DNA from: Alkanindiges sp. WGS2144
GTDB taxonomy: Bacteria > Pseudomonadota > Gammaproteobacteria > Pseudomonadales > Moraxellaceae
Length of the DNA: 32,000 nucleotides
Reading direction: 5' to 3' (one strand)
Assembly (NCBI RefSeq): GCF_043950625.1
Contig: NZ_CP171007.1
This document shows, in pieces, positions 1-32,000 of this stretch; within the stretch, counting starts at the first letter, position 1, and each line of letters begins with the position of its first letter. Made by a program: the position numbers and the translations under genes. The notes under the pieces were generated by a model. It ran no database searches, had not been told where the DNA came from, and saw only the letters and a list, made by a program, of their open reading frames with translations.

Positions 1-741
1 GGCTATATTTTCCAGATATACCGCCAACTGCTGGCCAAAATAAGCCTCTACCAGTTTGAGTAGTTGCTGGTTACTGGCCTGTTCATAACCTAACTGGGCT
101 TTTTGTGCATTGATCTGGGCAATATTTTGTACAGCCTGGATAGACCCTCCAGTGTACAGGGGCATCACTGCTGATATCGTGGGGCCGAACAGTTTTTCAT
201 TAATGACCACATTGCCTGAATCAGGCACCTGATCCAGTAAACCGGCCACACTACTGGAAAAACGATCGCCTAAAAATTCATTGATATTGTCTGGTAAGGG
301 AACGGGTAGGCTATTTAACGATTGCTGAAAAGCCTGATTTGCCGCCGTACTTGCACTAGCTTTAATATTGTTTAAAGGGACATCGACCTCGGTTCGATAT
401 CTGATGGCGTTGGCATTGAGTGATACCACCGGACGCCATAGCTGTGCCATAGCCTGTGCATCGTTCTGGCTGGCACTCATACTGGCTCGACTGGCCTGAA
501 GGGTATAGGCATTTTGCTCAAGCCACTGCGCCGCATCGCTAAAGCTAAGCGCATCATTTAATGCAGGCGTAGCAGCACTGTCTGGCTGGGAAGTTAGCGG
601 TGAGTTAAGTGTCGAACGTTGTAGCGAGGCTAAAGGCTCAGGTTGGGTTGCCCAGACTGGCAAAGCGCTTCCTGCCACATAACTGATTATAGAAATGAGC
701 AAAAACAGTTTATTTGGTATGGACACTGTTTTAATCAACAT
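1..741 (-). CDS. TolC-family outer membrane efflux protein, N-terminal 247 codons (gene continues beyond the window start)
   Basis: Hand translation of the reverse strand from ATG 741..739 gives an open frame down to position 1. It reads MLIKTVSIPNKLFLLISIISYVAGSALPVWATQPE... (signal peptide), then LSFSDAAQWLEQNAYTLQASRASMSASQNDAQAMAQLWRPVVSLNANAIRY..., which looks like an OEP/TolC repeat. It is absent from the ORF track because no stop codon lies in the window. Confidence 0.6.
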   Translation of the reverse strand, partial: MLIKTVSIPNKLFLLISIISYVAGSALPVWATQPEPLASLQRSTLNSPLTSQPDSAATPALNDALSFSDAAQWLEQNAYTLQASRASMSASQNDAQAMAQLWRPVVSLNANAIRYRTEVDVPLNNIKASASTAANQAFQQSLNSLPVPLPDNINEFLGDRFSSSVAGLLDQVPDSGNVVINEKLFGPTISAVMPLYTGGSIQAVQNIAQINAQKAQLGYEQASNQQLLKLVEAYFGQQLAVYLENIA

Positions 742-930
742 AGGCTATTCTTTACTGGTTTGAATATACGTCGTATCGTACTTGTACCAAGATTAAAGCT
801 TATTTTGATCCAATCATTAAAGTAATTGATTGTAAACGTATTTTATTATGGCAAATGATTAGGTAATCAAAAAGGATGCCCAGGGCTAATTCCATGAGCA
901 TCTACTGATTATGCCATCAATGTATTGTGG

Positions 931-2112
931 TTATAAAATCTTTTTTAAGCGCTCAATGGCCTGTTCACACTGGGCAATATCGGCAACCAGTGCCATGCGG
1001 ACATGGTTTTGTCCCGGATTAATAGTGCTATGACCTTGCACGACATCTCTTGATAAATAGCGGCCCGGCAGTACAGTGATATTGGCCTGACTGTAAAGAT
1101 GACGTGCAAAGCGCTCATCGTCATCTACCTGAAGCCAGAAATAAAACCCGGCATCCGGTTTTTGCAGTGGCAAAATATGGCCAAGCTCGTTTAAAAACAG
1201 GTCAAATTTTTGTTGGTATAACTGACGGTTTTGCTCAACATGCTGCTCGTCCTGCCAGGCTGCAATAGAAGCCAGCTGGTGTTGTACGGGCATTGCAGCG
1301 CCATGGTAGGTACGATATTTTAAATAGTTTGCCAAAAGTGCTGCATCGCCGGCCACAAAGCCGGAGCGCAAGCCCGGCAGGTTGGAGCGCTTTGAAAGGG
1401 AATGAAACACCACGCAGTTTTTATAATCGTGACGACCCAGCTCGGCACAGGCTTGTAGTAAGCCTACAGGTGCCTGATCAAAATAAAGCTCGGAATAGCA
1501 TTCATCTGAAGCAATGACAAAGTGATATTGATCTGACAGGGCAATCAGTTTTTTAAGCTGCTCCATAGGCATAACGCTACCGGTGGGATTGCCCGGCGTG
1601 CAAATAAATAAAAGCTGGGTGTTTTGCCAGACCTCTGCCGGCACCTCATCCAGATTACCCAGATAGCTATTTTGCTGTGTGCAGTTATAAAAATAAGGCT
1701 TTGCGCCAGCCAGAATGCTGGCCCCCTCATAAATCTGGTAAAACGGGTTAGGCATTACCACATAAGGCGCTTTACTGCGATCTATGTTTGCCTGAACGAA
1801 GGAAAACAGGGCTTCTCGCGTGCCACTTACCGGTAATATTTGGGTTTCTGCATTAATCTGCTGCAATTCAAAGCGCTGTTTTAGCCAGCTGGCAATAGTA
1901 CTGCGCAACGCAGGCAGGCCTTTACTGGTGGGATAAGTAGACAGATGCTGCAAAGAATCAATTAAGGCCTGTTTTACAAATTCAGGTGATTGATGTCTGG
2001 GCTCACCAATGGACAGGGCAATATTGGGTAAATCTACAGGGTTTAAATCAGTAAAAAGTCTGGCCAGTTTTTCAAAGGGATAAGGGTGGAGCTGGTCAAT
2101 TGCAGGGTTCAT
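931..2112 (-). CDS. dapC: PLP-dependent aminotransferase, succinyldiaminopimelate transaminase type
   Basis: ORF-track frame 931..2226. The conserved N-terminus begins at the internal Met (MNPAIDQLHPYPFEKL...), ATG at 2112. The 38 codons upstream overlap the glnD 3' end. Class I aminotransferase motif SLSKRSNLPGLRSG is present. The gene lies directly downstream of glnD, a common arrangement. Confidence 0.7.
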   Translation of the reverse strand: MNPAIDQLHPYPFEKLARLFTDLNPVDLPNIALSIGEPRHQSPEFVKQALIDSLQHLSTYPTSKGLPALRSTIASWLKQRFELQQINAETQILPVSGTREALFSFVQANIDRSKAPYVVMPNPFYQIYEGASILAGAKPYFYNCTQQNSYLGNLDEVPAEVWQNTQLLFICTPGNPTGSVMPMEQLKKLIALSDQYHFVIASDECYSELYFDQAPVGLLQACAELGRHDYKNCVVFHSLSKRSNLPGLRSGFVAGDAALLANYLKYRTYHGAAMPVQHQLASIAAWQDEQHVEQNRQLYQQKFDLFLNELGHILPLQKPDAGFYFWLQVDDDERFARHLYSQANITVLPGRYLSRDVVQGHSTINPGQNHVRMALVADIAQCEQAIERLKKIL

Positions 2113-2146
2113 CCAGAGATTTCTCAAGCAGGGTTTTAAACTAGAA

Positions 2147-4810
2147 TTATTGCACAATGGAAACCACTTGCGAGGCTTCATCCAGTGCCAGTTGCAGTTT
2201 ATGGGCAAAGGCCTGGGCTTCTTCACGGTTCATGGGTTGGCCATCGCGTTTGGTGACATAAAAACTGTCTTCGGCACGCTCTCCCAAAGTGGCGATACGT
2301 GCAGAATGGATATCAAGACCCTGCATGGTAAACAGTCCACCAATTTTTGCCAAAAGACCGGGTTGATCCAGCGTCATGATTTCCACAATATTTTGCTGCA
2401 AGGCGGTATTTAACTGAATACTCACTTCGGTTTGTACGGCAAAATGGCGTAACTGCCGGGGAATACGCCGCTCTAGCAGTGCTGGAAACTCCTCGGGATG
2501 TGACAGGGCGTTAGTCAGGGCATAAATCACCTGTGCTTGACGGTCTTGATCAGTCAACAATGTACCAAAACGATCAAGTACCACATAGGTATCCAGTGAA
2601 AACGCCTTGGCAGCGGTAATAATCCGTGCATCGAGTACGTTTAAATCCATCTGGTCTAAAATGGCAACTGATGCAGCAAACAGATTGGGCAGGTCGCGGG
2701 TATAAATAAAAATCTCGGCAGCATCTTTGGCCTGCTTGCGATGCTCACGAATCAGCACCAGCGGGTCGGGGTTGTCGCCATGCTCAATCATGGCCTGTGT
2801 GTGCCAGATCACTTCATCGGCACGTTCCTTTAAAAAGTACTCATCCCCTAACTCGCACCAGATTTTTTCAATCTGCTCATAGGTGTACCGGGTACTTAAA
2901 GTCTGCATGGCCTCAAACTTGGTATCATCAATAATTAACTGATGATCCACCGGGCGATCCAGACCGGTACGGATAATAGTACGTGCCTGAGTATATAACT
3001 GGCGCATTAACGAAGCACGCCACGAATTCCAGAGCTTGGGATTCGTGGCATTGACATCTGCCACGGTCAGGCAATACAAATAATCCAGATGCACCATGTC
3101 ACCCATGTGGTCGGCAAAGCCTTTGACGACATCGGGGTCGGAAATATCTTTTTTCTGCGCAGTAAGCGATATCACCAGATGGTTGCGTGTCAGCCAGGCC
3201 ACAATTTTGGCTTCACGTTCGCTGAGGCCATGATTGCGGCAAAATACCAGCGCATCCTCGGCACCCAGTTCGCTATGGTCGCCACCACGTCCTTTGGCAA
3301 TATCATGAAAAATGGCAGCCAGATATACAATTTCTTTGCGATCCAGACGCTGGAATACCGAATTTACTACTGGATAATCACTTGCAAATTCTGCCTTGCC
3401 AAAGCGGCGTAGGTTGCGAATAAGCAGTAAGGTGTGGGCGTCCACCGTATAAATATGAAATAAATCATACTGCATCAGACCAATAATCTGGCCAAAAGCG
3501 GGGATATATTGCCCTAGCACCCCATAGCGTTTCATGGCATGCAGCGTGTGGTATAAATGATAGGGTGCTCGTAAAATGGCCATAAACATCGCGCGGTGCA
3601 TGGGGTCATTACGAAAATTATCATCAATGGTTTTGGCGGCCAGCATCAGCAGGCGCAGGGTTTTGGCGCGAATCCCAATAATGTCCGGCTGATTGGCCAT
3701 AAAATGGAATAACTCAAAAATGGCGCTGGGCGTTTGGGAAAATACCCGGTGATGACAGACAGCAATTTTGTTGCCTATCAATTCAAAGCGTTCGTTCAAA
3801 ATAATTTTTTGTGGTTGTTCCCCATCTGGCAGGCGCGGCTCAATGACTGACTCATAAAAATACGCCAACAGCATTTCATTTAAGGTCGATATCTTCATGG
3901 CCACCCGGTAATAGGTTTTCATGAATTGCTCTACCGCATGATTGGGTGAGTCATTATCGTGCTGGATAAAGCCTAATCGCGCCGCCACATCACGCTGGTA
4001 GTCAAACAGCAGACGGTTTTCGTCACGCCCGGTGATCCGGTGTAACTGATAGCGAACCTGCCACAAAAAATCCTCAGCGCTCTCTAGCTCCTGGAGTTCA
4101 AATTCACTAATAAAACCCAGATGTACCAGATCATAAAACCGCACCACCCGAAAATGCCGCTTGGCAATCCAGCCAATCTGGTTTAAGTCGCGCAGGCCAC
4201 CCGGTGCATTTTTAATATCTGGTTCAAGGTTGCTCTCAGTGTGGTTGTGCTGGGCATAACGGCGCTGCTGTTCACGTATCTTTTCTTCAAAAAATGTTTT
4301 GTCGGTCCAGGCTGTAGCCACAATCTGACGTGGTTTTTTGGCAAGTTGTTCATCCCCGGTAATCAGGCGGGCTTCAACCAGAGTAGTGGCAACGGTAATA
4401 TCCTGCGCAGCTTCCAGACATTCACTTAAGGAGCGTACACTAATTCCCGGCTTAAACCCGGTATCCCATAAGATAGATACAAATTCGGAAATTTTCTCGC
4501 CCAGCTCCGCTTTGATTTCATCGCGGCTTAATACCAGGATATCCAGGTCTGAGTGCGGCAGCATCTCACCGCGGCCATAACCCCCCACAGCCAGTAGTGC
4601 CAGATTATGCTCAGGTAGCTCCTGCTGTTGCCAGAGCAGTTTGAGCATATTGTCCATGGCTTTTGCCCGTGCATGCACCACATAGCGTATGCCTTCTTCC
4701 CCAAGCAGGGCAGTATCCAGTTGCTGATCCAGTGCTTTGCGCCACTCGTTCAGGCCACGGTGAAAGCCGTGCTGCTCAATAAAAAGCCGGGGAGAAAGAA
4801 GATCGGGCAT
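2147..4810 (-). CDS. glnD: bifunctional [protein-PII] uridylyltransferase/uridylyl-removing enzyme
   Basis: 887 aa. Nucleotidyltransferase motif [21 protein letters not shown] domain ([16 protein letters not shown]) and two C-terminal ACT-like segments. Confidence 0.95.
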
Positions 4811-4829
4811 ATTAAAACCTGTGGGTCAG

Positions 4830-6053
4830 TTAATCAGTAGCAGGTTTGCTGTTTGAAATGACACTTACCGTAGCCGCTACCTGAGCTGCCAACTGACGTG
4901 CTGTGTCGGTGGTGTCTGCATGCACTGTGGCCACGCCCATGCGACGGTGAATAAAACCCTCAGGTTTGCCAAACAGGCGTAAATCAGAGCCGGGGACTGC
5001 CAGTGCCTGATTCAGATTACCAAAGGACAAATTCTCTTCATTGCAACCTGCATAAATTACTGCACTGGCTGCCTCGAATAACCGTGATGTATCTACCGGC
5101 AATCCCAGAATAGCCCGTGCATGCAGCTCAAATTCGCTTTGCAGCTGGCTGGCCAGCGTCACTAATCCAGTGTCATGTGGTCGGGGCGATACCTCACTAA
5201 ACCACACCATATCCCCTTTAACAAATAGTTCTACGCCAAACACGCCACAGCCACCCAGATTTTCGGTAACAATATGTGCAATGTGTTTGGCGTTTTCCAG
5301 AGCCTTAGCGCCCATGGGTTGTGGTTGCCAGCTTTCTACATAATCGCCAGCTTCCTGACGGTGACCGATTGGATCGCAAAAATGAGTTTCTATTGCTCCA
5401 TTTTCAGGGTTTCTGGCGCGGACAGTCAGCAGGGTAATTTCAAAATCAAAATTAATTTGCCCCTCAACAATCACCTTGCCCTGATTAACCCGGCCACCCT
5501 GCATGGCATATTCCCATGCCGCATCTACTTGTTCATAACTGGTAATGCGTGATTGACCCTTACCACTAGATGACATGACCGGTTTGATAAAGCATGGATA
5601 GCCAATATCATCACAGGCGGCGCGAAAGTTCTCCAGAGTGTCGGCAAAACGGTAAGAGGAGGTCGGCAGGCCTAATTGTTCTGCAGCAAGACGACGAATG
5701 CCTTCGCGATTCATGGTCAGATGTGCAGCACGGGCAGAGGGAATTACTACTGCCTGGCCTTTTTGTTCAACTTCCAGTAGTAGGTCAGTGGCAATGGCTT
5801 CAATTTCCGGAACAATTAAATGCGGTTTTACCTCATCAATCAGCGCCTGTAGCGCATTGCGGTCGGCCATGTTCAGTACACGGCTATGGTGGGCAACCTG
5901 CATGGCGGGTGCATTGGCATAGCGATCGGCCGCAAATACTTCAACCCCAAAACGTTGCAGGGCAATGACCACCTCTTTGCCTAGCTCTCCTGAACCAAGC
6001 ATGAGTACGCGAAATGCCGAGGGTTGTAGCGGTGTACCAATCGTTACAGTCAT
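4830..6053 (-). CDS. purT: formate-dependent phosphoribosylglycinamide formyltransferase (GAR transformylase 2)
   Basis: 407 aa ATP-grasp protein. The N-terminus [14 protein letters not shown] and the overall sequence are typical of PurT. Confidence 0.9.
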
Positions 6054-6200
6054 TGCATGCTCCAGAACGGACTGAAAAATAGCTTAAAATAATGGTATAG
6101 CATAGCAGATGTACACCTTATTATTTAACAGGAAAATCGCAGCTCAGTAGCCCGATATTTTCGTACAATAGGGCAGGTTTTCTTTATCTGGGAAAAAAGC

Positions 6201-6635
6201 ATGAAAAACTGGTTATGGTTTACCCTGGCTCTGGTACTTGCTGGCTGTAATCCGCCACAGGAAGCTGCGCAACGACGTGCTGAAGTCAAGCCATCAACAA
6301 AATTAGGTACGGATGCTTCAGCTATTGGCAAGGATACTTATCAGTTTATTAGCATGGTTGATGGACTGCTGTACGCAGGAAAACCAGAGGCGACCCAGCT
6401 TGAGCAGCGTATTTTTCAGCCATCACGACAGTTGTTAATCCGCTGGGGCACTGAAATTAGCCAAAAAGATACTGCGGTAGGCGATCAATATACCATTTGC
6501 AAGGGTGCCCTGATTTCACTAAACAGCTGGGCGCGTACCCAGCTTGAGCAGCCAGAGCGTGCCAAGGGCAGGCAGCAGGTATATGAAGAGCAAAAACAGT
6601 TATGTGCTCAAAGGCTAGGTGGCTTATCAAGCTAA
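6201..6635 (+). CDS. hypothetical lipoprotein
   Basis: 144 aa. Signal peptide with lipobox (MKNWLWFTLALVLAGC). No family recognised. Confidence 0.55.
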   Translation: MKNWLWFTLALVLAGCNPPQEAAQRRAEVKPSTKLGTDASAIGKDTYQFISMVDGLLYAGKPEATQLEQRIFQPSRQLLIRWGTEISQKDTAVGDQYTICKGALISLNSWARTQLEQPERAKGRQQVYEEQKQLCAQRLGGLSS

Positions 6636-6663
6636 TAGCTTAAAAACCCCGCGAGATACAATC

Positions 6664-6699
6664 AAAAAGGCCGGTAAGATCAGCTTATCCGGCCTTTTT
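6664..6699. terminator. bidirectional rho-independent terminator between the convergent lipoprotein gene and ychF
   Basis: AAAAAGGCCGG-taagatcagcttat-CCGGCCTTTTT: a GC stem flanked by an A-run and a T-run. Confidence 0.75.
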
Positions 6700-6752
6700 G
6701 ATTGTGTTTTTTAAGCTGTTTTTAATATGTTAACCAGCAATGGGAGGAAGGG

Positions 6753-7844
6753 TTAAACATTAAATCTGAAATGCATGACATCACCATCCTGTACCACATA
6801 GGTTTTGCCTTCAAGACGCCATTTACCCGCTTCTTTGGCGCCAGATTCACCATTATACTGGATAAAGTCGTCATAACTGACCACTTCAGCACGAATAAAG
6901 CCTTTTTCAAAATCGGTATGAATAACACCAGCCGCTTGTGGTGCAGTGGCGCCCACCTTTACTGTCCAGGCACGTACTTCCTTAACACCAGCAGTGAAAT
7001 AGGTATGCAGGCCAAGCAGGGCATAACCCGCGCGAATCACACGATTTAATCCGGGTTCTTCCATACCCATGGCTTCCAAAAATTCGCTGCGGTCTGCATC
7101 ATCCAGCAGAGAGATTTCAGCCTCAATCTGGTTGCATAGCGCGACGACTTCAGCATTTTCACTGGCTGCTAGCTGTTTTACCGCATCCAGATGTGGATTA
7201 TTGTCAAAACCATCCTCAGCCACGTTGGCAATATACATGGTGGGCTTTAGCGTCATTAAACCAAAACCGCGGATCAGTTTGCGCTCATCATCCGATAAAT
7301 CAACAGCACGGGCAGGGCGACCTTCATTTAATATAGGTTCAATTTTTTCCAGCACTGCTTTGGTGGCAATGGCTTCTTTGTCGCCCCCTTTGGCAACCTT
7401 GGTTAAACGCACCAGTGCCTTGCTTACTGTTTCAAGGTCGGCCAGTGCAAGCTCGGTATTAATAGTAGCAATGTCATCCAGTGGATCAATTTTACCATTC
7501 ACATGAATTACGTTTTCATCTTCAAAGCAGCGTACCACGTGGGCAATGGCATCGGTCTCACGGATATTGGCCAAAAACTGATTGCCCAGCCCTTCACCTT
7601 TACTGGCACCAGCAACCAGACCGGCAATATCAACAAATTCCATGGTAGTGGGAAGGATACGTTCTGGTTTTACAATGGCTGCCAGCTTGTCCAGACGCGC
7701 ATCCGGCACCGGCACAATACCAGTATTAGGCTCAATAGTACAAAACGGAAAATTCTCTGCTGCAATCGCTGCTTTGGTTAAAGCATTAAAAAGTGTCGAT
7801 TTTCCGACATTGGGCAGACCCACAATACCGCAATTAAAACCCAT
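6753..7844 (-). CDS. ychF: redox-regulated ribosome-binding ATPase YchF
   Basis: The conserved start is the internal Met ([24 protein letters not shown]-loop) at 7844, giving 363 aa, the E. coli YchF length. The track ORF's 30-codon N-terminal extension runs into a repeat region. Confidence 0.95.
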
Positions 7845-7896
7845 GAAAATGCTCGCATATTTAATATAAAAAACTGGCGCATATCTTACACTATGA

Positions 7897-8010
7897 GCGA
7901 GGATTAAGCGAAGCATGGCTTCGCCCGAGCGCAAGAGAAAGTCTGTGATCTTTCTGGCGAGGATTAAGCGAACTTGAAGTGCTGCTTCAAGGCTTCGCCC
8001 GAGCGCAAGA
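7897..8010. repeat. two tandem copies of a hairpin-containing intergenic repeat
   Basis: Copy 1 (7897..7936) reads GCGAGGATTAAGCGAA-gcatg-GCTTCGCCCGAGCGCAAGA. Copy 2 (7957..8010) has the same flanks with a longer internal hairpin (cttgaagtgctgcttcaag). GTGATCTTT-TGG recurs at 7945 and 8036. Confidence 0.7.
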
Positions 8011-8248
8011 AATGAAGAACACCGCTCTGCAAGGTGATCTTTATGGTAAGGAAAAAAGAACCACGTTGTCTTGCGAACAAAACACGCCTGAAGTATTTTG
8101 GTTGCTTATTCACTTCTTTATTGCAAGAAAGCATATGAAAAACCTGGCTGACACGGTGATTTTTTAGTGTGATTATTCTGGCACAATACAGCCGGGCTAA
8201 TGTATCCTGTGATTCATAGTATTATTCTCGATAAAAAAAGAGCGACTT

Positions 8249-9010
8249 ATGCGTACGTTGTATCAGTTTCCCTTATCGCATTATTGTGAAAAAGCACGCT
8301 GGCTGCTGGATTATAAAGAACTGGATTATGTAGCAAAAAACCTGATTCCAGGCTTGCATCGACCTTTTGTACAGTTAAAAACCAGCAAAAATACCCTGCC
8401 TATGCTGCGCGATGGTAAAACATGGATTGCCGACTCTACAGAAATCGCGCTTTATCTGGATGGAATGTATCCTGAGCAGCCTTATTTGCGCCGTGAGCCG
8501 GAATTTCGGGCGCAAGCACTGGAGCTAGATCAGATTGCCAGTCAAATTGGTTTTCATACACGTCGCTGGATGTACCTGTATTTAATTGACGAGCCGGAAA
8601 CCCGTGAAGTGATGTTGGGAGAACAGGGCTTTTTGCGCTGGTCTGAGCGTTTTTCCTGGCCGATTATTAAAAAAGGCGTTATCCGTTTATATGGCATAAC
8701 CCCCAAAAAATCCCTGGCAGCAAAACAAAAGCTGGATGTGCTCATTAATCAGGTGGAAGAAAAACTCATTCAAAATGGTGGGCGTTATCTGGTAAGTGAC
8801 CGCCTGGGATTGGCAGATATTGCGGTATGCTCACTGGCAGCACCATTGCTTGGCCCGCAGGGAACGCCCTGGCAGGTAGATGACCCTGCCTTGTTGCCCG
8901 TAGAAATTCACCATTATCGCGAGCAGTTGCTGGACAGGCCTATTGGTCAATATATTATGCGGATTTACCAGACTGAACGGCATGCGCGGGTAGACTGGCG
9001 TGGGGTTTAG
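8249..9010 (+). CDS. glutathione S-transferase-like protein (thioredoxin-like N-terminal domain)
   Basis: 253 aa. N-terminus MRTLYQFPLSHYCEKARWLLDYKELDY...LPMLRDGKTWIADSTEIALYLD resembles a GST N-terminal domain. Confidence 0.55.
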   Translation: MRTLYQFPLSHYCEKARWLLDYKELDYVAKNLIPGLHRPFVQLKTSKNTLPMLRDGKTWIADSTEIALYLDGMYPEQPYLRREPEFRAQALELDQIASQIGFHTRRWMYLYLIDEPETREVMLGEQGFLRWSERFSWPIIKKGVIRLYGITPKKSLAAKQKLDVLINQVEEKLIQNGGRYLVSDRLGLADIAVCSLAAPLLGPQGTPWQVDDPALLPVEIHHYREQLLDRPIGQYIMRIYQTERHARVDWRGV

Positions 9011-9063
9011 TCTTTGAGATATCAAACTCAAGCTACCAGAATGGCGCGTTAAAATGATGTAGG

Positions 9064-9097
9064 CTCCCTATGAAAGCTGACCTGACTGTGGTCAGCT
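9064..9097 (+). terminator. rho-independent terminator after the GST-like gene
   Basis: AAAGCTGACC-tgactgt-GGTCAGCTTT followed by TTTTTTT. Confidence 0.8.
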
Positions 9098-9306
9098 TTT
9101 TTTAAATTAAAAATACAAAAACTATCCAAAAAGTTTTATAAAAAGATACAGCTTGTCATTTGTCTGTCATGAAAAAGACCTTAAATTGTGTGGGTACGGA
9201 AGATTAATTTATTAAAAATTGATTCACCGATAATAACCAGCTGATTAGGGCCTGCTTAGCTGACTATAGCAGTGACCTGATCTATAAAATCTTATATAAG
9301 GAAAAT

Positions 9307-9405
9307 ATGATGAAAAACCTGTTAAACCTCGTTCACTCTGCCATGGATCTAGAATTTGATGAGCAGGATTTTGAAGTTGAGTGGGATGATGCCACAGAAC
9401 TTTAA
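9307..9405 (+). CDS. possible small acidic protein (32 aa), unannotated
   Basis: ATGATG...TAA encodes MMKNLLNLVHSAMDLEFDEQDFEVEWDDATEL. AAGGA lies 6-7 nt upstream. A candidate -10 TATAAA sits about 20 nt further up, and a weak hairpin plus T-rich tract follows. It is below the ORF-track size cutoff. Confidence 0.3.
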   Translation: MMKNLLNLVHSAMDLEFDEQDFEVEWDDATEL

Positions 9406-9519
9406 GCATTTTTTAATTAGTGCTTTGTTTTCCCGGGCTTAAAGTATAAAAATACTATACTGTTTCATGCTTTGGCTGTGATAGTATAGGCACTTTGTCA
9501 TCTCTGCATCGAAACGAAT

Positions 9520-9954
9520 ATGTTCAGTTTGCATCCTCAGCTGGCTCAGGACACGTTCTGGGTTGGTGATTTTCCACTATCAACTTGTCGCCTTATGAAC
9601 GACATGCAGTTTCCCTGGCTGATCCTGGTTCCCCGGGTTTCTGGCGTAAGTGAGCTGTATGAGTTAAGCCAGGCTGACCAGGAACAATTCCTGCGCGAGT
9701 CCAGCTGGTTGTCTAGCCAGTTATCGCGTGTGTTTCGCGCCGATAAAATGAATGTAGCCGCACTTGGCAATATGGTGCCGCAGTTGCATTTCCATCATAT
9801 TGTGCGTTATCAGAATGATGCGGTCTGGCCAAAACCGGTGTGGGGCGTACCTGCCATTCCTTATACCAGTGATGTATTGGCGCATATGCGACAAACCCTG
9901 ATGTTGGCATTGCGTGGTCAGGGTGACATGCCATTTGACTGGCATATGGATTAA
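9520..9954 (+). CDS. HIT (histidine triad) family protein
   Basis: 144 aa with the histidine triad motif QLHFHHIV. Confidence 0.8.
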   Translation: MFSLHPQLAQDTFWVGDFPLSTCRLMNDMQFPWLILVPRVSGVSELYELSQADQEQFLRESSWLSSQLSRVFRADKMNVAALGNMVPQLHFHHIVRYQNDAVWPKPVWGVPAIPYTSDVLAHMRQTLMLALRGQGDMPFDWHMD

Positions 9955-10051
9955 AATCAATACTGTGGTGACAAGCTGTTTAAAAACAGCCTGTCATCCA
10001 CATGATTGAGTATGCGGTATTTAAGGAAGATAGCAGGCAGTAGGGAAGTTT

Positions 10052-11455
10052 GTGCGCAGCTTTGATATTTTAGATAAAGAGCCGGACCAGTTTGCCAAAT
10101 ATCATCGGTATGTTGCTTATTTTCTTGTTTTAATCATTTTTCTGGTGATGCTGTTTAGCAAGAGCATTCAGCCAGCACATGCCCTGTTTAATATTCTTGT
10201 CATTGGCATTATCCCATTTTTACAAAATTACGCCGCTATTCAATTAAAACGGCAGTTTGGCTACGACGTCAGTAAAAATATTATTTTATTCATTGATGCT
10301 GTTTTTGTCGCTTTCTGGCTGGTAATTACTGATTTTGCTGCTATCCCCAGTCTGATGATCATGATCGGATTAATTTATGCGGCATTTTGGGTGAGAGTCA
10401 GTTGGCTGGCCTTTTTGACTATTGGTTTGATTGGTACTGCCAGCTTATATCTTTTTTGCTACTTACTGAATATTCATCAGATTGCCTTTAAGCCCAGTTC
10501 ACTTGACGTAACCATAGTAAGCATTCTGTGCCTGACAGCTTATCTAAGCATTGGTATTATTTACTTGCAGCGTCGGCTTATCTCTGTGGAACAAAGAAAA
10601 GTCCATGCAGAAGAGCAAACCAGTAAATACCTGTCGCTGGCCAACAAACTGGCGCGTTATGCACCTACCCAGATCTGGCAGTCCATTGCCCGGGGTGAAA
10701 ACGAAGCTAAAATTGATAATAAACGCAAAAAGCTCACCATTTTCTTTTCGGATATTCAGGGTTTTACCGAGCTTTCAGAGACCTTGTTGCCTGATGATCT
10801 GGCATTTATTCTCAACGATTATTTTGAGCACATGACTGATATTGCCCGTCGCCATGGGGGGACGGTAGACAAATATATGGGTGATGCTATTTTGATCTTT
10901 TTTGGCGATCCGGAAAGTAGAGGCATCAAGGAGGATGCCAAATCTTGCGTATACATGGCACTGGCTATGCTGGCAGAAATGAAAATTCTAAGAGAGCGCT
11001 GGCGGCGACTGGGATATACTGGTTTGCATATTCGTATCGGTATTAATACCGGCTATTGTCATGTGGGTAATTTTGGTACCAGCTCACGCATGAGTTACAC
11101 CATTGTTGGCCGGGATGCTAACCTGGCGGCACGTCTACAAACTGCTGCCGAGGTAGATCAGATTTTGGTTTCCGAATCGACTTATCATCTGGTCAAGGAT
11201 GACTTTACCTGCATAGAAAAGGGAAGTCTGAACTTAAAAGGCCTGAGTGAACCAGTTGCCACCTGGCAGATTGTAGGGCGGCAGCAAGGCCAATATATGA
11301 GTAACCGGTGGATGGATTTTGAGCTGGAGGGCTTTAACCTGCAACTTGATCTGAATGAGTTAAAACCCTATGAAGGAGCCAAGGCTATCCAGATTCTGGA
11401 GCAGGTGACCAAGCGCCTCAAACTTGAAGAAACAGAAAGACAAAGATATCGTTAA
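10052..11455 (+). CDS. membrane-bound class III adenylate/guanylate cyclase
   Basis: 467 aa with a GTG start. About six predicted TM helices in the first 180 aa. Cyclase catalytic domain motifs: TIFFSDIQGFTELSE, DKYMGDAILIFFG, IGINTG, VGRDANLAARL. Confidence 0.85.
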   Translation: MRSFDILDKEPDQFAKYHRYVAYFLVLIIFLVMLFSKSIQPAHALFNILVIGIIPFLQNYAAIQLKRQFGYDVSKNIILFIDAVFVAFWLVITDFAAIPSLMIMIGLIYAAFWVRVSWLAFLTIGLIGTASLYLFCYLLNIHQIAFKPSSLDVTIVSILCLTAYLSIGIIYLQRRLISVEQRKVHAEEQTSKYLSLANKLARYAPTQIWQSIARGENEAKIDNKRKKLTIFFSDIQGFTELSETLLPDDLAFILNDYFEHMTDIARRHGGTVDKYMGDAILIFFGDPESRGIKEDAKSCVYMALAMLAEMKILRERWRRLGYTGLHIRIGINTGYCHVGNFGTSSRMSYTIVGRDANLAARLQTAAEVDQILVSESTYHLVKDDFTCIEKGSLNLKGLSEPVATWQIVGRQQGQYMSNRWMDFELEGFNLQLDLNELKPYEGAKAIQILEQVTKRLKLEETERQRYR

Positions 11456-11516
11456 TTGCTGTTTTTGAAATGAAAATATAATTTTATATAGAAGTAGCAA
11501 GTAATTAGTTAGGGGT

Positions 11517-11542
11517 AAAAAAACGCCATAAATTAATGGCGT
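11517..11542 (-). terminator. rho-independent terminator of the isc operon, overlapping the fdx stop codon
   Basis: On the reverse strand: ACGCCAT-taattt-ATGGCGT followed by TTTTTTT. Confidence 0.7.
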
Positions 11543-11871
11543 TCTGCAGCATGATTGATGGTGTATTTGGGAATCTCAATTTCCAGATCCCGATCAACCA
11601 CCTCTACTTGACAGGATAAACGCGAATCTGGTTCCAGTCCCCAGGCACGATCCAGCAAGTCAGCTTCAATATCATCCATTTCTTCCAGAGAGTTAAAGCC
11701 CTGGCGCACAATGACATGGCAGGTAGTACAAGCGGCTGACATATCGCAGGCATGTTCGATGCACACCCCGTTGTCCAACAGGCTCTGACAAAGATTTGCA
11801 TTAGGCTCTACATCAAAGCTTTTGCCCTCGGGGCAAAACTGGGGATGCGGAAGTACGGTGATACGGGGCAT
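11533..11871 (-). CDS. fdx: ISC-system [2Fe-2S] ferredoxin
   Basis: 112 aa. Cys ligands in CDMSAACTTCH...C. Last gene of the isc cluster. Confidence 0.95.
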   Translation of the reverse strand: MPRITVLPHPQFCPEGKSFDVEPNANLCQSLLDNGVCIEHACDMSAACTTCHVIVRQGFNSLEEMDDIEADLLDRAWGLEPDSRLSCQVEVVDRDLEIEIPKYTINHAAERH

Positions 11872-11925
11872 AATATTTCCTAATATAAAATCAAATAGTG
11901 AGCGCGTCTGATGACTTAAGGGCGC

Positions 11926-13776
11926 TTAATCCCAATCATTGAGGCGAGTGCCTTTAAGGGCAGAATCCACATGCTGATTCATACGAATGGCAGCAAAATT
12001 ATTGCTGTGACCCTTAAGCCTGGCAACTGCCCGGTCAATCATACCGGACTGATTGCTTTGCAATGCTTCTCTAACGGCCTGCATGGCACGTTTTAAGGCA
12101 TCCAGATCAATTGCATCCAGTAGATCACCATCACTTGCTACTGCCTGATCCAGTGCTTCCAGTTCGCGTTCAGCTTCAACTTTGGTTTCATGAAGCTGGC
12201 GCAGTGCTTTGTCTTCTTCAGCAAACTGAAAGCCTTCAGTGAGCAGTCGGCTCATGTCCTGTTCAGACAGGCCATACGAGGGTTTAATGGTAATTTGACT
12301 ACTTGTGCCACTACTGGCTTCCCGCGCACTGACAGATAACAAGCCATCTGCATCAATCTGGAATTTAACCTGAATACGGGCTGCACCGGCAGTCATGGGA
12401 GGAATACCACGTAGTTCAAACTTACCCAGTGACCGGCAGTGTTCAACCAGATCGCGCTCGCCTTGCACTACATGAATTAACATGGCTGTCTGGCCGTCTT
12501 TGTAAGTGGTAAATTCCTGTTGCCGTTCCACTGGAATGGGGGTATTACGTGGAATAATGCGTTCTACCAGTCCACCCATGGTTTCCAGACCCAGCGATAG
12601 AGGGGTAACGTCCAGTAATAAGGCAGCGTTTTCCTGATTGCCTACCAACTGATCGGCAGAAATAGCAGCACCTAAGGCCACCACATGATCTGGATCCAGG
12701 GTACACAATGGCTGCTGGCCAAAAAATTGGGCAACTGACTGCTGAACTGCGGGGGAGCGGGTAGAACCCCCCACCAGTACTACGGCATTCACCTGTTCAG
12801 GGGTTATTTTGGCATCACGCAGCACACGCTTGCATACTGCCAGAGTGCGCTCAAGTACTGGAGTGATGAGCTGGTTAAAAGTCTGGTTATTTAAACTGAA
12901 CTTAAAATTTTTAAACTCAAAATCTATCTGGTCAGTACTGCTGAGTTGCTCTTTTAATTGCCGTGCCCGTACTGTCAAAGCCTGTAACTCGGCGCTATTT
13001 AGCTGAACATGCGGGACTTGTTCACGAATCCATTTCACAATCAGGCGGTCAATATCATCGCCCCCTAGTGCGGTATGCCCCCCAGTGGCGAGTACTTCAA
13101 ATACCCCCTGGCTTAGGCGTAAAATGGATACGTCAAAAGTACCACCGCCCAAATCAAAAATCACCTGAATTTTTTCTGAAGTCCCACTGTCAACCTTATC
13201 CAGCCCATACGCAATGGCAGCAGCAGTGGGTTCGTTGAGCAGTCTTAAAACGTTCAAGCCAGCCAGCTGGGCAGCGTCACGGGTGGCCTGACGCTGTGCC
13301 TCATCAAAATATGCTGGTACAGTAATCACTGCGCCGGTTAATTCCTGAGCTAATGACTGTTCAGCCTGCTGGCGCAGACGAAACAAAATATCCGCAGAAA
13401 TTTCTACCGGGGTTTTGCGTCCCTGACTGGTCACAAAAGCTGGCATTTGATCGGCTTCGCCCTCAAGGGTATAGGGATATTCAAAGCGAATATCATTGCG
13501 TGAACGCCCCATAAAGCGCTTGACAGAAATGATAGTATTGGCAGGATCTTTTTCAAGATGATTGAGCGCTGGCTGGCCTACTGTGGTGGAGCCAGCGCCA
13601 TAGTGCACTACCGAAGGCATTAAAAGCTTATTGTATTCATCAGCTAGAATAACGGCTTTACCAGAGCGTACGGTTGCTACCAGTGAATGAGTGGTTCCCA
13701 GATCAATCCCGATCGCAGTACGATGTTCATGGGGATTGGTGGACTGACCAGGCTCAGCAATTTGTAGCAACGCCAT
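11926..13776 (-). CDS. hscA: Fe-S cluster assembly Hsp70-type chaperone HscA
   Basis: 616 aa Hsp70 family ([23 protein letters not shown]). Positioned between hscB and fdx. Confidence 0.95.
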
Positions 13777-13811
13777 ACAAAAACCTTTTAAATAACAAAT
13801 TAAAAATTAAA

Positions 13812-14354
13812 TCAAAAATCATCGAAGGCAGAATCAATGTCATCGAAATCTGCCTCATCCAGACGATCTTCTGCTTTATCAATGTCCAGTAAAACCCGCT
13901 GGATAAAGCGTAGCTTGCGGGTCGTATCCCGCGCATCCACCCAGTCCTGTTCTGCCAGATCAATTTTAAACTCGCGGCTCAGGGATTCCAGCCACTGATT
14001 GACCCCAACCCGTAGAGAAGAAAGTTGTTCAGATGAGTTGGCTTCTTCCAGTTGTTCGCGCAATTCCAGAGCATGTTGCAAAAAGTCCAGGTCGCCAATG
14101 GAGTTTTCCAGTCCGCCATCCTGATCGTTCAGCCGCAGCAGATAGGCCGCACGGCTGTCTGCATGCAGCAGGGTTTGATAGGCCTGATTGATCTGGCTGG
14201 ACTGTTGTAATGCTGCTTGAGCAGCTTGCCCGGTATTTTTATCCGGATGATACTGCTGTTGTAGCTGACGATATTTTGTTTTTAGCTGTTGAGGGTCTAC
14301 ATCAAAGCCCGGGCTTATATCAAAAAGCTCAAAATACGTCACGGGTGTGCTCAC
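13812..14354 (-). CDS. hscB: Fe-S cluster assembly J-type co-chaperone HscB
   Basis: 180 aa with a GTG start. J-domain with YHPDK (HPD motif). Confidence 0.9.
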   Translation of the reverse strand: MSTPVTYFELFDISPGFDVDPQQLKTKYRQLQQQYHPDKNTGQAAQAALQQSSQINQAYQTLLHADSRAAYLLRLNDQDGGLENSIGDLDFLQHALELREQLEEANSSEQLSSLRVGVNQWLESLSREFKIDLAEQDWVDARDTTRKLRFIQRVLLDIDKAEDRLDEADFDDIDSAFDDF

Positions 14355-14390
14355 AGTTTGCGAAAAATCGAATTTAAAAATATCCCCTAC

Positions 14391-14711
14391 TTATACAGTA
14401 AAGGATTCACCACAGCCACATTCACCTTTCTGGTTAGGGTTACTAAATTCAAACCCTTCATTTAGGCCATTTTTAACATAGTCCATCTCTAGACCGTTGA
14501 GGTACACCAGACTCTTAGGATCGACAAATATCTTTACGCCATGGGTATCAAAAATCTGGTCAAGCGGATCGATCTGGTCAACAAATTCCAGAACATAAGC
14601 CAGACCGGAGCAACCCGAGGTTTTGACACCAACTTTGATGCCTTCACCTTTGCCCCGATTTTTTAGAAAATCCTGCACATGAGTGGCGGCACGCTCAGTT
14701 AAATGAATCAT
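14391..14711 (-). CDS. iscA: iron-sulfur cluster insertion/carrier protein IscA
   Basis: The conserved start is the internal Met ([12 protein letters not shown]...) at 14711, preceded by AAGGAG. 106 aa. Cys motifs SGCSG and CGCGESF. Confidence 0.95.
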
Positions 14712-14748
14712 TCGGGTTACTCCTTTATAGCGTCTGGGTAAACCATTT

Positions 14749-15144
14749 TTAAACTTCGCTGGTCGCGCTGTTTTTATGGCGATAGTCTTCAATGGCGGCT
14801 TTGATGGCGTCTTCGGCCAGTACCGAGCAGTGGATTTTGACCGGAGGCAAGGCTAGCTCCTGGGCAATATCCTTATTCTTGATGGCCTGAGCCTCATCAA
14901 GGGTTTTGCCTTTTAGCCACTCAGTGACCAGAGAACTTGAAGCAATGGCTGAGCCACAACCATAGGTCTTAAAACGGGCTTCTTCGATAACGCCCTCGTC
15001 ATTCACCTGAATTTGCAGACGCATAACATCACCACAAGCAGGTGCACCCACCATACCTGTACCAACATTAGCGGAATCTTTGTCTAATACACCCACATTG
15101 CGTGGGTTTTCATAATGATCAATTACTTTATTACTGTATGCCAT
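14749..15144 (-). CDS. iscU: Fe-S cluster assembly scaffold IscU
   Basis: Starts at the internal Met ([18 protein letters not shown]) at 15144, preceded by GGAGA. 131 aa. Motifs [18 protein letters not shown] and LPPVKIHCS. Confidence 0.95.
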
Positions 15145-15233
15145 GATGCTTCTCCAAACCTCGGGGTCAGCGGTGATAATAATATGGAGTCCATACTCCA
15201 CAATTTAAAGACTTAGCAGGATTGCCCGACCAA

Positions 15234-16451
15234 TTAGTGAGCAGCCCATTCAACGGTAGACAGATCAATGCCTTCTTTGTACATATCCCATAGTGGTGAT
15301 AGCTCACGCAGTTTTTCAACTGCGGTGCGAGTAAAGGCAAGCACCTGATCAATGTCATCTTCGGTAGTAAAACGGCCCAGGCTAAAGCGAATGGAACTGT
15401 GTGCCAGTTCATCAGATAAACCTAGTGCGCGTAACACATAGGAAGGCTCAAGTGTCGCAGAGGTACAGGCAGAACCGCTGGATACTGCCAGATCTTTTAG
15501 AGCCATCATGAGTGATTCACCTTCAACAAAGTTAAAGCTGACATTCAGATAGTTGGCCACGCGATATTCAGGATCACCATTTAAGTGAACCTCCTCCATA
15601 TCCTGCAAACCGTTCCACAATTTGCTGCGCAATGCCTCCAGACGCTGTTGTTCGGCAGCCATTTCCTGTCCGGCAATCTCAAAGGCTTCCCCCATACCAA
15701 CGATCTGGTGGGTTGGCAGGGTGCCAGAGCGCATACCGCGCTCATGACCACCCCCATGAATCTGTGCCTTTAAGCGAACGCGAGGGCTGCGACGCACATA
15801 TAGCGCTCCAATTCCCTTAGGGCCATAGGCTTTGTGACCGGAAAAACTCATTAGGTCAACTTTTATGCGTGACAGGTCAATTTCGGCCTTGCCAACTGCC
15901 TGCGCTGCGTCTACATGCAGGTAAATACCGCGTGCACGGGTAATCTCACCAATGGTTGCCACATCAGTCAGGTTACCCAGTTCGTTATTGACCATCATGA
16001 GAGATACCAAAATAGTATCTTCACGTAAGGCAGCCTCTACCATGTCAGGCGTGATACGACCAGTGCCAGGTTGTGGATCCAGATAGGTAACCTCATAACC
16101 TTCATCTTCCAGCTGACGGCAGGTGTCCAGCACTGCTTTGTGTTCAATCTTGCTGGTAACAATGTGCTTGCCTTTTTTATGATAAAAGTGAGCAACACCT
16201 TTAATGGCCAGGTTATTAGACTCGGTAGCGCCCGACGTCCACACGATTTCGCGCGGGTCGGCCTTGATGAGGTCAGCCACTTGCTGGCGGGCATGCTCCA
16301 CGGCTTCTTCAGCCTGCCAGCCATAACCATGAGAACGCGAAGCAGGATTACCAAATACCCCATCCATGGTTAAAAACTGCATCATGCGTTCAGCAACACG
16401 CGGATCAACCGGTGTAGTCGCAGCATAATCTAGATAAATAGGGCGTTTCAT
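15234..16451 (-). CDS. iscS: cysteine desulfurase IscS
   Basis: 405 aa. PLP-lysine motif [12 protein letters not shown] and active-site loop SSGSACTS. Confidence 0.95.
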
Positions 16452-16927
16452 GACAGGGTACCTGTTAGCGTTAAACGTGAAGAATCAATAGGGGTGGCAT
16501 TTTGTCGCATTACAACAGCCTGCACATTTTGGCGTTCAATCAGACTGGAAAGACTGATACCGGCCAGATACTGTTCAATATGATTAGACAAATCCTGCCA
16601 TAAGTCATGTGTTAGGCACATGGCACCGTTTTGGCAGTTACCTTTGTGATCGCAACGAGTAGCATCAACTGACTCGTTAACAGCTTCAATGATTTCAAGT
16701 ACAGCAATGTCTTGAGCGGGCTTGGCTAGCCGGTAACCACCATTGGCACCACGTACACTGGACACCAGACCGTGTCGTTTAAGTTTGGCAAAAAGCTGCT
16801 CAAGATAAGCCACAGAAATAGTTTGCCTTGTCGCAATTTCTGCCAGGGTAATAGTCTGGTCAATAGGCTGTAGTGCTAAATCAAGTAGAGCAGTCACCGC
16901 ATAGCGACCGCGAGTAGTCAGGCGCAT
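16448..16927 (-). CDS. iscR: Fe-S cluster assembly transcriptional regulator IscR (Rrf2 family)
   Basis: 159 aa. [18 protein letters not shown] with an Rrf2 wHTH, and cluster-ligand Cys residues ([13 protein letters not shown]). Its stop overlaps the iscS start (ATGA). Confidence 0.95.
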
Positions 16928-16968
16928 AATCCGATGAGCATATTAGGTTAAGATGTAAGTATTCTATG

Positions 16969-16993
16969 AATTCCGACTAATTTAGTCAAGTTT
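16969..16993. promoter_or_regulatory. IscR type-1 operator upstream of iscR
   Basis: AATTCCGACTAATTTAGTCAAGTTT compared with the E. coli type-1 consensus ATASYYGACTRWWWYAGTCRRSTAT. The GACT-N5-AGTC core is exact. The site lies 42-66 bp upstream of the iscR ATG. Confidence 0.7.
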
Positions 16994-17065
16994 AATTCCC
17001 AATATTTTTATAGGTTTATTTATATTATAAAGCAATAAAAAAGCTAATTTTAAGTGAAACGATAG

Positions 17066-17710
17066 TTAGCTAAAGTACCACCAAGTATAAATTAAACCGA
17101 TAATTAAAGAAATAACAACCGCAAGCAATAGGCTGATCATAAGTTGATAATATTTTTTGACCTGACGCATCTCATACGCTTGCTGTTTGGCAGCAATAGC
17201 CATATTGCCAAGTTGAAGACGCTGTTCATCAATGCGTCGAAGTAAAGGTTTCATACGTTGCGAAACAGGCGTTACATCACTCGTGTCTGCCACAAACCAG
17301 TGTCGCCAGTCGGCAAGAATTTGTGGCAGATTAAAATATTCCATCAAATGGCGCAGCTCGATGGAAAGCTGCTCATCACCAGTGATATTGACTTTTTCAA
17401 ATGATTGAGGGCGTGCGGTAAAAAAAGCACGCATCAGAGTGACTGTAGAGGCAGTAACAGTCGCATCAATTTTTGCATTTTTTGCCACTTCAAAATCAAA
17501 TAGCACGCCTTGCGGAGCAAATGTTACATAAAAGGTATCACTGGGAAGATGGGTTTTAACGCAAATCAGGGCCCGGCGCTGGATAAGGTGTTGCGCATGT
17601 ATACGTGACATACGGTCATGCTTTAATAAAAAGGTAAGCAGTGTTTCAATAAGAATCAGCAAAAAAGATTGTATTAAATTTCGCTCATCTGGCGCCTGTT
17701 GATTAGGCAT
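17066..17710 (-). CDS. SCP2/UbiJ-like lipid-binding domain protein with a C-terminal transmembrane anchor
   Basis: The likely start is Met9 (MPNQQ, AAGGAA 8 nt upstream). The N-terminal half (ETLLTFLLKH...ICVKTHLPSDTFYVTF...ITGDEQLSIELRHLMEYF) follows the pattern of E. coli UbiJ as I recall it. The C-terminus YYQLMISLLLAVVISLIIGLIYTWWYF is hydrophobic. Confidence 0.45.
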   Translation of the reverse strand: MPNQQAPDERNLIQSFLLILIETLLTFLLKHDRMSRIHAQHLIQRRALICVKTHLPSDTFYVTFAPQGVLFDFEVAKNAKIDATVTASTVTLMRAFFTARPQSFEKVNITGDEQLSIELRHLMEYFNLPQILADWRHWFVADTSDVTPVSQRMKPLLRRIDEQRLQLGNMAIAAKQQAYEMRQVKKYYQLMISLLLAVVISLIIGLIYTWWYFS

Positions 17711-17909
17711 ACAACACTTTTCCTTGTTAAGCATAAGATTAGGTTAAATAAATAACTAGTTCTATCTTGGAGAATTTATTAATAATGTCAATAGTTTGTT
17801 AGACAAAAAAAATAGGCGAAAATGTTCTCTATGATATAGTCAGAGTAATTTACTGTTGAATATCGGTTTACGGCTTACATAGTCTTTTAAGAATTTTAGG
17901 GAGAAAAGA

Positions 17910-18392
17910 ATGGCAAAGCCAGGAAAAAGTAAAGCAGAGCCGGCACTTGGCGTACAGACCAGCACTGATGAGAGCATAAATCAGGGCACTACTCCTGAAG
18001 CAAACCGAAAAAAAAATGCGCTTGATTTTCGCAAATATACCAAACAGATCTGGCTGGCTGGACTGGGTGCATTTTCACGTGCCGAAGATGAAGGTAACCG
18101 CTTATTTGATTCTTTGGTAAAAGTGGGTGAAGAGCTTGAGGCTAAAACTACGGATATCGCTGATAACACCGCAGGCGTAGTAGGCGAAGTAAAAGACCGG
18201 GTGACCGAGCGGGTAACTGGTACTAAAGAGCGGGTAGAGCGGGCTTTGGATGAACGGGTAAATTCAACAGTTGCCCGTATTGGTTTTGCTTCTCATAAAG
18301 AAGTAGCCCAATTGGTAGAGTTAATTGAACGGCTAGATCAGAAGATAGATCAGCTTACAGAAGAGGTTAGACAGCTACGACAAAAAAAATAG
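17910..18392 (+). CDS. phasin-family (polyhydroxyalkanoate granule-associated) protein
   Basis: 160 aa. KQIWLAGLGAFSRAEDEGNRLFDSLVKVGEELE is typical of the PHA granule-associated protein family. Coiled-coil C-terminus. Confidence 0.7.
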   Translation: MAKPGKSKAEPALGVQTSTDESINQGTTPEANRKKNALDFRKYTKQIWLAGLGAFSRAEDEGNRLFDSLVKVGEELEAKTTDIADNTAGVVGEVKDRVTERVTGTKERVERALDERVNSTVARIGFASHKEVAQLVELIERLDQKIDQLTEEVRQLRQKK

Positions 18393-18483
18393 ATTTTTAG
18401 GTGAATTGTGCCTCCTTTGACCAAATTTTGAAGAAAAAGTTGAAAAAACCTCGATATTTTTTATTTTTATCGTCCGGATGCGC

Positions 18484-18512
18484 TTGCCTTGTGAACAACG
18501 CATTGATATAAA
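18484..18512 (+). promoter_or_regulatory. candidate sigma70 promoter of hupB
   Basis: TTGCCT, a 17-nt spacer, then TATAAA, about 65 nt upstream of the hupB ATG. Confidence 0.35.
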
Positions 18513-18577
18513 GTCGTATAAGTCGAGATAGCGATTAATGATTTTTTTAACAAAGTGATTCAGAGGAAGTTAACTTC

Positions 18578-18850
18578 ATGAATAAAGCAGAATTAATTGA
18601 TGCGATTGCCGCCCAAGGGGGGCTATCCAAGGCACAGGCTGGACAGGCACTGGATGCCACCATCGGTGCCATTAGTGAAGCATTAAAAGCAGGTGAAACA
18701 GTAACACTGGTTGGCTTCGGAACTTTTAGTGTCAAAGAGCGTGCAGCACGTGCCGGACGTAACCCTAAAACTGGTGAAACTATTAATATTGCTGCCACAA
18801 AAGTCCCTAGCTTTAAGGCAGGCAAAGGTTTAAAGGACGCAGTTTCTTAA
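18578..18850 (+). CDS. hupB: nucleoid-associated DNA-binding protein HU
   Basis: 90 aa. [11 protein letters not shown]...[22 protein letters not shown]...[15 protein letters not shown]. Located upstream of ppiD as in many gammaproteobacteria. Confidence 0.9.
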
Positions 18851-18867
18851 AACCTTTTTGCTTTTTA

Positions 18868-18890
18868 ACGCGCCGCTCTGGCGCGTTTTT
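18868..18890 (+). terminator. rho-independent terminator after hupB
   Basis: ACGCGCC-gctct-GGCGCGT followed by TTTT. Confidence 0.8.
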
Positions 18891-18993
18891 CATTTGATCA
18901 GGTGGTTTTAAGTTTTAACTGATTATCTCAAACAACTTGTATCTCAAATAATATGAGCTAACATGCTCAGGCATTGTTTTTCTGGTAGGGTTT

Positions 18994-20886
18994 ATGGAAG
19001 CGTTTCGTCGTTTAATTAGGGGCTGGTTAGGTAAGGTATTACTGGTGCTTTTTCTGACACCACTGGCGTTAGTGGGAATTGAAGGTTACTTTATGGGTGG
19101 AGGCGAAGATAAAGCTGCCATTCAGGTTAATAAAACAAAAATTAGCCCAGCGGTTTTAAATGCTGCTGTAGATAATCAGCATAAGCAGCTTTTAGCACAA
19201 GTTCAGGATGACGCCTCCTTATTAAATGATGCGGCGATCAAAAAATCTGTGATAGACGGCTTGATCGCCCGCACCCTATTGCTTCAGCAAGCCAAAAAAC
19301 TGGGCTTTGAGTTAAGTGATCAACAGATTGCCCAGCTCATTCGTCAGGAGCCCAGCTTTCAAGAGGATGGTAAATACTCGGAAGGTTTATTTCAGGCTTA
19401 TCTGAAAAACTCGGGAGCATCCATGGCTCAGTTATTAAATGAAGTGCGTGAGCAGGTTGCCTTGCGTCAGCTAGCAGGTGGTATTACAGATACTGGCCTG
19501 GTTAGTCAGCAGGATATTACCCGTCTGGCTATCCTGAAAACTGAAAAACGTGATGTACATATTGCCAGTTTACCTTTATCCGGTTTTGGTAAGGACATTC
19601 AGATTACTACCCAGCAAATTACAGACTACTATAATAAAAACAAGGACCAGTATTTAGTACCTGATAATGTTGATGTTGAATATGTTGTATTAAATAGTGC
19701 TTCTTTGGCACCTCAGCTGCAGATCACTGATGCGGATATTCAGGCACAATATCAGGCATTACAGTCTACAAGTGCCAGTGCTGAAGAGCGCCATATTCAG
19801 CATATTCTGATTGAAGTCACTGATAAAATTACGGATGCACAAGCCAAGCAGCAAATTGAAAAAGTGGCTGCCCGCTTAAAGGCAGGTGAAGATTTTGCCA
19901 AGGTGGCACGTGAAGTATCACAGGATGCCGGCTCAGCAGAGAACAATGGTGACCTGGGCTTTTTAGCCAAGGGTAGTTTCCCCGGTGCCTTTGATGACAC
20001 GGCATTTGGTCTGGCGGTTAATCAGGTTTCCAAACCCGTGCGTTCAGATGCGGGTTATCATTTGATTAAGGTATCTGAAATCAGAAAAGATGATGTGGCC
20101 AGTCTGGAATCCCTGCGCCCACAACTGGAAGCACAGGTTCGCCAGAATAAGCTGGATGAGCTATATAGCGAGGTGATTAATCATCTAAATGAAATGGCGG
20201 TAGAAACTGACAGCGTGCAGGAGCTAGCCAGGGTTCAGCATTTGACTGTCAACTCTGCCAAGATGATTACTAAAACCAGCAATACTCCACCATTTAATAA
20301 TGCTAACGTTAAGGCAGCCTTATTCAATGAGGATGTGGTTCAGGGTGACCGCAAAATTTCTACCGGGCTTGAAATAGAGCCGGGCACAACGATGTGGGTT
20401 AAAGTAAATAACTATCATCCTGAGCGTGCCCAGTCGCTGGCTGAGGCAACGGCGCAAATTAAGCAAACCCTTGAGCAACAGGCGCGTCTGGCAAAAGCAA
20501 AGGCCAAGGCCAAAGCTATTGTGGATGGGCTAAAAACCAAAGCACCACAGCAGGTACAACAGGACAATCAGGTTGTTTTTCAGGGTATTGGCGAAGTGAG
20601 CCGTATGAGTGGAGCGCCTTTGGAGCTGGAGCGTACAATTTTCAGGATGGCTAAACCACAAGATGGCAAATGGAGCGCTGACTATTATCAACAGGGTGAC
20701 AATCTGATTGTTGTGGCAGTATCTAAAGTCGTGGCTGGTAATCCGGACAGCTTACAGGCAGAGGAGCGTCAGCAATTATCCAGCACGCTTGCCCGTTTGC
20801 GTGGACAGCAGGAACTGGCGGACTATGTACAGTACCTGCGCTCCAAAGCCAAAATTAAAATCCACGATGCGGATACTAAAAAATAG
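18994..20886 (+). CDS. ppiD: periplasmic chaperone / peptidyl-prolyl isomerase PpiD
   Basis: 630 aa. N-terminal membrane anchor (GKVLLVLFLTPLALVG) and a parvulin-like domain (HIQHILI...GDLGF). hupB-ppiD synteny. Confidence 0.85.
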   Translation: MEAFRRLIRGWLGKVLLVLFLTPLALVGIEGYFMGGGEDKAAIQVNKTKISPAVLNAAVDNQHKQLLAQVQDDASLLNDAAIKKSVIDGLIARTLLLQQAKKLGFELSDQQIAQLIRQEPSFQEDGKYSEGLFQAYLKNSGASMAQLLNEVREQVALRQLAGGITDTGLVSQQDITRLAILKTEKRDVHIASLPLSGFGKDIQITTQQITDYYNKNKDQYLVPDNVDVEYVVLNSASLAPQLQITDADIQAQYQALQSTSASAEERHIQHILIEVTDKITDAQAKQQIEKVAARLKAGEDFAKVAREVSQDAGSAENNGDLGFLAKGSFPGAFDDTAFGLAVNQVSKPVRSDAGYHLIKVSEIRKDDVASLESLRPQLEAQVRQNKLDELYSEVINHLNEMAVETDSVQELARVQHLTVNSAKMITKTSNTPPFNNANVKAALFNEDVVQGDRKISTGLEIEPGTTMWVKVNNYHPERAQSLAEATAQIKQTLEQQARLAKAKAKAKAIVDGLKTKAPQQVQQDNQVVFQGIGEVSRMSGAPLELERTIFRMAKPQDGKWSADYYQQGDNLIVVAVSKVVAGNPDSLQAEERQQLSSTLARLRGQQELADYVQYLRSKAKIKIHDADTKK

Positions 20887-20889
20887 CGC

Positions 20890-20917
20890 AAAAGCCATCA
20901 GAAATGATGGCTTTTTT
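20890..20917. terminator. bidirectional terminator between ppiD and the convergent 277-aa gene
   Basis: AAAAGCCATC-agaaat-GATGGCTTTT followed by TT. Confidence 0.8.
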
Positions 20918-20941
20918 AATGATCAATTTTGATGAGTGGGT

Positions 20942-21775
20942 TTATGCTTGTTTGGCGTGTTCCCAAAAATAATAATGCAGTTCATTCGTGGTTTCGGCCA
21001 CAATATTACGGTCACTTTTTAAAATCGTATCAGCACGTTTTTTGCGGGGGTAGGGAAGCTGGGTACTATCACCGTAGCGTGGTAGTTGATTTTCATGGCC
21101 AACCACGAACAGGAATTCATTTAAGCTCATCACTTTTTTGGCATGGTTGGCAAAGCGCAACGTGGCCCGATAGGAAAAGCCTGACTGGTAAAAGCGTTTT
21201 AAAATCTGCGTGCCATCGTTTTTATTTTTAAAGTCCTTAATATTTTCAATCGCTTCATTAAGCTGATGAATTTCATGCAGCAATTTCTGGTTTTCAATAG
21301 GCGCTGGCATATTTTGCTGGAGCATTTCCAGTTGATGCTCAAACCATTCAATTACTTCGTCAGGCTCAACCTTCAGGATTGAGACTGCCGGATTTCTGGT
21401 AAAATTAACAGCAATCACATCCTCAATGATTTGGGGTGTTTCTAGTAGTTTAGGAAATTTCTTTAGCTCAAAACGCGCTACAATTTCCTGGGCCTGTTGT
21501 GAATAATCAGCAATCAGATGCTTGATTTCACCCAGATGATAAGGGGTCAGTAATATCAGGCATTTAAGGCGTGGCTTTTCTAGAGATGTTAGTGACTTGC
21601 TGGCAAAGCGTTCTCCCTGGCTTTTAACAAAGGTATGCATTTTAACAGGAATCTGCTGCGCCTCAGCACGACTGCGTAAATGCATTAGCGCTTGATGATA
21701 GCTATCAAACCATTTTGAAATTTCCAGCCGTAGCAGAGCATGTTGTTCGGCTTGGGTGATTCGTTCTGGACGCAT
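20942..21775 (-). CDS. hypothetical protein; possible very distant Tus (replication terminus-binding) relative
   Basis: 277-aa ORF with its own terminator and an AT-rich upstream region. No family recognised with certainty. Collinear short motifs are shared with E. coli Tus (see findings). Confidence 0.5.
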   Translation of the reverse strand: MRPERITQAEQHALLRLEISKWFDSYHQALMHLRSRAEAQQIPVKMHTFVKSQGERFASKSLTSLEKPRLKCLILLTPYHLGEIKHLIADYSQQAQEIVARFELKKFPKLLETPQIIEDVIAVNFTRNPAVSILKVEPDEVIEWFEHQLEMLQQNMPAPIENQKLLHEIHQLNEAIENIKDFKNKNDGTQILKRFYQSGFSYRATLRFANHAKKVMSLNEFLFVVGHENQLPRYGDSTQLPYPRKKRADTILKSDRNIVAETTNELHYYFWEHAKQA

Positions 21776-21955
21776 AGTTTATCCAATTTTAAAAACTAGC
21801 ATTTTATCATAGTGTAAATTTATAAAAATACCAGAAAAATGTACAATAAATCCTCAAAACCACATTTTCATTTCAAAACAAGTCATCAACAAAGGTTCTA
21901 TAGGGTTAAAGACCAAGACCCAACATAATAAAAGGCCAGATAACCCGGGAGAATA

Positions 21956-22291
21956 ATGATGCAACTCATGTCCAACCTATCAGACTGCACTAAAGCCTGT
22001 ATTGAGTGTTCTATTGCCTGTACCCACTGTGCCGATGCCTGTTTAAAAGAAGAAGATATACAAATGATGCGTCAGTGCATCCAGCGCTGCCTTGAGTGTG
22101 TTGAGCTATGCAAGCTGTGCGCTTCATTTGATATTCGACAATCGGTTTTAAGCGCAAAATTATGTGCTGTATGCGCTGACGCCTGTGAGCGTTGCTATGA
22201 AGAATGTAGCAAGCATAAACATGAGCATTGCCAGATTTGTGCCCAGGCTTGTAAAAAGTGCGCAGAAGAATGCCGTAAGATGGCCGCTTAA
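21956..22291 (+). CDS. Cys-rich four-helix-bundle copper-binding protein (DUF326 / Csp3-like)
   Basis: 111 aa with about 21 Cys in repeated CxxxC/CxxC spacing (CIECSIACTHCADAC, CLECVELCKLC, CAVCADACERC, CQICAQACKKCAEEC). GGGAG RBS. No signal peptide. Confidence 0.75.
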   Translation: MMQLMSNLSDCTKACIECSIACTHCADACLKEEDIQMMRQCIQRCLECVELCKLCASFDIRQSVLSAKLCAVCADACERCYEECSKHKHEHCQICAQACKKCAEECRKMAA

Positions 22292-22350
22292 TTTAAACAT
22301 GGGGCAGGGCGGAGTTAGGCCAATGGTCAACACGCCCTAGTTACCTGTAT

Positions 22351-23217
22351 TTAAAATGTTGCTTCCAGGCCAGCAGGCAGGACGGCAGAACGACCAGATA
22401 ATCGCTCAAAGTCTCTTACTTCATGTGAATAAAAAATATCAATTTCATGCCCATGGCTTGCTTTTAATTCCCTTAAACGTGTCTGGTTGTTTAAGCGTGC
22501 CGGACGGTCTTTTTCCAGCAAGGTTTGGTAAAACTGTAAGCCAGGGGTGCAATAGGATTTATGCAAATCCATTTCTTTGTGATAAAAATAAGCATCTGCG
22601 GCATTAAGTAGCCATTTTTCATCAGACTGAATGGCAATGCCAGCATGCCCATGCGTATGACCAGCTAACGGTACAAGGAGTATTTCTGGCGGCAAGCCCT
22701 CTAGCTCACGAACGGCATCAAAACCATACCAGGCTTCCCCTGTGCCAGTATGGTAGACCTTCCAGTTTTTGCGGTATGACCATTGCTGCGGGCGAAAGCG
22801 CTGGCGATCAAGCCATGTTTTTTGAGAAAGGGCATAATCGCGTTCAATTTGCATCATATGCACAGTAGCGTGGGGAAAATCATCCAATCCACCAGCATGG
22901 TCAAAGTCCAGGTGTGATAGCACAATATGACGTACATCGCGTGGATTATAACCCAGGCGCTCAATTTGCCGGAACGCTGTCATTTCCTCACGAAGTTCTG
23001 GCGGCACCAGAAAACGAAATAACCAGCCCAACCGGGTACGGGGAGAGGCCACATCCCTTAAGCCAAAACCGGTATCTACCAGCACCAAACTATTGGCAGT
23101 TTCTATTAATACACAGGTACAGGTTAGGCGGCCACGCAGTTTGCCATAAGAAAAACCATCCATCAGTGCGCCACCCAATGGACAAGTAGAAATACTATTT
23201 AAATAATGAATACGCAT
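22351..23217 (-). CDS. MBL-fold metallo-hydrolase
   Basis: 288 aa. Metal-binding motif SHLDFDHAGG and a later GHTHGH. Confidence 0.8.
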   Translation of the reverse strand: MRIHYLNSISTCPLGGALMDGFSYGKLRGRLTCTCVLIETANSLVLVDTGFGLRDVASPRTRLGWLFRFLVPPELREEMTAFRQIERLGYNPRDVRHIVLSHLDFDHAGGLDDFPHATVHMMQIERDYALSQKTWLDRQRFRPQQWSYRKNWKVYHTGTGEAWYGFDAVRELEGLPPEILLVPLAGHTHGHAGIAIQSDEKWLLNAADAYFYHKEMDLHKSYCTPGLQFYQTLLEKDRPARLNNQTRLRELKASHGHEIDIFYSHEVRDFERLSGRSAVLPAGLEATF

Positions 23218-23391
23218 GATGTAATCACTTTTAAAATACTAATGGATTTGTTCTAGCATGATGCTTTCCTTGATTCAGTGTTCTATTTTTACGTTTTGTT
23301 ATTTTATGCCTTAAGTCTCTGCTTAAAACCCGGTCACAAGTGCTCAACCTGTTACACTGTCGCTTTTATGCAGCAAACAAGAGGTGATTGC

Positions 23392-23838
23392 ATGTCTTTT
23401 TATGTTTATCTTTCCGGTGAAATTCACACTGGCTGGCGTGAGGAAGTTGAACAGGGTGCCGAGCAAAAAGGGCTGGATATTGTCTTTACTGCACCGGTGA
23501 CACATCATGAGTCAAGTGATGCAGCTGGCGATGTATTGGGCCCGGAAAATCGTGATTTCTGGCGTGATCATAAGTCGGCCAAGGTAAATGCCATTCGTAC
23601 CCAAACCCTGATCCAGCAGGCGGATCTGGTTATTGTGCGTTTTGGCGACAAATACAAGCAGTGGAATGCGGCTTTTGATGCGGGTTACTGTGCTGCCCTG
23701 GGCAAGCCATATATTACCCTGCATGATGAAAGCATTATCCATCCACTAAAAGAAGTAGATGCCAATGCACAGGCCTGGGCAACCAGTACTGATCAAGTGG
23801 TTGAAATTTTATCCTATGTATTAAGCAACAATAGTTAA
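23392..23838 (+). CDS. YtoQ-family (nucleoside 2-deoxyribosyltransferase-like) protein
   Basis: The conserved start is the internal Met (MSFYVYLSGEIHTGWREEV) at 23392, with AGAGG upstream. 148 aa. Confidence 0.65.
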   Translation: MSFYVYLSGEIHTGWREEVEQGAEQKGLDIVFTAPVTHHESSDAAGDVLGPENRDFWRDHKSAKVNAIRTQTLIQQADLVIVRFGDKYKQWNAAFDAGYCAALGKPYITLHDESIIHPLKEVDANAQAWATSTDQVVEILSYVLSNNS

Positions 23839-23901
23839 ATAAATAATAAGAAATCTGGTGTGTTTTTGTTGGGATAGCTGTATGCTGCGCCAGTTTTTAT
23901 T

Positions 23902-23941
23902 TATGATCACTTATAGAAGGAATGTTTTATAAGTGATCATA
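23902..23941. terminator. perfect 14-bp inverted repeat between the convergent ytoQ-like and dsbG-like genes
   Basis: TATGATCACTTATA-gaaggaatgttt-TATAAGTGATCATA. The stem is AT-rich, so this is either a terminator or a protein-binding palindrome. Confidence 0.45.
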
Positions 23942-23967
23942 CGTGCATAGTGACAAACAGTTTAGTT

Positions 23968-24561
23968 TTATTGGTCAAAAATACTGTTTATATCCTTGGG
24001 TAAACCGCTCATGGCCTGTAGTCTGCCTTTTTTGTCTTGCCAGATAATGGCAGGAGTAGAATAAATTCCATAACTCGCCATTAATTGCAGGTTCTTGTTG
24101 AGCTGGCTTTGAATATCAGCCGGAACATTCACCAATGGTTTAATGGCGGTGCGATAATCGACAGCGGAGTTAAACGCTTTAAATGCGCTAGTGGGATCTT
24201 TTGCGCTTAATAAGGCGGCTGCTTTGCCTGCACTGTCTTCTCGAAGAATTCCAACCATAATATGCCTTACCTGAATCTGATTGTTATCCACCCAGGGGCG
24301 AACTTTTTGCCAAAACTGGTGGCAATACGGGCAGTTAGGGTCAGAAAACACATATACAATTTGTTTGGCCTGTTTTGAGCCATCAGCAATCCAGGTGGTT
24401 TTTGATAAATCCTGCCAGATTTTTTTCTCAACAGCCTGTGCATCTTGCTGCTCGGCAGCTTTTGTGTTGGTAGTGGTAGCTGCGGGTTTTGCATGACTTG
24501 CAGGCACATAAGCGGTTGCAATGATTAAACTAGTGAGGAAAGCCTTGCTGTATCTATTCAT
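23968..24561 (-). CDS. periplasmic thiol:disulfide interchange protein, DsbG/ScsC-like (CPYC)
   Basis: 197 aa. Signal peptide (ATAYVPASHA/K) and thioredoxin fold with active site DPNCPYCHQFW. Its start overlaps the stop of the upstream gene (ATGA). Confidence 0.8.
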   Translation of the reverse strand: MNRYSKAFLTSLIIATAYVPASHAKPAATTTNTKAAEQQDAQAVEKKIWQDLSKTTWIADGSKQAKQIVYVFSDPNCPYCHQFWQKVRPWVDNNQIQVRHIMVGILREDSAGKAAALLSAKDPTSAFKAFNSAVDYRTAIKPLVNVPADIQSQLNKNLQLMASYGIYSTPAIIWQDKKGRLQAMSGLPKDINSIFDQ

Positions 24562-25400
24562 GGGAGATCCTTGCTGGGTAAAAGTAGGGGGGTGAGTTGA
24601 TGCAGTAAACTGGCATGACTGAGTTCGCCAACATGGGTACTGACGATTTGACCATGCTGATTAACAAAAAATGTGGTCGGTAGACCCTGGTAACCAAATG
24701 CTGCGCCAGCCTGTGCCTGAGGGTCTAACATTATCTGTTTCAGGTTCAGGTTTTCCCTGGCGAGATAGTGTTCTACCTGCTGCGAGCTTTCACCCTGATT
24801 AATAAAAACAAACTCAATAGCGGGAAACTGCTGTTGTGCAGCAGCCAGCACGAGCATTTCACGATGGCAGGGTGGGCACCAGCTAGCCCATAAATTAATA
24901 ACCGTGGGCTTTTGGCTATATTGATCAAGCTGAATAATTTTATTGTGGCTTAATGAATGTAATTGCAAGGCAGGCAGGTTATTTTGTTGCGGTAAGGCCA
25001 CATGCTTAAGACTGGTCAATGCAATATAAATAGCAAGAAAACCAACACTAAACAACGCCAGCATATTTCTAAGGCTTTTATTCAAAAAATGCAGAACCAG
25101 CAGCCAGATTACCGGAACAATCAATGCATAGAGCCAGGCAAAACCACCGTCACGAATATTTAGGATACTCAGCGGCTGGGCAAAATAAGCCTGATGCTGG
25201 ATTGCTACAAAAATTGCTCTGGCAACCAACATGTAACTTACACTGAGCCAGTGAATATACTTTTCTGCCTGTATAAATTGCTGAACTGAAGTCGCCTATT
25301 TTTTTAGCAAAAAAAGCATCAACAGGTAGGCCAGCACAGCAAAGACAAGTGGCCAGGGCAATATAAAGATGCCCAGATGAATGGCAGAAGTGGTGATCAT
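24558..25400 (-). pseudogene. membrane-anchored TlpA-like thiol-disulfide reductase interrupted by one in-frame TAG (25296..25298)
   Basis: The ATG at 25400 overlaps the dsbD stop (ATGA). The frame reads MITTSAIHLGIFILPWPLVFAVLAYLLMLFLLKK-TAG-ATSVQQFIQAEKYIHWLSVSYMLVARAIF..., continuous with track ORF 24558..25232 (WASWCPPCHREM thioredoxin motif). I checked the frame codon by codon. Confidence 0.75.
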
Positions 25401-27214
25401 GGCAGCCTGCTCATTAAGTCCTTGGTACTAAAACTTCCGGTCAAACGTAAATGCCTTTTTTCCTGACCATCGGCCTGCAAAAATAGAAAGGTAGGCGGTC
25501 CCATGACTTGATACTGATTCAGGATAGCTTGTTGTGATCCGTTAAACTGGGTTAAATCTACTTTAATCCTGCTGTAGGATTGCAGCTTTTGCTGTACTGC
25601 CGGATTGGGCAGGACATATTTTTCAATAGGCTGACAAGCCACGCACCAGTCTGCATAAATATCAATAACCACAGGTTTTTGCGCCTGCCGGGCTTGAGCC
25701 AGTGCACTATTAAATTGTTCAAGGGTAGTTACCCGCTGCCATTGCAAACGGTCAGCGACAGCTAGGGACTGCTTGCTATGCTGATAACTTAACCATGATT
25801 GATAGAACAGGTAAATAGCCGTACCCCCTATGGTAAGGAGCAGGATGATTTGTGCGGCCAGCATTAGTGGTTTTGTTGTCCGCTGTATCGCTGCTTTACT
25901 CCTGATAAAAACATATATCCACAAGGCGGCCATATACAGGGCAATACTGAGATCAAACAGAAAAGGAGCAAGCAAAGGACGGATAAAATATAGTGCAAGA
26001 GCCAGCATAATCCAGCCAAATACATGCTTGATGGTATCCATCCATAAGCCCGGTTTTGGTAAGTATTTGGCACCAAATGTACAGGCAATGATCAGGGGAA
26101 TACCCATACCCAAGCCCAGACAGAACAGTAAGGTTGCGCCTACAACGGCGTCGCCTGAATATGAAATATAAAGTAGGCTGCCAGCAAGTGGTGCACTCAT
26201 ACAGGGAGCGACCAGTAAAGCTGATAAAATACCCATTACCGCGGCGCCCATTAAGGTGCCATTTTTTTGCCGGGCCTGAAGCTGATTAATATAATTGACA
26301 GCCCGTTGTGGTAACAGGTTAAGATCAAATAGCCCAAATAAATTAAGTGCCAGAACAATAAATAACCCACTAAACAAACCAATGATCGCGGGTTGCTGTA
26401 ATGCTCGCTGAAAACCACCGCCTGTACTAGCGATCAATAGACCCAGCAGGGCATATACTGTGGCCATACATAACACAAAAACCAGAGAAATCAGCCAGGC
26501 TTTAATACCGGTTTTATTATTAACAATTAAGCTTGACACAATAGGCAGCATGGGCAGGGAGCAGGGGGTAAAGGCCAGTAAAATGCCCAGGCCAAAGAAT
26601 AATATAGTATTTAAAATAAAGCTGCGCTGCTGAATGCCAGTTGCAATTTTTTGATCTTCTGCCTGTAGAGCGGCCTCTTCTGTAGCTGCCTGCCCGGCAG
26701 AATTAGCCGCTGATGTATGAGTACCAAAGATAGTGGATCCAGAAGAAGAAAAAAGTCCACTCTTATCTTTTGCCTGTGCTGGTATGTGTATCAGTCCTTG
26801 CTTATCAACATAAATATCCCTGGTTATGGGTGGATAGCATAGACCTTCATTGGCACATCCTTGCCAGCGTACCTGATAGGTTTGATTGGCTTGAATGGGG
26901 AGGGTAAAGCCAACCTGATTGTAATAAACTTCTGTTCTGCCGAAATTGGGATCATCTTTTGTTAATGCTGACGGTAGCTCAAGCTTAATAGGCTGCCCAT
27001 CCAGAACTACCTGAAACTGCTGTTGATATAAATAATAGTCATCAGCAATTTTCCAGCTGAGCTGCGCCTCTTGCTCGTTAAGGGAAGACGCCTGAAATAT
27101 AAACGCCTATTCCGGATTTAAAAACCGGCTATCCGCAGCGTATCCCAGAGTAGAAGTCAGGATGGTCAGTAAGAAAGTAATTAATAATTGCCAATGTTTG
27201 TACAAAATCATCAT
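25397..27214 (-). pseudogene. dsbD: thiol:disulfide interchange protein DsbD interrupted by one in-frame TAG (27107..27109)
   Basis: Hand translation from ATG 27214 gives the signal peptide MMILYKHWQLLITFLLTILTSTLGYA, then ADSRFLNPE-TAG-AFIFQ...WQGCANEGLCYPP (DsbD alpha domain). It continues in frame into track ORF 25397..26551 (FTPCSLPM, APCMSAP, C-terminal WCVAC). The TAG sits where E. coli DsbD has Gln (DQAF). Confidence 0.85.
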
Positions 27215-27328
27215 CAAGCCATATTATGAAATTAGAAGCATTGAACCATGCTTGAATTAACGCAATATTAACAGCTTACCCTCAAGCGCCCAGATGAGTA
27301 GTCCAATCATGATTTATAGGAAGCCTAC

Positions 27329-27454
27329 ATGCTGATATTGCTGGTTGAAGATGATCCATTGATTGCCCAGGGCATAATTATGGGATTGCACCTACAAGAT
27401 ATTCAGGTGGAGCATGCCAGCAATGCCAGAGAAGCTTTATATTTCCTGCAATAG
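27329..27454 (+). pseudogene. 5' stump (41 codons) of an OmpR-family response regulator, truncated at the IS junction
   Basis: MLILLVEDDPLIAQGIIMGLHLQDIQVEHASNAREALYFLQ then stop. This is a typical receiver-domain N-terminus (acidic pair DD), lost after about beta2/alpha2. The rest of the gene is not found on the other side of the IS. Confidence 0.75.
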
Positions 27455-27493
27455 ACCTCTTGCGAAAGTAAAAACTGCCTCAATATAGATTTC

Positions 27494-28331
27494 ATGAAAT
27501 ATCAGAAATTAAACCGTTTTTCAGATTCTGAATTCAAGCGCTTGGTTGGTGTACCTCGACCAGTTTTTAGTGAAATGGTCGAAGTTTTAAAAGAAGCAGA
27601 ATCACTTAAAAAGAAATCTGGGCGTCCTCATACTTTAGTTATAGAGGATCAATTATTATTAACACTCAATTACTTACGGAATTACAGCACTCAATTGGAA
27701 TTGGCTGCAAATTACCATATCGCTGAAAGTAATGTGAATCGAACCATTAAAAAGGTTGAAGATGCATTAATGAAATCAAGGCGTTTTACCCTGCCAAAAC
27801 GAAGCATTACAACAGCAGACGAACAATTTAACTGGGTCATTATTGATGCTACAGAATGTTCAATAGAACGCCCGAAAAAAAAATCAGAGTAAGTTCTACA
27901 GTGGTAAAAAGAAGAAACATACGCTAAAAGCCCAAGTGATCTATCATCCGAAGAGTAAACAAATCATAGGAGTAGATATATCTTCTGGCAGTCAGCATGA
28001 TATTAAATTGGCAAGAAAAACAGTAAAAAAATTCAAACATTTTGAATATGTTATGACCGATTTAGGGTACTATGGGTTAGAGCAAGATGGCTTTAAATTA
28101 TTGATGCCAATAAAGAAAAAGAAGAATTTACCCTTATTTGATGTTGAGAAAAAGTACAATAAAATGATTGGAAAAATACGAGTTGTAATCGAACATATTA
28201 ACAGTCAATTGAAAAGATTTAGATGTGAAGTTATTGTTATCTGTATCGGATTTAACATAATATACATTATACGACGTTTTATTGCATTATTACATTGTAT
28301 ATATCAACACGCTAATCTACAGGGTTTCTAG
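27494..28331 (+). CDS. IS5/DDE_Tnp_4-type transposase in two frames (orfA 27494..27892; orfB frame open from 27867 to 28331), joined at an A9 run
   Basis: orfA has an HTH region and the first Asp (VIIDATE). The second frame reads KKNQSKFYSGKKKKHTLKAQV...MTDLGY...VIEHINSQLKRFR (the D, D and E of the DDE triad). Removing one A from the A9 run at 27875..27883 fuses the two frames. Confidence 0.8.
28250..28277 (-). other. dif/pdif-like XerC-XerD recombination site
   Basis: The reverse strand reads ACGTCGTATAA TGTATA TTATGTTAAAT. E. coli dif is GGTGCGCATAA TGTATA TTATGTTAAAT. XerD arm 11/11, central region 6/6, XerC arm 6/11. Confidence 0.7.
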
Positions 28332-28459
28332 GCAACTATTTATTTAGCTTTAAACTCTATTTAATAAGTCTATCATTCATACCATCTAGCTATATCCATT
28401 TTTACTTTATTTGCCAGGAAACGTTATTATAGTTACCTCTCTGGAGACTGGTTGAATAT

Positions 28460-29125
28460 ATGCCCCTACAAACTTTACCGACCTGGATACAAGTCGGTGC
28501 TTTTCTGTTAGCACTAAATGCTGGCATGATAAATATTTTGGCAATATTTAATGTTGCTCATCAGACGATCTCTCATATGACTGGTAATGTCAGCTATCTG
28601 GTACTGGAAATGCTACAACGCAATTGGTTAAATGCGTTATTTTTACTTGGTGTGATATTTTTCTTTGTATTAGGCTCTTTTTATAGTGGCTTTATTATTC
28701 GGGATGCAACTTTGCGTCTAGGTCATCGCTATGGCGTGGTATTAATTCTTGAAGCCCTATTTTTATTTATTACCTGGTTATTGATTGATAATTATCCTCA
28801 TTATGCATTGTTGTGGGCAGCGACAGCTTGTGGAATGCAAAATGCCCTAGCTAGTACCTACAATGGCACAATTATTCGGACTACTCATTTATCTGGCGTG
28901 CTTACTGATTTAGGGTTGGCTTTGGGATATAGAGCACGTGGACTATACGTTAATCCCAAGCGTATTTTATTGCATAGTTTGATTGTACTTGGATTCTTTG
29001 CAGGTGGAGTTATTGGCGGTCTAAACTTTTATATGCATCCTGATAGCAGCTTTTTATATCCTACCTTGTTAACCACGCTATTAGCGTTCATATACTGGTT
29101 TTTTTACCTTAAGCAGCAACGGTGA
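28460..29125 (+). CDS. YoaK/DUF1275-family inner membrane protein
   Basis: 221 aa, multi-TM. The N-terminal pattern LALNAGMINILAIF...ISHMTGNVS is typical of DUF1275. Confidence 0.65.
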   Translation: MPLQTLPTWIQVGAFLLALNAGMINILAIFNVAHQTISHMTGNVSYLVLEMLQRNWLNALFLLGVIFFFVLGSFYSGFIIRDATLRLGHRYGVVLILEALFLFITWLLIDNYPHYALLWAATACGMQNALASTYNGTIIRTTHLSGVLTDLGLALGYRARGLYVNPKRILLHSLIVLGFFAGGVIGGLNFYMHPDSSFLYPTLLTTLLAFIYWFFYLKQQR

Positions 29126-29194
29126 AGCTAACAACCATCAGCTATCTGCCAAAATTTGATAATATATTCTTTTGTTTTTAAGGTTTTTTAAAAG

Positions 29195-29728
29195 ATGGCT
29201 AAAAATGCATTACAGGCTCAATTGTTAAAGGCAGGACTGGTAGACAATAAAAAAGCCAAACAGCTTAATAAACAAACTCAACACGCAAAGCGCACAGGTG
29301 AACAATCTGATGCTGAAGTCAAAAAAGCACTAGCAGAAGCTCAGGCAAAAAAACTGGAAAAAGATCAGCAGCTTAATCAGGAAAAACAACGCCTGCTAGA
29401 GGAAAAAACTTTAAGGGCTAATATTGTGCAAATGATTAAGCAACACCAATTGAGTGATACATCTGGTGATAGCCCTTATCAATTTATTGATCATGGTAAA
29501 ATTAAAAAAATTTATATTACCTCCAAATTATACGACCAAGTAGTTGCCGGTCATGTGGCCATCGTCCGTACAGAAGAAAGTTATGCCCTGCTACCTCGCC
29601 CATTAGCTAAACGTATTGATGAGAAAATGACAGGTTTTGTAGTTGTGGCAAATGATAAATCTGATCAGCAGGTAGATGAAGATGATCCTTATGCAGCGTA
29701 TGTGATTCCTGATGATTTAATGTGGTAA
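29195..29728 (+). CDS. DUF2058 (YaiL-like) protein
   Basis: 177 aa. MAKNALQAQLLKAGLVDNKKAKQLNKQ..., Lys-rich N-terminus and acidic C-terminus (DEDDPYAAYVIPDDLMW). Confidence 0.65.
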   Translation: MAKNALQAQLLKAGLVDNKKAKQLNKQTQHAKRTGEQSDAEVKKALAEAQAKKLEKDQQLNQEKQRLLEEKTLRANIVQMIKQHQLSDTSGDSPYQFIDHGKIKKIYITSKLYDQVVAGHVAIVRTEESYALLPRPLAKRIDEKMTGFVVVANDKSDQQVDEDDPYAAYVIPDDLMW

Positions 29729-29811
29729 ATGTAGAATCAAAAGCCTAGAGAATAGGTAAAAGATTTTATGGATAATTTAAAAACATTCTAGGATATTATT
29801 ATTGAAGTGTT

Positions 29812-29843
29812 AAAGCCGCCTTTATAATGAAGAGCGGCTTTTT
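29812..29843. terminator. bidirectional terminator between the DUF2058 gene and pyrF
   Basis: AAAGCCGC-ctttataatgaaga-GCGGCTTT followed by TT. Confidence 0.65.
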
Positions 29844-29862
29844 ATATAAATTTCAGGTCAAA

Positions 29863-30558
29863 CTACTGAACGGACTGGTATATATCTATCAGTGTTTGTT
29901 GTGGATTATCTGCTTTGGTAATTGGACGCCCAATGACCATGTAATCTACCCCATCCTGCATTGCTTGCTGCGGTGTTACAATCCGTTTTTGATCATCAAC
30001 CGCACTATCAACTGGTCGTATCCCAGGCGTAACCAGCAAAAAGTCTGACCCTAGCTGTTCCCGAAGCATTTTTGCCTCCTGAGCGGAACATACTACCCCG
30101 TCTACTCCGCAGGTTTTGGCTAATGTCGCCAATTTGGTCACTTGCTGAGCAGCACTTACTTGAATACCCAGTTCACTCAAGTCCTGATCACTCATTGATG
30201 TCAGTACAGTAACCGCGATTAAGTGTGTGTTATAATTGCCTTGCTTAAGTCGCTCAACAGTGGTTTCCATCATTTGACGGCCACCACTTGCATGTATGTT
30301 CACCATCCATATACCCAGATCAGCTGCGGCTAGTACTGCCTGCGCGGTAGTATTGGGAATATCATGAAACTTAAGGTCAAGAAAAACCTCAAACTGCCGT
30401 TGGTGTAAATCCTGAATAATTTGTGGGCCAAGCCGGGTAAATAGTTCCTTGCCTACTTTAAGTCGGCATAATTTTGGATCCATTTGATCAGCCAGGCTCA
30501 AGGCATCATGCTGGTTATTGACATCAAGGGCAACGATAATACTCAAAATTAAATCCAA
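29863..30558 (-). CDS. pyrF: orotidine-5'-phosphate decarboxylase
   Basis: 231 aa. [15 protein letters not shown] and catalytic-lysine context. The apparent start is TTG at 30558, and no in-frame ATG lies nearby. Confidence 0.9.
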
Positions 30559-30570
30559 ATATCAGGCAAT

Positions 30571-30593
30571 AAAAAAGCCCATTATAATGGGCT
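30571..30593 (-). terminator. hairpin plus T-run overlapping the lapA stop codon
   Basis: Reverse strand: AGCCCATTA|TAATGGGCT (18-bp perfect palindrome) followed by TTTTTT. Confidence 0.6.
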
Positions 30594-30932
30594 TTGTGGA
30601 TGAGTGGGAGTCACATCAAGCACTGTTTTTTCCTGTTGGGCCGCCATGGCCGCAGTACTAGCCGCCTGAATTTGCTGCTGGCGTAAATGTTCTATTTCTT
30701 TGTTTAAGCGCTGTATTTCCCAATTACGCTGGAATACTTTAAACACAATTACTCCTAATAACAAGCCTATCACGACACCTAAAACCAGCGTTAGCAGTAG
30801 CAGTAAACCAGCACGCATTTGAGGCACTTGAGTAAATAACAGATCAACTTGTAACTCGGTACTATTTTGCAGCACTAAAGCCAGTGCATAGCCAAATAGC
30901 ACAATGAGTAGCACAATTAAAACGTAACGCAT
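30582..30932 (-). CDS. lapA: LapA-family (DUF1049) inner membrane protein
   Basis: 116 aa with two TM helices (MRYVLIVLLIVLFGYALALVL, GLLLLLTLVLGVVIGLLLGVIVF). Positioned after ihfB. Confidence 0.7.
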   Translation of the reverse strand: MRYVLIVLLIVLFGYALALVLQNSTELQVDLLFTQVPQMRAGLLLLLTLVLGVVIGLLLGVIVFKVFQRNWEIQRLNKEIEHLRQQQIQAASTAAMAAQQEKTVLDVTPTHPQSPL

Positions 30933-30968
30933 CGCGTTCTCCAGTTCCTTTTGAATACTTTTTATCGT

Positions 30969-31277
30969 TTATTTTGCGTTGACCGCTTCATTTACTGCAT
31001 CACGCAAAGCTTTGCCCGGCTTGAAATGCGGTACTGCCTTGGCAGCGACTTTAACTGAATCACCAGTTTTGGGATTACGGCCAACACGTGGCTCCCGATG
31101 GTGTAGTGCAAAGCTACCAAAGCCGCGAATTTCAATCCGGTTATTGGTGGCCAGTGTACTAATCATTTGGTCAAGAATAGTTTTTACTGCATCTTCAACA
31201 ATATTTTCAGAAATATTAGTTTGCTTACCAGCAATTCGTTCTATCAAGTCAGATTTATTCAGTGCATTGTTTGTCAT
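30969..31277 (-). CDS. ihfB: integration host factor subunit beta
   Basis: 102 aa. [28 protein letters not shown]. rpsA-ihfB synteny. Confidence 0.95.
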
Positions 31278-31329
31278 GATTAATCCCTCACAAATTCAGA
31301 TAGTTAATCATAACAGCTTTTTATATTAG

Positions 31330-31364
31330 TTCGGTAGCACGAGTTTTATTACTGTGCTACCGAA
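31330..31364 (-). terminator. stem-loop between rpsA and ihfB (possible partial terminator)
   Basis: TTCGGTAGCAC-13 nt-GTGCTACCGAA. A second AU-rich hairpin lies at 31372..31397. No clean T-run follows either one. Confidence 0.35.
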
Positions 31365-31405
31365 TGCAACTTTTTATTAAGACAGTGCTTAATAAAAGTC
31401 GGGAC

Positions 31406-32000
31406 TTACTTCATTTGTGCCTTGATCAGGTCACCAATGGTTTTAGGACCAGCATCCTGAGCATTTGTAGCAGTGTTAGTGCTACGCAGGTTATTAATCG
31501 CTTCACGCTCTTCTGCTTCATCTTTTGCCTTGATAGACAGGTTGATGGTGCGGGATTTGCGATCAACGTTAATGATCTTGGCTTCAATTTCCTGACCGAC
31601 AGTCAAATGCTTGGTCGCATCTTCAACACGGTCACGATTGATTTCAGAGGCTTTTAAAGTACCTTCGATATCATCAGCCAGTTTTACAGTAGCGCCACGG
31701 GCGTCAACTTCAGTCACAGTGCCTTTAACCAGCGCACCACGCTCATTCCTAGACAGATAGTCATTGAATGGGTCGTTGTTCAACTGTTTGATACCCAGGC
31801 TGATGCGGTTACCCTCTGCATCAACAGACAGGATAACGGCTTCAACAGTATCACCTTTCCTGTAACGACGGATGGCTTCTTCACCCTGTTCATTCCAGGA
31901 AATATCAGACAGGTGAACCAGTCCATCAATACCACCAGGCAGACCAATGAAGATACCAAAGTCAGTGATTGACTTGATCGTACCAGACACTTTCTCGCCT
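31406..32000 (-). CDS. rpsA: 30S ribosomal protein S1, C-terminal part (5' end lies beyond the window end)
   Basis: S1-domain repeats ([50 protein letters not shown]). The frame is open to the window edge. Confidence 0.95.

Follow-up and report, generated by a model that had tools for sequence, protein, structure and literature searches.

A putative, very narrow Tus-Ter-like fork trap with a highly diverged Tus-fold protein near dif in Alkanindiges-like Moraxellaceae

The window analysed here, a stretch of 32,000 nucleotides from Alkanindiges sp. WGS2144, carries at 20942..21775 (-) an orphan-family gene encoding a protein of 277 aa (~32.6 kDa, pI 8.95), hereafter the Tus-like gene. Its 3′ end is defined by a hairpin terminator at 20890..20915, which a terminator scan identified as an 11-bp stem followed by a T run and which sits between the convergent ppiD and Tus-like genes. 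At the other end of the gene, 18 bp upstream of the ATG, the Ter-like site TTACACTATGATAAAATGCTAGTT occupies 21794..21817 (-) and is an exact match, on the coding strand, to a conserved 24-bp motif. A preliminary description of this DNA had placed a dif-like site 6.5 kb from the ORF. This site is real: the XerC/XerD chromosome dimer resolution site dif, which marks the replication terminus, lies at 28250..28277 (-) (ACGTCGTATAATGTATATTATGTTAAAT) and deviates at 2 positions from the E. coli-derived dif pattern, which was matched by none of 100 shuffled sequences. The interval between dif and the gene with its site, 21956..28249, is a variable island in which Pfam annotation recognised a DUF326 Cys-rich protein, a metallo-beta-lactamase-fold protein, YtoQ, a thioredoxin/DsbD cluster and an IS fragment, the last of which abuts dif. 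Elsewhere, the same interval contains tellurite-resistance genes, GmrSD and dynamin-like genes, P450/AraC genes or VapBC, or is shorter than 1 kb. In A. hydrocarboniclasticus, the 24-bp site and the 5′ end of the gene are duplicated and flank an 18-kb island.

The ORF has 22 homologues with identities of 65-79%, none of them named, and the family is found in Alkanindiges-like Moraxellaceae only. A profile search run exhaustively over 1.84 billion representative proteins returned the family's own cluster and one fragment, without bridging relatives. No confident match to an unrelated family was obtained in Pfam, NCBIfam, PADLOC or the PDB, the latter searched with both the single sequence and the family profile, and searches for a defence origin (PADLOC among them) gave no matches. 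The ORF is under purifying selection (dN/dS ~0.1 in the comparison with the L002 homologue), and the pI within the family spans 6.5-9.3, Tus being more basic (9.6). Homologues always adjoin ppiD, and the ppiD-hupB-phasin-isc neighbourhood is kept in all lineages despite saturated synonymous sites. Wherever dif was within the fetched DNA, it was located 0.3-19 kb from the gene, always on the same side, and in several lineages the distance was 0.3-1 kb. The terminus-adjacent position pointed out for this ORF is shared by these homologues, and a check for scattered copies found none in the plasmid and phage collections.

Remote homology to E. coli Tus, and with it a possible role in fork arrest, had been proposed on the basis of seven short collinear motifs. 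All seven ORF motifs are present at the residue numbers given in the preliminary description, and the Tus motifs quoted there are also correct in sequence and numbering (VRLPGVL 92, ARFE 138, LPGL 147, ITLNAYRTLTV 151, ATLRFGWANKH 166, KIKR 229 and RLHLY 302). At the level of primary sequence, the resemblance between the ORF and Tus is no more than marginal. BLASTP yielded a top segment with E 0.014 in a single comparison, outside the listed motifs, while Smith-Waterman alignment gave z = 3.6, with 2 of 300 shuffles equally good, and global alignment z = 3.1. The optimal pairwise alignment, which is a sequence alignment only, pairs the invariant R101-F102-E103...P108 of the ORF with Tus R139-F140-E141...P148-G149, a resemblance in which the spacing is off by 2 residues. 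When the family profile was compared with a 10-sequence Tus alignment, hhalign returned a probability of 0.05 (E 0.84) in local mode and no match in global mode. Searches of PDB sequences with the ORF and with the family profile did not retrieve Tus either. Pfam Ter (PF05472) matched 0 of the 22 family members at E <= 10; the positive controls gave 1.7e-136 for E. coli Tus and ~1e-46 for the IncC and Pseudoalteromonas plasmid Tus proteins. Similarity to the Ter profile was thus the part of the proposed homology that failed.

The predicted structure gave a different result. The AlphaFold (AF2) model of the ORF, built on a shallow alignment (Neff ~1.6), had a pLDDT of 75 and a pTM of 0.58. In the Foldseek comparison with the PDB, ranks 1-4 were all occupied by E. 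coli Tus (4xr2, 1ecr, 4xr0 and 4xr1), with E 1e-7 to 7e-7, probability 1.0 and 279-321 aligned columns, and these were the only matches with E < 0.01, so that the structural comparison singles out Tus. The non-Tus entry at rank 5 had E 0.014. The top match in the viral library had E 0.046, which places Foldseek noise five orders of magnitude from the Tus matches. By these matches, the ORF model has the Tus fold, in which long inter-domain beta-strands join two alpha+beta domains, with the caveat that its pLDDT is 75 and its TM-scores against Tus are 0.35-0.41 (rmsd 9-10 Å); in the model, a differing domain orientation could explain the low TM-score. Helices and strands follow the same order as in Tus over the whole length, except for one deletion corresponding to Tus residues 41-92 (helix alpha-2), whose equivalent in the ORF is a short conserved segment, disordered in the model. 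Genuine Tus, modelled with a shallow alignment as a secondary-structure reference, reached a pLDDT of 42, indicating that AF2 was not simply recalling Tus. The usable elements of this reference were the helices and three strands, and the remaining topology used in the mapping was taken to be that of 1ECR.

Residues most invariant in the family are concentrated in two long beta-hairpins (115-135 and 190-208) and in the basic segments K67-K71 and R244-R247. The hairpins correspond to the inter-domain strands of Tus, which contact DNA. When the seven motifs were placed on this mapping, their collinearity held in part: PRLKCLIL, ARFE, FPKL and ELHYY fall in equivalent elements, and the fourth motif does so partly, whereas ATLRF and RKKR/KIKR do not. 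ATLRF belongs to the second beta-hairpin in the ORF and to the first hairpin in Tus, and its earlier assignment as the equivalent of the DNA-contacting strand is probably wrong. Judged from the model, the ATLRF and RKKR/KIKR resemblances are probably coincidences. Remote homology to Tus itself is supported by the fold match, by the position of the homologues and by the 24-bp site, profile similarity being the exception. The product of the ORF is most likely a Tus relative that has diverged very far.

Alignment of the DNA upstream of six homologous loci revealed the 24-bp site as the only strongly conserved block in an otherwise diverged region. The block, yTACACTAkGATAwwAnnnTAGTw, is invariant among genomes whose synonymous sites have reached saturation, and it was found upstream of the Tus-like gene in every homologous locus fetched. 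The motif is asymmetric, its sole symmetry being a 4-bp inverted repeat (ACTA...TAGT). In the window, TTACACTATGATAAAATGCTAGTT had a PWM score of 43.6 bits, compared with a shuffle maximum of 7.5. In E. coli, TerB occupies a comparable position, on the coding strand 11 bp before the tus ATG, and TTACACTATGATAAAATGCTAGTT is, by its placement, a candidate binding and autoregulation site. Related genomes contain about 3-5 exact copies each, all near dif, and matches to the motif are bimodally distributed, with either 0-2 or at least 5 mismatches. An exact-match scan of 596 Gb of species-representative genomes recovered 39 stretches with the motif. Alkanindiges-clade genomes accounted for 19 of them, with 21 exact sites; the other 20 were one-off matches in unrelated taxa, about the number expected by chance. 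Recurrent exact copies are thus restricted to the Alkanindiges clade, with isolated single matches elsewhere, in a scan limited to exact pattern matches that would miss degenerate copies in other taxa.

Other identities for the motif were considered. It is not a known RNA family, as the window contains no Rfam match. A role as a promoter was discarded: a promoter scan found no sigma-70-like promoter on the gene's strand at this place, and the additional copies in related genomes are located between convergent gene ends, which means that they are not promoters. Neither is the motif an E. coli-type Ter. It is a different sequence from the Ter consensus (the GTTGTAAC core with its GC(6) base pair), and the window shows no excess of the E. 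coli-type Ter pattern, with 5 matches where chance predicts 5.9. A hand alignment of the motif with TerB gives 11 identities out of 20 in AT-rich sequence, an observation that we do not count as evidence. We also set aside a weak match to the motif at 17818-17851 (9.1 bits), conserved across species, which is probably the operator of another regulator because it lies in a divergent promoter region and in the wrong orientation.

We compared the orientation of the sites with the position of dif. The dif 28-mer is identical in A. hydrocarboniclasticus, and most related loci have its 22-bp core in the syntenic position, L055 showing one mismatch. GC skew changes from positive to negative across dif in the window and in five related loci. 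In the related genomes, the orientation of the motif switches exactly at dif, gene-side copies pointing one way and copies beyond dif the other. On scaffold JHUX01000003, A. illinoisensis DSM 15370 has gene-side sites at 766105(-), 867903(-) and 878459(-), dif at 879414 and sites beyond it at 881648(+) and 890179(+). The arrangement in A. hydrocarboniclasticus is 20866(-), 31503(-) and 49431(-), dif at 50473, then 52850(+) and 61432(+), and in MAG PMG_235 it is 10483(-), dif at 11151, then 12005(+) and 19366(+). In L055, which carries the most divergent homologue and whose locus is oppositely oriented, the gene-side site is at 3238(+), dif at 2390 and the site beyond it at 1730(-). Opposed groups of sites therefore surround dif in four lineages, with the innermost opposed pair 1.5-3.4 kb apart, and sites extend up to 113 kb from dif, on both arms, at conserved syntenic positions. 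In the L004 and L006 lineages, the gene-adjacent site was the only one within 10 kb. Because corresponding sites of different species go back to a common ancestor, these data represent ~5 independent observations of orientation and not twenty.

Within the 32-kb window, the gene-adjacent site is the only intact copy. The first site of opposite orientation beyond dif, ACATTCTAGGATATTATTATTGAA at 29783..29806 (+) in the DUF2058/pyrF intergenic region, is decayed: it agrees with the motif at 15 of 21 specified positions, retains CTAGGATATTAT and has a PWM score below 8 bits, compared with at least 32 for intact sites. At the corresponding place, A. hydrocarboniclasticus, two A. illinoisensis strains, MAG PMG_235 and MAG OH_PBrB_6 have intact sites, with which it could be aligned. 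The fdx-side site is absent from the genome of the window. As a consequence, the two-sided arrangement rests on the related genomes.

Taken together, these findings make it probable, in our judgement, that a very diverged Tus-fold protein binds sites at the terminus and forms a cryptic and very narrow Tus-Ter-like fork trap. The firm parts of this reading are the match to the Tus fold, the location at the terminus and, for the motif, its conservation, its restriction to the clade, its clustering and its polarity. According to the proposed mechanism, the protein would bind the asymmetric 24-bp site as a monomer and, at the site 18 bp upstream of its own start codon, would probably repress transcription of its own gene, as Tus does at TerB. 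Bound sites would act as one-way barriers to the replicative helicase DnaB. We infer the orientation of the barriers from the fact that, with the opposite one, forks would be stopped before they reach the terminus. Forks would then pass the sites of their own arm, cross dif and halt at the first opposing site, and termination would be confined to the 1.5-3.4 kb interval around dif. Such a layout would be that of a 'type I' fork trap, in which the innermost Ter adjoins tus, but far narrower than any described. The more specific proposal that Alkanindiges-like Moraxellaceae have a working trap, made of a Tus-fold protein unrecognisable by sequence and a new Ter sequence, with termination essentially at dif owing to the close spacing of the innermost opposing sites, we favour only slightly.

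A protein with the Tus fold might also bind these sites without arresting forks, for instance as an autoregulated transcription factor with a small regulon, as an organiser of the terminus region or as a polar modulator of FtsK/XerCD activity near dif. In that case, site orientation would have a purpose other than a block to DnaB. One site overlaps the promoter region of the gene itself, all of them are intergenic and near dif, their sequence is unrelated to Ter and the residues of the C(6) lock pocket of Tus (I79, F140, H144 and G149) could not be mapped in the ORF, all of which agrees with such a role. In addition, FtsK-orienting sequences likewise flip their polarity at dif. We nevertheless consider this explanation unlikely. 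A transcription factor would have nothing to regulate at several of the sites, which are flanked by convergent 3′ gene ends, and the known terminus organisers, MatP for example, act at palindromic sites scattered across hundreds of kb and not at a handful of asymmetric ones. To our knowledge, the Tus fold is known from replication terminator proteins only. Finally, opposed polar sites that bracket dif, one of them by the gene, are the described layout of a type I fork trap (PMC8707476).

The likeness to Tus could, on the other hand, be an artefact of an AlphaFold model from a shallow alignment combined with a low-TM Foldseek match. The ORF would then be an unrelated lineage-specific orphan, and the motif would be bound by another factor or be a lineage-specific repeat. 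The hhalign probability of 0.05, the 0/22 result with Pfam Ter, the TM-scores of 0.35-0.41, the Neff of ~1.6 and the fact that two of the best motifs in the preliminary description are not collinear with the fold mapping speak for this possibility. What makes it improbable is that, in two libraries, the four Tus entries are separated from the Foldseek noise by five orders of magnitude, that AF2 gave genuine Tus a pLDDT of only 42 with a shallow alignment, that the motif lies beside the gene in every lineage and is restricted with it to the same clade, and that its copies have opposite polarity across dif. These genomic observations would not be expected from a chance fold match. Least probable of all, and very doubtful, is that gene and sites are the cargo or the ends of an element of the IMEX type that integrates at dif, with no function in chromosome maintenance. 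The interval between gene and dif is indeed a hot spot of differing islands, with the IS fragment next to dif in the window and the duplication around the 18-kb island of A. hydrocarboniclasticus. Yet the islands vary while the gene and the sites stay put: the ppiD-hupB-phasin-isc neighbour is constant despite synonymous saturation, the sites reach both arms at syntenic positions as far as 113 kb from dif, and plasmid and phage collections are devoid of homologues.

A Tus-fold fork trap at this locus would place a Tus-type trap in a bacterial family without a known one. Fork traps are presented in reviews as the speciality of few groups, with Tus in a limited set of lineages and RTP in some Bacillus (PMC10331603). 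Most bacteria are assumed to lack one. Such traps may be under-counted because their proteins diverge beyond recognition, and, if our interpretation is true, Tus-type traps arose earlier, or are spread more widely, than one would conclude from sequence-based surveys. The trap, centred on dif, would also be narrower than all those described so far and would bear on the debate over a link between the position of termination, dimer resolution and the GC-skew switch. As a second and very diverged Tus-Ter pair, it would provide a test case for the generality of the base-flipping lock. The proposal is directly testable, since the components have all been identified: the protein, the 24-bp site and, in A. 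illinoisensis DSM 15370, a type strain that can be cultured.

Four known systems invite comparison. MatP-matS resembles the present one in that a site-specific DNA-binding protein, here inferred, has its sites concentrated around dif. matS is a 13-bp palindrome without polarity, present in ~23 copies over ~800 kb, unlike the 24-bp motif, which is not palindromic, is polar relative to dif and occurs in about 3-5 exact copies per genome, and the predicted fold is Tus-like and not that of MatP. As with RTP-Ter of Bacillus subtilis, this would be a polar terminus trap that evolved outside Enterobacterales. RTP itself, a small dimer of the winged-helix type, recognises paired A and B sites, whereas the ORF model does not have the winged-helix dimer fold and the site architecture also differs; the list of the 50 best Foldseek PDB matches contains no RTP structure, and the ORF has no Pfam match. 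E. coli Tus-Ter (PF05472 / IPR008865; PDB 1ECR, 2I06, 4XR0-2) is the only significant structural match to the ORF. The two systems share an apparently monomer-sized protein (~30 kDa), an asymmetric site of ~23-24 bp located on the coding strand a short distance upstream of the gene for the protein and, in the related genomes, oppositely oriented groups of sites flanking dif. They differ in that the ORF has no detectable sequence or profile similarity to Tus, with the region of Tus 41-92 (helix alpha-2) replaced, and in that its site is unrelated to the GTTGTAAC core. According to reviews, Tus homologues occur in Enterobacterales, Aeromonadales and Pseudoalteromonas only (PMC10331603), and the host of the ORF belongs to Moraxellaceae. 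The type I, or 'ancestral', Tus-dependent trap was described in Edwardsiella tarda, Dickeya paradisiaca and other Enterobacterales (Toft et al. 2021, PMC8707476), whose protein and site sequences have no recognisable relation to those reported here. In type I traps the innermost Ter adjoins tus (PMC8707476). Similarly, the innermost site on one side adjoins the Tus-like gene, the sites are few, and dif and the GC-skew switch fall between the innermost pair, which spans 1.5-3.4 kb compared with 18 kb in the narrowest trap described and 56 kb in E. tarda (PMC8707476).

The orphan gene was confirmed as an ORF of 277 aa at window 20942-21775 (-). Its 22 relatives (65-79% identity), none of which bears a name, belong without exception to Alkanindiges species, to MAGs of Moraxellaceae or to metagenomes. 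When 1.84 billion representative proteins were searched exhaustively with an HMM, the only matches were the cluster of the family itself and a single fragment, and searches of plasmids, phages and defence-system models with the family gave 0 matches. The dN/dS was ~0.1 against A. hydrocarboniclasticus, while dS was saturated against more distant family members; judged from these substitutions, purifying selection on the gene is strong.

The preliminary description had listed seven motifs collinear with E. coli Tus. With E. coli K-12 tus as the reference, all the listed Tus motifs and residue numbers proved correct, as did the coordinates given for all seven in the orphan ORF. Taken as sequence similarity, the resemblance is marginal: BLASTP of the single pair gave a best segment at E 0.014, Smith-Waterman alignment a z of 3.6 with 2 of 300 shuffles equally good, and hhalign between the family profile and one built from 10 Tus sequences, plasmid Tus proteins at 25-30% identity among them, a probability of 0.05, with no match in global mode. 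None of the 22 family members matched Pfam Ter (PF05472) at E ≤ 10, positive controls scoring 1e-46 to 1e-136, and the profile comparison suggested in that description came out negative.

The suggested structural comparison favoured Tus. An AlphaFold2 model was built from the 22-sequence family alignment (pLDDT 75, pTM 0.58), and Foldseek placed E. coli Tus at ranks 1-4 of the PDB (4xr2, 1ecr, 4xr0 and 4xr1; E 1e-7 to 7e-7, probability 1.0, 279-321 aligned columns), with rank 5 at E 0.014; the best match in a viral structure library had E 0.046. The modelled elements are helix 8-39, strands 44-51 and 69-76, helix 78-102, hairpin 115-135, helices 138-154 and 163-185, hairpin 190-208 and, last, the C-terminal strands. 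Those of Tus, from a control model and, for strands that this left out, from the 1ECR structure, are helix 2-28, strands 32-40 and 93-102, helices 104-131 and 136-146, hairpin ~150-180, helices 183-195 and 205-220, hairpin ~227-246 and again C-terminal strands. In the model, the order of elements matches that of Tus over the whole chain, with a single deletion of Tus residues 41-92 on secondary-structure mapping. In this mapping PRLKCLIL, ARFE, FPKL and ELHYY occupy equivalent elements and IAVNF does so partly, whereas the second hairpin carries ATLRF here and the first hairpin carries it in Tus, so that its match is probably coincidence. RKKR/KIKR likewise falls in non-equivalent elements. 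As far as the model goes, part of the motif table, the strongest motif included, is thus probably coincidental. Residues that vary least across the family fall in both hairpins and in the basic segments K67-K71 and R244-R247, the places at which a Tus-like protein would touch DNA.

The dif-like site (dif being the XerC/XerD dimer-resolution site) is real: ACGTCGTATAATGTATATTATGTTAAAT, at 28250-28277 (-) and 6.5 kb from the orphan gene in the window, had no equivalent in 100 shuffles. On the other side of the gene, ppiD (18994-20886), convergent with it, is preceded by hupB and a gene for a phasin; the isc operon lies farther out, and this arrangement is kept in every related locus. Towards dif follow, in order, a variable island, dif, DUF1275 or DUF2058, pyrF, lapA and ihfB. 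Elsewhere dif lies ~0.3 kb (L057) and ~1.5 kb (L056) from the gene in two further related loci, ~0.7 kb in MAG PMG_235, ~0.9 kb in L055, which carries the most divergent homologue, ~1 kb in A. illinoisensis, 5.8 kb in L006 and 19 kb in A. hydrocarboniclasticus, where an 18-kb tellurite-resistance island intervenes. GC skew changes across dif in the window and five related loci, from positive on the left to negative or close to zero on the right. The homologues, whose constant location near the terminus the preliminary description had proposed to check, therefore map there in all eight loci, 0.3-19 kb from dif.

The gene-dif interval (window 21956-28249) is an integration hot spot whose cargo differs by genome (L002, L004, L006, L008, L009, L055-L057): a DUF326 Cys-rich protein, an MBL-fold protein, YtoQ and a thioredoxin/DsbD cluster in the window, a TerD/TerC tellurite-resistance cluster in A. 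hydrocarboniclasticus (L002), GmrSD and dynamin-like defence genes in L004, P450, ferredoxin reductase and AraC genes in L006, and VapBC in A. illinoisensis. A frameshifted IS transposase (27494-28331; HTH_Tnp_4 then DDE_Tnp_1) directly abuts dif; its second ORF (27936-28331) spans the site, the Pfam match stopping short of it, and the whole probably represents an IS remnant that landed alongside dif. Between the phasin gene and iscR, a 222-aa ORF without Pfam match (17066-17734, -), kept at 214-222 aa in every related locus, is another lineage-conserved protein with no assigned function.

Alignment of the DNA upstream of the orphan gene from six loci revealed one invariant block in otherwise diverged sequence. 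In the window this Ter-like site, TTACACTATGATAAAATGCTAGTT, lies at 21794-21817 (-), 18 bp upstream of the ATG, compared with 11 bp for E. coli TerB, on the same strand as tus. Locus scans found extra copies at 0-2 mismatches, the next-best matches having at least 5. An exact-pattern scan with TACACTAKGATAWWANNNTAGT over 596 Gb of species-representative genomes matched 39 stretches, 19 of them, with 21 sites, in Alkanindiges-clade genomes; the remaining 20 were single matches in unrelated taxa, about the chance expectation. The consensus, aaAWyTACACTAkGATAwwAnnnTAGTwnTT, is asymmetric except for a 4-bp ACTA/TAGT inverted repeat and unlike the E. coli Ter core; E. coli-type Ter patterns occurred in the window at chance level only.

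In A. illinoisensis DSM 15370 (1.78-Mb scaffold) sites lie at 766105(-), 867903(-) and 878459(-, adjoining the gene), dif at 879414, and beyond it 881648(+) and 890179(+). The corresponding positions are 20866(-), 31503(-, adjoining the gene) and 49431(-), dif 50473, then 52850(+) and 61432(+) in A. hydrocarboniclasticus; 10483(-, adjoining the gene), dif 11151, 12005(+) and 19366(+) in MAG PMG_235; and 1730(-), dif 2390 and 3238(+, adjoining the gene) in L055. In four lineages the switch in orientation thus falls exactly at dif, with 1.5-3.4 kb between the innermost opposed sites. In L004 and L006, which carry homologues of 65-70% identity, the gene-adjacent site alone was found within 10 kb, with none in 3.9 kb beyond dif in L006, so the outer-site layout may differ among sub-clades. 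In the window, the gene-adjacent site (43.6 bits; next-best 9.1, shuffle maximum 7.5) is the sole intact one. The first site beyond dif, intact in the DUF2058/pyrF spacer of five related genomes, is decayed here (29783-29806, ACATTCTAGGATATTATTATTGAA; 15 of 21 specified positions match), and the fdx-side site is absent. The window covers only 3.7 kb past dif.

In A. hydrocarboniclasticus contig28, a segment of ~90 bp occurs twice, comprising the Ter-like site and leader plus about 12 initial codons of the Tus-like gene (stretches L029:1310-1550, ~49431, and L035:7380-7620, ~31503). The copy that lies 1 kb from dif has CTG in place of ATG, and its counterpart is at the intact gene; as the two flank the 18-kb tellurite island, this seemingly inserted at the gene's 5' end, the dif-proximal site being retained. 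Separately, a near-palindromic block at 17818-17851 (+), GTTCTCTATGATATAGTCAGAGTA, between the 17066-17734 ORF and the phasin gene (17910-18392), has conserved counterparts at the equivalent position in L002, L004 and L006. With the Ter-like motif it has CTATGATA in common (only ~9 bits, opposite orientation); it is probably the operator of another regulator, within a divergent promoter region.

These results are best explained by a Tus-fold protein acting with opposed Ter-like sites as a fork trap. A monomer would bind the asymmetric site, probably repressing its own gene from the adjacent copy, and with the opposed sites would form a type I trap, the layout with the innermost Ter adjoining tus (PMC8707476). 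We infer the trap orientation because one-way barriers facing the other way would halt forks short of the terminus; binding, polar arrest and any base-flipping lock are putative. The most likely rival is that the protein has the Tus fold but serves in regulation or terminus organisation instead of arresting forks; several copies of the motif lie between convergent gene ends (fdx/guanylate cyclase gene, pyrF/DUF2058) and so cannot be promoters. Next comes a false structural match, the motif being bound by another factor. TM-scores against Tus were low (0.35-0.41), as could be expected if the two domains of a protein that clamps DNA were oriented differently. The control, a genuine E. coli-type Tus modelled by AlphaFold2 without templates from only 8 close homologues, reached a pLDDT of 42 against 75 for the orphan protein with 22 sequences, so the orphan model is not simply training recall of Tus. 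Least likely is that gene and sites are mobile-element cargo, a reading contradicted by the synteny kept despite saturated synonymous divergence and by the family's absence from plasmids and phages.

The Tus idea holds up well. It is a specific claim that can be tested in a type strain amenable to culture, and it suggests that some fork traps may go uncounted because their proteins diverge past sequence recognition. In reviews, Tus homologues are confined to Enterobacterales, Aeromonadales and Pseudoalteromonas (PMC10331603), and our literature search found no published fork trap for Alkanindiges, Acinetobacter or Moraxellaceae. The proposed Alkanindiges trap (1.5-3.4 kb) would be much narrower than the Enterobacterial-type traps of 18-56 kb (PMC8707476). 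It resembles Tus-Ter in predicted fold, layout and proposed way of working but differs in that the family falls outside PF05472 and the site departs from the Ter consensus, which points to a cryptic Tus-type trap with a new specificity in a new lineage.

Follow-up and report, generated by a model that had tools for sequence, protein, structure and literature searches.

A dif site of Alkanindiges seemingly placed within a transposase gene is very probably the chromosome's main dif, set in a rearranged terminus

The window considered here is a stretch of 32,000 nucleotides of DNA from Alkanindiges sp. WGS2144 (contig NZ_CP171007.1), extended in several of the searches by the next 7.7 kb, to 39.7 kb. 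A DsbD encoded in the window agrees with a protein of this strain at 100% over a 384-aa query and at 99.8% over its full 567 aa. The genes that surround the site of interest belong to the core chromosome (the isc operon, ppiD, pyrF, ihfB and rpsA). Between a ppiD-like gene and a DUF2058 gene, beyond which pyrF, lapA, ihfB and rpsA lie on the minus strand, come three elements in close succession (Table 1). The first is the beginning of a response-regulator gene, which matches Pfam Response_reg weakly, under the curated cut-off, over profile positions 1-38. An insertion sequence (IS) with the Pfam domains HTH_Tnp_4 and DDE_Tnp_1 interrupts it, and an A-run frameshift site near 27876 stands between the two transposase frames. 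Finally, crossed by the second of those frames, there is a 28-nt sequence that resembles dif.

Table 1. Features at and around the dif-like site, with positions in the window
Feature	Position	Strand	Remarks
ppiD-like gene	18994-20886	plus	Pfam; synteny anchor on the XerD side, directly before dif in L017 and L134
KOPS-like octamers GGGNAGGG, further copies	7310, 21048, 22302 (starts)	plus	
KOPS-like octamer GGGNAGGG	26552-26559	plus	points toward dif
KOPS-like octamer GGGNAGGG, nearest to dif	26897-26904	plus	points toward dif
Response-regulator gene, 5' fragment	27329-27453	plus	41 codons; cut by the IS left end at a TA target
ISAba27-like IS of the IS5 family, 3'-truncated	27454-28223	plus	positions 1-770 of 881
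Left inverted repeat of the IS		plus	16 bp, GACCTCTTGCGAAAGT; intact
Canonical right end of the IS (last 111 bp)			terminates ...ACTTTCGCAAGAGGTC
Transposase frames	27494-28331	plus	orfA 27494-27892; orfB-frame ORF 27936-28331
Terminal relic of a tyrosine-recombinase mobile element	28224-28249	minus	26 nt; directly abuts the XerD arm
Main chromosomal dif (very probable)	28250-28277	minus	XerC arm, 6-bp central region, XerD arm: ACGTCGTATAA TGTATA TTATGTTAAAT
XerD-binding arm (predicted)	28250-28260	minus	TTATGTTAAAT; toward the IS/ppiD side; 11/11 to E. coli and Acinetobacter dif
Central (strand-exchange) region	28261-28266	minus	TGTATA; as in E. coli dif and Acinetobacter main dif
XerC-binding arm (predicted)	28267-28277	minus	ACGTCGTATAA; toward DUF1275/DUF2058/pyrF
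DUF2058 gene	29195-29728	plus	Pfam; anchor on the XerC side, beside dif in L017, L025, L134 and L135

Read directly from the minus strand, the 28-mer at 28250-28277 is ACGTCGTATAATGTATATTATGTTAAAT, which has the 11-6-11 architecture of a main dif and the proteobacterial consensus. The original prediction had matched it to E. coli dif at 23 of 28 positions, and the count is reproduced arm by arm: 11/11 in the XerD arm, 6/6 in the spacer and 6/11 in the XerC arm. The match to the Acinetobacter-type consensus ATTTCGTATAA-TGTATA-TTATGTTAAAT is closer (26/28), and a TGTATA spacer is typical for the main dif of Acinetobacter (PMC10132070 Table 5). A scan with E. coli dif that allows up to three mismatches finds nothing, the site having five, and the Acinetobacter-type consensus was used instead.

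Might so short a sequence have come about by chance? The sole point in favor of this is the AT-richness of the surroundings, about 35% GC. Against it, no match to the Acinetobacter-type consensus with three or fewer mismatches turned up in 100 dinucleotide-preserving shuffles. Moreover, the 24-nt core would be expected some 1e-9 times in 64 kb, by estimate, and the position of the site is kept in relatives. Chance resemblance is so improbable that it may be neglected. The site also stands alone, as first reported for the window: neither the 28 kb on its left nor the 11 kb on its right contains another dif-like site. A scan for promoters and terminators around dif yielded nothing exceeding the shuffled expectation.

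Then there is the odd location. The site had been described as embedded in the frame of an IS transposase, and it is true that the orfB-frame ORF runs across it. The IS itself, though, ends at position 770 of 881, and dif begins 26 bp beyond. Up to that break the IS is 99.6% identical to a copy on the A. lwoffii plasmid pALWED3.6 and about 95% identical to ISAba27. Past it, identity to the 881-bp reference falls to 28/111 (25%), the random level. What is missing is the last 111 bp, comprising the right inverted repeat and 30 codons, and no such right end was found in the window or its 7.7-kb extension. The junction between IS and flank is identical in an independent short-read assembly, SRR30887707. 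The same assembly was the only place where exact matches to three proteins of the window were found. Its contigs break at the IS, and no sister strain free of the IS came to light.

One of the readings offered at the outset was that a pdif-like site is carried by the IS or was inserted into it. That the ORF spanning dif is continuous with the transposase frame would favor dif as part of the IS, whether borne by the canonical element or inserted within the transposase gene. But none of the 80 plasmid records with this IS matched past the break, and 28223 is the endpoint in all 30 of the matches listed; no plasmid record covered 80% of the query. Each of the two full 881-bp copies aligned goes on to end in a normal right inverted repeat, and neither has a dif-like site. 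This alignment of IS copies, a check proposed with the original prediction, places 28224-28277 outside the canonical 881-bp element. Furthermore, from 28222 onward the window shows homology to the flanks of dif in other genomes, where there is no IS. An IS-borne dif is thus exceedingly improbable.

The reading frame tells the same story from the side of the protein. The transposase matches in Pfam and NCBIfam end at residues 95-97 of the ORF, about two residues before the junction, and the last 36 codons (from about 28224) cross the junction, the relic and dif. The C-terminus had been thought to retain a resemblance to the end of the family. It does not: the canonical transposase ends ...KRFRILSERYRNRRKRFGLRINLIAALVNRMNLQ, and the tail in the window, CEVIVIC...RRF...CIYQ, reads as translation that has run on into foreign DNA. 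This copy of the IS is dead, with an ORF that simply continues through dif. "A dif inside a transposase" is an artefact of reading through a truncated IS.

The site can be followed in other genomes. Each of 120 proteobacterial loci that were fetched has exactly one copy of the 24-nt core, a sample in which the inner XerC-arm bases CGTATAA were set by the search pattern. The outer four nucleotides of the XerC arm vary freely over these 120 loci, with 31 different 4-mers, and ACGT, the outer bases in Alkanindiges, is absent among these 120 other sites; the XerC arms of the nearest relatives are ATGTCGTATAA or GTGTCGTATAA. In three complete chromosomes the core lies at 50.3-51.2% of the length. 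The exact 28-mer had no match in metagenome contigs, and a 26-mer query of such contigs led to 11 relatives. Relatives have sites identical at 27/28 positions (loci L025 and L007, uncultured Moraxellaceae) and 26/28 (L017).

Gene order is kept as well. In L017 and L134 it is ppiD - dif - DUF2058, with the arms oriented as in the window. Locus L135 has dif - DUF2058, and L025 has DUF2058 - dif - pyrF - ihfB - rpsA. The TGTATA-type sites of these four loci thus occupy the orthologous position, between ppiD and DUF2058 or pyrF.

Signals consistent with a terminus are found at the same place. Over the 39.7 kb examined, cumulative GC skew reaches its maximum at 29,925, which is 1.65 kb from dif; the skew is +0.064 in the 10 kb on the left of the site and changes sign to -0.036 in the 10 kb on its right. 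The octamer GGGNAGGG occurs to the left of dif five times in forward and never in reverse orientation, and to the right it does not occur. The 7-mer GGGNAGG occurs on the left 11 times forward and twice reverse, and on the right never forward and twice reverse. The pattern agrees with convergence on dif, though counts in both cases are small, the KOPS motif is an assumed one for the host genus, and its G-richness is partly confounded with GC skew.

It is conceivable that all this describes a secondary, pdif-like site, brought by a dif module or by integrated plasmid DNA, with the true site of dimer resolution elsewhere. Extra dif-like sites are frequent in Acinetobacter chromosomes (PMC6449649, PMC12907356), and the flank on the XerD side is common to pdif sites of plasmids. 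However, such extra sites and pdif differ from dif1 chiefly in the spacer, and the spacer in Alkanindiges is that of dif1, TGTATA. No inversely oriented partner, as in a pdif module, exists in the 39.7 kb; the neighbors are core chromosome genes and not DNA derived from plasmids; the only TGTATA site of the relatives is at the same locus; and GC skew turns here. A secondary site is very unlikely. A plasmid origin of the region from 20.9 to 27.5 kb was also considered and rejected, the only plasmid matches being distant ones, at about 70%.

I propose that this Alkanindiges strain has its main chromosomal dif (dif1) in the 28-mer and that the apparent embedding of the site in a transposase gene is the result of a rearrangement. 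I hold this reading, which rests on site type, synteny, GC skew and KOPS polarity over 39.7 kb, to be very probable. It agrees with the first of the readings originally offered, in which the chromosomal dif marks the terminus and an IS has undergone rearrangement about it. By analogy with E. coli and A. baumannii, XerD would bind TTATGTTAAAT and XerC ACGTCGTATAA at the replication terminus, KOPS-like motifs would guide FtsK to activate XerD, and strand exchange across TGTATA would resolve chromosome dimers at division. The XerC and XerD of A. baumannii do recombine dif, in a manner dependent on FtsK (PMC11705084).

The history has two steps. On the XerD side of dif, an ISAba27-like IS entered a TA within the response-regulator gene. 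A later rearrangement then joined position 770 of the IS to DNA that begins 26 bp short of the XerD arm. Most simply this was a deletion by illegitimate recombination at a microhomology of 2 bp, the bases GA at 28222-28223 being common to the IS and the relic. Such a deletion would have taken the right end of the IS, the remaining part of the regulator gene and any DNA in between. Inversion or translocation would serve too, if the missing end of the IS or the other half of the regulator sits elsewhere in the genome. On this account dif appears inside a transposase gene because the deletion joined a truncated IS to DNA 26 bp from the site. Selection would presumably spare those rearrangements that stop short of dif.

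The 26 bp left between the IS and the XerD arm are a remnant of mobile DNA. They match CCGATACACCTAACAATAACTTCATA at 23 of 26 positions (chance probability about 9e-11), and in A. kookii, Acinetobacter sp. BSP-28, A. junii and several plasmids CCGATACACCTAACAATAACTTCATA likewise stands at zero offset from the XerD arm. This is the end of an element that begins with two tandem tyrosine-recombinase genes, followed by an ORF of 509 aa. On plasmids that end abuts the XerD arms of pdif sites, and in three species of Acinetobacter it abuts that of the main dif. The pdif sites next to it have five spacers (tataga, tgtacg, tattga, tagaga and cgtaca) and various XerC arms. In A. kookii the flank extends for 1.1 kb at 92% identity to plasmid DNA that abuts the XerD arms of pdif. 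No genes of the element were found in the window or the next 7.7 kb, and its far end, as sought in pABA-2f10, showed no convincing terminal inverted repeat. The surviving 26 bp are the tip of such an element, formerly docked at the XerD arm. With DNA of this origin as its XerD flank, the site has had dealings with mobile DNA.

How did the tip come to be there? Possibly the site is a hybrid, formed when the chromosomal dif recombined with a plasmid-borne site or with one on an integrative element, by Xer or by the element's own integrase, as in IMEX. Only the XerC arm with its flank would then be native, and the XerD arm with its flank would derive from mobile DNA. A hybrid would still serve as dif and is compatible with the best explanation. 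Several observations point this way: the stub, like its longer counterpart in A. kookii, matches plasmid DNA abutting pdif XerD arms; the matching pdif sites differ in spacer and XerC arm; conservation begins exactly at the XerD arm, as expected for exchange within the spacer; and the closest relatives (L017, L025 and L134) do not have the relic flank. On the other side, the lack of a second dif-like site in the 39.7 kb means that no integrated element is bounded there. In addition, the tip lies beside degenerate, non-dif sequence with only a XerD-like arm at three loci (L141, L143 and L144), which targeted insertion explains equally well. A hybrid origin is therefore conceivable but rather doubtful. 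The idea of a Xer scar, the third of the original readings, has only indirect support: the junction of IS and flank lies off the region of Xer crossover and so is no Xer scar, but the 26-bp stub does stem from an element that regularly abuts XerD arms.

A more general idea, which I offer tentatively and with less than even confidence, is that the relic belongs to a mobile-element family with no known description, whose members dock flush at XerD arms. Among its targets would be the main dif in at least four lineages of Moraxellaceae (A. kookii, Acinetobacter sp. BSP-28, A. junii and Alkanindiges), and it would be common on large Acinetobacter plasmids. A search of the literature, not an exhaustive one, found no description of an integrase element adjacent to pdif. 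If the idea is right, the main dif exchanges with plasmid DNA linked to pdif, against the usual view that dif1 avoids the traffic of dif modules. The terminus would retain relics of the visits of elements, only those deletions surviving that spare dif. Should the integrase-pair element hold up, it bears on the link between plasmids and chromosome through dif/pdif traffic of the Acinetobacter type.

The Alkanindiges site is, in the end, very probably an ordinary dif in a rearranged terminus, and the relic beside it is modestly interesting. For annotation, the result would fix the dif, and hence the terminus, of the Alkanindiges chromosome. It also illustrates, in a small way, the region near dif as a graveyard of mobile DNA in which the 28-bp site is kept intact.

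It remains to set the locus beside known systems. Insertion sequences that target dif are known from the IS1202 family (ISAjo2, ISAba71 and ISApi2), and there too an IS lies beside a Moraxellaceae dif. Those copies are intact and 1.5 kb long; they have 5-bp duplications at their ends, a single orientation and a constant distance of 5 bp to the XerC arm (PMC10132070). The IS in Alkanindiges belongs instead to the IS5 family. It is found 26 bp from the XerD arm, on that side of dif, and is joined at an internal position. A dif-targeted insertion of the IS1202 kind was rejected for this truncated copy; dif was not its target.

The relic was compared with IMEX (CTX-phi, TLC and the gonococcal genetic island) and with elements carrying multiple integrases (SE, GInt, RIT and Tn554-like; PMC10214605). 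Like them, its source has tandem tyrosine-recombinase genes and an end flush against the XerD arms of dif or pdif. Unlike IMEX, it has left just 26 nt in the window and has a single flanking site; its membership of a family is that of a candidate. An IMEX integrated at dif, which calls for a pair of attL and attR, was rejected, the 39.7 kb holding one dif-like site only. The pdif sites of Acinetobacter plasmids (Re27/pXerC-D) share the consensus of the arms, and several of them have the 26-nt flank on the XerD side. They occur, however, as inversely oriented pairs around modules and have other spacers, whereas the Alkanindiges site is a lone one among core genes of the chromosome and has the spacer of dif1.

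The E. coli dif, GGTGCGCATAA-TGTATA-TTATGTTAAAT, on which XerCD and FtsK act, matches perfectly in the XerD arm and spacer, and KOPS-like GGGNAGGG motifs appear to converge on the Alkanindiges site likewise. The differences, five in number, are in the XerC arm, and the function of the Alkanindiges site would be the same by inference. Closer is dif1 of A. baumannii, TGTTCGTATAA-tgtata-TTATGTTAAAT (PMC10132070, PMC6449649), identical at 25 of 28 positions. The Alkanindiges site differs from it in the host, in the outer ACGT variant of the XerC arm and in having a relic and a truncated IS as its XerD flank. It shares with it the 11-6-11 layout, the XerD arm, the spacer, the inner XerC arm CGTATAA and, probably, the location at the terminus.

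Read on the minus strand, the dif site of the window is ACGTCGTATAA-TGTATA-TTATGTTAAAT. It agrees with E. coli dif at 23 of 28 positions (11/11 in the XerD arm, 6/6 in the spacer, 6/11 in the XerC arm), as the original prediction had counted, and with the Acinetobacter-type ATTTCGTATAA-TGTATA-TTATGTTAAAT at 26 of 28. A search with the latter pattern, allowing up to three mismatches, found this one site in the window and no match in 100 dinucleotide-preserving shuffles (0/100). Given these counts and shuffles, the resemblance was read correctly and lies far beyond chance in 32 kb. The site was also rightly called single, since a looser scan for XerC/XerD-like 11-6-11 sites gave no further candidate within the window.

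What kind of dif is it? Five Acinetobacter chromosomal dif sites combine a variable XerC arm with the spacer tgtata, and four of the five carry TTATGTTAAAT, the A. indicus site ending in C; that of A. baumannii is TGTTCGTATAA-tgtata-TTATGTTAAAT (Harmer, Pong & Hall 2023, PMC10132070, Table 5). A sixth, from Acinetobacter sp. CP026616, has ggtgta with TTATGTTAATT (PMC10132070), so the spacer rule is not absolute. Plasmid pdif sites, both those in that Table 5 and those examined here, have other spacers. In the account of Mindlin et al. (2019, PMC6449649), dif1 follows the proteobacterial consensus, and secondary sites differ mainly in the centre; the centre of the window site is of the dif1 type. 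A scan of one genome per species for the 24-nt core CGTATAATGTATATTATGTTAAAT gave at least 120 loci, with exactly one core match in each and 31 different 4-mers at the outer bases of the XerC arm. Three of these records are complete isolate chromosomes, and their sites fall at 50.3%, 51.1% and 51.2% of the length.

The closest sites among the matches listed, ATGTCGTATAA... and GTGTCGTATAA..., come from uncultured Moraxellaceae. In the comparison loci L017 and L134, isc genes are followed by phasin, hupB, ppiD, dif and DUF2058, and the two arms are oriented as they are in the window, XerD towards ppiD and XerC towards DUF2058. A third locus, L135, has dif followed by DUF2058, and a fourth, L025 from a Moraxellaceae MAG, has DUF2058, dif, pyrF, ihfB and rpsA. 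The window runs from ppiD through about 7.5 kb of accessory genes and the IS remnant to dif, DUF1275, DUF2058, pyrF, lapA, ihfB and rpsA; for the rest it consists of core chromosomal genes (glnD, purT, ychF, the isc-hsc operon, ppiD, pyrF, ihfB, rpsA). From the gene order shared with these four loci, the window site occupies the conserved dif locus of its lineage.

Two features of this neighbourhood deserve separate mention. In L025 (4974-6453), compared with the window, L017 and L134, DUF2058 and dif are turned round as a pair with respect to pyrF and to the isc/phasin side, which points to an inversion with the dif region at its centre. The window, for its part, has about 6.5 kb of additional genes separating ppiD from the IS, which L017 and L134 lack between ppiD and dif. 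They form a lineage-specific accessory cluster beside the terminus, and its relatives on Acinetobacter plasmids reach an identity of only about 70-80%. The DsbD encoded there is 100% identical over a 384-aa query, and 99.8% over the full 567 aa, to a protein encoded on a 2.38-Mb contig of Alkanindiges sp. WGS2144, a member of the Moraxellaceae. The dsbD gene is apparently frameshifted near 27100: the signal-peptide codons (MILYKHWQLLITFLLTILTSTLGYAADSRFLNPE) lie in another frame than the rest of the 567-aa reading frame, which the NCBI annotation gives a non-standard start. Either the gene is a pseudogene or the sequence contains an error.

Terminus signals were measured on the window plus a 7.7-kb extension from a Logan contig. 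Over the roughly 40 kb covered, cumulative GC skew peaks at 29,925, 1.65 kb from dif, the skew being +0.064 in the 10 kb to the left of dif and -0.036 in the 10 kb to the right. GGGNAGGG occurs five times, always forward and always left of dif; the GGGNAGG 7-mer has 11 forward and 2 reverse copies left of dif and, right of it, 2 copies, both reverse. Skew and KOPS-like signals over this distance agree with a terminus here. The 28-mer is very probably the main chromosomal dif, and of the readings first offered, a chromosomal dif with an IS rearranged around it was the right one, as judged by the type of site, the synteny of relatives, the local GC skew and the KOPS polarity. A secondary or pdif-type site is unlikely, given the dif1-type spacer, the core-chromosome context, the synteny of relatives, the local turn in skew, the lack of a partner site in the window and an accessory region left of dif that is not plasmid-like. 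The 28-mer is a new sequence variant, not previously pointed out in this species, of a known kind of site, the dif1 of Moraxellaceae, whose family and mode of action are established. Each recombinase, XerD and XerC, binds its own arm, FtsK directed by KOPS activates XerD, and exchange across the 6-bp centre resolves chromosome dimers. By analogy, the window site would work in the same way. In A. baumannii, as in E. coli, the XerC/XerD-FtsK mechanism has been demonstrated (PMC11705084).

Why, then, did the site appear to be embedded in a transposase? The IS region resembles ISAba27-like IS5-family elements in 78 Acinetobacter records of the plasmid collection, where no record covers 80% of the IS-region query and the matches end at query position 784 (window 28223) in 30/30 rows among those listed. 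The canonical IS, defined from two reference copies aligned with the window, is 881 bp long, with 16-bp terminal inverted repeats (GACCTCTTGCGAAAGT) and TA on both flanks. The window follows it for 770 bp; thereafter identity is 28/111, and the right inverted repeat is absent anywhere in the window. The canonical transposase ends in ...KRFRILSERYRNRRKRFGLRINLIAALVNRMNLQ, the window ORF runs on as ...KRFRCEVIVICIGFNIIYIIRRFIALLHCIYQHANLQGF, and Pfam and NCBIfam transposase matches stop at residues 95-97 of the second ORF, about 2 residues before the junction. The likeness of the RRF...CIYQ tail to the family C-terminus, as first proposed, thus finds no support, and the tail is read-through of unrelated DNA; it is the truncation of the IS that makes the site look embedded. 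That the site belongs to the IS is refuted, since plasmid matches in the rows listed end at window 28223 and homology to both aligned copies stops at IS position 770.

The best match to the IS is in pALWED3.6, from a permafrost strain of A. lwoffii (L001:1503-2383), and its 99.6% identity to the remnant points to recent exchange of mobile DNA between Alkanindiges and Acinetobacter. The IS/flank junction is real, because a contig of the independent Logan short-read assembly SRR30887707 begins with 30 nt of the IS and from there is identical to the window across the junction and dif and further on. That assembly breaks on either side of the IS, which suggests more than one copy of the IS in that genome. 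The junction with the 26-nt relic, …TTTAGA/TGTGAAG…, is internal to the IS and 26 bp from the XerD arm, with 2 bp (GA) common to both partners, so it is neither a transposition end nor a Xer crossover. Deletion by illegitimate recombination would be the simplest account; an inversion is a possible alternative.

The relic matches CCGATACACCTAACAATAACTTCATA at 23 of 26 positions (chance probability at a fixed offset about 9e-11), and CCGATACACCTAACAATAACTTCATA lies flush with the XerD arm of TGTATA-type chromosomal dif in A. kookii (L109) and Acinetobacter sp. BSP-28 (L045), more loosely in A. junii (L064). It is likewise flush with the XerD arm of pdif sites on plasmids, among which five spacers and differing XerC arms occur. 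The A. kookii homology to plasmid pXBB1-8 extends for 1.1 kb at 92%, spanning a gene annotated as a site-specific integrase. An intact version, carried by pABA-2f10, opens with a tandem pair of tyrosine-recombinase genes (449 and 526 aa), after which comes a 509-aa ORF; by tblastn, 98 Acinetobacter plasmid records contain the first gene of the pair. The tip of this integrase-pair element, CCGATACACCTAACAATAACTTCAT, is flush against a XerD arm in all the copies examined, whether of pdif sites (five spacers), of the main dif of three Acinetobacter species or, on three related plasmids, of one degenerate site with only a XerD-like arm (TTATGACAATT). A limited literature search found no description of this adjacency. 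The flank is absent from the window's closest relatives, L017, L025 and L134, so that in the window these 26 nt are what is left of DNA gained by horizontal transfer; the 39.7 kb of window and extension contain nothing else of the element. The integrase-pair element is the only less ordinary component here. The idea of a Xer scar fails for the IS junction. Yet XerD arm and relic may well have reached dif together by recombination with mobile DNA, which is compatible with a dif that still works.

Coordinates of features in the window and of related sites in comparison loci
Feature	Coordinates	Basis or content
Accessory cluster	20929-27453	DUF326 copper-binding-like protein, MBL-fold hydrolase, YtoQ, DsbG-like and TlpA-like thioredoxins, DsbD, truncated response regulator
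Apparent dsbD frameshift	27090-27230, minus strand	
Response-regulator gene		interrupted after codon 41 by intact left IS end
IS remnant, canonical positions 1-770	27454-28223	alignment to two reference copies
Transposase ORFs	27494-27892 and 27936-28331	HTH_Tnp_4 and DDE_Tnp_1/DDE_Tnp_4 domains
Relic	28224-28249	CCGATACAGATAACAATAACTTCACA, read outward from XerD arm
dif site	28250-28277	plus strand ATTTAACATAATATACATTATACGACGT
Integrase-pair element and its relic	L140:5849-10457 (pABA-2f10); L109:5058-6340 (A. kookii); L126, L127, L128, L141, L143, L144, L147; window 28224-28249	
Sites with the agaatatccaagactgtgg... flank	L039:7370-7397; L051:1615-1642; L066:2283-2310 and 1002-1029; L046:888-915	

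Other arrangements occur around dif in the family. Several Acinetobacter species have in common another conserved XerD-side flank (agaatatccaagactgtgg...), and in them the main dif has a degenerate, inversely oriented dif-like site (e.g. TTTCGGCATAA cgtata TTATGTTCATT) about 95-100 bp away. In another Moraxellaceae MAG (L007:6418-6445) a second dif-like site, ACATCGCATAA tgcagc CTATGTTAAAT, lies about 430 bp from the TGTATA-type dif. The dif-hunting elements of the IS1202 family sit 5 bp from the XerC arm (PMC10132070), and the window IS is not one of them. In A. junii CIP 64.5 (L064:640-703) the chromosomal dif has a conserved …ttgggcttaca 6 bp away from its XerC arm; the motif recurs at the same position beside plasmid pdif sites, and on pABA-2f10 an ISNCY-family transposase gene follows about 120 bp further out. 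This layout resembles what Harmer et al. (2023, PMC10132070) described in A. junii for an element of the IS1202 family.
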